Shown: positions 1-60,000 of the stretch, piece after piece | Layout of the letters: every line of letters starts with the position of its first letter | Position numbering within the stretch: position 1 is the first letter of the stretch | Origin: Lytechinus pictus | Taxonomy: Eukaryota | NCBI RefSeq assembly: GCF_037042905.1 | Contig: NC_087245.1 | Coordinates: forward strand, 14,696,001 to 14,756,000 | DNA: 60,000 nucleotides | Direction of reading: 5' to 3' | Translations under genes and position numbers: made by a program | The notes under the pieces: generated by a model | Told to the model about the DNA's origin: nothing | Database searches by the model: none | What the model saw: only the letters and a program-made list of their open reading frames with translations

Positions 1-624
1 ATAATACTGCTCCAGTCATTGGTATTGAATAGGCCTATAGTAACTGGGATTTTAAACTGGTCTTAATTATACTGGAGTCTGTTACTGATGTTTTGGCTTA
101 GTGGTTGGTATCCAACTGAGTGAACTCAATTGGTCTTACTGGTAGTCCCTATTGGTCTTATCGGCTGTTCATTTGGTCTTCCTGGCGTAACAGGCGCCGG
201 GGGGGGGGGGGGGAGCTGCCCCGGCACTGGCGGATTTCACCGAGAAAAGGGCGAAAAGAGAAAAAGGTAAAATGAAGAAAAGAAAACGAGGAAAGAGGCC
301 GGGGTGGGAGGAATGGGAAAGGTGAAAAAGCAAAGGAAAATGACAACAATAAAGAAAGAAAGAATTAGAACATGCGAGAAAGTATAGGCCTTAACATGTC
401 TTTAGCAGGAGACTCAGTGGCATATGGACAAGAATGGTGGACAATGAGAGAAATCGACAAAAAGAGATACGAAATGAAGGTATATAGAGACAAAGGTTGA
501 ATTTGAAAATCAGAATATGAAGAAAAGGAACAAGAAAAAAGTCAATAACACGACAAAGCTGCCGCGGATTGAAAAAAACGAAGGGAAAGAAAGTGTATGA
601 AAGTGAGGTAAAACACGTGCTCAA

Positions 625-1507
625 CAGTGGCGTAACTACGGGGGGGCATGGGGGGCACGTGCCCCCCCCCCCATCGGCTGGCCAAAAAAAAAGAAGGGGG
701 AAAAGTAGAAAAAGAAGGAGAAAAAAAGGAGAGGCGTAGTAGAGGAAGAAGAAACTAGTGCATATTCTATTATATTAAGTTATATATATATATATATATA
801 TATTATATTATAATATATTATATTACATAAATATTTTTTTCATAACTCTAATTATGAAACATATTTTGCTAAGGGCCTATGACATTGTGTTCATCATTCC
901 TGTTGCTCGTAATTTTGTTTGATGAAATATATGTTGTACTAAAAAATTCAGTTTTCAAGTCAATATACACCATATACATGTATTTCCTTGCACTTCGAGT
1001 TATTGTTTTATGTAGTGACATGCTTCTCACTCATGACTACTTAAAAGAAACTGCCCCTTTTTTAAAGTCTGAATATAAAATATTCCCAGTTAGTGCTTAC
1101 GTTCGCATCAATGGACTGGTGAGATATGTCTGCTCTTCATGAATTCCTGAAAACAGTCCTTAAAATTTTCCCTTTACTGGTCTGAAAACTCTATCAGAAA
1201 TTTTCAGCTCGCGCTTCGCGCTCGCATAATTTAGTAAGTGAAATACGTATGGCCTTAGTGAATTTTTACAATCAAGCCTAAGAATGCCCCTCTTCAGGTC
1301 TGAATTTCAAAAATTTCAGCTCGCGCTTTGCGCTCGCATTATTTAATCAGTGAGATACATATCTGTTTAATGAAACAGTCCTTAAAATGCTTCTATTACG
1401 TCAGTACCTGGCAATTGAGCGCGCTTCGCCAGCCCAGTAAATGACTCAAAATTTTTGCTGGTGCCCCCCCCCCCCCCCCCAATGCCGTGACCCACGGTAC
1501 GCCACTG
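625..1507. mobile_element. Non-autonomous hAT-like DNA transposon (MITE) with internal ~115-bp degenerate tandem units
   Basis: TIR CAGTGGCGTA (625-634) / TACGCCACTG (1498-1507). 8-bp TSD GTGCTCAA (617-624) / GTACTCAA (1508-1515), one mismatch. G/C runs subterminally; internal repeats of TTTCAGCTCGCGCTTCGCGCTCGCAT. Confidence 0.8.
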
Positions 1508-1644
1508 GTACTCAACATCATCAGAGAATGACTGGAACTGGTCATGACCAATTGGGAATTCAATTTCAAACAAGAAATTTTATTAACCCGACCAGTTTAC
1601 TATAACATTTATCTGAAAAATATTATTCTTTTATCTCTTAACCA

Positions 1645-1835
1645 TAGTGATAATATATATAATGAAAATAATGACAATGATGATGATGATGATAATAATG
1701 AAATAATAATAATCATAATAACGATGATAATGAAATATTACTACTACAAATATTAATACTTACAACTATAATATTTAAAAACCACAATGATTTTAGCGAT
1801 AATGATAATAATAATAGTAAATAATAGTGATGATA
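1645..1835. repeat. Degenerate (AAT/GAT)n microsatellite
   Basis: Runs of gatgatgat and aataataat. Confidence 0.8.
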
Positions 1836-2715
1836 ATTTTATCTTTAAAAACCAGCAAGCGCTATATGATTACCGAGGTAGAGTGTACGTATCCTTTTCA
1901 TGAATTCAAATAAGGAGCAGATCGTATAATATCGAAAGCAATATCGATATCACATTCGTGATTGTTGACGCCCTCCCCGTTCGTTTGTAAATATTTCATA
2001 GTTTGGCTGCCATATTGACCATTTTTATCGTGTTCAACCCAATTAAACATCGGTAAAGTATCATTTTTTCATGCCTTTTCATCTATATCGTTTAAAGTAT
2101 TTTGTTAACAAAATATCCAGTTTTAAAAGTTTGTTGGTTATACATCCTTAGATTGTAAATTCGATGTGTAAAATTACATAAAACTTTGGACTGTGAATTG
2201 ACAAAAGGGTGGGAATGAGAACACATGCGAGCCCACACGTATACCCTACCGTCGGTTAATGGGGATTAAAGTAAAATGTCAGAAATTGTTGAATAAATCC
2301 CCAGAAACGACGGTTATTCCTGTCTACGCAGTCCGCAGATTGCAATATTTATGCACACAATTCGGCTCTTGTGCACTTTCGCACCTGGGGCCTGGGCTGG
2401 GCCGGGGGGCCATTTCATAAAGCAGTTTGTAAGTTAAAAGTGAGTTTAAGAAAGACCTTTCTTGTGGTAAAAGATTTTCACCATTAGACCTAGACATCTG
2501 GCAGCCGTGTGTTTCGAGGAGTAGGCCTAGCCTGGAGGCGTCTGGCAGTAGAGGCGCACGGCCAATATTATGGGAGACTCTCCAATACTCCAAAAAGAGT
2601 TCAATAGCCGAATAGGGGAGACAATCTCCCACATTGGAGACTTGCTTTGCAAAAGGACAAAAGAAACAACACCAACAAAAGCAGGATTTTTCCCACCCAA
2701 AATGTTGTCTCAGAA

Positions 2716-2766
2716 GGTGGTTTCAGACCGCCTCGAAGTTCGTCAGTTCCAGAATCCAGGTATTCT
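2716..2766 (+). mobile_element. Truncated end of the Harbinger-like MITE found intact at 14426-14894
   Basis: GGTGGTTTCAGACCGCCTCGAAGTTCG.CAGTTCCAG is nearly identical to 14426 onward. Confidence 0.75.
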
Positions 2767-3137
2767 TAGCCAGGCGGCTTCTAGTACTAAGTTCTAGTAG
2801 AGAGTAAAAATCATTTACTAACGTAAGGTTACTCTCAGTCTCATACGAAGCCAGGCCTTCTATCTCATAGACCCACACAAAGGAAGCCAAAACCTGAAAC
2901 TTTCACCCCCGAGATTTCTACTTTCCTTCTAAAAGATCTAGCTCTAAATCATGTACATGGGATAAAACTTCATTTCCGACATTTCTACGCTCTCGTTGTT
3001 ATTTTTAAAACAAGAATTCATCAAAAAAATGAAGAAATATTGTGAAAAGACGGAAGAGACTTGCCCGATGTTTACGCCGCCATCTTGTTTCTTATTGTAC
3101 TCCCCCAACATTACGCGACGCTCGCGTCCGTAACGCA

Positions 3138-4233
3138 AGTTTGGCGCATTTTTATAGTTGCATTTTTCTTCGGTGTGTGGGAGCCTATACAGTCCGACCT
3201 CTCTTATCCGGACACGTTGGGACCAGCACCAATCCGGATAAGGGATTTATCCGGATCTGGGAGACCCAATATTAAATACACGAAGCTACTGCCTCCCCGG
3301 CCCAACGGCGGTAGCTACATGTTATCTATTGTATTGGGCATACAGACAGTATTCACTGCAGTGTCAGTGCAAATTATAGGCGGTATTTTTTACGGAAATT
3401 ATATCGGTCGATGGCCAAAACTGTTGGATAATTTACCTGCTAAAATGATTGAGGTATACATCGAGCATACCACGAAAGAGAGAGACTCAATGAAAACTAA
3501 GTTTTACAATTAGATCATCGCAGCGGGTATCGCAGCTTCGCAATGTCGGCCATTGTTATACTGACTGTAGGCTCAAACATGATAGATGGCGCTGTCCGTA
3601 TTGAGGCCTAACGTTAGCTAGCGAGACATGCGTTGATTTTCCCGGGAAACAAAAAGAAAACGTGCTGAAATATTTGCGATGCGCCCTGATTTACTGTCTA
3701 AGTCCTTTCGGTGATTTGGGGAAGAATTTTTCATTAAAAATATTGTTGTTGTAGGTAGACTATATTGGAAAATATATGTAATCAAAGAGAGTTTGCGCAT
3801 AGGATTGAGTTTAGATTGAAATCTCATTTCCTCACATGATAGATTGGATTGAAAAAAAAAAATCTCGGCAAGAGTGCGTCCGGATAATAGAGAGATCCGG
3901 ATAAGGGGAGGCCGGATAAGAGAGGTCGGACTGTATGTACAAACGCCAGGCGTTCGGGGAGTGACCATACGTAGTTTATTACTTTCACTCCCCAGACGCC
4001 TCCAGGCTACAATGTAAGTAGGCCTAGACTGTAGACAGACCTACATGTGTGTATACATTTTTTTTTTATTTCTCCTGCGAAGTGCGAGTCCTGGTACCTA
4101 GCCTGGAGGCTTCTGGGGAGTAAAGTCATCTACTATACGTAGGATTACTCCCGCATGAAGCCTGGCGCGGCCGTATATAGTTATAGGCTTCCACACACCA
4201 AAGAAAAAGGCAACTATAAAAATGCGCCAAACT
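3138..4233. repeat. Inverted pair of a ~130-bp TAGCCTGG-type repeat (foldback); left arm interrupted by a Tc1/mariner MITE
   Basis: 3138-3189 plus 3934-4009 is the reverse complement of 4099-4233 (e.g. AGTTTGGCGCATTTTTATAGTTGC vs GCAACTATAAAAATGCGCCAAACT). Further copies at ~2529 and ~2767-2890. Confidence 0.75.
3190..3933. mobile_element. Tc1/mariner (pogo/Tigger-like) MITE
   Basis: TIR CAGTCCGACCTCTCTTATCCGG / CCGGATAAGAGAGGTCGGACTG, TA TSD on both sides, subterminal CCGGATAA repeats. Confidence 0.88.
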
Positions 4234-4369
4234 GCTAGTTATGTTTAGAATCTGAGGTTAACACTTCTGTACATTGGTAAAAATATCGGTTGGCAACGTT
4301 TGGCCAAAAATGGATAGTTATGGTTGCAAAATGCGATAAAATAATAAAAGTAGAAGAGAGTTTACTTAC

Positions 4370-4387
4370 ATCTGTTGACATCGCCAT
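4370..4387 (-). CDS. First coding exon (MAMSTD) of an unidentified divergently transcribed gene; the rest apparently lies left of the window
   Basis: Minus strand reads CCAAG ATG GCG ATG TCA ACA GAT|GTAAGT: strong Kozak/YY1 context and a consensus donor, in a CpG-rich region. No downstream exon found in 1-4363. Confidence 0.55.
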
Positions 4388-4651
4388 CTTGGATCCATTG
4401 TTATTGCAACCTAGACCTAGTTACGTGACGCGTATAGAGGGCGACAAAATCATGAGCGGTGCTAGATTAAAAAGTGCTAAAATGTCCCGCTTCAACTTCA
4501 ACTCGCCTCAACTGCTTCAACTCGCAAGTTGAAGCGACGAGTTCCGAACGCACGCACATCTACAAATGCAAAGCAGCGGCACAAATCGCGATATATACAT
4601 GTAGCGACTGGTAAATACGTCTGTAAGGATGATGACGTCATCCAAGATGGC
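4383..4651. promoter_or_regulatory. Putative bidirectional promoter
   Basis: CpG-rich relative to the introns. Inverted 12-mers GCCATCTTGGAT (4383-4394) and ATCCAAGATGGC (4640-4651), YY1-like. CRE TGACGTCA at 4633-4640; TTACGTGA at 4421. Outward-facing splice donors at 4369 (-) and 4735 (+). Confidence 0.6.
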
Positions 4652-4734
4652 AACTTACGTTGACCAACGAAAGGATCGAAATGACGATGTTTCGATCATC
4701 ATTTGAAAGGAATTAGCGGTAACTGCGGTCTAAG
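4600..4734 (+). other. CAMSAP: Putative non-coding first exon of CAMSAP (start approximate), containing a uORF
   Basis: AAG|GTATGA donor at 4734/4735 followed by T-rich intron-like sequence. ATG 4647 opens only a 19-codon ORF (MATYVDQRKDRNDDVSIII*). Confidence 0.5.
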
Positions 4735-5244
4735 GTATGATATTTCTGAATTTTATACATTTTTTCGTAAATATTCATGAATGTAATTTCTTTTTCATAA
4801 TGTGACATTTTATGTTAAAAAAATGATCGGAAAATCAGGTTTCCGCCGAAGGTTAGATCTAACGTTACTGCTAATACGTTGTCTGTACGTACGGGCCTCC
4901 AAGCTCTTCAGTCTATGTATTGGTGAGTGAGCCAACGCAGTTCAGCGGAAAAACCAAAATACAGAGACTGAAGCTTTTGGTCTAAGACATTACTCAAGTT
5001 CCACAGAATAAAAACGAAAGTTCAGTTGAAAGGTAGATATATATGTATAGTGTAAATAGTGCAAAATGTTGGGTGACATCAAAATTAAGAGACTTGCTGT
5101 TGTATTACAAATAAATTACAAATAAATACAAATAAATTACAAATGATAAAAATGTACAAGCCCACTTTGATTACACCACAGTGTATTTCAAAAGATTTTG
5201 CAACCTTCAATACATTCATTTCAAGTATGAAAATTGTGTTCCCT

Positions 5245-5376
5245 TGGCCTTTAAAGTTGCTAAAATCCAACAGCTTCAGGGGGCAGCGCGCCCCCTGAAC
5301 CCCCGCATGGGGCGCTGCCCCTGGACCCCCGGCCGGTGGTTGTCCTGATTTGGGTTTCCAAATGATGGCAGGTATG
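5245..5376. mobile_element. Terminal fragment of a DNA transposon with GGGGC..GCCCC hairpin motifs
   Basis: TTCAGGGGCAGCGCGCCCCCTGAA and GGGGCGCTGCCCC hairpins, ending TGGCAGGTATG. No partner TIR seen. Confidence 0.4.
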
Positions 5377-5674
5377 TAGACGCTGTAGTTAAGCAATAGT
5401 CGAACCTCCACCATTACAATCCCTATGGCAGACATCCGTCTGTGTAGGCGGACAAAAAAAGAATCAGAAAATGTAAAAAAAAAAAACCTCCAAAACAGTG
5501 GATTTATCAGTCTAGCCTTGCGCGTGGCTATTTTGCTATGGGTCCGCAGTTGCCCACAGAAGCGAATTCAAGTCTGATTTGCACGCAGAAAATGTTTGAA
5601 CATGCTCAAAACAGATTTGTGGGTGAACTCACCCACAAGACTTGCACGGAACGATGTGACAGAGCATTTAGTTA

Positions 5675-5950
5675 ATGAAATGTCATCATAACTTGGAAAG
5701 TATATGGACCTAGTTACGTTAAAGTATATGGACCTAGTTCATGAAACGGGGACATAAGGGTAATCAAGTATAACTGAACATCCTGTGCATGTTTCAGGTC
5801 ACATGAACAAGGTCAACGGTCATTTAAGGTCAATGAACTTTGGTCATATTAGGGGTATTAGTTGAATTGTCATAACTTTGAAAGTTAATGGATATAGTTC
5901 ATGAAATGTGGACAAAGGGGTAATCAAGTATCATTGATTATCTTGCACAA
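5675..5950 (+). mobile_element. Partial copy of the core tandem units of the Helentron-type element at 29424-30387
   Basis: CATAACTTGGAAAGTATATGGACCTAGTT...AGGTCACATGAACAAGGTCAACGGTCATTTAAGGTCAATGAACTTTGG matches the units at 29545-30300. Confidence 0.8.
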
Positions 5951-6235
5951 GGACAATCATCCTCTTGGACAAGTAACTGTAAGTACATATGTACAATCGT
6001 CCTCTTGGACAAACACCCCCAAGTACAATCACCCTCCAGAACAAGTATCCCTAAGGACAACCATCTTCTTGGACAAGTACCCCGGAAGGAAAATCACCCT
6101 CTAGAACAAGTACCCCCAAGGACAACCAACCTTTAGAACAAGTACCCTATGGGCAAAGATTCTGTCCTTTAGCCTTGGACAAGTATCCTGAAGATGGTCA
6201 ATCCCCATGCAACCACACCCTTGGACAACCACCTA
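5951..6235. repeat. Degenerate ~32-bp minisatellite (GGACAACCA.CCT.T.GGACAAGTACCCC)
   Basis: About 7-8 imperfect copies with recurrent GGACAA / GAACAAGTACC. Confidence 0.65.
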
Positions 6236-6733
6236 AAGGTGTAAATTACTCCTAGGCCATGGTCTATTGATTGATGTCAGTGCTTCTCTATTTGGCCGTA
6301 CTTATACATCTAGATATATTTTGTTTCCCCTCCTCCAGTTGTAATATAAAAATATGCCCCGTAAAAAGGTGGTTTTGCCCTAATATATCAAAATGTAAGG
6401 CCTGCCACTCGGAGGGCATGTACAACCGCACAACTACCCACAACCCACATTTACCCCCAGACAAATTACTAATACCCGATTAATATTTATGATTCTGTCT
6501 TGTTCTTGTCCCTTATTATTTCCAGATATGACTGACTTGACAGATGTAAGGAAACAGAAAAATCTCAGATGATGTTACCCAGAGATCATGCAAAGGACAT
6601 ACTCCTACTTGGACTATAAACAGAAACCCTCCAATCAGTCACAATCTCTCATACTTAATACTGACTTGTGATCAGATATTTAAGGTTTTCTTTCTCCTGT
6701 TTGAGCTGAAGATAAGGAGGGGAGGGGTTCAGC

Positions 6734-6784
6734 ATGGACTCCGTCCCAGAGGTCATACCGATGAGGAGTTATAATTTTAGGAAG
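6734..6784 (+). CDS. CAMSAP: CAMSAP/Patronin coding exon 1 (MDSVPEVIPMRSYNFRK); the exon begins at 6526 with 5'UTR
   Basis: Acceptor TTTCCAG|6526, in-frame stop TAA at 6713 upstream, AGCATGG context, donor AAG|GTGGGT. Resembles the CAMSAP N-terminal E(I/V)xPL..Y motif. Confidence 0.85.
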
Positions 6785-7163
6785 GTGGGTTCTTTTTCTT
6801 CATTTCAGGTACAGATTAACAAATATCTTGTAATTTTGATGTTTTTTTTAACATTTGTATTTAATGTGTATGGCAGACATATTGTCTGTTTTCACTCTAT
6901 ACATAACATGTGAATTTATATCATTAACCTTGCTTGATTTAACTACTACAACTGATACAAGGTTTTTTAATCATTTTATTTTGCAAGGAATATTCTTGAT
7001 TCATACAACTGTGCATTAAATGGCAACTTAATAACAGACTTGATGTGCACATTGGGTGAAACACCATGCCACCATGCCTAAATGGCCTTTGAAAGCATTG
7101 AATTAATATAAGCCCCCAACTTAATTGTATTCCTAATTATGATACTTTGATTTTCTACTCCAG

Positions 7164-7262
7164 GCCAAACTGAACTCCTCTGTGGCTTGGCTCCTTAGCA
7201 AGGCTTACAGTGATAGAGAAGAACCACCTGCAGATCTTCTTGATCCACTTTATCAAGACAAT
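7164..7262 (+). CDS. CAMSAP: CAMSAP coding exon 2 (AKLNSSVAWLLSKAYSDREEPPADLLDPLYQDN)
   Basis: CAG|...|GTAAGT, phase 0-0. Matches the conserved AK..A.L.W...KAY.....P.DL.DP.Y motif. Confidence 0.92.
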
Positions 7263-7289
7263 GTAAGTCAAATCGGATTTGAGATAAGG

Positions 7290-7790
7290 ATGTTGATGAT
7301 TACATGTATGTGATGATGAGGAGGATGAAGATGACATTGATGATGGTGATGCTATTGATGATGATGGTGATGATGATCATGATCATGATGGTAATGATGA
7401 TGATAATGATTATAATGATGATGATGATGGTGGTGGTGGTGGTGGTGCTGCTGCTGCTGCTGATGATGATGGCGATGATGATGATGATGATGATGGCGAT
7501 GATGATGATGATTATGATGATGATGATGATGATGATGATGATGGTGGTGGTGCTGCTGCTGCTGCTGATGATGATGATGGCGATGATGATGATGATGATG
7601 ATGATGTTGATAAAGTAGAGGATATGTTGTAATGGAATTGATTGGTGATGCCTAGCAATGGTGATTACAAAGGTAGTACAGTAGTTGAGATGATGATGAT
7701 GCTGCTTGATGCAGATTATGATGGTAGTGATGGAGATAATAATGGTTAGTTGTCATGGTGCTTTTGTTGCAATGGTGATGAATACTTAAC
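7290..7790. repeat. Compound trinucleotide microsatellite (GAT)n/(GGT)n/(GCT)n
   Basis: Long gatgatgat runs with ggt and gct blocks; an internal ~105-nt block is duplicated. Confidence 0.95.
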
Positions 7791-8094
7791 ATCAATTTTG
7801 TTGATGCTGCTATGACTAGTTTTGTGCTCCTTGAAGTGTGTACCGAGTAACGCACCCAAAAATGCGAAGATCGCTTCCCGAAGAATGGTTGTGGCTTCAC
7901 ATACGCTTAAACGAGCTTCATGATGCAAACTTGAAAAGCGTCTTGAAAACCACATAGCAAGCTGGTTCTCCAAACTGGTTTGCAAGACCAATATTGATTT
8001 CAAGACAGAGCACAAGCTTCTCATATTATGTTAATCTGGTTTCCACTAAATTGGTATCCACTTAATAGGAAGTAGATGAGAATTGGGTCCAAGC

Positions 8095-8240
8095 CACATT
8101 ATGAATGGGTACCAGGCAGGAGTAATTCCTTGCATGCACTGAGCGCCGGTGATGGTAGCCGGGGTAATAATAGCAGCACTTTGTATCCTCAGGCAAAAAT
8201 CACTTTATAAATCCAGCTATTATTTTTATTATTATTCATT
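8095..8240 (+). mobile_element. 3' fragment of a SINE/L2-like retroposon
   Basis: AATGGGTACC core and a tail CACTTTATAAATCCAGCTATTATTTTTATTATTATT, typical of SINE 3' ends. Confidence 0.4.
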
Positions 8241-9074
8241 AATACTAAAACATTTTTGTCGCCCAACCCTATTTTAATATTGGTCTGGACTGGTTTGGTT
8301 CAATAAGGCCTTGGCCTCTGAGGTCTGAAATCTTGAAGTACATGTAAAGTACATGGTCTTAGCCCTTAGTGGACTTAGCCCTTGCAGTCAAGGCTTACCT
8401 GGCATTGCGCCCAATCACTGACTTGATGTTCATGATGGTCATTGTCATGGATACAGGTTGTATGATTGAAGATGATGATGATGATTGATAAGAAGATGGT
8501 GAATATGGAGATGATCAATGCTCAAATGAATTTATGATGAATATTGAAAATGACAATGACAGTCTTTCATCATGATAATGCAAACCTTTTTTTTTTAAGT
8601 GTTAGTTGCTTTTGAAATTGGGTGTATAACTGAGAGACATATAGAAAGCAATGTGACCACTTTATAAAGGATTGTGTCTGAATTTTCAAGTAACATTAAT
8701 GTGATAATGTCTAATATTCTTTTTGCCTGTCTCGATCGAAGTTTCATATCTGTACATGTTAACCAATATGGTACTGATAAATGATAATGATTCAATATCT
8801 ACATGTAAGTGACATATTTACAATATTATGGTTTTGGTTTTGCTTTATTGAGGAAGTAGACAAACAGATGTCCCATACATATAGGGCTTTGTTTACAGGA
8901 TTGAAAAATGTGTGAATTTATAATGTAACATACCCTTCATTTTAGTTCATTTGTTTAAAGGGAAATTGAACTACTTGCTGTGTTCATAATACCTTTAATT
9001 AATTAAATAATAGATTGCACTCTCAGTCTCAGAAAGAAAATGGTTTTCCATTTTTTCATCTCATCGAATGTTAG

Positions 9075-9290
9075 GGTGAAGACCATGTCAAACCATCTGT
9101 CATCTACCAGCTTGCATCAGGGGAGCTGTACAGTCGAGTGTGTTCCAATATCTTTCCTCCTACCATCCATCCATGGGATGGACATGTAGCCATCATCCAA
9201 GGTTTCTCTAGGAGAGGAATCCATGTGGTGGATGATCGGAACCAGCCAGTCACAGAGTCTATACTCTCACAGACTCAGAAGATAAAACTG
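9075..9290 (+). CDS. CAMSAP: CAMSAP coding exon 3 (GEDHVKPSVIYQLASGELYSRVCSNIF...GFSRRGIHVVDDRNQPVTESILSQTQKIKL)
   Basis: TAG|...|GTGAGT, 72 codons, phase 0-0. Homologous to CAMSAP1 EHIKPPVI.LL.S.ELYCRVC...LSRKGIYV...PVTESDL. Confidence 0.93.
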
Positions 9291-12200
9291 GTGAGTTGAG
9301 GATTAATCTATGTAAATGTACAGTGTACCTAAATCTTTTGATCAACCATGCCATACATTTTGGGTTTATTTTTTGTGTGATTTGAATTCATTTATTTATT
9401 TATTGTAGGTATGGTAATTCATTTTTTTTCATTTCAGAAATTTATTTTCATTTACTCATTCATTTCTTCATATTTTTCTCTTTCATCATTGATCTATTAC
9501 TTTTATTATTATTTTTTTGGGGGAAAGGGGGCATGAGTGGTTGTTTACCTCTCAGTTGACTGGTTTGTATAAATACATGTACCTGTATTCATATTACATG
9601 TACATGTAGTTATTGCTGTACATTTCAGTCACGTATTACATGTATATGTATATCATCCTTTTCCCCTCCTTAGACTGACCATTTGGTCCATACCCCCTTA
9701 CCCCGTGCCTTATGAAACCCTGAAATGGGGGTTTAAGGAAGTGACTACAAGGGTAAAATACTGAGTCTTGGGAAATGAAAATATGGGGCAGTGTGAAAAA
9801 CAGGTCCATACTCTCTCTTTCTTTCTCTTTACCCCCCCCCCCCCTGTTTTTGTAATTTGAGAGATGATATTCTAAGGAAATGAGTTATCTAAATGCAAAT
9901 GGAAATGGATTAGATACATGTACATAATAGACATTTTTTTCAGTGATGCACAAACCCTCTTTTCTTTTGGAGCCTCTGGCTACATATATTAGCCCATGAT
10001 ACATAATCTATCCTGTCATTTCTTTAATTGTCTGGTTTCAAATACATGTAGTTGCTTGTTCACTTTTGTTAAATTTCTATTTTTTTAAGTAATTCGTACA
10101 AGGACATGAAATTTGATGCATGTTAGTGATGTTAACCTATTCTTTGGAATATGAATATGGAGGTTTCACATTTGCAAGGAAATACATATATGTGTCCATG
10201 ATTAACTCTAATTAGACCTACTGATTCAAAACATATTAACACAAAACATTTAAGAAACGGTCAGCTGACTTAGGCCTATATCTTAGGCCTATGTTCTGAA
10301 AGAATGAATTTGTATTCACTACATGTACTTGTATACATGTAATTTTGCTACACGTAGCATTACTGCATGTACTGTACACACACATGTGTAATTAGTTATG
10401 TTTCAAAGAAAACAATGGATGGGCGATTGGGCGTGAGTCTTTCTAAAAAGAGGCAGATGATTCTGTCCGCAGGAATTTTTTTATTAGTAACTGTGCCTAA
10501 ATTATCATCTGGCACAGCCAGCAGTGGGCTGCATAGTCAGTGCATTAGTACAAGTGTGAGAAAGAATAAAGTGAGTCATAGACGATGTGCACACACAGAC
10601 ATACATGTACACACAAGGGATACATGTATGTACAATGCATTCTATACATTGAAGGTAGCCTACTGTACATGTACGTTGGATTGCACATTCAGACTTGCCT
10701 TTGAACTCTAACAGTAAGGATTCTGTGGGGTGTAAGTGCATTTTGTGCAGCCTTGGTGCATACAAGACAGGTTGCAGCTCACAATTTTCACTGTCATTAC
10801 ATGGAAAGTGCATACATGTACATTTTTACGATTGTCCAACTTTGTTTGAATAGGGCACAAACAAAGTCCGTTATTCCATTGAACTACAGTGATTGGTTTT
10901 CTCCATTCCTTGATGACAGTGTATAATGAAGGCCTACATTTGTGCAAATTGGTTTAAGGCTTGATAAAAAAAAAAATGTATAGGTTGTAAATTTTATTGC
11001 TTGTAATTTGTATTTTGATAATGCATTACCTGCCTTTAATGTTTTCCAAATACACAGGGCTGGAACACTTTACCATAATCAATGTATAGAAAAAAACAGG
11101 CTTGAGTACATACATGTACATCATAACATGCCTGTACCTTCATAATAAGTTGTTTCCAGCTTCTTTCATTTCTAAGTTTTCTCCTGCAGGCTGTCATCCT
11201 ACCCCCCCCCCCCCCACCAATTCTGATAAAGATGCAAAGAAACCTGAATTTATTTTTTTCATTTGAATTTGAGATGGAAAAATAATGTTCGAAGAAGCTG
11301 GGAAGTCATACAATCACCCAGTATTGTTGTCTACATTGTTGAATATCAATTTTGTCTTACATGTATGTGGTACAAGAGTGTAAAGCTCTTTATATTGTCT
11401 ACTGGACCTTATTGAAATCTTTATCCCCTCCTGCTAGGCTTGGTACACATTTTGAATACAGAGAGGTGAATAGCCATTGATTTGTTTACTACCCAGGGGT
11501 CTGGTGGCAAGCCCCCTGCACAACAACTACATGTACATGCATCAGTATACAAATACATACGGTAGTCATCAGTTTGTCTTGTACAGTTATGTTGGTCAAC
11601 ATGACTGACATGTCTGTTTACTCCATGAACATTGTGCATCATTCAGTGCACATTACATTTCTTACTGTACGTGTACAGTACTTTTTTCTCAAATTGGTAT
11701 GGTTCACCCTATCGGCCTACGTGTTCATGGAGGCCTACAACATGCCTATTTTCCCCAATTGCAGTGATATTCATCCTTTTTTAAAGTATTCATTGTAATG
11801 GTGGGGGCCTTGCCAGATGTGTGGGTGAGACTTCACACATTGTGTATGCCAGACGAACAATTGTCATGACCTTCGGATATGCTTTCTTCCCCCAAATTGG
11901 TACATATTTGACACAGGTTGCATAAACATTTAACATCACCATGCATGTGTACAGACACAGTTGCAGCTTTCTGAGCTTTGTTCTTTTGTTTTGCTAATAT
12001 TTTCTACATTTTGTTCCATCTAGAATTGGTATTGTACATGCACATGTAAGGTCTTCAAAATAAATTTGTTGCGAAAATTTATTTGAAAAGAGATTTTGTT
12101 TTGTTTTGAGTAAACACCTTCATGTCCATGTGACACTAGATTTTTTCTTGTACATGTATATTACCCTAGCCCTACTGTAGGTCACAAAAACTTTTGACAC

Positions 12201-13582
12201 TTGATAGTGTAGGGCCTGCATTACACATGAGAAATGACACGATATTGGGGGGAGGGCAAAAGTACTGATACTGAAGGGACCTAGACCAAAGTTTATTATA
12301 TGCCTGAGAATTTTTTTTTTGGGGGGGACCATTCAACTGTTGAAAAAATTATTATTTTATTTACAAGCAGTTTTGTTTAAAACTTGCGAGGACGGGGGGG
12401 GGGGGGCATATTAAAAGGAAAAGGTTTATTGTATGAAGTACATGGTGTAGGATAGGCCTACATAAATCCTTGGTCAATTCACTCCCACATTGAGATGAAA
12501 TATTATATTTCCTTTAAGTCCTGACTGAGTAAATGACATTGACCTGTAGTCCCACAACATTGTTTTGAGGAAGTGTTGATTAGAGATTAGGGTGCATTGA
12601 ATGATAGTTACAGTGGAACCTTACACAAATTACACCACTACTACAGATCATTTCCCTTTGGATTGCATTAATGTCAATCAGGGCTTTCCTTTTTTTACAC
12701 ATAGGTCACATTGAAAGAAAAAACATGCATTGTACATACATTGTATTTACATGATGTGCGTCCTACTGTCCTTGCCTCTTGATTTTTGAAAATTCATTTT
12801 ATTGTATCGATAAAACTGATTTTGTATATAGACCTACATTATTCTTTTAAGAAGCCAGTAAAAGTATGGCAGATGCATAAACAATCATACTTATGCATAC
12901 ATGCAGTAAAATGTATCTTGTTTTAAAAAGAATGATAAATGGTTTTCTCATTTTTCTGCAATAAACATAATATCATTCAAATGTACATGTACATGTATGT
13001 CTTCCCTCCCAAAGTTCTCAATATTGACATTTTTAATATTGCAAATAATAAAAAACATATATGGAAAATGGTCGGATCCTATTTTGTGTTATTCATATTG
13101 AACTCTCCTTTGGATCACTGCACTTTCATACTATTAAATTGTTTATTAATCAATCATATTATTTTCTCCTTTAACATAGGTGAGATAATATAGTTTGTAC
13201 AGAATGATAAATTGTAAGCACTGTATGATGCACAACATAGTATTTGTTGAATTGAAAAATATGTACAGTAGAGAGAAGAGAATTTTGTTTAAAATATTTT
13301 CAAGGTTATTTCAGCTATACTTTAGGGTTTACACTGTAGGTATTATTTTGTTACTGGATTCAATTAACAGTATTATATGAATTCATGCATGATCAATCAT
13401 TTGTGCTATTTTATTCAAATCAAATTCAGATCCACAATGGGGAAATGGTCGGCAGTGGTTTTTGAGATGTGTGGGATCACTGAATATTGTACAGAAAACC
13501 AGAAACCACTTCCAGTTGCTGCTTTGAAGTGCTTTCATACAGATAAAGATTCATAAAAAAAAATTATTTTGATATTTCTGTT

Positions 13583-13811
13583 TGTTGTAACTCCCGTAGG
13601 AACTCGGCAGGACAGCGCTTGGCTGGTAAACGCCAATCTATTTTACGTCTACATGTACATGTAGGTTAATCAGTCATAATGGCTGACCTTATAGACGACA
13701 GATATTACTCTCGGGCCTTTATATCAAAGTGGAGACAATGGCAGAGTGGGGATTCGAACTCACAACCTTGCCATTATGAGTCCAATGATCTAACCACTGG
13801 ACCACACGACC
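13583..13811 (-). mobile_element. tRNA-derived SINE
   Basis: Minus strand starts GGTCGTGTGGTCCAGTGGTTAGA (A box) ... GAGTTCGAATCC (B box), followed by a non-tRNA body and a short ACA-type tail. Confidence 0.8.
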
Positions 13812-14425
13812 CGAAATGTAGTTTTGTACATTATATCTTGTTGGAATATTCAACATTGATGCCCCAGCCCGAGTAGTACTTTTATGTACATGTAGTAAGG
13901 TACTCTGCATGAGCATGTACATACATGTAATACTGTACAGACCTGTATTATGCATACAGGTTTTATGATGAAACTTGTCAAGATCAAATACAGCGTACAC
14001 ATGGAACAGATGTGTGATTGTTTGCTCAGAGTTGAAATCAGTACTTGATAATGATAATGTTGAAATATTCTTTGTTTACTTCTCTTAAAATAGTTTCAGT
14101 GATAATGAAACAAACCAGTGTGACACACCGGCCTTTCGATCTCTCAGTGTCGTGCTTGGTCCAACGATGATTTAATCCCCCCTTTTATCGTGATGCTTTT
14201 TGTATATTTATGTGAAACTTCATAGAGAGGATTTTTTACAATATATGACTGTTACATGTATGTAGTTATTGTTATTTTCTTCTCTGTTTCTTTCTGCAGT
14301 GTGAATCTTTACCACGTGCATTTAAGATATTGGTTGGTACTTTTTCTTTAGACATACTGTAGTTGATACATTTCTAACTGCTTCAAAGAGCTTTGCAATA
14401 AAAAAGCAACTAATTTACATTATTA

Positions 14426-14894
14426 GGTGGTTTCAGACCGCCTCGAAGTTCGCCAGTTCCAGGTATTCTCTGATCGGAAAATTTACCCCGATCAGAAAAT
14501 ACCAGGTATATTGGCGGTGTGAAAGCAAACTACGCGTAATATCCCCGAAAGAAAATACCCGATAAATAGTAGGTACTTGGCGAAATTACGAGAACTTTCG
14601 CGGGGATTTTTCCAAGGTCGTGTGTATTTTGGCGGTCTGAAAGCAAATTACGGGAACTTTTAGCCCAGCGTGTCGTTGGGTGCGGCGCCGTGCATGGGTT
14701 GCTGCTGGGCTAGTGATTTTGAATTTTGCGCCTTGCTGCTTATCAGACCATACTGCGCATGCTCGTAACTTCAGGAACTTATCCCGAAGGGTATGTTTCA
14801 GGGCGGTGTGAATGCAGGAATAATTAATGGGTATTTTTCAGCCTAAAAAAGTTCTCGTAATTTAACGGGGATATCGAGGCGGTTTGAAACCACC
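14426..14894. mobile_element. PIF/Harbinger-like MITE
   Basis: TIR GGTGGTTTCAGACCGCCTCGA / TCGAGGCGGTTTGAAACCACC, flanked by TTA / TAT. Internal repeats GGCGGTGTGAAAGC. GC-rich island within an AT-rich intron. Confidence 0.8.
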
Positions 14895-15650
14895 TATTGA
14901 CTCCATTTTTAATAGCACCCAAAGATCATGAGGATATCACACATTGATACATTTTATGGATTCAGGTTTTGTTTTATTCATCTTGTACATGCATGTCAGG
15001 CCACATTATGGACCTTTTCTTAAACTGCCAGTCATATTTATTCATTGGAGCCTTGCCCTTGAACTTCAATATTGCACAGAGCCCATGCTGATATTTGAAA
15101 AAAATAAAAATTAGTATGATACAGTATTCTTCCTTTTGCCTGTGAATCCTGAATATTGAGTGTTGATGCTTGTCAGACATACATGAAAAAGGTTCAAATC
15201 AATCAGATATTTATTATTTTATACAAATTAGTGAAGTTCTTGTTTCCATTTCAACTATATTATTGATAACCTTTAACAATACTACATGTACATGTAAACA
15301 CCAGTATACGGATACTGTTCATTTATTGGTTTTTCATTTTCTAATGATTTGCTTTAACTCTTTGCACGCTGAATTTTGGAGGGATAATAATGACAATTGT
15401 TTCCATGTTATTTTCTTTAAATTGAAGATTTCCATATTGCACCATTGATAATCATTATTATTATTACATAGATGTTATTCAAGAGCCTTTGCCTTTTATT
15501 AGCTTATCTAATTTGATGGTGGGGGAGGGAACTAATTATTAGGATTGTTGAATTTAATTGTGCGAATGTGCAAAATTGCAACATCAGCACACAAAGGGTT
15601 AATATTACTACATGTACATGTAGTTAGATTTTCAGAGCAGTCATATTTAT

Positions 15651-16202
15651 ATAATATTGACTGGCCTTGAGGGGAACATCAAATATATTGCCAGCAAAAG
15701 AATCATATTGGCCCGAGTCTTTAGACGAGGGCAATATGGGTCATTTAAGGGCAATATATTTGATGTTCCCCGAAAGAAGAGCCAGTCAATATTTTTATTA
15801 TCATCCAAATCAGATATCTAGAGCAAAAATCATGATAATGGGGATATTTCTTTTAAAAATAGAGTTCTATTGTGTCATGTTAATATCGGTAAAGGCTCTG
15901 CACTTTACCATTATGACGTACTTGCAAGCGCTCGGATCCAGCGTTGTCTTTATTATGACGTATAGTGTTGGTGCGCGGATCCTTATGAAGCGTATCACTT
16001 CATTCGCATCCTCAAATGCCCGGATGTGAGACCAGGGAAAATACAAAGGTATATTTTGCGTCGTCTCTGCATGCAAAGTAAATACGCGCATTGAGACCGA
16101 GGAAAATACAAACAATATACCTACCCTTCCCGATATTAAGAAAATGTAGGGCAATACGGTTTTGTAAATGACCAGCTCAGATGTCTGATACGGGTGATAA
16201 TG
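15651..16202. mobile_element. Interspersed element with a ~140-bp terminal hairpin (possibly a non-autonomous Crypton-like element)
   Basis: AATATTGACTGGC..GGGGAACATCAAATATATTGCC (15653-15692) pairs with GGCAATATATTTGATGTTCCCC..GCCAGTCAATATT (15750-15793). CpG-rich body. ATTATCATCC / GGGTGATAAT inverted pair at ~15797 and ~16192. Confidence 0.55.
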
Positions 16203-16664
16203 TAGTATATTGTACATACATGTAGCCTCACGTGCATGAAGGTGGTATTTTCAATAAGTTACTCCCTTGAATTGGAGCAAACAGACAACTGCTGAGATGG
16301 AATGTGACTTTTTGTCACCAGTTTTTCAGAAATCTTGCCAATGTTTACAGTTGTGGGATACACAAAGCTTAATGATGTGCCAAAGGTTCATGGATGATTG
16401 AAAGAAGATAATTTCCTCATATTTTTGTAATGGTGGAAAGATATTTCATTTGTGAATTATGTAAATATGAAGTGTTTGCCCTCTGAATTTTTTATAATCA
16501 TAAGAATCTATAAGTCAATAGATCTATAATATTTCTTGACCAATGTTGTTATGTTCAAACACTTATTATTCTTATTAGAAGAGATTCATTTTTATAATCA
16601 AGGATTATTTTATTTTAGTTGGACTATTTTTTTTTTTTACATTTAGTGCTTTGATACATGTAGT

Positions 16665-17200
16665 CCCGGGGGGGGGGGGGGGGGGGCACTCAGTATATAA
16701 TGCATAGTGGGTATGTGCCGCGGAGGGGACCCCCATTTTCACACTCAAATTTCCGTTCCAAGGCATAGCATTTTTGTCTTATTGAGAAAAAGAACAAAGA
16801 AAGCCGCTCCAAAGCATAGCATTTTCTTCTTATCGAGAAAAAAGAAGAACGATATCCGCTCCAAAGCTTCGCATATTTTCCGTTACGCCGTTCCGGTCGC
16901 TGAGCCGCAATTTTTGGTAAAAAGCGGCCGCAGAGCGCTGTCCAACCATCGCCTCTGCGCGAGCGCACCTGGCCGGCGGCCGTGCGCCGTGCTAGCTGCA
17001 TGCACGTACATGTATGCCCGTTCCATTGGGATGCACACGCAGGCGACCCATTCCAAGGACTCCTGTTTTCACAAACATTTGTAGTTACGAGGACCATCCT
17101 TTTTATAATAAGCCCGCTCCAAGGCCCCCGTTTTTTGTCTCGCCCGCGGCACATACCTACTACTTTTTTGGTCTAGTGCCCCCCCCCCCCCCCCCCCGGG
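16665..17200. mobile_element. Young non-autonomous DNA transposon with CCCGG(G)n termini and 8-bp TSD
   Basis: TIR CCCGGG(G)nCACT / AGTG(C)nCGGG; subterminal GGTATGTGCCGCGG / CCGCGGCACATACC. Perfect TSD CATGTAGT at 16657-16664 and 17201-17208. Confidence 0.88.
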
Positions 17201-20200
17201 CATGTAGTACATGTATGAGGATATGCATTGTGCTTATAGAACTAATTTGATCATCTATCAACAAAATTGATTTTGTTTTTTCCCCCTCTACATTTCTTTA
17301 TTGCCCCATCTCCAAATGAATTTTTGGTAACATGTACATACTGGTAGGTGTGGTATGTTTTAAACTGCCTCTTCTTAAGTATGTGTACTGAATTTGTGAC
17401 GTACAAAATAGAGATATTATAATATTTGTAGTTGAAAACTAGCAAACAATATAATCAGCATGGTAAAATCTTTATATGAAGTTTTACCATCACTTCTACA
17501 TAGAATAAAGTACTGTAACAAAAACACTGTCACTATTATTGTATAAAAAAATCCTTTGTCAGTACCTACATGTAGATTTGTTTTTTCCCAGGGTTTTTCC
17601 CATGAATTTCTTTTTTCTTCCTTTTTATTCAAATTCAGATAAATTGTTGGATTGGAAAAGTAGTATAGTTGTTTTCGACTGGTAACTGTTTAGTTAAACT
17701 CAAATTGTTGCGTGTACAGGCAAAAGTCACTATTAATGAAATTTATCTATACATAGTAATCTAAAAAACAATAAAACATTTAAAAGTCAAAGTAATATAA
17801 TGGAATGTTGTGCTTATTTAATTGCTTCAACATTTCCTTAGTACAGATTAGCTTAAAAATGTGTCACGTACATGTATGTTGTACAGGTATGTAATTTGTG
17901 TGATATCATATAACCACTTGCAAGGTCAGCTACATGTACATTCAGAGAATTATGACATTCACTACTGAACACAGGAATGCTGCAAAAATATGGGTGTGTT
18001 AAAGTGCAGTAAATTTGCAGTGGGAGTATTATCATCTGCAACAGATGTACACAATATTTCTCACCACTTTAGAAAATGGTGATGAATGAGTGAGGCATTG
18101 AGAAAATTAGAAGGTTTGTGATTACTGCATCATGATTAATCCAGTGATTCAGATTTAAAAATCACACCAATGCTTATCAGAAACTATAAATGGTCTCACG
18201 ATATTCATATCAATTCACTTTGACGAAGTATTCTTTTATGATTGCACATACATGTAGACTATACATGTACATTCACGTTTTTTTATATTGTGAATTTTGA
18301 TCTGAAGATGAACATGGACTATCTCCAGCAAGCAACTGTAAGTTAATACTTGCTTCACTTTCACAGAAAATGGTTTTGATTGCTGTCTCTAGTCTAAGAG
18401 AGATGATTTTCAGAATCCATCTACTTTGTTGTGTTATTTTTAGCCTAAACCTCTATCCTTACACCCATTGAACTTGATATTTGAACTAAAAGAACTTAGG
18501 TTTGAGAGTCCACTTTTGAGATGTGAAGCTGAATACATGTAGCTGATTTCAGTTCTTTATTAATGCTATTTTTAAGGGATTTTTGTGTGTGAATGCAGGT
18601 GTACATAAGGAGTTTTGCACTTTCAGTTTTTGTTGTTCAACAGCTCTTTTTTTGTGATGACACACGAAAAGGGGTATAAATCTCATTATGCAAAATCAAT
18701 TTACTGGTAGTTTAAAACTGTAAGTAGTATGTTAATAGTTGTGATATTGTTTTTGATCAATATGCATCCTTCTTTTTGTAGAAAGTTGTGTTTAATTGAT
18801 CAGAACTTCCTATCTCAAATGATATGATATTAATATTTATTTTAAATAATGAATTTCACAGATGAACTTCCATGATAACAATAAATTTCATGTACACCTG
18901 TATAATTATCCGTAATATTGCATCTGATCATGGATGCTTGGATGGGATTGATAATGGTAGCTGTTATGAGTATACATTTGAATATAATTGGATTCTCTGA
19001 ATGGAAGTATTCTGATGTGGAGAAAAGTTGTTGTTTTTTTTCTTCAAAATCTCCTTATTTTGAAAACCCGCCTTGATGCAGCACAAATCCTTGACATGAA
19101 GTGCACATTGACACTGACATTTGTAGGTTTAGACCACACACAAATATTTCCAGAGTTATGTGTGTTTCTTTCACCTTTCTTCTCTATATTTTACACAGGT
19201 CTTTACTTTATACTCCACAATTGTACAAGTTTGTTTACATGGGAAATTAGCTGTAGGGTCTTTATGATTCTATAGAAATTTACAGGCTTTTGTGTGCCTG
19301 CGTGGAGGTGTGTCTCTATCCACAAAGCATGACCCAAATATCTTTTAGCTTGTGGACTAGACCACTTTAAAAGTTTTTAAATTCTTTCATTCTTTTCAAG
19401 TTTGTTGTCACTGAATTCAGTTAAAGATTTCCTTCGAAGTTACCATGCACATGTACACATGTAGTACAGGGCACACAGCACACTGAAGAGTGGTTTTGAG
19501 GAGTAGGCCTACACGTACATTGTAGTTTACAGCATATTACTTTTTGGGACAGTACTGAATATTCATGAAACTAAAGCAAGTTTGACGTAAACAAAAATGT
19601 ATTTTTTTACAAACTACACGTTCATATCTGGGTGATACTTTGTAACTAGGGGATATGTTTTCCATGAATATTTTCCCAGGTATTAATTAGAAAATATTAT
19701 GTGATATCCATGTCCAATATTTTAATAACATTATTTAATACAAAATGACAGAGGCTCTTCTCTGCTCATTGCTCAGATCCTAACAAAAAAAATAACTTTC
19801 ATTTATTTAAACATGGAAAGCAGTAATCTTGGATGCCTAAATTAATATTGATCACAGTGCACATACAAGGATGGAACCTGTACAGTCTCATGGTCTTTTT
19901 CATGATTGAAAATACATCCCTTTTTGGTCAAGATTGAATGAATTCTTTCTATTATTCTGTGAGCTATGCTTACACTTCAGTTATATTTACACAGCACTGT
20001 CATTTGTTTAGGAGATCTATTCAGTCTACATTCTTGGAGTAAGATCTGACACCTCTCTGTTGTCTTCTTGTTCTGACTTCAAATTGCTAAGCAAATGTTT
20101 ATTAAGAGAATGGTCCTACAAGTGTAGTGACAGAATTTCTCAAATATGCATGTAGGCCTATACAGGTAGGTTCATTGATAAACGTAAAGAAGAAGAAAAA

Positions 20201-23200
20201 TGGATTCACTGAATGGTATGTCTCACGGACTCTCACTTGATATTTGTTTTTTGCCAGTCAATCTGTTTAAAAATCGCTTCCAATTGGTATAATAAAAAGA
20301 GAAAACATGTTTCTGCTAAAACTTTGAAACCAACGCGATGTCGGGGTACACTTCCTCTTTAAAAAACACTTTGAGCTCCACCTTCCCTACATTTTACACT
20401 TGTATGTACAACTACATACGAATGTACATCGTGTACTTGTACCAGACACACCTCTAGCAAACCCAGTTAGGAAAACCAAGCTTCAAGTTTATTATCCAAA
20501 CAAATTAGTCTGTTTCACATTTTCTATGCATTCTCCGAGGTGCAGTGGCTGTAACCTTTAGGGACACGAGTGACTGACTTGGAGTAATGTCCATAGAAAT
20601 ATACAGTATGCATGTATGACAGATAAGGCTCATTTATAATAAACCTGTTATCCATTTTCTATTTGCTTGTCCTGTCAACCTGATGAGTTTCATAAAGACA
20701 AAGAAACAATAGGTGCTTTTACACCTGCCCTTTACAAAAAAATGCCTGGTATTTTCACCAAAAGAAAGTACACACAGATTGGCAGATGCTCAAATTACAA
20801 GAATTAATCCATGTTTACTGTTGCATGGATATTTTAATACTGAAAGGAAATTACCCCCCCCAAAAAAAAAATAAAAAAATATATATATATATTTGAGGAA
20901 AGAAGTTGGCCTATGTGCATCCTTTGCAAAAGGAGTGCCTGTCTTTTTTTCGGTCCATAATGAAGAGAACTTTATCTGGTTCAGGTAGGTGTAAGTGCAT
21001 AAAATTAATGAACCTGCATTTTGAGGCTCAAAAAATTTCTCATGATTTACAGGTATTTTCCTGATTGGGCAGATATGAATAGAATCTGATAATCTGATGT
21101 CTTTGTCATTCCATTCATTGAAGTCATGATTTGCATCAATCTACATGGTTTTAACAGGAAAATAAACAGACTGCTATCCAACTGATTGATTTTTTGAAAT
21201 TTGTGGTCATGCTAAGCAGCTTTCTCATAACTAATTAGAACCTGTTTTCCATAGCCAGTCTGTAGCACTAACTGCTAAAACACCCCCTTCTATTCTTTCA
21301 GTGTGAACTTGTACACTTTTTTATGTATGAACTGTTTGGGGATATTGGTTATATTAGCCCCTGTTCTTTCTGGGGTTTTCTTAGGGTAGATGCTTCTATT
21401 TTTGAAAAATGTTATAAATGAGAATAGTGAGCTGAGAGTGTTGCAATTTGCAATATAGACCTGCAATTCATAAATATATTAAAACCGTAGGCCTATTAAA
21501 TTCAGGTAGAAAATCAATTTATCTTTTCTTTGGCAAGAAGCAGAGTAGCAATAAATTACAAATGGCAATTCCAACACACACTTTGGAGCCTAATTAGAGA
21601 ATACTTTTTAAGCCTATGATATTGCTTTAATTCTCTATGTGCTTTGTATTGCATAAGTCTAAATATGAATTTCATATTAAAGATAATTTATTATTAAAAA
21701 GAAAATAGTGACAAAACAATAAGGTAATTCATCCATTTTAACACTAGGAAGTTTTTTGCAAAGCTCCCCAATAGTGAGTTGGAATATTATGTCTGTACTG
21801 TTACTTGAATAATCTTTATCAAATGCTATGAAGCACAATGCTGGATACTAGAAAGTAAAATGGAAAATGCCCATTCCACGTGGTGCCACGCCCTTTCCCC
21901 ATCTCAATATTGATGATGTACCCAGCAATATATTGAGAAGATGCTGGCTGGTAGTCCTGGAGCATCATTAATGATCAATCCAATTCCTTTTTTATCTCCC
22001 TTACATAAATAAATTCATGGAGTTGAGTAGGATGATTATATGTGCACAGTGTCTGCTCAGTGTCTGGGAGAGTGACTCAGACTATTGTAAAAATTAGGCG
22101 CATGGTGAGAGATGCGATTTATGAGGTTTTGATGGATGCATTCACTGCTTCCAGGATCGCATTATTTCTTTTAAAGGTACATGTACATTTGCATTGTGCT
22201 GTAAAGAATACTTATGATCTTCCTAATTTAATAATTTATGGCATAGCTTTTCCATGTAAAATTGTTATGAGGAATTTCAAATGTCATAATTTATTACATA
22301 CATGTAGCCATAGAACAGATGATAACACAAACTTATATTGAGGTTGTCAAAAATAAACCTTTCAGTTAGAGGGGTTAAAAGGATGATGACCTTGCATTCT
22401 TGCAATGTATTAAAACCAAAAATGACAGAATCCTTTTATTAAAGTGCATGGATTTAGCTTCATTTTTTTTTTTTTTTCTTTGTATGATACTATGAAGAAG
22501 AAAAATTAATCCCATCTCTATTGAAAAAAAAAAACCTCTCGCACAGTTGATCAAAGACAGTCGTAGGTTATACACATTTTGTCGCCTTTAACTCTCACTG
22601 GGAAAAGCAAACTTCTGAAGGAGTAGGATAACTGTGATGCGGTGAATTATGATATGCCTACTTTGGCTTGATCATGACTATTTATGCACGTAAGAAGAGA
22701 CCTACACATATTGACTAATGCGTGACCTGGAAGCAATTGACTCAAAGGGAAATCGGAAAGATTTGTGTTTTCCTATGCACGTCTCTCTCTGGTTTACTGA
22801 ATATGAAGGCTACATTTTGAATAGGCCTATAGAATATACAGTATATAAATGCATATAAGTAGATAAGTGCCTATAAAGTAGATGCAAATAGTGCAGTATG
22901 AAATGTTCAGGATACATTAGATATTTGATGTAGCTCACCTAATGGCAATGAATTTTGATAAATCTAGTTTACATGAACTTTGCAAGCTACAGGTTATTTT
23001 CTTGATCATATAATAGTTATCAAGTGAGGAAACTCACTCTTTTGAAAATAAATCCTATTATTGGTATCTTTCACACTGGTCAGTGGTAGTAGGCCTGAAT
23101 TTTGGTTATGTAGTCTATAAAATAGCACAAGGCCTTCAAATTCAGAGAAAGACAAGACTTATGCATTTGGTTGGATATTTTTTTCCTTTTGAATTTTCTA

Positions 23201-24052
23201 TGAATCTGATAATTACCAGACACAAGAATGTTAGGCCATTTTATATGAAGGTTGGCTGCATGAAGTAAACAGTCTAGAATACCAGAGAAAATGATATACT
23301 TGTGTTTTCATTTATGTATTTCTGTTTGTCAAACCACACAAAAACGTACCTTGAAATAATTCAACAAGTTACTTACAGACCACAATAATCTTTAATAGCA
23401 ATGTTCAAAACTTCCCCCCCACAAAGTCCTCCATCAGGCCAATGTCACAAAAATTCTTGCATGTAATTGCTTAGTTTTATTGTGCAAAACTCTTCTAGTC
23501 ATTTAGAAATTAATTCCATTAGTGGCTGAAGGACTCTCCACAGACTCCACTAATATTGATCCATTTGTCTCTGTCACAGCAAACAATGCGCATTAAATCT
23601 GACATTCATGTTTAAAGATTATAATACCTTTATATTACATGGGTATGTATGTATTTTTCTTTGATTGTTTTCTTCATATTTTTATTTTCTTCATGATGTT
23701 TACTAACAGAAAATAATTTCTGGGTGTAAAAGGCTGAGGCAAGATTGTGTTTTATTATCATGGAGGTCAAAAAGTGCAACAAATAATGACTGGAGTGAGT
23801 CATTGGTACAGTAGTAAAAAAAAAAAAAAAGAACTCACAAAGATAATTTAAGCTTATTATGCATGGGATCTGACACAACTGAAAATAGGGGAAAATTGTG
23901 TTATAGGAAAGTGCAGATGTCTTGTTTATGAATGTAATGATTATATTTGTATAACTTACTATGATTTTTCCTATTTTATCAAATGTTGTCCTAAATATTT
24001 TGAATTTTACAATTTCTTTTCTATTCTTTTTCCTTTTTTTTCTTCACTACAG

Positions 24053-24138
24053 AATGCCCATGTAGCAATGATGGATGCAATTATGAAGGCTTATGTGAAT
24101 GAGACGATATCTGTTGAAAACGTTGTACAAGCTGTCAG
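24053..24138 (+). CDS. CAMSAP: CAMSAP coding exon 4 (NAHVAMMDAIMKAYVNETISVENVVQAVR)
   Basis: Strong polypyrimidine tract, CAG|...AG|GTATGT. Homologous to SAHMAMVDALMMAY..E.IS.EKVV. Follows a 14.76-kb intron. Confidence 0.93.
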
Positions 24139-24579
24139 GTATGTTTGATCATATGATTTAAATGTGCAGTGATAATGAGTGACTGCATGTATCTTCTTTC
24201 ACAAAAGGAAAAGACTGAAATGGTAATGACAGTGGTTTTTTCACCTTTATTTACGGCAAGTTCCAACCTTCTTTCCATCTGACTTGGACAAATTAAAATA
24301 ATAAAGAGATTGTATCTTTCCATTTCATTCAGATTGTATTTAAATATTAAAACTACATTTTATATGATCGACTCTGTTATGCTGTCAGGCTTTACTTGAT
24401 GATGTTTGATTTTATACTTCATAGTCATTCCTATATTAAAAAGTTTAACATGTTTTTGTCTATTGATTTTAGTATCAGCTTAAGATTTTCCAATATAATA
24501 TCTATGTATTTGTGGTTTTTCCTGTGATTAGCTTTCACTATTAACAAGGTTTATCTGTTAATGCGTTTGTTGCCAACAG

Positions 24580-24736
24580 GAAATTCACAACATTCAATGC
24601 TTCGAGCGAGTTGCCCTTTGACCTGGAGGATGCACTCCAGTTCTGGATCAACAAGGTTTGTTTGGCTGTAGAACACCAGGTAGAGAGAGACAGAAAGACA
24701 CATCAGGCAAACATCATGCAATCAGCAGCACCAGCT
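24580..24736 (+). CDS. CAMSAP: CAMSAP coding exon 5 (KFTTFNASSELPFDLEDALQFWINKVCL...), start of the CH domain
   Basis: CAG|...|GTAAGT, phase 2-0. ELP.DLEDA..FWINKV hallmark. Confidence 0.95.
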
Positions 24737-25893
24737 GTAAGTTTCTGCATTGAATGTTTATTTGTTTTGACCTTGTTAAAGGTAAAGATCACCCTGATTT
24801 GATCAGGAAAAGAAGGGGGTGGGGGTCCTTAACATCCCTGGTTTTGGTGATGAACTTAACTTACCCATTACACCGAATAAGGTTTTTCTTTTGTTTTACT
24901 TTAAGTATGGAATATGTTGTATGCAATGTTAAAATCGGCTCGGTTGACAAATTTAAGGGGGATAGGAAAGAAATGTTTATAATGATAGTCAAGAGGGATT
25001 GTAGTTTAACTTCAACTTTATTTTTTATTCTTAACTTAACTGTGGTCTAAAGATGTGGTTTGAATATCAATAGCCAACTGACACAAATCTCTGACAGTAT
25101 AGGTTCCATTTGTCAGCTCGTCTATCACTAAGATCATTCATAACTGTAATAACTGAATTAGTTTCTTCCCTATTATAGCATGAAGAGAGATCACAGTGAA
25201 CATAAGAATCATACAATGTTAACAAAATTTAGACATTTTTGGCTTCTCCTAATTTTAGCAGAGAGTTAGACCATGGCCTATTTAAGTCAAACCAGACTTC
25301 AGAATGTGTGCCTTTAAAGTACAAGTAGGTCTATCACAAATGGGGTGAGAAGGGAACTCTTAACCAATTGGACTAGTCAATAAGCTGAAGTACATTTCAC
25401 AGTCTATGATATTAGAGTCTATACTAGATATTGGAGCCTATACTAATAAATTATATTTTAACTCTACTCATCCTCTTTGTTAGCATAGTTTGGTGCTCAT
25501 AATAAATTCTGCTTCCCTTTGAAAATGTCAGTATTGTTTACATTCATGTATTGTTAATTATGATTTTGGATTTCTTTCCCTCTCCTTCCCCTTTTTTTTC
25601 TTTATTTACTTTTTATTCCTGTCTAGGCCTAAATGTTCATATTTTGTATTACGTTATTTATCATTCTGTCTTTTAACACTTTGTGTATAGCTCTCTCTCT
25701 TTTCTCTCTTAATCTCCCCACCCACCTTCTATTTGTCTGCCTCTCTGTTTACCCCCCCCCCTCTCCCCCCTCTCCCTCTCTCTCTTTCTTTTACTCCTGT
25801 CTCTCCCCATTTTTTTTTTTTGGAACTAGTTCTTTAATGTTTTGAATATGTGGACATCATAATTTATTCCTTATTTTTAATTGTGTTGATCAG

Positions 25894-26035
25894 ATTCGAG
25901 TGAAGAGGGATCAGGTGCAACCTAAGGAGATGCTACACTTCCCCAAGATGAATGACATGATGAAGGATCTATCAGATGGATGTTGCTTAGCAACCATTAT
26001 TCATCATTACTATCCTCATCTTCTATCATTAGAAG
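25894..26035 (+). CDS. CAMSAP: CAMSAP coding exon 6 (IRVKRDQVQPKEMLHFPKMNDMMKDLSDGCCLATIIHHYYPHLLSLE), CH domain
   Basis: CAG|...G|GTTAGC, phase 0-1. FP...D...D.SDG..L...IH.Y.P CH motif. Confidence 0.93.
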
Positions 26036-26754
26036 GTTAGCAAGATTATACCCTCCTCTTGCATATTTGTAACTTGTGACATGTTGTTAATTGCATCAGT
26101 ATGCCCACTGCTTCACTCTTGGAGATAACTGGATTTGAGATAGTCATATTCATATGTTGTGCTCCAAGACTGACATTTACAGACTACTCAATAATCTAAT
26201 CCGTATGCATACAATCAGTGACATACATGTATGCTCTCCCTCCCACCCCTCAACCCACTTGCTACTGATGATCTGTACAAAGGCCATGTCTTTAATAATA
26301 TCAAGGAATATTTTTCATTATTCATTTTACTAATTTTACTTTACAAAGCTACACTCTTAAATATGGTGAAGACTCCCTGTGGTATTTTTTATTTAGCTAC
26401 TTCATTCCCCTAATAATGATTATTGTATTTTTTTTCTTGACATGTATTTTTATATAATGTCTACCAATATAGTTCTATGACTAAACCATCCATTCGTGAA
26501 TAGTTCTCTGAATGTACACCATAACTAAACATAGTTGCTTGATCATAAACTTTAACATAAAAGTCCCATATGAAGCACACCTCAGTACCCTTTTGACTCC
26601 CCCATTCCTCTCATATAAGAATTGTACAGTGGACAGCCTAACAGTAAAGCTGTTTTGCTCTTGTCAAAGTCTGTTTTTACTCAATATTTCAAATTTTTAT
26701 GGCAAGAGTTGTGTTTTTACCCAACTTTTCCTATTTTTATTCCATTATTTTTAG

Positions 26755-26973
26755 ATGTGGCTCTGCATGAGTCAATGTCGTTAGCTGATTCGCTGCACAA
26801 CCTTCAGGTGGTGACGTCTTTCTTCCAGCGTAACCTACCCCATCTCCTTCACTTCACATTGGAAGATCTACTCTACTGCCATGAATCCATGAAATACAAC
26901 ATTGTGGCGTTGGTCGCAGAGATGTTCTGGTGCTTTGAGGTGGAGAAACCCAGCCATCTAGAAGCGAATCAAG
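26755..26973 (+). CDS. CAMSAP: CAMSAP coding exon 7 (DVALHESMSLADSLHNLQVV...FTLEDLLY...VAEMFWCFEVEKPSHLEANQ), end of the CH domain
   Basis: TAG|...G|GTAAGC, phase 1-1. S.ADSL.N and TLED.LY...AE.FW.FE..KP motifs. Confidence 0.95.
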
Positions 26974-27279
26974 GTAAGCACCTGACACCGGTTAGGTGGT
27001 TTGAAGCCCCGAGTTTAGTTTAGCCAGTGTGTAGTGTGTTTTGTAAAAGTTACGTTGAATAATGCCTGAGGTATACATTTAGGGTTTGGTTTTCAGGAAC
27101 ACACACATTAAACAAGTTAGCAGTTTAGAACTTAAGTTCAATGTTTGTACTTTGTACTGATGTGAAAGTCACATTAATTTATGCTCTAGGTATTGTACCC
27201 ATTAACAACTAATAATTAGCAGTTTAGAATTCAATGTTCATTGTCAGTATTGATGTTCAAGTTATTTAAGTGTTCTAAA

Positions 27280-27833
27280 AAGAGAAAAATCCAACAAGCA
27301 CAACACTGAAAATATCATCAAAATCGGATGTAAAACAAGAAAGTTGTGACATTTTTAAGTTTCGCTTCATTTCACAAAATTGTTATTTGCACATCCCGAT
27401 CGGTATGCAAATGAGGGAACTGATTACATCACTCACTCACTCACTATTTCTTTTGTATTTTACTATATTGAATAATCTAATTTTCTCCTCATTGTCCTGA
27501 GAAACAAAGTTGTATTCCTCCCTGAACATGTGGAATTACCATTGTTTAACATTTTATGATTCAGTCAGTTGGTCCTTATCGTCAAATCTGTAAAATTTAA
27601 ATATTGTATAATTCAAACAATAAAGAGCAAAGAAATAGTGAGGGACATCATCAATTCTCTCATTTGCATGTGACTAAATTGTGCATGTAACTATTTTTTG
27701 AAAAATAGGCAAAAATTAAAATGTAATAACTTTTTTATTTTACATCAAATTTTGAGATTTTCAGCATAATGCTTGTCTGATTTTTCTCTATTGATTCAAA
27801 TCAACATTTTTCTGAGGTGGACTTGACCTTTAA
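27280..27833. mobile_element. Kolobok-like non-autonomous element (one end truncated)
   Basis: Ends CCTTTAA. Internal inverted arms (CATCAAAATCGGATGTAAAACAAGAAAGTTGTGACATTTT vs AAAATGTAATAACTTTTTTATTTTACATCAAATTTTGA). Related fragment at ~52020-52242. Confidence 0.55.
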
Positions 27834-29423
27834 TGAGATAACAGAACAAAGAAGAGTGCAGTGATAAAGTTTTAGTACAGGGATTTTTTTTTTTTTGGGG
27901 GGGGTTGGGGGTGGATGCAAATTAACAACCAATATTGCTCATCAAATATAATATCTGTTCGATATTGGTGCAATGAGGCATTCATAATTCTCTTGATTTT
28001 TGTGATGTGAACATTTTTATGACATGGCTATAGAAAAGTAGAAGATGTTTTTTTTTTTTAGTTCAGTCCTTATTACCTTAAAAGTTCCATTAATTAGAAT
28101 CATGTTTTATTGCAATTATTGTTGCAGTGTCACCAGTTTTGTTGAAATTCTCTGGTAGATGTTATACCAGATAAATAATTTAAATAAATAAATAATCCAA
28201 ATATATAATTCAAAGAGAGAAGAAGAACAAATAAATAAAATGAAAAGAGATAAAGATCTAACTTCTGTTCAGGTTTCTTGAATAGACAATTTGAATAATG
28301 AGATAAATATTGTAATTCTGTTGTATGACTAGAAAATGTTTTAACAAAAAAGGAAGACAAGGTCAAATTAAAAGAAGTAAAAATTGTAAATAAGTTCTCT
28401 TTGGGTTTTATTTTGAGGCATTTATCAATATCTTACATTCATAAAATGCCTTGCAATTAATCTACCTTCCAAAGTTGCTCAGACCTTTTGGTGTTTCCAG
28501 GCCAAACCGGCTGGCCTTGCTGGCTTAGGTAAGCACTTCCATGAAACATATCAAGCAAGAACATTGAGACTGAAAAACAAAATGATAAATGGGCACCAAA
28601 TGCATGCTCCAATGGATGGCTACATTTCAATAGTAATCAAGATTCTTTGCAGGATTGTTCCACTGATCTTTTCTCCAGTCAATAGTATGTTTATAATATG
28701 CTTTGAAAACAGCAGTAGGCATTCTATTCCATATCTGCTATTTCCAGAATTAAAGGTCCTTGCCTTGTAATAACTTAGTAACATTGAAACTCAATGCTAA
28801 AGCAGAGATAATAGGGTACATTTTCGTTTTTATTGCATGTTTTATCAGATAAAGTGTAGAGTCTGATCTTTCAGCATGGATTGGTTCTTTTCTTCTCTGC
28901 TTGAGGTTTAGAATATTATTACCACTTTAAATTGCATTTTCTTTAAATATATAATTTTTAAACTTTCTTCTTTAGTGCATGTTTTCCCACCAATGGAATT
29001 TGACAGTGCAGTTTGATATGAAAAAAAGCATTGAATTAAAGAATGTTGCTTGAATTATGAATGTATTAGGCAAAAAGGTAATCTTTAATTGCATTTAGGA
29101 GGTGAATGTTTTTTAATCATTTCCAGGATGTAGTATTCCTTACTTAGTGAATGATAATCTCATAAACAATTAATAATTCACTTTATTCCTTTTGTAAAAA
29201 TTATTTTATCTACTTTGAATTCCTTAAAAAATAACAATGTATGAAATCATAAATTCTAGCAAATCTTATACCCTAGATAGTCTATTACTGAGGGTAGTTC
29301 ATTTTAGTAATGAGAACCTCTATTAATTACTGCAAAAAATATTAGCATCCATTTCTTTTCAATTTATTTCTTCTAATTTACGCAAAATTTCAAATTATAC
29401 AAATTACAAAGTGATAATGATGG

Positions 29424-30387
29424 TTTTTGTCTCACCTGCATAGCAGAGTGAGACTATAGGCGCCGCTTTTCCGACGGCGGCGGCGGCGGCGACGGCGGCG
29501 TCAACACCAAATCTTAACCTGAGGTTAAGTTTTTGAAATGACAGCATAACTTAGAAAGTATATGGACCTAGTTCATGAAACTTGGCCATAAGGTTAATCA
29601 AGTATTACTGAACATCCTGCCTGAGTTTCATGTCACATGACCAAGGTCAAAGGTCATTTAGGGTCAATGAACTTAGACCATGTTGGGGGAATCAACATCA
29701 AAATCTTAACCTAAGGTTAAGTTTTTGAAATGTCATCATAACTTAGAAAATATATGGACCTAGTTCATGAAACTTATACATAAGGTTAATCAAGTATCAC
29801 TGAACATCCTGCATGAGTTTCACGTCACATGACCAAGGTCAAAGGTCATTTAGGGTCAATGAACTTTGGCCGAATTGGGGGTATCTGTTGAATTACCATC
29901 ATAACTTTGAAAGTTTATGGATCTGATTCATGAAACTTGGACATAATAGTAATAAAGTATTACTGAACATCCTGTGCAAGTTTCAGGTCACATGATCAAG
30001 GTCAAAGGTCATTTAAGGTCAATGAACTTTGGCCAAATTGGGGTATTTGTTGAATTACAGCCATAAATTTGAAAGTGTGTTGGTCTAGTTCATAAAACTT
30101 GGACATAATAGTAATCAAGTATCACTGAACATCCTGTGCGAGTTTCAGGTCACATGATCAAGGTCAAAGGTCATGTAAGGTCAAAGAACTTTGGCCACGT
30201 TGGGGGTATTTGTTGAATTGCCATCATATCTCTATAAGTGTATTGGTCTAGTTCATAAAACGTGGACATAAGAGTAACCAAGTATCACTGAACATCTTGT
30301 GCGAGTTATAGTAGTTTTCAAAATCAGCACTGCTGCTATATTGAATCGCGTGATGCAGGTGAGATGGCCAGAGGCATTCCACTTGTT
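29424..30387 (+). mobile_element. Helentron-associated non-autonomous element (HINE/DINE-1-like) with ~5 tandem core units of 160-180 bp
   Basis: Inserted in a T-run. Subterminal IRs TCTCACCTGCAT (29430-29441) / ATGCAGGTGAGA (30353-30364), 5' GTCTCAC..GTGAGAC hairpin, (GGC)n microsatellite, units starting ~29545, 29726, 29900, 30062, 30224. Confidence 0.82.
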
Positions 30388-31252
30388 CTTTTTTGTAAAG
30401 CTCTTTGTTAATTAATTTACACATGACTTGTGACCTGTTGTTGTGCTATAGGAGAAACTTCAATTCTTTTCTTATTTTAGCATAACTTCCATTTTTTCTT
30501 ATTTCAGCATAATAGTCTGAATGAGTTTCCTTTAACCCTTATCAAATTTTGACAAAATCATACACTTTGCATTTAATTGCTTATTGAAAACAATAATGTT
30601 GATATACAAAGATCATATTTCAACTAAGCTGATGATTCAGAATGATAAAGAATCTGATTTGCCACCCTAAAACAGGTCACGATTTTCCTGAAAAGCTGTG
30701 CATCACTTACAAACAGCTTTATGAAACACAACAAGTTCTCTCTCAGTCTTAATTCAAAGCTGCTTTCCCGAGCTGCTCTCCCAATTCTAAGAACATGTTA
30801 CTATTTTTGGATTGAGAATTCCAAGAATATTAATATTGAAACTAATGTTCCGCGAACTAATAATTCCTTTAACTTCAGCTTTAAAAGATTATAATTTTTT
30901 TGTTACACAAAATTAATTTACAATCAATTGAAATTCGTAATTGATTATTTTAGGGATACCTGATAAATTTTCTGAATTCTGTTAAAAGAAGAAGACCAAC
31001 AATCAGTTTGATATTGGTTTGATATTAATTTTTACAATATTTGATTTTGAATTGCAATTGATTGCAAGTTTCTTGCAAATGCCCACAAGCTATACCCTAT
31101 GAAAAGCCTGAGTCTCAAGCTGGTGCTGTTAGAAGTAGAAGTGGCATACTGGCTTTAAATATATCAGATTTGAGCTTCAGTAGATAGACTTTGTGAGATG
31201 CGTTCACCTGATCATTTAACTGTTAGCATTAACTTACTCCATTATTTTTTAG

Positions 31253-31415
31253 GAGGGATTCAGTCATCTGCGTTTACACAGATGAACACACCACTGAACA
31301 CGGCAGCAAGGCCTCCTATCCCTATCAGTGATGCAACAAAGAGAAGCTTTCATGCCCCATCGCCCAAGGCGGAAATGCAGAGCGTCGATCTCACCAAAGT
31401 TCCTTCGAGTCCAAA
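31253..31415 (+). CDS. CAMSAP: CAMSAP coding exon 8 (GIQSSAFTQMNTPLNTAARPPIPISDATKRSFHAPSP...)
   Basis: TAG|...AA|GTAAGC, phase 1-2. RPP.PIS.ATKRSF is conserved in CAMSAPs. Confidence 0.92.
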
Positions 31416-31652
31416 GTAAGCTATTTTGATAAAAAGAAATGTTCATTTATTCAGAAAAGTGCAAAGTGTTTTTATGAAATTGATTTTTGATAACATTCAT
31501 TTCAGAGGGCTTTATGCTAGCAGGTTACCTCTAATGTTGATATAAACTTTTCAATCATACCTGTGATCTTGGGAATTTAGTCTTCTTTATAATTATCTTT
31601 CCTCATTGAATCTCAAATGTTGTGAGATTGATATGTCACAGAATTATTCATA

Positions 31653-31895
31653 TTGGCTCAGTGGAATACCATCTTTCTCATGAATATGAAGGTGTTGGTT
31701 CAAATCCTGGCTGAGTCATGACAAAGTCCTTAATAAAATGGTACCTTTTGCCTTCTTGCCAGGCACTTTGCAAGTCAGAATAGAGATGGGTAATAATAAC
31801 ATATTACTGTACATGTTTGCAATGGAGCACCTACTTGAAAAAATGGTGAAGTGGATACCATTTGTGATTAAGAGTTATTTTTGTTATGATTATTG
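31653..31895 (+). mobile_element. Decayed tRNA-derived SINE
   Basis: A box TGGCTCAGTGG, B box GGTTCAAATCC, followed by an AAAATGGTACC...TGCC core and a TTATGA/TTATTG tail. Confidence 0.6.
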
Positions 31896-31951
31896 TGATT
31901 CTTTTTTTTTTTTTCATTTATTGAATCATACATTGCTTTATGTACTTATAG

Positions 31952-32149
31952 CTCCCAGAGGAGGCTGTTGAACCGACAGCAGCAAGAGAGAAGTTCCATC
32001 TTTGGTGATACACCTGGAGATGAGAACACTCCGCCCAGTGAATACCAGAATCGATCCCTTCAACGCTCAACGTCCAGGGAGCAGCAGAAACAACATCCAG
32101 AATCGCAGTCAATCCTGGCTTGGGAGGAGAAAGAACAGGAAGAAAGAAG
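31952..32149 (+). CDS. CAMSAP: CAMSAP coding exon 9 (SQRRLLNRQQQERSS...SILAWEEKEQEERR)
   Basis: TAG|...AG|GTGAAG, 198 nt, phase 2-2, links exons 8 and 10 in frame. Confidence 0.85.
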
Positions 32150-32231
32150 GTGAAGTCATTACTGTCAGTAATAATATAATTTTTTTTTTATGTCTCTGCC
32201 CTTGGGATCGGAGGTGTTTGACAGAGGCTTA

Positions 32232-32675
32232 GGCCCAAATTCACAAAGGTGGTTTTGAAAACCATCGGTGGAACCCATGGTTTTCACAAAGGTGGTTTTG
32301 AAAACCATCGGTTGAACCCATGGTTTATTTAGATTTCCTGCATAAATTATGCCTAAATACAGCATATATATATGTCCAATGCTGATGCATGTTTTTTTCA
32401 CAATGCGCCAAATTGATGCATGTTGTCATGGTTAAGTACGTTGTTTTATTCATGAGTCCACTGTTTTGAATTAATGAGTCTACTCTTCAAAACAGCGGAC
32501 TTATGAATAAAATAGCATACTTAACCATGACAACAGGCACGCTGTGAAAAAAGTGCCCATCAGCATTGGACATCTTGTTAATATACGCGGTAAATAAGTG
32601 TAATTTATACAGGAAATATGTATATACCATGGATTCAACCGATGGTTTTCAAAACCACCTTTGTGAATTGGGGCC
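32232..32675. mobile_element. PIF/Harbinger-type palindromic MITE nested in a decayed HINE-like element (~32185-32950)
   Basis: TIR GGCCCAAATTCACAAAGGTGGTTTTGAAAACCATCGGT / ACCGATGGTTTTCAAAACCACCTTTGTGAATTGGGGCC, TSD TTA/TTA. A ~43-bp segment is tandemly duplicated in the left arm. Confidence 0.88.
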
Positions 32676-33194
32676 TTAATGTTTCTGGGTAGTCCGTCTG
32701 CCCTGTTCTTGTGCTTAAAATCCTTTTTGCTGAATCAACTTCAGATTAAGCTCAGGTGTGCATGTAGGGATGTCGGTGAAGTGATTTTGTTTAATAAGGT
32801 CAAATGTTTAAGTTAAGGTCACTGCATACTTCGGATTGGCTTGCTCTCGCAGTGATCTTAAGTGACAGTTATCTATTAGGTTTATGGGTTTCAAGGTCTA
32901 AGGCCACAGAGCCATACCTGAAAAGAGTTTGTTCTTGTGATCATAAAGAAGTGGTTGGTAGATTAACCTCACTTAAATCAGCCAACAGTTCTCTCCAATA
33001 TTCCTAAGTGTACTTAAGATACCATTAGTCTTACCTTAGTACAATTCTATCTAAACACTGGTCAGATTGTTGAATGATTGAATTATCCATGTATGTTTTT
33101 CCAAAGCCTTTTGCAATAAATGAACATTTGAATGCTTCATAGAAATATGTGGATATTAATATTGCAAAGAGATAATAACAACACTTGAAATATA

Positions 33195-35139
33195 CACAAC
33201 AAAAAAGTAAGTCCCCCCTTAAACAAACATCAATAATTTCCGAACCAATGCAAGTTTTTTTATATATCTAATATATCTTTACATGAGCGTGTAGGTAATT
33301 TTATAAGCTTCCCTCTGAGTAAATGTTATGGACGTATTTTACGTCATGCTTCAGTGAGCACCGTCAGAAGGCAAAAATGTCACTTTTCAAAAGTCACAAG
33401 CCAAATATCATGACTTTGATTCCATTTTATTAGAACTAATTCCACATTCTCATCATGAAAAATAGTCAGAAGGCTTGTAAAAGGTACTTTCTAAAAGACG
33501 ATACAACTTTTTTGGCTAAATTTCACGGTTGAATAAACACAAGTCCAAATTTGCTATAATTTGATTTTTACACATTTCTATCAATAAAAATGATGGAATA
33601 TGATGACAGTTATTTTTGGGAAGAGTATCTTCAACAATATTCATCGTTTCACGGTTCAATGAACATTTATTGAAAACAAAAAATGCGATTTTCAAATATC
33701 ATAGGCAAGTATTGTTTCATATTGGTAACTGAAAATGATCTTTCCTCAACTTCTTCGTTATGTTCATGACCAATTAACATGCTTCAATGATTCAAAGGCG
33801 TTTAATTAAACATTCACGCTTGAATGAACATGTGGAATGTGATTAGCTCTTTTTTACGTTATTGGAAAAAATGCAATTTTTAACTATGGATATCTGTCAC
33901 AAACCTCCTTGCATAATTCATTTGATTTGATTTTTATGAAAATCCCGATGTTTAATGCATCAGTGAGCACACAATATTAGAAAATTATGCAAATGAGAAG
34001 AAAGTTCAAGGCCTTGGCCCCACTCTGTGCCGAATGGAATGGTTATTTTGGTGTGCGCGCCTTTTAGATAGTGTTACTCTGAAGCCATGTGCGGAGTTTC
34101 ATGAAATAACTGTTGGCAGAAGTAACAAAAACCGTACATGAAACAAACCCTCATTTCATATTTGTTAAAATTTTGACTTCCTCTCTCATAGACTTGTGTA
34201 CATTATGGGTGCATATGTTTAAGAATAAGTAACCCCTTATTCAATAATGGTGGAACTTTTTTTCAAGGATGTCTTTAGCAATGCTATTTGGCAGTAATGT
34301 TTATCAACCTATGGGCAGAATTCTGTGCAAAAATGAAATCGACTTGTTTATTTATGGATGAGTGAGAAACGCATCAAAGTGGAAAAATTTGTATTTTCAA
34401 TGTCACAGACTCATTTTAAAGGGTAATAAACTGAATATTGGGGGCAAATTCAGTTTCAAATGTGACTTTAATTGCTGTTGTTTTTATCATCCATCATTTC
34501 GATCACAACACACTTTCCGAACTTTTAACATTTCCATGGTTGAGCGAGCACATTCAAAAACTTAGGAATGAATACTCTTTATACTGCATAAATGTATTCT
34601 TTTCATAACAGTTTCTTATGATCAGTTTAATTTATGGACAAATCAGTGGTGGATCCAGAATTTTAAAATGGGGGAGGGGGAGCCACCAACATATTCAAAT
34701 TTTAACATGATCTAACAAGTTGTAGAGGATACTACCATAAACCCATATGAAGCCCCCCCCCCCTCCCGCTTCCGCGGACTCTACAATACATTGTGCTCAC
34801 TCAACCATGATCATACAATATCAAAATTGTGTGTGGAGTCACTGGAGTGGCTAAATGATGGATAGTAAAACAGCATTAACACCATAAAATTCACCTAAAA
34901 CAACTTTTGCCCAACTTTGTATTTGCACAATCTGAAAAACGACTCTTGTGACTTTCAAAAATTGTCATTTTTAATTCAATCTTTAATTACTCATGCATGA
35001 CTCAACCGATCAATCTCATTTTTCCCCAGGAGTTGTTTAATGAGTGTAGAAAACCACCTACAAAATTTTTTATCTAAAAATAATTCTGTTCAAAAGTTAC
35101 AGCAAATTGATTTAAGGAGGACTTACTTTTTTTGTTGTG
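33195..35139. mobile_element. ~1.95-kb non-autonomous TA-target (Tc1/mariner-like) DNA transposon; a hAT-like fragment is nested at ~34644-34780
   Basis: TIR CACAACAAAAAAGTAAGTCC.CC.TTAAA / TTTAAGGAGGACTTACTTTTTTTGTTGTG, TA flanks, subterminal inverted similarity (AAAGTCACAAG / CTTGTGACTTT). No transposase ORF. Confidence 0.8.
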
Positions 35140-35372
35140 TATATTTTTTTCACCTAGATTGGTGATAATTTAGCTTGTCTGGCAGGAGGGTTTTAACTGA
35201 GGCAAATCCTGTACATTGCATGTCACACTTGTAGTAGAACACATTATTGCTAGCCCATGGACCATACATGTATTTTCTTCCATATTATTATTTACTTTAT
35301 ATTGATATTTTTGTGAGAAGTTGCTGTAATGTAATTAACTTAATTTGAGCTTGTTTTATTTCACTTCTGTAG

Positions 35373-38300
35373 GACGCCAGACACAGCAACATTTACAAGG
35401 CCAAGAAGATTACAGGAATCTCCCACAGTGAACATGCAGTCTAGCCGGGCTGGGAGTCTTCTTGCCAACGTTAGCATCGACAGCGAGATGAACGAGAGTC
35501 AAGACTTCTCTGGTCTGGATATTGAGATCAACCCCCTTCCAGAGAGAATGGGTTTTCTAAATACCCAGGGACAGCAGCACAGTGAGGACAGGTTAATGAC
35601 ATTGACCCAGCAACGACCTGTTACCCAGGAGGGCCAGTTGGAAAGCGAGGACTTGGAAGTTGAAAGCTTGACATCATCAAGGATGTCTCGGCAGCAAGGA
35701 GGTTTCGGTGAAACCAAGGAGTCATTCAACCCGATGCTCACCCACAGAACTGATCCTGTCATGAATGGTGTCGATGGAAGTCTGGGTGCAACATCCAGTC
35801 CAGGGACTTTTAGAGGTAGTCAGAGAGAACATTTAGACAGTGCTATGAGCCCATCATCAGAAGCTGGCAGTGTGGATTCTTCAATATCTAGGAAGAACCT
35901 GAAGCTGGATGTCCATCCTGTGGATATTCTAGGTTCTCCCCGTGGTCCAACCAATGAGTTCATGCCTGCTGTAGTACGACCGTTAAAAGAGAAATCGCAT
36001 CAGGTCAGAAAGACAGATGAAAGGGGAGATCACTTGAGGCATCGTAATAAGCACAGAACAGGTGATACCAGAATGACTGCTGCTCACCAACAATATCCTG
36101 ACCAGGGAAGTGATTCCTCAGAGAGTGTGGATGCAACAACACCCCTGAGTGGAGAGAGTATTGCAGATTCCCTGGCAGGGGATCTTGCTCTGCAACGGGC
36201 TCGTATTGCAAGAGGAGTTGGGCCAGGTGGCTTCATGTTGGCTCCTGCTTCTCAGAGTAACCAACCTCAAGTGGCTAAAGGTAAACATGGTGAGGCTTTC
36301 TTTATCAGTGGGAGTGAACGACCGCTTCAGGATGATGGTCACCACAGTTTTAGTGCCCCCACAGGAGCTAAGAGTTTCACTATATCTGAAGGAGCCATGA
36401 CGATGGATGATGCAAAGGAGGCTGGTATCCCAGTAGTATCGGCATCCAGATCTATGCAAGGTCTGAGTGAGCAAGGTTTCCGCATGAGACCAGGTGGAAT
36501 GACCAGCAGTCAATCTGACCAGGAAATCTACCAGCCACGTCCTCAACATTCCCACTCCTTCCAGAACCCAGTCTCTTCAGCCGCTGCACCTTCATCCTTG
36601 CCATATTCCATGCATGATTCATATTCCAACCCTCATAATCCTCACCAGTATCAACCTAATCCACAATTCAATCCTCAATCCTCTAACCCCCAGCATGCTA
36701 ATCCTCACCACGGTAATCCCCACCATGGTAATCCTCATTCCAATCCCCATGGAAATCCTCACCATGACTTTCGCACTCACTCCCCGCACCACCACATTTC
36801 TCAACCTAACCCGTATGACCAACAGATCGACCCTGAGGCCTATGTTCACGATCAACATGGTGTCTCTACTTGGGGACACCATCAGAAGCAACAACAGCAA
36901 CAGTTTCATCCTCACTCTACTAATCCAGGTATGTCACAATCCTTTACTAATCATTCTAACACCCCTGCTAATCATCAAGACGTAGAGTCGCCCAAGCTGA
37001 CTGCGGAAACAGTACAGTCTGAACATCAGGATAAGAGACCTGTAGTCATGGATTTCTCTCATAATCTTAGCCCTGTCCAGAAAGAAAATGGATATTGTCC
37101 TAGTGATGAGAGAAATACCCCTGTCACTATGTCGCATAGTGGTGCCATACTAACACAAGACCATATTAACCATCCCAATCCTGTTCATTCACATCCAACT
37201 ATAGATCAACTGTCTGGTTCAGAAAGACCTTCTAATATGGAACATCATAATTCAGTAGAACAGAATAGAAATAGTTATACTAATCCTCACACATTTGCAG
37301 CAGATGTAGAGAACTTCCATTCTAACCAATCTGCTTTCAGGGAGCCTGCTAACCATTCTATGACCACCTGGTCTGCCAAAACCAAACAATCACCTAATAC
37401 TGAATTTCCTACCACTTCCACTTTTTCTGTAACACCAACTAACACAGGTGCAGCAGGCAATGGATATCACATCAGTTCTGGAGAAACAAAGGCTGGAGAT
37501 GGGAGAGTTTCGTCATCTGAATTGACTCACGTAAGGCTCAGGCTGGAGGAGAAAAGGAGATTGATGGACTATGAAAGGCACAAGCTCGAACGCCAGTGGA
37601 ATAAGCAAAGGCAACGGGTTGGCAAGGCTGCATTCCTGCAGGTGTTGGCAAATAAAAAGCAGGAGAAAGAAGGAAATGGTGAAAGTTACTCAAGATCAGA
37701 ACAACAGAGGAACATAGAAAATGCTCGCCCACCACAAGGGTTGACCACTTTTGCAGCCCTTAGCGCCAATCGTGAGAAGACACCTCAGGTGTCACAAGAG
37801 CCTCCTGTATCAGAACAAGAACAATACCAGCACCCTATCCAGGATAAACAGTTGACACAAGCGTATTTTCTTGCACAGCAGAACCAAATGTCCCAACAAA
37901 CGGCCCAGAAAACCCCTCTTAACCAACAGCCACCACCAGAGCATCGTGCTCAGCAGCCCAGCCCAAGTCACCTCAATCAGGTACAAATGGCTGAAGGTGG
38001 ACGAAGGTCCAATGAGAGTCCAAGATCAGGGAGGGACTCAGAGAGCCCACGTATGAGGTCAGAGTCACCAGGTCCCAGGAGAACTGAGAGTCCAGGATCC
38101 AGTTCTGGGTCCCATTCGCCGCATCTTACCCAAGAGGAGTACAACACTTCTCTAGAAAAATTAAATGCTAATCTTTCCCAACTCCAAAATCAAATTCTGA
38201 GGTTATCCTTGCAGCAAGAAGAGTTCAAGAAGGGTATGAATGAATCTCCAAGACAGGTACAGGAATCACCAAGGCAAGTGGCACAAGGAGATTTTGGTGA

Positions 38301-39108
38301 CCAGCGAGATAGTCCAGAGCACCGAGATGTCCATAGACCCCCATCCCATCCTCAGCAAGATTCAACTGGTCAAATGACTGGATTCTACATCGAAAGTGGG
38401 GATCAAAAGCCTTCAGAACAAGATTCGTATGTCCTTGAAGAAAATCCTGCTTTCAATATACCCCAGGGGCAGGGAATCAGTCCCCAAGAAATGCAGCATA
38501 TTCAGCAATCACCCCAAGGATTCTCGTTATTACCGCATAACCAACCAATTGACAATTTTAATGAAAAGCAAACATCGAATGCACAGAGATTATCAGACGC
38601 CACTTACATAAAATCTGAAATGAACGATAACAAGTATATAATTCCAGACAATCTTGAACATGATACTGTTGTTGCCAATGCCCAAATAGAAAGAACATTC
38701 AGTGGGCAGAATCTGAATATAGACAATGAAAATCAATCACAACTCAAGCAAATGCCAACTGAAGAAGTTCATTCACCTCCTGCGAATCAGAGGAAAGGGC
38801 AGCCTATCATGGCTTTTGACATTGATATGGGATCTCCAAAGCAACCTCGAGCACCTCCTGCAAACCAGAGAAAGAGGGAAGCAACACCAAAGAAAGTACA
38901 GGAGAAGAAATCGTCGCCTCCTAGAACACCCGTCAAGAAGCAGGCTCCACCGTCTGTTTATGAAATTGTAGGTGAAGGAGAAGAAGATGTTCCTGTTCCA
39001 AGTGATATGGTAGTGCGCCCTCTTGAGCAGGTGAATGCAAGTAAGGATGATGATTCCGCAGATACAAGTGGAATGGCTGCAGGATTTATCATTGGAGAAG
39101 ATGACAAG
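35373..39108 (+). CDS. CAMSAP: CAMSAP coding exon 10: 3736-nt exon encoding a disordered region plus coiled coils CC1 and CC2
   Basis: TAG|G ACG CCA... in frame with the 1229-aa ORF; donor AAG|GTCAGT. CC1 SELTHVRLRLEEKRR...QRQRVGKAAFLQV; CC2 SLEKLNANLSQLQNQILRLSLQQE; ends GFIIGEDDK. Confidence 0.95.
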
Positions 39109-39749
39109 GTCAGTTGAATTCTTCATTTTGATTTGTTTATTGTAATGTTAATTTATTTGCACATTGCTTTCAAATTCTTAAACATGATGACAAAAGGGCA
39201 ACATCAAGCAAGAAATTAAAGGTAAACACAGATATTGACCATTCTGTTTGCTGAAAGTTGCTAGTCAAAATCTGGTTTGAAATTCAATTTGAAATAGATT
39301 CTTAAGAGTTACATACATTTTAGTTTGCATTAGAGACTTGCTTTAACTGTGTGCAATCAGATTAGAGTAGCAGTAAGCTTTTGATAATCATTTCAGAAAT
39401 TCTGAAATTTATGAGGTCTTGGAGCGTACTTCACTCCTTAGATAAAGTACAAGAGTGGACAAAGCGCTAATGAAGACCCGCATGACTATCAGAGGCTAGA
39501 TGAACTTTAAAGTATACTTTCACTGATAAATAGAGCTTCATAATATGAAGAGTACCATTCCTAATCCCTTGTTACACTTACTGATTTGAACCATTGTTAA
39601 ATCCAATCACCATTCGGTTGCCATTTTTAACATAGGTATGTTAGGCTCGCTCAAGATGAGTAAGCAGCAGGTAAGGAGATGTTCTTTGTAGCTTTCTTCA
39701 GTGACTTCAATTAACATATCATTTCTCAATTCAATCCATGGTATGTTAG

Positions 39750-39874
39750 GCTCAAGATGAGTTAGCAAAGAGGAAAGAGATGTTCTTAAAGGCTCGTCTA
39801 AAGAGAGAAGAAGAAGCTAAGATCAAGAAGGCATCAAGAGAGGCTGAAGCTGAGAGGAAGAGGGAAGAAATTAG
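39750..39874 (+). CDS. CAMSAP: CAMSAP coding exon 11 (AQDELAKRKEMFLKARLKREEEAKIKK...), CC3
   Basis: TAG|...AG|GTAAGA, phase 0-2. Homologous to AEDELAKKRAAFL.KQ.RK.EEAR.RK. Confidence 0.92.
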
Positions 39875-40456
39875 GTAAGATACCTTTCATATCATACAGA
39901 ATTAGCTACAATCAACACCAACTTTAATATTGATGTAGGGCTGATGATTTTTATGATTGATTGTATTGATCGCTATATGCAATACAAATCAAGTACAAAT
40001 CAAGTGCACAAATCAATTTCTAAGATTTGTGATACGGCTTGCGATTTATTCCTTGGAATGGTTTGTCTGATTTGGTGCCGGGAAATGATTGTGTCAATAG
40101 CTGCAGATGCAAGTGTCATTGTCTCAAAGTAGATCAACTGACTGGCCATACAAGATGGACATGAAATCATTCACAAATTTGAATCACAGGCCTCGGGTCT
40201 GTCACAAAGCTTAGCAATTAATTGTAACTCTGATTTTTTTTACAGATTGTTTGCATTGATCATTGTGGGCAACAGTCATGCCATTCTGATCAATGACAAA
40301 ACTTTGAGATGCAGGGCCCAATGTGACCCTAACTTTGTTTGTTCAGTACTTGAATATTAGCCTAGATGAATCAAAACGTGCATCAATTGATTGCATTACG
40401 TTACCCATGTTGACGTCGTCATGTAAATGTTATCTGTACTAATGGTTATTTTGTAG

Positions 40457-40553
40457 GAGAAAGCAAGAGGAAGCAGAGATGAAGAAGGCAGAACAAGCAG
40501 CCAGAAGAGAGCAGATAAGATTAGAATACCAGAGAAAGAAACAGGCAGAGTTG
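40457..40553 (+). CDS. CAMSAP: CAMSAP coding exon 12 (RKQEEAEMKKAEQAARREQIRLEYQRKKQAEL), CC3
   Basis: TAG|...|GTAAGT, phase 2-0. RRE.I..EY.R.KQ motif. Confidence 0.92.
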
Positions 40554-41190
40554 GTAAGTTAGCAGCAGTTTGAATCCTTTGCATCTTTGAAAATCTTCAA
40601 AAATTATCTTTTGTTCAATTGGAAACAAAATTTATAGTTTTATATCGCATTAAGAAGCTGATTCCAAAGAATTTTATGATATTGGATTTTTACAAATAAC
40701 TTCATTGAGTTCGAAAGGCACAGATCCTTTCCAGGTTTTTTATGGTTTAGGTATGAAAATTTGTTATTCCCGAGTCCTGGTATATATTATCTTGTTTCCT
40801 GGGATGTGAGAGTAAAGTTGTGTTTGCTTTCTCCTTGTGAAGCAAATAGTCTCCTGTGTTTCTGTTATTCTCTGCAATTGTTTATTACTGTTCATATATA
40901 TATGTAATGTTGGGATTTTTAAAAAGAAATAACTTTTTTCTCTCCTACTTACAACAGTATCTTCTTTAATAATTTATTGGAGAATCTAATAGAACTAGAT
41001 TATCATGCAGAGGAATGTTTCAAAAAGATTTGACTACAGATCACACTTAAATTCTCATTTGCTATTGGTATATACATATTAACGTATCACCGCATGATAC
41101 CGGGAACGCTCGCGTATGCACCTCCATCACTTTGTGAAACTCGCCCCATATCATCATTTTGATTAAATCCTATTTCTCACGTTATCCTAG

Positions 41191-41332
41191 GATCCTGACA
41201 GTGCACCCCCACCCCCAAGAAAGCAGAAGTCATCCCGACCCCGCCCTAAGTCGCAGATGGTTACTTCAGACAAGGGACCAAGCCACAGCCATGGTTATAC
41301 TGCGCTAGACAGTGCCTCAGATATCGCACTCA
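41191..41332 (+). CDS. CAMSAP: CAMSAP coding exon 13 (DPDSAPPPPRKQKSSRPRPKSQMV...)
   Basis: TAG|...A|GTAAGT, phase 0-1. Conserved PRPKS motif. Confidence 0.88.
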
Positions 41333-41512
41333 GTAAGTTTCATACTTTGTATCACTTTCTTAAATTGTTTTTGGGGGTTTCTTTGAGTGAAGAACAATCG
41401 GATATAATCAAGTAAATGGATTTTGATGGCCATTTCTTGTGACTAAATGGTAATGCGGTCATTGAGGCTGCAGACAATATTACATTCTTACTGATGTGAT
41501 GCGATCAATGTG

Positions 41513-42055
41513 TTTTTATGCCCCCACAGACGGGGTCTCGAAGGGGCATAAGACGCTGTCATTGTATGTCCGTCTGTCCTCACATTTGTCTACCGTATTG
41601 GTTTCTGCACAATAACTTTACAAACATTGGATGAATTTTGAGCATTTGTTTTTATGTGGTACATGATACTAAAATACAGGCCAAGTTGGAATGTGGAGTC
41701 TGCAAATCAAAGGTCACAGCTCATAATAATAATGTTTAAAATGTTCATCAAATAATGAATTATTTTAAGTGTAGATAAGTGACAAGGCAATTTTGAATTT
41801 TGAGTATGTAGTTCAAAGGTCACAGGTTATATATTGAAATTTGTTTCTTTGTGGTAATTTAAAAAAAATGTTTGGCAGATTTTAAACTTTTTGATGTGTA
41901 GATAGATGGCAATAATATACAGGTCATGTTCGGATTCAGAGACCACAGGGATCATGATGCACATGCACATTTGTAAATAGTCTGTATTCAATTCACTCTT
42001 GCAGGTTGAATAATGGAGTAACATCTCCAAACATCTGCTTTTCAAAGCAAAGCAC
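41513..42055 (+). mobile_element. Decayed HINE/Helentron-like element
   Basis: TTTTTATGCCCCC...GGGGCATAA 5' hairpin, GTCCGTCTGTCC microsatellite, CAAAGGTCACAG core motifs. Confidence 0.55.
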
Positions 42056-42623
42056 AATCAAATTCTCTGATAGCGTGAATCACTATAATATTTATGATAA
42101 CATTCTCTTTCTCTCTCCTTAGTAAGGAAATAGTAGAAAACCAAGTAATAATCACTATCTGTCTATGTATATTGTATCCATCATGATGATGTACATAGTC
42201 CATCCAATGCTTTTTGTACCTTATGTGCAGGTGTACATATTTTGGCCATTGCTTTTAGTTTGGGTACCATAGCTTGCAGGGTGCTACATATCATGTATAA
42301 AAGTAAACATATTACCAATTCTACTACATTCTATCCACTCATTCAAATTTGCAATCATATCAATTTCAATATCAGTGAATCGGTACCATTTACCTTTTTA
42401 TTGCTTTTCTTGCTTATGTACAATGTAGAACAACAACAAAATATCTCTGAAAAAAAACCCTGTCTAACAGACAAGGCTCTCATAGCCCTTGTCTATCGAG
42501 CGAATACTTCATGTAGCACCCTGCTTTGTAACCATAGATTACTATTTTGTCTCTGGTGGCTGTCCCTCCAATCATAGTGCATGCAAACACCCCTACATGT
42601 CCAATGTATTCACCCATATTCAG

Positions 42624-42725
42624 GTGTTCAGAAGAAGTCTTATACCATAGAGTCATCGTCCGAAGGGGAGGTAGCAGGTGCCATTACAGGTGCCGCAGCA
42701 GGTGTGGCAGCGGCCCAGGGCTCTG
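42624..42725 (+). CDS. CAMSAP: CAMSAP coding exon 14, probably a cassette exon (SVQKKSYTIESSSEGEVAGAITGAAAGVAAAQGS)
   Basis: CAG|...G|GTATGT, 102 nt, symmetric phase 1-1, GC-rich and open in the required frame. No homology recognised. Confidence 0.7.
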
Positions 42726-44342
42726 GTATGTAGCTCCACTGTGTGTATTCATCGTCATCACCAGCATCAACGTTCCAACCTCCAATACATCGTGTTCTTA
42801 CCCTCATCCCCCCCCCCCAAATCCTCCCTGTGTTGCAGTGTTTGATGTTTTTAAAGGCATTCCCATTACTAACCATTTTAATTTTCACTGGTATATTCCT
42901 GCCAAAACAAATATTTGAAATAACTAACAACTTCTGAAGTGACAGCTATGAAATTCATCTCGCTGTAGACAAAACAAAGAAATGTTGTCAATATATTAAA
43001 ATTATATTTGTTAGCATGAGTGCCTGATTTATTTGATGCCCAAAGTTGAATTAAAATTCATGTTCACAAAAGTGGAATTTTTCTGTTATTTTAAGAAGCA
43101 GAAGACAGCAAGAGGAAATAAACAGTTTCTGGTTTAAATATAAAATGTCTGTTATTCTAAAACACTGGTAATAAGGGACTTGTGTGTGTCATAGTATGAT
43201 GGAAACATTTATGGAATTAGCCTTTAAAAATTGTTTGCAGTCAAATTTGAGAATGTGATGTATAAAGACTTGACTGTTTTTAAGTTTTTCTTTCTGGGTT
43301 TTTTTATTTTATTGGTTTTGAGTGAAATACATTTTTTGACTTAGAGATGCAATATTCCTCTCTCCTAGTCACCATAAAATCCTTGTAAATCATCACTAAA
43401 TCTTGTATTTTATATTGTTGTGTTTTCATCTTACAGATCATTATATTGATGTAATGCTGCGTTTGCAGTTTTCAAAATTGTGTGTTCCTAGCAACTGTTA
43501 TCTAATTTTCAAGTTTCATTTCACTTTCCCTCAGTTTCATTTTACTTCCTACTCCAAATTTTGTTTAATTCAATTGCAGTGGATTTTAAATGTGGTATGC
43601 TGTTTTGAATCTGCAGACAAGACTACATTTACTGGCTTGACATGAACATGTAAACTGTTACTTGTAATCCTCACCTACAAGTACATGTTCTTTGTTCATG
43701 TATTCAGAACAAGTTCTTTTTCTGTTTAATCTGCTGCTTTCACAATGTCTCACTACCTTTAAATGAATCATGGTGTCCTTTTATCAATTTTCCCCTTCTT
43801 TTATCATTAATGATATAAGGATTTTTTTTTAATGTAGGTATCTTGTATTCTTATTTTACTTCTCTGACACAGAGTGAACTTCTTATTTTAGATAAACTGT
43901 TACATTTTAATACATTTAAATTTCAATGAAATATCACTCATTGTCTTGAAAGGCCTTTGCATCTGCTATCCACATACAGCACATAGTTGACAATGCAAAT
44001 ATAGAAAAATGAATAAGCAAGTGCAATGACACATTTATTACAAGGCATGAATTTGTATATTGAAGCAAATAGAGAATGAGCATTTATCTATGTCTTTTTA
44101 CACATGTATCAAATATATGTGTGATGTGGATAAATATTTGTCTTTTTGTATTGTCTCTCTTACTGTTTGATTCATACCATAAGGGTAGTGTGGTTCATTA
44201 ATTGGGTGGTTTTTAGTCTTCATTTGTTTGTACTATTTTTCTTCAACAATTATTCAAATGTAACAATTCCATCTCTACTCTACGTCCTTCCTTTCATTTT
44301 TCTCTCTGAATACTATCATACTCATTCACTGCCAATCAACAG

Positions 44343-44738
44343 AGAATCAAACAAGTGCTCCAGCTCCTTCAACTCAAGGAGACACCCCCCACCCTCCACC
44401 CCAGGGGTCTGCTGCTGCCCCTCCCCAATCCTCGGCCCCACCTCAATCTGCATCTCAAGCAGCAGACCAAGGGACCAAAAAGTCCCCCTCCTCTGGAATA
44501 CCAATGCCAGAGGCTGCTAAACGCAGACCCCCTTCCCCGAGACCAAGATCTAACACCCTCCCCGTAAGTCTCCGCTCCCCAGAGAAAACAAGTCCTCAAA
44601 ATGCCCCTCAGATACAAGCCCCTGAATCAGGGGCGAGCATGGTGTCACCACAAGAGGGAGCTGTTGCCAATGTTTCTCCAAGTGTCGCGTCCCAGGAGAG
44701 CAGCGGGTCCGGTGGAAGTCAGGCGGCTGATTATTCTG
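44343..44738 (+). CDS. CAMSAP: CAMSAP coding exon 15: Pro/Ser-rich linker ending ...SQAADYS
   Basis: CAG|...G|GTTCGT, 396 nt, phase 1-1. ADYSG|PKLF corresponds to AEYTGPKLF before the CKK domain. Confidence 0.85.
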
Positions 44739-46912
44739 GTTCGTTTTTATATCATCACGTATGCTCGATGTTTGCTCGCCTAAAATTGTTTTGCATGGGA
44801 TATGCAAATTGCAACAGTATTCTTCAGAAAATACTTACATGTAGCTTTCCTCATATTAAACAATCCCAGTATTATTTGGTTGCATGATTGTAATTATTTT
44901 CTACCAGCTAAACGTCTTTTCTCCTTCTCACACAAGAGCTACAGTGGTGAGATCCTTTCTATTTTTTTTTTCATTTCTGTACCATAAACCCTCCATCTTT
45001 TTCTATCCATCTTAAGTCTCTCCAATCAAGTTTTTTTTAAAGTCTGCAATGTTGTATTACTTCTGTTTTCATTTCTTTATTTTTTGTGATGATGTGTTTC
45101 CTGTGATGTATTGGTGTGTTATGCGTTTCTTTATTTTTGTTTGATCTTTGTAAATGTGTGAACAGAGTTTGCATGAATATTATATTTTTCAAGCATGTAC
45201 TCTGTATTCATCTTGATTTTATTTTTTATTTTTACCTACTTTTATTTTTATTTGCAGTCTAAATTTAATATTTGACTTATAGTAGTGGTGCTAACCTTTA
45301 CATTTTTGCTGTACTATGTAAAGTATTTGCTAGAAATGCAGATTTCCTTACAGTCTCTTACGACATATATCTATTATGAGAAATCTATTTTAAAAGCCCA
45401 CTGTGTTTCATATTTTGAAATGATTTTTGTTCAACCCTTCAAAACACTACCAAGCTCTTTGTGAGGTTGGCATCCATGCTCATATCAGATTGATACAAGC
45501 CATTATTATATTTGCATTTACATTGATTATTCTGACTAACTTCAAATGATCATTTTGTTTTATGACCCATATCAACCAAATGTAGGTTGTTCATTATTGA
45601 ATTGTTATCTAACACTATTAGTTAAGCATGTAACCTGATGTATTAGATAACAATGATTATTTCCATAACTCATCCATACAATTCCATGAAAGTTTTAACA
45701 TTGATGTTATGATGATTTCATTTAACCATGGCATGGAGATTATGTATATAAGTGAGGCTATTGTGTCGTTTGTGGAGCCAATTTTAATAATCGTGCAGGT
45801 TCACAAAATATATGTAAGGTATAAGTAGAAGTATGAGGCTGTTAAAAGAACAACCGCTTCATTCCTGAAGACATTTTATTTCATAGTTTGAAGTTAAAGT
45901 AGAAAAAAATATAATTATCTAGATGAAATGTAATTGTTAGATATTGCCTGTCCTTTCCTTGGGAAAAGGGTCTAGAAACCGAAATGAGAGCCTGCAAAAT
46001 TAATAAATTTCAGCACTTTAGAACCCAATTCCTTACCTTTTCACTTTTGAATCTTCTTATATTGGTCTTTAGTTAGTTCTTTTCTTCTTGCAATCCCATT
46101 CGTTGAAAACAAAGCGTGTTTACTTGTTTTAGTGTTGTTTTGATCCAGTACAAACTTGTATCATTTGTGAACATGATGACTTGAGTTGATTGGGAACAAG
46201 TGACATGTTTATCTTGGAATATTTGGATTGTTTTTTCACCTTCAGTTTAAGATAAGCCATCAAACAGATCTTGTTGTTTTATTTTATGGAAATATAAAGA
46301 GTGATGAAACTTAATGAAGAATCATAAACCATTAACTAAAGAAGTAAAAACATTTCCTTGAGTGATGGTTAACTTTTCATATTACATGGAAATCACCAAC
46401 AAAACACAATAACAACATAATAATTACTAATATGTTTTTTTTTTTTAATGAACGTCACAAATTGTTTCAGTTTGTATGTTTAAATAATCATTTTCATCTC
46501 TTAATTAGGAGAGCTCTGTTTGTTAGCTTTTTGGAAATATGATACCATTCAGGTACTAATACACCCAGGTATAAAGATTTTTTTATTGAAGGAAGAGAAA
46601 AAAACAACCATTGTAAATGTACTTTATTCCACATGTTGCATAATATGGTAAAGTCATTATTAAGCTAGTTTCACTAAAGTAACTGTATTAGAGTTATATC
46701 CAGTCCTTTTCATAATTCTGGGGTCATCAAACTATAATCTTTTTGTCAGAATAGCTGAAGACGAGATGTCTTAAAAATGTTGGGAAGAGAAAATGAGAAT
46801 CAACTATCGAGTATTGTATTCATTACATAAATTGAAATACAAACTTATGAAATTTAGGTTGTGTACTTTTTGGATGACACTTTGAGGTTCTATCTCCATT
46901 TAATTTCTACAG

Positions 46913-47031
46913 GTCCCAAGCTGTTTGTGAAACCAACCAGTAAGTCCAATCGTCACATCATCATCAATGCTATCTCTCACTGTATCCTGGCAGGTGTTGT
47001 CAATGAGAAAACCAAAGATAAAGTTCTTCAG
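46913..47031 (+). CDS. CAMSAP: CAMSAP coding exon 16, CKK domain (GPKLFVKPTSKSNRHIIINAISHCILAGVVNEKTKDKVLQ)
   Basis: CAG|...CAG|GTACGA, phase 1-0. Unmistakable CKK N-terminus. Confidence 0.97.
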
Positions 47032-47441
47032 GTACGAGTGTGCATTTGTTATTATTGCTAGGGTGACGAGATCTTGTAATTTAATTTGTTTTCTAAAAAA
47101 TCACTTGTTGATATTTTATAGATCATTAACATCAGGTCTTTATTCTTGGTAAAGGGGACACAAAATGTCATTGTATGTATCATTGCTGTTGAATAGCAAT
47201 AAAAGATCACAATTCAATGTCAGGGTGAGAAACTTTAAATAAGCAGCAAAAAAAATTGAATCATTTTCTTCAGCTGACTCTAAATTGATTTTGCCCACTT
47301 TAGATTGCCATATGTCCAGTTATTAATGTATCTTCTTATGTTACGTGCCCTTTACTTTAATTTTGATGATAAGATGAGAGGCAAATTGAAAAAAGTTACT
47401 TTCATTTCTCCTTCATACCTATCTACTTTCTCCCCGGACAG

Positions 47442-47605
47442 GAAATTGCTAAGTCAGACCAGAAGCACTTCATGATCTTGTTTAGAGATCACAGTCTTCA
47501 GTTCCGGTCACTCTATGGCTTCACTCCAGAGTCAGAGGAACTGACCAAGGTCTACGGCACTGGTCCTAGACATATCAACAACAAGATGACTGAAGCTCTC
47601 TACAA
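47442..47605 (+). CDS. CAMSAP: CAMSAP coding exon 17, CKK domain (EIAKSDQKHFMILFRDHSLQFRSLY...GTGPRHINNKMTEALYK)
   Basis: CAG|...AA|GTAAGG, phase 0-2. ILFRD...QFR.LY and G.GP motifs. Confidence 0.97.
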
Positions 47606-47913
47606 GTAAGGCAATGGCTAGGACAATGGGACATATCATTGATTATTTCTTTGCACATGTATATGTATAATTGAGTGATTCCCCCTGCACCTCGTCTCAG
47701 GGATAGATTTGACTTCATGTATCATGCAACAGACCTTTAAACAGAGGTCTAAATATTTTATCAAACTGTGTGTGAATAGATGGAGGGGGTGAGCCGAGGG
47801 GAGGGAATAAATAGATAGATGCATGTTACATGGTAGAGAAATGGTTTTATTTACTGATGTGCAGTAATAAGGTTGTTCAGTGCTTGACTTTTTCTTGTTT
47901 ATGTTATTTTCAG

Positions 47914-48040
47914 GTACAACTCCGGTGGGAAGCACTTTGCCAAGGTTCCTTCCAAGTCCTTATCAGTGCAGATAGATGGTGTCACAATCAGCAGTGCCTT
48001 CTGGCAGTCCAAGAGACCAGTCTCCACCAAAAAACACTGA
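47914..48040 (+). CDS. CAMSAP: CAMSAP last coding exon, CKK domain (YNSGGKHFAKVPSKSLSVQIDGVTISSAFWQSKRPVSTKKH*)
   Basis: CAG| phase 2; stop TGA 48038-48040 followed by TAG. Summed exons give 6339 nt = 2112 aa plus stop. Confidence 0.97.
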
Positions 48041-51000
48041 TAGTACAGGTCAAGGGTTCAGAGGTCACCAAACGGTCAAGTCCTGTTGGTATCATATAAC
48101 CTTATAAAGATGAAGGTTGGCACTGCATTATTCAAACTGTGAAATAAGAATAATTTTATTTAATATTCATGAAGTAAGGGGTCAAGGGTCATGTGGTCTG
48201 GGATCATTTCCTCCCATTACCCCTTTACCAAAATGTAGATGTCATTAACTTTCATCAACAGTTTCTATACGGCTGTTATATTCAACTCAACGTGTTGATT
48301 ATTTTCCAAATGACAACACAAGCGTTGAACATCGTACTTGAAATCACTGAAGGAGTGTTTGTTTATAAGCACCGTGAACGTTTTCCCCCAAACTAGTCTG
48401 TCTTGCAATGCATGAAAAATAATACATGGAGACTAAACATGCTGAGAGTGTAGGCTTTTTTATCGGCATTATTGGTGACACTCTGGATTTCTTTACATAA
48501 GTTATGGAAAACTTGTCTGTATTTATGATGCGGAATTATTATGAGATGCTATAACCCATGTGCAATGAAATGTGTTCAATATGAACACATCAACGACTGT
48601 AGTGAACACATCTACTGTAGCTTGTATATAAATATGTATATCTCTCTTTCTCTCTTTCTCTATGGTGAAATATTCCAAGCTTTTCCTATTTATTACACAC
48701 AGCATATTCATGGAGTACACATACTTTTGTTTATGTTACTACTTAAAAAGGAGTCGTTACAAGATATTGTGAGATGTAATGTTTACCATAATGTCATGGA
48801 GGAGTACATAGCCAACGTTCTGTTTTTAAAGTTTGAATGATACTGTACTTACATGCTTCTTTATAGGCCCTGAATAGCTATGAGTGGAGAGAGGGTCAAA
48901 TATTTTCATCATAAAAAAGCCAAAGCCGAGAAGGAATTTGGAAGGATGGATGTAATCACACTGATAAAGTCTATACTAACCATTATGCACTATCATCTAC
49001 CCTTTCCACAGCTACTGGCCATTCTCAAAGACCTTTCTATTATATACTTACTAGCCACTTTGACACAACAGTGCTATTTTTATTTTGGCATGAGAATAAT
49101 ACACATACAGGTATTAGGGTTTATAATGAAATGTACTCATACTCTCGCTTTCTCAACAGTTTTCCTTTTATTACAATTTGTACATTTTGTGATCATGCCT
49201 TCTTGTTCAGTTTATGGAGAGTAGATTATTGTGCCTTCTTTTATTCCTATTTAAATTGATTGATTTGATTAATACACACAAGCAGTCATGAAGTAGTCTG
49301 TTTGTCATACTTTTTCAGTAATAATCATCCCTATAGACAATCCTAAAGGGGCTGCCACATCTGGATAATTCAACCAGCAAATACATGTACCGACATGTTA
49401 CAGCAAGTTATTTTATCATTCTTCTTGATATCAAGAATTGTCATTTGTTCACAAGACCAAACACAATATTTTGCACACAAACAACACAAAATTATCAAGA
49501 AAACACATTGCCATACATCGTTGGCATATGCTAGCTAAATTGCCCATGTGTGAATGTCATTCAACAGAGAAAAATCAGATATAGCCATACTTGATAAGGA
49601 TATCACATACAATTTTCATAGATAATATCAATAATAATAATAGTATTTGTAGGGGGCTTTGTATGGATTTTTTTGACTTGAGGGTGTGCATAGAAATTAG
49701 GATCAATGTATCAAATTAATATAATTTTGTGTTATACTAGTATCCGACATTCTCATGTCCCAAGCTATGTGTCCCATATTTCTCATGTCGATAGATTGAG
49801 TGGATAATGTTATATTTCATGGCTTCTTGCAAATATTTATGACTGTATAGCCCTGTAGTTTGCAGTGCAATTATTCTTTCTTGCAACGTTGTGTTTCTTT
49901 AGTATGTCTGCTATTGCGTGTAGAGGTGCAATTTTACTTATTTGGCTGATTATGAGTGGCTAATGATGGAATCATAGGTATTCCATATGATGCTATATGG
50001 TGTATTAAATTCAGTTTGAATTGTAGAACTTAGTTCATGCAATTACTTTCTAACCCTGCACCACCTCCTTTATATAATGAAACATTGTAAGGTTACATAT
50101 TTGGTCATATTTTAGATAGATATAGCATTTTGATACTAATTTTTTTGATGAGCCTTCTTGACATTGCAAACTTACTCAAAACTTAAAGATGAGGATGAAA
50201 CAATTGTAGTTTAGAAGATAAAATTGCACTTAAGTGTCATTTGTTTTCATGTGCTATATTCTCAATCTACTTTCATTCAGTCTCAGTTTTAACCAAAAAC
50301 AATTTGAAAGATGGGCATCAATATTTTGTCATATAGAAGCAATACACTTGCTATTGTGCTGCATTTATTTGCTTTTTTGTTGTCATTAGTTTGTTCATGG
50401 GCTTCCATTTATTTATTTTGCTTGCAAAATGATCAAGTGTGTTATTTTCTGAGAATTATTTGTAATCTTTTTAGCCAGGAAATGCTTTTTTTTCATTTCT
50501 GCTCTGAATTATTGGAATGATTATACATCAGATATTTTTCTCATGGTAAATCTCCAGAGTAGAAAAAAAAAGGTACCCTTTTCACTCTTCATTTTCTAGA
50601 CTTATCTTATTCTATCATATCTTATTTTCTTATGTTAGCCTTTCATTTACATCTTTGAAATATCAATTATTTCCTTGTTATAATTTGATACATGTCCCTC
50701 ATCCCTGTCCCCCCTCTCTCTTTCCCTCACTCCCTCTATCTATCTCTCCTCTTTGCTAATTTACAAACCTTTGGCGTTTCAGACAATTCTATTTTTGCCT
50801 ATCCTTTTGGTATGGTTTCGATCAGTAGACATTCTCCTAGTTTGACAATCTTTTGAGTAATGTTTTTTTTTATTTGAATGAAATATCTATTTAAGGTCAG
50901 TGATGCAACCAAACTTGTGTGTATATTTGTTTCAGATTATACATATTCATTCATCTTCTATCATTTTGGGTACATTGAATTTTTCATTTCACATAAGTTT

Positions 51001-52835
51001 GACATGATTTGTCTTTCTATTCTCTTCTCTTTTTTCCTCTTCTGCTCTCTCTCTCTTTCTTTGTAATGAATACTGATTTGGCTTTCTACTTGCTATGTGA
51101 CATTCCATCAATTTTTTTTTCCTTCTCTTTTTTGTGTTATTAAATTCAATTTAGTCTCAGTTTGTTTCCTTTTTTTTTCAGCAGTCTTGTGCATATTAAT
51201 AGTCAAAGAGTAATATATGTGGTTCAAATCATATGCACATTTTTACCTGTATCTCCGTTAAGATATTGAATGTTGTAAAGTGGCGATGTGATGTTGTTTG
51301 TGGTATCATCTTTTTTTTTAATATTGATGTTTCATAACCTCGTACAAATTCATCAATGAAGTCTGTATATAGTGCTGTACATAATATATTAATTTGTACA
51401 TAGTATAGTGTCGAATTTGTGTTTGGTACTATAAAAACTTGAATTGAATTTACATGCTGGTGTACAGATGAATGTATTTAAAGCCTTGTATAGTCCTGAA
51501 TAAAGGGAAAAGCAAAAACTTGCTGAAATTCATATTAAAATTAACAACACCATTGAAAGGTTTTAAACAAGAGTTTATATTGCCTATTTGCCTTTAGCGT
51601 AGATTATTTTATCAAATATATTTAGAGTTCATTTATGGAGAAAATATGATTTGAGATTCTGCATATGAGTGATTTATTTTTTTCTTTGAGATTCCATTAA
51701 GTTGGATATATTGATTTTTATGTACATGTCTATGTTAGCCTTAGACAGGCTGGTCAATATTTGTATTTTGAAATTCTTTTCACTTGGGATTTTGGTAATA
51801 TGTAATATGAACAAAATGAATACCATTTTAGAATCAAGTTTAGATTAGGAAACAGAATGTTCATGGTTGTAGCAATTTACCTGGTTAACTATGGTAGTTT
51901 CAAATTGCCTAGAAAACTAGATCATAATTGGGGAATGATAGTGATATTGATGACATAACAATTTGAAGTAGCAGTGCATTCTAGAAATTAAAGGTTTTAA
52001 ACAATTATGATTTCATGTAATAACATAAGAAAATGGAAAGTGGGGATGTGACATAATCAGCCCATCTAATGAATATTCATGATGACGTGCATATAACTCT
52101 TTTCAAAATATATTGCTAAACTTAAAAATTCAATAACTTCGCCATTTGTTATCAGATTTTGATGAAATTTTCAGCATTTTGCTCTGTGAATTTTACTCTA
52201 TTTATTTAGATACAAATATTTTCAGCCGGAAGCATCCCTATAATGCATAGTTAGACATGCATTTTCATTTTAAATTAAGCATTATTTTAATATCTTATCT
52301 AATGCTTGATTTAAACAATGCAATCTGTGTCAATGCAAAAGTTATTTGATTTAGCATGCCAATTATTTGTGACATTAATTAACCCATAGAGAGATAGGTA
52401 CGTTTCATCTTATCTTCTAATGAATGTTGAATCCTTAAAATGTAGAAGTGGTGTCAATTACATACTATTCAAAGTGTGGATAGATATTTCTGTAATATAA
52501 TTTTAAAAATGCAATGTTGACAATGAGCTGTATTCACTTCAAATAAGGCTACACTTTGATTTATATCAAATTCCATTAAGAGATAAATTGTTCATGTTCA
52601 TGAAGGATCGATTTGTCTGATTTAATACACACAAGTTCGTGTAATCTTGTCCAATAAAGTGAATCTTTTAAATAAAACGCTGCCAAAATGCTTGTATGAA
52701 AATGGATTGATTTTTCATATATCTGATTTAAAATAGAGCTATCTTGTTGTGTTTTGTCTTTCTAAAAAATAACTATGCTCGAGTTACAATACAACATGTG
52801 TAAAGTCAATGCCATGTTTTCCATAAATAAATGGA
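48041..52835 (+). other. CAMSAP: Putative long CAMSAP 3'UTR with candidate poly(A) signals
   Basis: AT-rich and largely TE-free. AATAAA at 51499, ~52653, ~52672 and ~52826. The true end cannot be fixed from sequence alone. Confidence 0.45.
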
Positions 52836-54203
52836 TGTCTGAGTGTTCAGGAAATGACAGATAATGTGCTTATTGATGTTAAAGATTTTAATTGTCTTTT
52901 CTTTGTTTGTAAAAAGTCCCACTTGTTGTGTGCATACAATGTATAATTATTGTAAACAAAATGGCTGGATACATGTGTGCAGCATTAAAGTATGGAAAAC
53001 AACTATGAACAGAAACAAAATAATATGTTTACTTATGTTTTTATTTGTGTCAACAATCTCAAATATTTTCTTATAAACATATTTCAACATCATACACATC
53101 TACTGTGGCTTTAACTGTTTAACTGAGTCATGCTTTGAAATATATGGATTGGATTTAATTACATTTATATCATAGTTTGTATGTATCCATTACCTAAGTT
53201 GTTCCTTCAATTAATAAGTTATGTAAACACAAGCATTATGATCACCATATAATTTCAATACGAATCTTGCAAACAATCCAAATGAAAAATAACATACTTT
53301 TGTAATCATGGTAGTATCACACACATAGCACAAAGTTTATATTGTAATCATACACACAAGTAAACCTGTGAAAAGTCTTGTCAGACAAAGAATGAGAGTA
53401 CAATTATGCAAAGTTAGTTCCAAGGTTATGGCTTTCCCTCTAAGAAATAACAATTTTTTTATCTGTTAATAATATTATTCTTTCTTCAAAAAGATATTAT
53501 GATAAATTATATACCACAAATTCCATCTGAAAAACAGAAGACCAAGACATGCAGTGAAGCTGATATTTGATATGTTCACGCAAGGTATTATACAACATGT
53601 TGAAAGTATCCGTTTTGACCATCTTGCATCTAGACCCAGCATGAACAGTATCTGAAGGAAGCGACAAAGTAACTTTCTTTTTTCAAGAGCAAACTTTGCA
53701 TGCCATTATACCATATGTCAATGCAATATGATGATGGTTTATAATTTATATCTGAATGAGCAATGTATTTTTGTGTGAAATTTGCCTGAATAAATCCTAT
53801 ATCTGTATATCAAATATGAAAACATCAAAAACTTGAATTTGCCTGAAGTACATTTACTTCCTTTTGTCAATCCATGGCAGTGTGAAGCTACCGGCCTGTC
53901 ATTTTACCCCCGAAGAATCAAATAAGATATTCAGTACTTTATTTTCCAGAGGAAGAATTACCAATATAAGATTGACAAGGGCAGTGCCAAGAGGGGGCAA
54001 GGTGACTAAAAGGTGACTTCATTTTTTTAATAGGAAAAATATGTCGATTATTTCATGATCCTACCTACACACCTTTATCCTCTCCTGACATTAACACTCC
54101 AGATTAAAACGCACTTCTTGCGGCTGAATATCATATGAACAGCGAACAAAACGGTGAAATTCATTACTTTTTTCCATAATATTTCATATTTGCGAATAAA
54201 CTA

Positions 54204-54683
54204 TCATTGTTCCATCATTGAAATAATAACATGATCATCCCTCCGTTGCCATAGCATTTCTCCTTCAAAATCGATCAGTCCTTGCTTTCTGGCACGCATC
54301 AAAATCCCCACGAGTTTATTTGAGATTTTCGAGTACAATTCGAAGAGCTTCCCGAAATGAATCCAATAATAGACGCTCCCGTCGTCAGCTGTCTCTCGAT
54401 GACCGGACTGTTTCATAATGGCGACCAGTTGCTTGATCTCGCCACTGATGCGCTCCCCCGCCATCTGACCTCGTATGGCCGTCATCGAACCTTCCATGGG
54501 ACGGGCATAGTTGGGGTCGTCTTTGTCCAGCTTCGCCCTGGTCGACGCCCCCGCCCATTCTGAGAATGGGTTGATGAGTTGTTTGTTCTTGTGCTCGTTC
54601 TCAACGTTTTTCCATTTGGCTATCCTACTGCTCAAGCTCCCACCCGACTCTCGATCTACCCCGTCGTTTATGTCGAGATCCAT
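54204..54683 (-). CDS. ABRA: Actin-binding Rho-activating protein (ABRA/STARS), Costars domain, 159 aa, single coding exon
   Basis: KQLINPFSE...Y.RP.EGS.TA.RG...FGKLFELYSKISNKLVGILMRARKQGLIDFEGEMLWQRRDDHVII matches the ABRA C-terminal region. In-frame TAG upstream of the ATG. Minus-strand acceptor (CTAAT...GGCAG) with the exon starting at 54725. Confidence 0.93.
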   Translation of the reverse strand: MDLDINDGVDRESGGSLSSRIAKWKNVENEHKNKQLINPFSEWAGASTRAKLDKDDPNYARPMEGSMTAIRGQMAGERISGEIKQLVAIMKQSGHRETADDGSVYYWIHFGKLFELYSKISNKLVGILMRARKQGLIDFEGEMLWQRRDDHVIISMMEQ

Positions 54684-54825
54684 GTTTAGATCAGCAATCT
54701 AGCTCCTTTTGATGCGTAATACTATCTGCCAATGATTAGAAATTTGAAGAAATACATATTTAATGAAGAAAATAAAACTACAATCGAGGGAGCCTCTAGG
54801 GAAGGCACAAAACCAGGCAGATTTT

Positions 54826-56364
54826 CATAGGCGGATCCAGGGGGCGCCGACCCCCCCCCCCCTATTGGCGGAGCAAAAAAAAGGGGGGGGGGAGAAAAAG
54901 AAGGGGAAAGAGGGGAGAAAAAAGAAGAGGTAAAATAAGACGAGGAAGACGAGTGAATAAAATAAGGTCAGGGGAAGACTTGGAAAAAAAAAATAATGTC
55001 ACTATAAAATTTTCGCTCGCGCTTCGTGCTCGCATTGCCTGTTCGATGAAAAACATATCTGCTCAATAAGCTGATATGGAGCCCCGGGTACGGAGCTTAA
55101 GATATTAGTTTTGAAATCAATATACAAAACATATTTCAGCTCAGATATCGAGATTTCATTATTTTGTTTGCTTTGTAAAATGTCCGTTTTATGGTGTAAA
55201 TATCAACATTTTCAGCTTGCGCTATGCGCTCGCGTTATTTGATTTGCCAAGTAACTATTGTCTTTGTGTATTCCACAAAGTCCTCAAAATATCCCTTTTC
55301 AGGTGTCTGATTGTCAAAACGTAGACCTATGAGCTTGCGCTAGCTGTTCGCTTGCATTTTGATTGGTGAGTTGACGTCTATATTAATTCTCAACTACTTA
55401 AAATCCCCTTTTTTATGGCAGTTTATCAAAAATTTTGGCTCACGGTTTGCGCTCGCATTAATTTTTAACAATATATTAACCCATGCATCCTATTCAAAAT
55501 TACAAAAGTGCTTAAAATGTCCAGTTTTCAGGCCTCAATATCAAAAAATTTCACGATCTCATTAGGCTTATATTAGATTAATAAACATAACATGTTCATG
55601 AATTCCTAATAACTAAATTGTCTCTTATTCAGAATGGAATATCGACAAGTTTCAGCTCGCGCTTAGGAAGAGAAATAGGAAAATATTCGTCGCATTATTA
55701 ATGCAAGAAGATACCAAATTACGCATCCTTTTCCGTGATTTATAAAACATGAATAGAGTGTCCAGTTTTTAGGTCTGAAATCTTTTTTTTTTCCGCTCGC
55801 GCTTCGCGCTTGCATCAACAATTATTATTGTTTAGTTATATACCCATCCCGTTCATGATTACAAAAAGTGCTTATAATGTCAATTTATCAACAAAAAATC
55901 GGAATATCAAAAATTTTCAGCTCGCCCTTCGATCGCGCTCGCATTATTAATCGTTGAAACGTGTATCGTCTTATAATGTCGAACTACATGCAAAAAGTCC
56001 TTAACAGGTCCCTTTTCGATCAGACCAGAACGAATATTAAAAATTTCTGCTTGCACTTCGTGCTCGCAGTAATTATTAGTTACATACGCATCTTGTTCAG
56101 GATCACAAACATTGCCCAAAATGTTTAATTTTCAGGACAAAATACATGAAATTTTTCCCATACTATCTTTTTTTAAAATAGGGCTCATGAGATTTGTACA
56201 CCTTTTTATTGTTTTATAAGAATAATAAAGTTAAAGAAGTAACTGTTAGGACTACCCCTTCAAAGAAACAATCAAAAATCAACTTTGAGCGGCCGATCGC
56301 GGAACATATGCTGGGTGAAAAAAAAAATCGGCCGCCCTAATTGCATGTATGGTGCCGCCCCGTG
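54826..56364. mobile_element. hAT-like non-autonomous element related to 625-1507, carrying ~10 degenerate ~120-bp units
   Basis: Starts CATAGGCGGATCCAGGGGG, then a C-run and purine tract as in 625-760. Repeated AAATTTTCAGCTCGCGCTTCGCGCTCGCATT variants. Imperfect right end GGTGCCGCCCCGTG; no TSD seen. Confidence 0.65.
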
Positions 56365-56484
56365 AACATAATACATAAATGTATACTTTAACTACCCTGC
56401 ATTCACAGTACAGCTGGACTTCACGTGTTTTGTTGAAATCATGCAAGTTTATGATCACTATAAAAGGGCACCAAATTTCATTTT

Positions 56485-56730
56485 CATTATCACCATTATA
56501 TATTGCTTTCATTATCCTTGTAATATTTTATAATTATTATTATCATTATCAATATTATTATTATCATCATCATAATATCATCATCATCTATCATCATTTT
56601 GATTACCATCATCATCATAGGGCCTAATCATCATCATCACCATAATCATATAATTATCATCATTTATTTGTCATTATGATAACCAATATATTATCCTCAT
56701 ATATTACCCCCTTTATTATGATGATCATTG
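56485..56730. repeat. Degenerate (ATC/ATT)n microsatellite
   Basis: Runs of tcatcatcat and tattattat. Confidence 0.8.
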
Positions 56731-58686
56731 TTTTTAGTTCGAATCAAGGCTCTAAATTAATCATCACCCATAGTCATTTTATTAGTGTTATTTTATCATA
56801 TTTTGACCTATACTATATGCAGACATTATTAGGCCTATCCCAGGATTAATGGTAATTATCACTCCAATATCACTAATCACTTCAGTTCAAATTCATTATT
56901 GCGTTCTTAATTTTAGTCTTATATTCTCGCATCTCGGGCCTAAACGTCAAACTGGCTACACATCGATCACAATATTGCAGTATTATAGGCATACGATGGC
57001 TCATTGGCATATTTATCCCTACCAACTATTTTTGTCCGAGGCAACTTAACTCCACTGACTGTGTCTAACAACACGGAAACAAACATTGACCTATCTATCG
57101 ACTGGATCGAAAATTTCACAAACAAAATAACGCGCTACATGGCTTCTTATAGTTAACCCAAGCCAGTGAAGTGTCAGCTGTGAACCAGTGAGAACTGGTT
57201 TTCTAACAGAACAATAAAACTAAGAATACGTACCGTATAAGGGGGCGTGTCATGTCGTCGATGATGACGAAATAAGCAAACATACACAGCAGAACGAAAC
57301 ATTGGCAATCTAAAGTTTGACGATTGCTTGTGAATTTTTTTGTTTTTAGTAGTATACAAAATGATATATTTTTGCTATTTGATAATTGTAATAACATTTT
57401 TGACTTCATAATATTTATTTTGTTATTCTTCAATATATTTAAAAGTTACAATATCCCTTAATCATAATGATCATTATTCAGTATTATTCTTCCTCAGATT
57501 GTTCGTCGATGAATACACGACCTTGGTGACGAATGAGAAAATGCGTGTACGATAAACGAGAGAATATCACCGCTAACTATGTTGGCACGATTTTTCTTCC
57601 CACCATAGATCGTAACATGAGGACGGGTGAATGCCACTTCTAAATTCCGACTCCCACCCCCTTTCTGGATCAAATTGCGATATACTTGTAGGCATACTGA
57701 CCTCCCCCCCCCCCCCCCCGTGAATCAGAGGCCCCGAAAAAGGTCTCTCTCTCTCTTTCGTAAAAAGGGTGATATATCGTGTCTTATACTCCCCTTACAA
57801 CAGCGAAAGTCGTATTGGCAAACCCATGCAACCATATCGGTTTGCCAGACCTGTGATAAATCATTGTGGGGACGCTGAAACGGGCCTAACGGGGCCGGGG
57901 CGGGAGCCGGGGGTGGCTGGATGGGCTTCAGCCCCTTTTTTCCAAAACCGTGTACAAAAATGTAAAAATTACCATCATTGTTTGCATGGTCAGAAGCCCC
58001 CCCCCCCCCCACACTTTTATAACCGTTCCGCGTTGTGTTTAGGGCACACTTTGATTCATTTTTGTCAGAATATTATAGCGCGAACCCCGAATTGAACTTT
58101 TACGACCGTATACCCTACTCCTTGGTCATACAAAGACACATTAAATTCTGAGTGTTTGTGGGCAATCCTACAATAATGGCAATGCGCTAGTTACGGTACA
58201 GATCGACCTGCATGGGCCCCGGCTCAAAAATCATTAGATAATTATTACTTGTATCATGTACTTATTTTTGTCACCTTATACTCTTGATGAACTTGTTTGC
58301 TTTGCCAAACATTATTCCTACAAGAGTCTTATAGCTTGGTATCATACGAGAAAGCAAAGCGAAACAAATAGCGTAGACCAATTTGTCGTTTGTGACAAAA
58401 ATGATCGCCACCCAAAACCCGCATAGCAATGGAGAAAATGTGACTTTTAATTGCCCTTATTACGTGACATTGAAGTTAAATTTTGGGGGAATCTTGAGAC
58501 GGCGGCCCAAAAGCCCGCAAAGTGTGGTGCTCATTCAATTGAATTATCGAAACCTAACGGACATCAAATCCACTGTGATTTTAGAATTTGTGTATATTTT
58601 CCCATAAAGAGCCATACGTTTTAGTTTTAAGAAATACAGTTTTTTCCATATAGAAAGTCACATATCCATTAAGTTACCGGCCTAAA

Positions 58687-59452
58687 CCCTATATCGAGGC
58701 CGGGGTATTTTGGGATCATAATTATGGCTGGCGGGGGGGGGGGGGGGCTCCCCCCTCCCTCCCCACCTTGAGATTTCTATACCATCGATCGCGCAGTCGC
58801 GCCGAGGATTGGCACGCAGGTTGCCTGGGACATAATCTACAAAATTCTATATTAATTTATTTCATACGAGGAGAATAATATTGATTATGCTAATTTATGC
58901 GTAATATGCAATCATACTTTTCCCCTCTAATCATCCCTAAATAAAGCTCCAAATGTTCTAATATTTGGTGTAGAAACTCTTTGTGATGTTCAAATGAACG
59001 TGAAAAATATCGATATCAGAAAGTCAATTTCTTGTATTGTATTGGGTTATATGTATTTTTCAAATTATTTCTTTGTTTTTGGACCTTTTGTTTTTCATTG
59101 TTTTTCGATGAACACTTTGTCGGGGACTCTTTTGAGATCATAAACAGCATAAAATAAATCAATTTAAACCAGCAAAACTAGAAATAATCATACATTTATG
59201 ATTTTTTGTTGAAAAGGCACAAAGTGCATTGACTTTGTAAACGAAATCACGTTTTTGAGCAATTTTTGGTCTGACATTAATTACAAAATGTTGCGTAATT
59301 TCGGAACCGCCGCGTACCCGGGCGTCGCAATTTGGTCTCAAAGAATGCACAAGGCTTGAGAGTAAAAAGTCAAAAAATTTCGCGCGGCTAAACTATTACG
59401 CAAATCGTTGAGGGGGGGGGGCTCCAAGGCCCCACCCCCGGCCTAGATAGAG
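58687..59452. mobile_element. piggyBac-like MITE
   Basis: Left TAAA|CCCTATATCGAGGCCGGGG, right CCCCGGCCTAGATAGAG|TTAA: imperfect TIR with a TTAA-type target. Confidence 0.65.
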
Positions 59453-59925
59453 TTAAATGAGTAGGCCTACCTCGGGGCCTATACCCCTTCCCCAACCCTC
59501 TCAATGCCCAAGGGTCACGATCGTCATTTTTTTACTGCTTCAGATAATGACATATTATTTCATTTCCATTTCAGTTCACCACCGACCGTGGGGGTCATGA
59601 AAGGTCGGGCCCCGTCTCGGCCCTGATTGATTTTATGACAGTAGTACATCAACTGGCATGTTCCATCACTACAGATCAGTGGTCCCACTCATGATGTACA
59701 GATGGAAATTGGGCTTGGGGCCACGCCCCCTGGGCCCCACCGCCCCTTCCCGCAATAATGATGCGATGACGAATAAAGAAAAGGGAGAGAAAATAAAGAT
59801 TAGGAAAGGGAAGCAAGAAGTATATTATTTTCTAAACATTAATTGTGTCAAATTTTATCAGTATTAGATTTTGTGTTTAAAAGGGATCTTTTTTTTTAGT
59901 GTTCCTCTTAGTCCTAGCTTGCAAG

Positions 59926-60000
59926 CATAGGTGGCGGAAGCGGGGGGGGGGGGCGGGGGGACGTGTCCCCCCTAAATTTTAGGTGGGGGGACGATCCCCC
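59926..60000. mobile_element. Start of another hAT-like GC-run MITE, cut by the window edge
   Basis: CATAGGTGGCGGAAGC(G)n...GGGGGACGTGTCCCCC resembles the termini at 625 and 54826. Confidence 0.55.

Follow-up and report, generated by a model that had tools for sequence, protein, structure and literature searches.

Among the closest described systems to the one presented here are DNA transposons that target TA. The Tc1 element of C. elegans has a TA target, CA...TG ends, and 2-nt 3′ overhangs (PMC4490562, PMC12632400, PMC13148408). The word TACATGTA was left behind (class L) in 24 of 103 frame-restoring germline excisions of Tc1, a figure that comes from one site, under frame selection, where the site flank itself begins with TG; without polymerase theta, it was left in 3 of 39 germline excisions (PMC4490562, Supplementary Data 3). 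The usual somatic scar of worm Tc1 is +4 (78%, PMC12632400), and that of Sleeping Beauty is +5 (PMC6943129). The pogo transposon Passer has an insertion bias towards the 5′ ends of expressed genes (PMC9976928). So far, excision footprints have been known from single loci and assays.

We have analyzed a window of 60,000 nt from Lytechinus pictus (GCF_037042905.1, NC_087245.1, 14,696,001-14,756,000, forward strand), in which TACATGTA accumulates in a CAMSAP gene (Table 1). Our reading, to which we give a probability of roughly 0.8, is that these words are six-base insertions at TA, most likely scars left on excision by cut-and-paste transposons that target TA and end in CA...TG, that are probably of pogo type, and that likely hit this stretch of the gene repeatedly in the germline. 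We infer, rather than see, excision as the writer of the letters.

Table 1. Features of the window, with the basis of each assignment; "scar" is used in the sense of the reading proposed in the text.
Feature	Position	Strand	Basis
744-bp TA-CAG...CTG-TA MITE, best candidate family for the putative scars	3190..3933		sequence
CpG-rich likely promoter region	4380..4740		inferred from composition only
CAMSAP/patronin first coding exon	6734..6784	+	matched by eye to N-terminus of P0001
CAMSAP coding exon	7164..7262	+	sequence match
TACATGTA field, 40 copies	7301..18541		exact count; 35 clusters, 3.6 per kb
CAMSAP coding exon, CH_CAMSAP2_N domain	9075..9290	+	domain match
Putative double scar	9595..9608		exact count
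Putative double scar	12984..12997		exact count
SINE-like repeat reporting the insertion	13583..13810	-	tRNA-like head judged by eye
Putative double scar inside the SINE-like repeat, +12 bases vs. plain TA of sisters	13650..13663		sister-copy comparison
33-nt CAMSAP micro-exon within the field	14300..14332	+	matched by eye to P0001
TA-GG...CC-TA element inside the field, without TACATGTA	14426..14894		sequence
Putative double scar	15283..15296		exact count
Putative double scar	15609..15622		exact count
GC-rich element with 8-bp target duplication (16657-16664, 17201-17208)	16665..17200		15/17 copies show 7-8 bp duplication
Putative single scar inside the GC-rich element	17007..17014		+6 vs. 29/29 sister copies reading plain TA
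1.9-kb TA-CAC...GTG-TA element, 93% identical copy elsewhere	33195..35139		sequence

The region 7300-18545 holds exactly 40 starts of TACATGTA, out of 48 in the whole window, in agreement with an original prediction that had counted about 40 by eye and whose listed coordinates are all correct; so are the five doubles and the six TACAGTA/TACTGTA sites that it named, the latter belonging to 11 within the same region. Four copies lie after 22.4 kb, where about four had been claimed. Base composition had been said to predict fewer than one copy in the region, and the expectation is 0.38, 0.48, 1.6, and 3.1 for Markov models of orders 0, 1, 2, and 3 trained on the region itself, so the enrichment survives the higher-order backgrounds; at order 4 the expectation is 10.7, with the word contaminating its own model at that order. 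No other 8-mer is as frequent in the region as TACATGTA, whose one-mismatch neighbors occur 0 to 4 times each.

All 40 words of the field and all 11 TACAGTA/TACTGTA are intronic, and none of the nine CAMSAP coding exons tested contains TACATGTA. The field lies about 3-14 kb downstream of the likely promoter region, and its edge is sharp and falls mid-intron. Within the same coding-exon interval there are 37 copies in 9291-18545 vs. 2 in 18546-24052 (p=6e-6), and the remaining 30 kb of the gene have 4. The polarity that had been described holds locally. A crude profile of distance to CpG-rich DNA is flat, with no clear 5′ trend, and thus gives no support to a general 5′ bias or to promoter-proximal germline chromatin as a general rule.

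The evidence for an insertion comes from repeats that happen to carry the word. The SINE-like repeat of the field (1879 first-look candidates in the genome) differs by 7.6% substitutions from the nearest of 29 sister copies, and all 29 read plain TA where the window copy has the double at 13650. The GC-rich element differs from its nearest sisters by 3.9% substitutions, and since all 29 sister copies read plain TA at 17007, that scar is younger than the insertion of the element. On the other hand, the target duplication of the element copies part of the scar at 16655, which is therefore older. Judged from these copies, formation of TACATGTA here is shown to have taken place both before and after the element inserted. 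The same insertion recurs at both TAs in two other SINE copies and two other copies of the GC-rich element, on other contigs, which do not have the private indels of the window copies, and these same two TAs carry other inserts in 11 of the 18 inserted copies. As a further example, one element copy in another field has three TA insertions, two of them CATG and one CTG.

Extending the comparison to 29 sites in the genome for which TACATGTA has sister copies, we observe the insertion at TA, with the TA duplicated, that is expected of an ITm (Tc1/mariner/pogo) footprint: 19 of them are 6-bp insertions (4 of these picked by pattern, 2 in a pattern-picked copy, 1 the index site, and 2 sharing one event) and none is a substitution. 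The check that had been proposed, TA against TACATGTA at corresponding sites, comes out as TA in the sister copies and never as a substitution variant. At the level of sequence comparison, this shows six-base additions at TA (TA to TA-CATG-TA), independent of the flanks, in independent repeat copies. Among insertions that could be polarised, TA+CATG+TA makes up 10 of 21 of those of 6 bp, and the class TA+CA/TG+TA 0 of 28 of those of 4 bp. A canonical somatic Tc1 (+4) or Sleeping Beauty (+5) footprint can be rejected, as the dominant scar is not TACATA/TATGTA or TACAGTA/TACTGTA (10 CATG, 2 CAG/CTG, 0 CA/TG). In repeats that are 4-8% diverged, there are 3 hits in about 119 TAs.

The absence of substitutions bears directly on an alternative raised originally, a CpG-deamination sink; on this view, deamination in a gene body that is methylated would turn TACACGTA, TACGTGTA, or TACGCGTA into TACATGTA. 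The word does become denser with decreasing CpG o/e (0.17 to 0.93 per kb), but other CATG palindromes stay flat across CpG o/e (0.24-0.41/kb), the sibling deamination product TATGCATA is rare (19 vs. 186), and the field ends at a point where CpG o/e is the same on both sides (0.21 vs. 0.23). As the main source, deamination is refuted by the 29/29 plain-TA sisters together with 0/29 substitutions, and we regard it as extremely improbable.

We find it just as hard to believe that local slippage, or a TACA/TGTA/CATG microsatellite that expanded, produced the words. Many sites do adjoin TACA, TGTA, or CATG, and there is one +4 difference at 10602 relative to a related organism, but insertions also occur at places without a local template. 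Doubles amount to 22 of 420, compared with 223 of 102,337 for generic 6-mer tandem duplications, and are about 24 times commoner. Slippage may add some doubles and triples; it is insufficient for the single sites. The idea that doubles reflect re-insertion into a scar gains support from this excess and from the +12 of the SINE copy against its 29 sisters.

A different question is whether the clustering, as opposed to the word, has been produced by selection. Scars could arise everywhere at similar rates, with the intron cluster being retained as binding sites, for instance for an Irx-type homeodomain. TACATGTA is identical to a site quoted as preferred by Irx, and it is a conserved promoter motif in Phytophthora (both PMC3520976). 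The sharp edge of the field could be understood in this way, as could the deficit of one-mismatch variants relative to exact words (excess ~70 vs. ~175), and in the comparison with the related organism, which covers 1.6 kb of the field, sites 10320 and 10334 are common to both. In that comparison, however, three field sites are altered, by messy indels and not clean 6-bp differences (among the rows listed, 12 of 97 gap rows), which counts against the scar reading as well. Moreover, spacing within the field is irregular, the decay level of ~5% fits neutral ageing, and young repeat copies have been hit several times, including by CTG, CAATG, and CCGG variants that are unlikely to bind alike. We judge selective retention quite unlikely. 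Across 1.7 kb of unique DNA, three runs from organism C are nearly the same (1 gap, no other letters) and are uninformative on polymorphism.

Which elements could have supplied the letters? The TA-flanked CA...TG elements that had been noticed at 3190-3933 and 33195-35139 are real, and in three such families the ends are flanked by TA in 35/35, 36/36, and 38/38 cases, so that the CA and TG of the insert correspond to element termini, as in an ITm footprint. The MITE at 3190..3933 (36/36 ends), which we tentatively call pogo-like by the resemblance of its TIRs, has 4 of 19 other fetched copies at 99-100% identity. Flanks of the scars fit those of this MITE at -1 (p=0.61) and -3 (p=0.52) and depart from them at -2 (p=0.004), and they mismatch those of two Tc1-like families at all three positions. 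The MITE also favors CpG-poor DNA (68% vs. 22% of flanks, p=6e-4). One of the three families, Tc1-like and 1.9 kb long, is very young (~99.5% identical, open 364-aa frames, 729 candidates).

A rival to be weighed here needs no transposon: some activity, for example a nuclease or a repair enzyme that carries its own template, would add an invariant CATG and a TA where it meets TA in DNA that is transcribed and methylated. We think it unlikely. Surviving elements are not concentrated in fields, their flanks having a TACATGTA density of 0.42 (MITE), 0.24 (young Tc1), and 0.10-0.12 (CAGTGCG family) vs. 0.39/kb in arbitrary DNA. Among 20 DDE_1 loci there is no autonomous CA...TG pogo, no TA-CA...TG-TA ends around them, and no DDxD element sharing the TIRs of the MITE. 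Among the matches listed, with 1.6 kb examined closely, no other copy, haplotype, or species has an element sitting at the TA of a scar. Dominance of +6 is also unlike most characterised footprints. The insertion-excision cycles proposed originally are supported in part: bases have been added at TA (29/29 sisters), but neither a filled allele nor a cognate transposase was found. Against a transposon-independent writer, the insert needs an outside template because it is independent of the flanks, and CA and TG are exactly what the ends of elements provide. In addition, CCGG is enriched alongside TACATGTA, and there is a pogo family with an open frame whose CCG...CGG ends match this second word. 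No enzyme with the activity required is known to us. A CCGTAAG pogo family was located in the genome.

Other searches for donors gave the following. A de novo survey of TIRs turned up chiefly pairs of scars. The pattern TACAGTVRAACCTC has 49 matches vs. 98 for its control, and flanks that are not enriched. As a GG...CC scar, TAGGCCTA is a clean +6 at 0 of 3 testable sites, with one supporting read-through.

Fields of TACATGTA are found genome-wide, in patches that favor CpG-poor DNA; by extrapolation there would be ~300,000 sites. With TACATGTA masked, dense tiles have an excess between TAs of CAG/CTG (43 vs. 18), CA/TG (109 vs. 79), CAATG (17 vs. 3.1), CACTG (9 vs. 1.4), and CCGG (7 vs. 0.7). 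TACAGTA/TACTGTA, which co-enrich in fields and are also seen as insertions in repeats, can be derived from TACATGTA by loss of one junction base, without a 3-nt cut of the Sleeping Beauty type. The flanks of solitary scars look like a target, with more A at -3 (0.49 vs. 0.32) and less T at -1 (0.16 vs. 0.33). In a Pfam scan of 290 candidate frames near fields, one field could be oriented, and it spans what are likely the 5′ and middle parts of a C12 gene for a mitochondrial carrier; the T-A skew gave too little signal for orienting neighboring genes.

If the words are excision scars, a possible course of events is as follows. An element would insert, duplicating TA, and its transposase would later cut two bases inside each end, leaving CA and TG behind. 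End joining would mostly keep all four bases, and may sometimes drop one or two or add one; to judge from germline repair in C. elegans, it would be of the polymerase-theta type. The scar would supply two new TAs, and with A at -3 and G at -1 on their inward side these would again fit the target preference, which would account for doubles and triples. Within about the first 15 kb of the transcribed gene, a zone of chromatin may raise the rate of hits, and intact elements there would be excised or purged, such that only scars accumulate. The literature searched holds no link of pogo insertion to H3K79 methylation, and that chromatin idea is speculation on our part.

Beyond this locus, we entertain as a tentative and rather doubtful picture that genes expressed in the germline have, over about their first 15 kb, a chromatin zone with sharp bounds which pogo-type transposases enter and leave over and over, scarring TAs at a rate of the order of base substitution, while polymerase-theta-type repair fixes one self-attracting word. 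The ~300,000 scars would then record, like a fossil map, where transposases had access in the germline, and would go on creating Irx-type sites. TACATGTA "regulatory motifs" of other organisms, Phytophthora motif-1 for one, may have arisen in this way too.

What would this mean? The fields may be a fossil map of where jumping genes strike in the germline. If so, a history of germline insertion and excision could be read from one assembly, as stereotyped scars of order 10^5 in bounded zones of gene bodies, and it would indicate the repair pathway of an echinoderm germline. Models of intron evolution would have to add a context-specific insertion mutation, and a palindrome that abounds near genes could not be assumed to be a binding site under selection. 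We found no genome-scale account of such TACATGTA scars in the open-access literature searched.

Compared with known systems, the footprints of rice DNA transposons (PMC4423477) are likewise inherited scars recognized by genome comparison, but those 94 excisions have heterogeneous outcomes, vs. one stereotyped word here at a far larger scale. Phytophthora motif-1 (PMC3520976) is the identical word, highly abundant near genes; its authors rejected a footprint origin, whereas for the urchin word the repeat copies show an origin by insertion. The Sleeping Beauty footprints TACAGTA/TACTGTA (PMC6943129, PMC520745) are the same 7-mers that co-enrich here, where they are a minority. Passer (PMC9976928) is similar in its TA target, its A at -3 and purine at -1 (consensus AAGTACTT), and its footprints of 0-4 bp, but it was measured in cultured human cells, and our search in the urchin gave no CA...TG Passer-like transposase. 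Finally, in comparison with Tc1, which seldom excises in the worm germline and there mostly behind the mask of homologous repair, the genome of the window has a dominant +6, inherited copies of order 10^5, and dense fields.

The word TACATGTA occurs 48 times in the window, and an exact count places 40 of these in 7300-18545, the number that the original prediction had estimated by eye; its five overlapping doubles lie where it put them, and the four copies it counted beyond 22.4 kb are also there. Region-trained Markov models of orders 0-3 expect 0.4-3.1 copies in this field. TACATGTA is its commonest 8-mer, each one-mismatch neighbor having 0-4 copies, and TACAGTA/TACTGTA occurs 11 times. The host gene is CAMSAP/patronin, on the plus strand: its large exon matches a protein named Lytechinus pictus CAMSAP at 100% identity, and the product matches the Pfam CH and CKK domains. 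No TACATGTA is found in the nine coding exons checked. The field starts about 3 kb downstream of a CpG-rich region that, judging by composition, is likely a promoter. It ends near 18.5 kb, with 37 words in 9291-18545 versus 2 in 18546-24052 (p=6e-6), where CpG o/e is 0.21 and 0.23, respectively. The CpG-rich region at 3070-3100 and 4380-4660, possibly a bidirectional promoter and duplicated in part at another locus (L081), carries GCCATCTT/AAGATGGC words on both strands, which we take to be YY1-like.

Comparison of repeat copies shows that TACATGTA arises by insertion. At the double at 13650, the window's SINE-like copy has 12 extra bases (+12) where 29 of 29 fetched sister copies have a plain TA, and at the single word at 17007 the GC-rich element is +6, again with TA in 29/29 sisters. 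Searched by pattern, the genome has 6 and 12 copies with an insertion of whatever kind at the respective TA; the inserts are of CATG type in 3/6 and 3/12 (window copies counted), plus one CTG, and the remaining 11 duplicate local sequence, are AT-rich or read CCGGG. Because the CATG copies lack the private indels of the window copies, the CATG events are independent. One copy on contig C9 has three separate TA hits, and 17 words in its 2.45-kb flank. An all-against-all comparison (1.44 Mb, 211 sequences, 8 duplicate loci removed) polarized 122 insertions, among them 21 of six bases (10 TA+CATG+TA, 7 tandem, 4 other), 2 TA+CAG+TA and 1 TA+CAATG+TA. Site by site, among the 29 words that could be aligned with two or more sisters, 19 have six additional bases (4 of them pattern-picked, 2 in a pattern-picked copy, 1 the index site, and 2 a single event), 6 are family-inherent, 4 show other length differences, and none has a same-length variant, so these sites give no sign of the point substitutions that the original prediction had set against insertion. 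Scars at 4596 and 975, outside the field, are shorter in sister copies too (+6 and +4).

The alternative that TACATGTA is a sink for CpG deamination fails: it is contradicted by this origin, by the sibling products, and by a field edge that falls in mid-intron without a change in CpG o/e. A putative cluster of Irx-type binding sites (PMC3520976) might be selectively retained but cannot be the origin of the words. The insert is independent of its flanks, so an outside template is required; slippage fails as the source of single sites.

One scar is older and one younger than the GC-rich element at 16665-17200 (3.9% diverged from its nearest sisters), and thus hits at the locus were spread over time. 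The 16655 scar predates the element, because the 8-bp target duplication copies part of that word (15/17 copies have a 7-8 bp duplication); the 17007 scar is younger. Sites 10320 and 10334 are shared with a related organism (~4% substitutions), whose deletions listed in 10161-10602 sum to 51 bases, equal to the length difference, and touch neither site. Among the gaps listed (12 of 97) are untidy indels at 10602, 10813, and 11111, where one contig end has the word and then GGCC-TA. In dense tiles (sampled stretches of the genome), the one-mismatch excess is ~70 and the exact excess, inflated by tile selection, ~175, which corresponds to an average decay of about 5%. Six repeat segments within the field have 3 hits per ~119 original TAs, small numbers that hint at per-TA scarring of the same order as per-base substitution.

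Thirty arbitrary 10-kb tiles contain 117 words, or 0.39/kb; the count per tile has mean 3.9 and variance 31, and the richest tile has 24. Extrapolated to 812 Mb, this is roughly 2-4 x 10^5 words. Exact triples number 449 genome-wide, their reversed control (113) being that repeat in shifted phase, and the nine triple loci examined (first on C1) are all CpG-poor (0.22-0.36). Across 424 tiles, the words become denser with falling CpG o/e, from 0.17 up to 0.93/kb, and five other CATG palindromes stay flat at 0.24-0.41/kb. Other fields adjoin CpG-rich tiles on C1 and run across a mitochondrial-carrier gene on C12; the window field is a strong example of a common pattern and not unique. Denser still is L306 (G000:C1:13737141-13740160), a 3-kb stretch in which 30 TACATGTA surround a triple. 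By distance from CpG-rich DNA, in 5-kb bins, words/kb are 0.43, 0.77, 0.76, 0.40, 0.89, 0.44, and 0.38, a profile that does not demonstrate general 5′ polarity; the predicted 5′ bias holds locally, at the 18.5-kb edge. A second over-represented TA-palindrome, TAGGCCTA (98 in 424 tiles; window 10271, 10284, 12453 and elsewhere), leans to CpG-rich DNA and does not track TACATGTA. A GG...CC element lies in the window (see table), one related-organism contig has the GGCC-TA at 11111, and an origin of TAGGCCTA as a scar is a putative reading.

We put at about 0.8 the probability that the scars come from transposon excision, a mechanism of an already known kind. TA-flanked families with CA...TG ends are abundant (see table). 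Two bases left per transposon end would yield the whole CA-series, through joins that keep all of these bases, lose one or two, or gain one. Doubles make up 22/420 words, compared with 223/102,337 for tandem duplications of generic 6-mers. Per TA, dense tiles have doubles at ~4%, close to their base level of scarring (~3%), as expected from re-hits of existing scars. With the word masked, the TA-flanked junctions CA/TG, CAG/CTG, CAATG, CACTG, CACATG, and CCGG are commoner in 31 dense than in 132 sparse CpG-poor tiles, between which control words are flat. CCGG corresponds to the ends of pogo elements with CCG...CGG termini and open frames, one family having 432 exact end matches.

Mapped features and candidate transposon families
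Feature	Location	Details
CAMSAP 33-nt micro-exon, inside field	14300-14332	matches CAMSAP proteins P0001 and P0002
TA-GG...CC-TA element	14426-14894	
744-bp CA...TG MITE	3190-3933	440 candidates; 4/19 other fetched copies 99-100% identical; ends TA-flanked 36/36
1.9-kb Tc1-like CA...TG family		729 candidates with ~99.5% identity; 364-aa frames open in many; ends TA-flanked 35/35
1.76-kb non-coding CA...TG family		1091 candidates; ends TA-flanked 38/38
Pogo-type elements, open frames, TA-CCG...CGG-TA or TA-CTG...CAG-TA ends	L315:2286-7202, L317:3760-7489, L326:3855-6275, L328:4083-6450	first listed is the family with 432 exact genome end matches

The flank of solitary scars is target-like (A at -3, 0.49 vs. 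0.32; T at -1, 0.16 vs. 0.33). The target profile of the MITE, which prefers CpG-poor DNA, agrees with it at -1 and -3 and departs at -2; those of both Tc1-like families disagree. Flanks of surviving elements have 0.42 (MITE), 0.24 (young Tc1), and 0.10-0.12 (CAGTGCG family) words/kb versus 0.39 in arbitrary DNA. Since the elements that survive are not concentrated around the words, excision needs an added assumption: intact elements would have been lost from such introns, or the responsible family is yet unfound. The gain of bases at TA is demonstrated, and the insertion-excision cycles originally proposed are its likely source; no scar site was seen to have an element-filled allele, and 20 DDE_1 loci include no autonomous pogo with CA...TG ends. 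A non-transposon writer of the insert, with which the lack so far of a filled allele agrees, is a less likely source. Under excision, chromatin may be the cause of the bounded zones.

Several other elements were observed. The very young Tc1-like family (L221:448-2349, and genome-wide) has open frames that number in the hundreds and are nearly identical; many of its copies form inverted, partly duplicated pairs within 1-2 kb. Multi-copy 3.6-4.9 kb DDE_1 elements (L309-L311, L313, L320) have C-terminal cysteine-rich tails; TA-CA ends were not found for them. A lone TA-CAGTGGAACCT at 12608-12625, similar to the terminus of a TA-flanked 175-bp MITE family, is possibly a relic within the field. An open-frame cluster with tyrosine-recombinase and GDSL-like Pfam matches (L087:6877-9884) is probably a mobile element.

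In the open-access literature searched, we found no account of this scale, +6 stereotype, and bounded zones. The pogo element Passer leaves 0-4 bp and has the target AAGTACTT, with a preference for expressed genes at their 5′ ends (PMC9976928); ZB leaves 0-3 bp (PMC7913693). The somatic Tc1 scar is usually +4 (PMC12632400, PMC13148408) and that of Sleeping Beauty +5 (PMC6943129, PMC520745); the predominance of +6 here differs from both and counts against excision. Worm germline scars, in contrast to somatic Tc1, share TACATGTA with the field: PMC4490562 gives it in 24/103 frame-restoring events (Supplementary Data 3), 10/36 without ligase IV and 3/39 without polymerase theta, whose loss cuts total events >20-fold, all TACATGTA figures being from one frame-selected site with a flank beginning with TG. 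The nearest genome-level study, in rice, describes 94 excisions (PMC4423477); those are heterogeneous, whereas the field scars are a stereotyped +6.

Follow-up and report, generated by a model that had tools for sequence, protein, structure and literature searches.

A conserved optional exon of sea urchin CAMSAP, most likely derived by partial tandem duplication of the last CH-domain exon

The intron that follows the last CH-domain exon of a sea urchin CAMSAP gene contains a short stretch resembling the end of that exon. Is it an old copy, is it used as an exon, and what might it add to the protein? We analysed these questions in a 60,000-nucleotide stretch of Lytechinus pictus DNA (the window; all positions refer to it) that carries one CAMSAP/Patronin gene on the + strand, the single gene of this kind in the sea urchin. 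CAMSAP/Patronin proteins bind microtubule minus ends. The L. pictus protein P0026 maps exactly onto 19 exons of the window, from 6734 to 48037. The constitutive exon at 26755..26973 (+ strand, 219 nt, phase 1-1), hereafter the parent exon, encodes the end of the CAMSAP CH domain (CAMSAP_CH, Pfam PF11971, E 6.5e-11, 42 bits with a cut-off of 27); it is exon 7, or exon 8 when a 33-nt microexon at 14300 is counted. PF08683 and PF17095, which we take to be the C-terminal CKK domain and the CC1 region, are precomputed on proteins matching the window gene and, as judged from sequence, the gene has the CH domain, CKK domain and CC1 region of a CAMSAP/Patronin.

Other features of the window were also observed. 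Two alternative phase-0 microexons lie at residue 123 (14300-14332, 33 nt, and 18308-18337, 30 nt); urchin isoforms have one, the other or neither, and never both among those examined. The 33-nt microexon is present in all three urchin species analysed and the 30-nt one in both Lytechinus, while the sea-star and crinoid isoforms listed have neither. Some isoforms splice within the 3.7-kb exon at 35374-39108: P0001 and P0004 are without ~170 residues of its middle, a situation we liken to mouse marshalin with its long and short forms. On the minus strand, 54207-54698 holds an open frame of 164 codons that reads like a small conserved protein and presumably resembles an ABRA/Costars-type C-terminus.

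The cassette exon (28475..28528, + strand, 54 nt, phase 1-1) sits 1.5 kb into the intron after the parent exon, and was delimited by similarity tests, in-silico splicing and RefSeq peptides. With its junction codon it encodes 18 residues, VAQTFWCFQAKPAGLAGL, and is a diverged copy of the final ~20 codons of the parent exon (VAEMFWCFEVEKPSHL); within the parent exon the copied part (26913-26973, + strand) covers residues 315-334, which form the C-terminal half of the closing helix. Splicing 28475-28528 in silico reproduced the junction peptides of the database, and the next constitutive exon (31253..31417, 3' end approximate, + strand, encoding GGIQSS...PPIPISDATKRSF...) accepts either donor. 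The cassette donor, GTAAGCAC (28529..28536, + strand), is the same as the parent-exon donor (26974-26981). On the + strand the 60 kb contain the 10-mer AGGTAAGCAC just twice, at 26972 and 28527, and beyond 8 intron bases the resemblance to the intron after the parent exon is lost. Upstream lies a conserved intronic 3' splice-site region (28441..28474, + strand) with a weak AAG acceptor at its end; the acceptor AG probably falls within the once-coding sequence of the copy. Re-reading the sequence confirmed the translation, the coordinates, the identical AG|GTAAGCAC donors, phase 1 and the synonymous codon differences given in the preliminary description of the locus.

The cassette segment is single-copy in the genome according to DNA and protein searches, both of which give lower bounds. 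The 23-aa segment had no match in Pfam, and 26700-31500 had none in Rfam. A TGCATG at 28601, presumably an Rbfox-type motif, is one of 43 in the window and lacks significance (p about 0.10). Neural microexons of the Srrm/eMIC type are ≤27 nt long, carry a conserved UGC just upstream of the acceptor and are included specifically in neural tissue; the cassette exon, at 54 nt, is beyond the length limit of this class. TGC is present at 28447 and 28452, and the Strongylocentrotus purpuratus residues in register (Y, P-P) imply that both have changed in that species.

The segment 28475-28528 is a real, conserved and optional exon of urchin CAMSAP. Among the urchin CAMSAP proteins listed, 22 of 31 include VAQTFWCFQAKPAGLAGL and 9 skip it, with both forms in each of three species (L. 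pictus, L. variegatus and S. purpuratus). This set holds 15/21 and 15/16 members of two big clusters among those listed, and several of the 31 are re-annotations of the same gene. The RefSeq models are predictions. Inclusion and skipping are known at the level of database models, and at that level the exon is frame-compatible and alternatively spliced. In the S. purpuratus XP_0308302xx set, X1, X2 and X4-X7 carry the exon and X3 does not; in L. variegatus, X1-X3 and X5-X8 carry it and X4 does not; in the L. pictus XP_0547523xx.1 set, X1, X3, X4 and X6 carry it and X2 does not. In the other L. pictus set, whose next exon has the allele of the window, 5/5 models listed are skip forms. Inclusion is represented by XP_054752387.1, XP_041476211.1 and XP_030830237.1, and skipping by XP_063952874.1, XP_041476178.1 and XP_030830234.1. 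The copy had been called hidden, but it already stands in RefSeq models of three species; the RefSeq names of the exon-bearing isoforms give no origin or function for it.

The 18 residues are identical between L. pictus and L. variegatus (18/18) and nearly so between L. pictus and S. purpuratus (17/18). Between the latter two species, identity is 67/70 in the parent exon and 46/54 in the next exon, and L. variegatus and S. purpuratus share 88% over the whole protein. The 17/18 conservation could reflect splicing signals and not protein function. In an older S. purpuratus model, P0017, the exon extends 26 codons further upstream. When P0017 was back-translated, the last 33 nt before 28475 showed at least 6 differences from the window (a lower bound), and none of 2,070 control intron positions matches these 33 nt as well (minimum 11); the 45 nt further upstream are unrelated between window and P0017. 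The acceptor region is therefore conserved, and the longer 111-nt exon from 28418, proposed earlier as a second route, is not: it occurs in no L. pictus or L. variegatus protein examined, and P0017 matches the window only over those 33 nt. The S. purpuratus extension also contains an MKY like that of the parent; it was not counted, as a 3-codon gap is required.

A further route had been proposed, in which an internal donor at 26939 joins an acceptor at 28501, so that the helix would receive a different tail. The same CAG acceptor, used with the exon-7 donor, would give a 28-nt exon (28501..28528, + strand; sequence and in-silico frame) that shifts the frame to an early stop, that is, a poison exon. 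Both products are possible on paper, and the pyrimidine tract in front of the CAG at 28498-28500 is fair (14/20, vs 13/20 before the AAG site). However, GAG|GTGGAG is a poor donor, the swap junction is found in 0 of the proteins examined, and the parent exon is intact in each of the 22 inclusion proteins. Neither the proteins nor the reads examined support the acceptor at 28501, although a poison form would leave no trace in proteins. We regard either product as extremely unlikely. Mutually exclusive use of the two exons was rejected on the same 22/22 proteins and the 0 swap forms.

We next consider whether the cassette exon is homologous to the parent exon. Against the parent-exon end, VAQTFWCFQAKPAGLAGL scores 47 (BLOSUM62), a value reached by 0 of 20,000 shuffles (maximum 40), and its score against the whole skip isoform was equalled by 0 of 3,000 shuffles. 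Among in-frame, stop-free, phase 1-1 AG..GT candidate exons of 30-90 nt, 28475-28528 ranks first (43; next 28) when compared with 1,399 from elsewhere in the window; of 2,021 18-mers taken from other parts of CAMSAP, the highest reaches 26. These results weigh against chance, a possibility raised earlier for so short a match. The copy keeps V315, A316, F319, W320, C321, F322, K326, P327 and L330; it has changed M318, which is buried and hydrophobic in all aligned homologues, to T, and has lost the conserved acidic residues E317 and E323, both replaced by Q. Homology is limited to the exon itself, and the NLPSK upstream is intron. Neither the 5' part of exon 7 (215/300 shuffles as good) nor the parent's downstream intron (114/300 shuffles as good) has left a remnant that we could find. 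Over 15 codons, pS against the parent is >1 (saturated) and pN is 0.24. The synonymous-type divergence reported earlier is thus real, but it is partly built in because the match was chosen on protein similarity. Saturation excludes a recent copy; alone it cannot tell an old duplication from chance, and it is no independent proof of selection.

These data also bear on the idea that the exon arose de novo from the intron, its likeness to the parent being chance or convergence aided by T-rich sequence of the splice-site kind. Only ~9 residues are identical, with gaps; no DNA homology extends beyond the exon and 8 donor bases; the synonymous divergence does not discriminate; and across the whole 4.3-kb intron the best match, 52, is reached in 9 of 1,000 Markov-simulated introns (intron-wide p about 0.009). 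On the other side, none of the 20,000 composition-preserving shuffles reaches the observed score, the matching sequence is the end of the neighbouring exon, phase and 10-nt donor are identical in the two, and the best fit is to residues specific to urchins. A de novo origin is very unlikely, and by sequence similarity the cassette exon appears homologous to the adjacent exon of the same gene.

The urchin specificity emerged when 164 distinct CAMSAP helix tails were scored against VAQTFWCFQAKPAGLAGL: the two urchin tails were best (47; mean 23.6). Other deuterostome tails scored 15 (Holothuria), 22 (Acanthaster), 13 (Asterias), 14 (Antedon) and 25 (Glandiceps), and three vertebrate tails 21-32. 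The helix reads FHVFE in Holothuria, FYWFE in Acanthaster, FHYFE in Asterias, FYLTE in Antedon, FWYME in the hemichordate and FWWFE in most vertebrates. The best fit to the urchin version of the helix makes a partial tandem duplication in echinoids, with the donor kept and an internal acceptor gained, the most likely origin. The tail of the vertebrate-like protein P0268 carries FWCFE and scores 43, so the dating of the duplication is not airtight. The conservation sought in other echinoderms holds within urchins, at 17/18 in S. purpuratus, but not beyond, the insert being absent in 31/31 annotated proteins of other echinoderms and the hemichordate. Protein searches brought up no further echinoids (cidaroid, diadematid or Paracentrotus), and the date is bracketed only loosely. 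Among 328 scorable CAMSAPs (30 of 358 were dropped for having no scorable tail or <30 residues after it), only the 22 urchin inclusion forms (44-45) and P0264 (88) repeat their own helix; the next scores 27, and none of the vertebrate proteins examined repeats its closing helix. In P0264 the entire last CH exon is repeated almost exactly, through either a recent duplication or an artefact of assembly.

RNA was read over 25800-29400 in three stranded raw runs (~6% of each) and one contig run. This range stops before the tandem repeat at 29501-30307, and the joints 28528>31253 and 26973>31253 lie outside it. Depth over 28462-28582 was 0 in X19 and X20, vs 20 and 17.5 on the parent exon; a rough upper bound on inclusion from the two runs is 8-15%. 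In X21 it was 0.25 at the cassette-exon bin, within the intron background (0.06-0.79), with 4-6 on the parent exon, whose depth across the three runs is 4-20. In the contig run X14, from a related organism, a 6,940-nt contig spans the parent exon and not the cassette exon. The depth counts against constitutive or frequent inclusion in these samples. With no sign of inclusion in three RNA runs, the exon is probably restricted to certain tissues or stages. A repeat at 27276-27833 dominates the joint and loose-end tables of these runs and masks splice joints. It is a high-copy dispersed intron repeat, possibly a MITE, with an RNA depth of several hundred on both strands and joints to the opposite strand. 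Another repeat element, at 29472-30307, contains tandem units of 192 bp and 163 bp as well as a short stretch of CGGCGG.

What might the insert do to the protein? Using alignments of 40 sequences, in which no other sequence carries the insert, we modelled L. variegatus isoforms with AlphaFold: the N-terminal 367 residues of the skip form and 385 of the include form. The folded part is the same in both forms, with pLDDT about 97 in the closing helix (305-325); in the insert, pLDDT is <50 from residue 338 and a weak helix is predicted at 334-341. According to these models the insert would add to the helix closing the CH domain and leave the core unchanged. With T in place of the buried M318 and Q in place of E317 and E323, the copy would make a weaker helix, unlikely to replace the native one. 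No solved structure was found by sequence. A Foldseek search with the N-terminal 330 residues placed alpha-actinin and plectin best (E 0.003-0.01), with no row at E <= 0.001; residues 1-330 (window 6734-26973) are thus predicted to resemble the tandem CH pair of alpha-actinin/plectin actin-binding domains. CAMSAP is described with a single CH domain in the available text of PMC4016758.

Two readings of the insert compete with a functional tail. In the first, the exon has the same origin but is a near-neutral spacer: its splice signals are constrained and the in-frame insert is tolerated in a disordered linker. The low confidence of the insert and the unchanged core in AlphaFold suit this reading, as do conservation of the flanking intron, low or nil inclusion in four RNA runs, and a linker whose length past the helix differs among animals. 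However, V, A, F, W, C, F, K, P and L are kept despite saturated synonymous sites (subject to ascertainment), the 17/18 identity is no lower than in the neighbouring exons, and to keep an exposed FWCF unused would be odd. We consider a mere spacer rather unlikely. In the second reading the copy would displace the native closing half-helix in cis, or enter a second molecule, so that the CH opens or CAMSAP dimerises. The tandem-CH actin-binding fold has open and closed states, the N-terminal 330 residues fold like such a domain, and four conserved hydrophobics are in register (V315, A316, F319 and F322). Against this, the copy has neither the buried M318 nor the conserved acids, it corresponds to just half of the helix, and the best AlphaFold model retains the native helix at pLDDT about 97. 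A swap of this kind is improbable, and so is a splice-controlled decoy helix that would compete with the native one and switch the CH between closed and open or dimeric states in certain cells. If it were true, it would provide a natural on/off pair for learning what the CAMSAP CH region does.

The closest analogue of the exon, in the available text of PMC2394523, is H2d-H2a of vertebrate COE/EBF, where the last-helix exon of a domain was tandem-duplicated in a lineage-specific manner. In both, a new splice site inside the copy creates a symmetrical exon, both helices are included, and the diverged copy leaves the core job to the ancestral helix; as in an additive helix duplication of this type, the CAMSAP acceptor lies within the copied segment and inclusion is additive. 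COE/EBF recruited a new donor and inclusion is mandatory, whereas CAMSAP gained a new acceptor and inclusion is optional (skip forms in three species, and the RNA runs). Unlike in COE/EBF, the CAMSAP copy is only a half helix and lies downstream of the parent. Substitutions by tandem exon duplication and mutually exclusive homologous exons, as treated in the accessible part of PMC8373072, likewise involve homologous neighbours of the same phase, alternative use and long conservation, but there one copy replaces the other, while the CAMSAP exon is an additive, partial insertion. The main text of that paper does not contain 'CAMSAP', and its supplements list events that may be relevant to similar cases. 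Mouse CAMSAP3/marshalin has alternative exons 5 and 6 (33 and 48 bp), likewise small in-frame cassettes by which the CH region near the N terminus varies; they are unrelated to the urchin exon, fall within the part encoded by exons 3-9 and, in the text available, are not described as duplicates (PMC3828766).

As far as the accessible text of the following papers goes, the Patronin CH domain is required for rescue at the fly NMJ (PMC10839449), PMC12912265 cites, second-hand, the binding of formin by the PTRN-1 CH and remarks that little work has been done on what the CAMSAP CH region does, and CH-domain roles are also treated in PMC12731735; the parts of PMC4016758 and PMC4943857 consulted say nothing of the cassette exon. 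No paper on the exon or its duplication, or on Lytechinus CAMSAP, was found in a literature without most subscription journals. The exon is already in automatic annotation, and its duplication origin is unnoted in the literature searched.

Our preferred reading, to which we give a probability of roughly 0.7, is a regulated cassette exon that arose by partial tandem duplication in the sea urchin lineage. RefSeq isoforms and similarity tests bear out the earlier proposal that the CH-closing segment was duplicated long ago and survives as an alternative, repeating exon, spliced by the 54-nt AAG route. Very probably, a duplication set a second copy of the 3' end of the last CH exon, donor included, ~1.55 kb downstream; this would have happened once echinoids had diverged from the remaining echinoderms but while Lytechinus and Strongylocentrotus still shared an ancestor. 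A phase-1 AAG acceptor would then have arisen inside the copy, so that the exon could be added or skipped in frame. Inclusion alongside skipping in all three species is, at the level of database models, almost certain. The last step is tentative, and we put it a little short of an even chance. The normal CH fold would be kept, the copy not replacing the native closing helix, and the 18 residues would stand in the flexible tail that directly follows the CH unit, forming a second aromatic half-helix motif (VAxxFWCF..KP), weaker than the first, and displacing the conserved PISxxTKRSF motif 18 residues outward. This motif may dock loosely on the CH unit or on partners in the tissues that include it, tuning CH-dependent interactions such as actin-linked or trafficking roles.

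As the exon is lineage-restricted, already annotated and of putative function, its general impact is modest. It illustrates neatly, on a small scale, how an optional exon can come from a partial duplication and one new splice site, and a pair of isoforms that differ by a copied half-helix, in a workable model animal, offers a ready test of what the CH surface binds.
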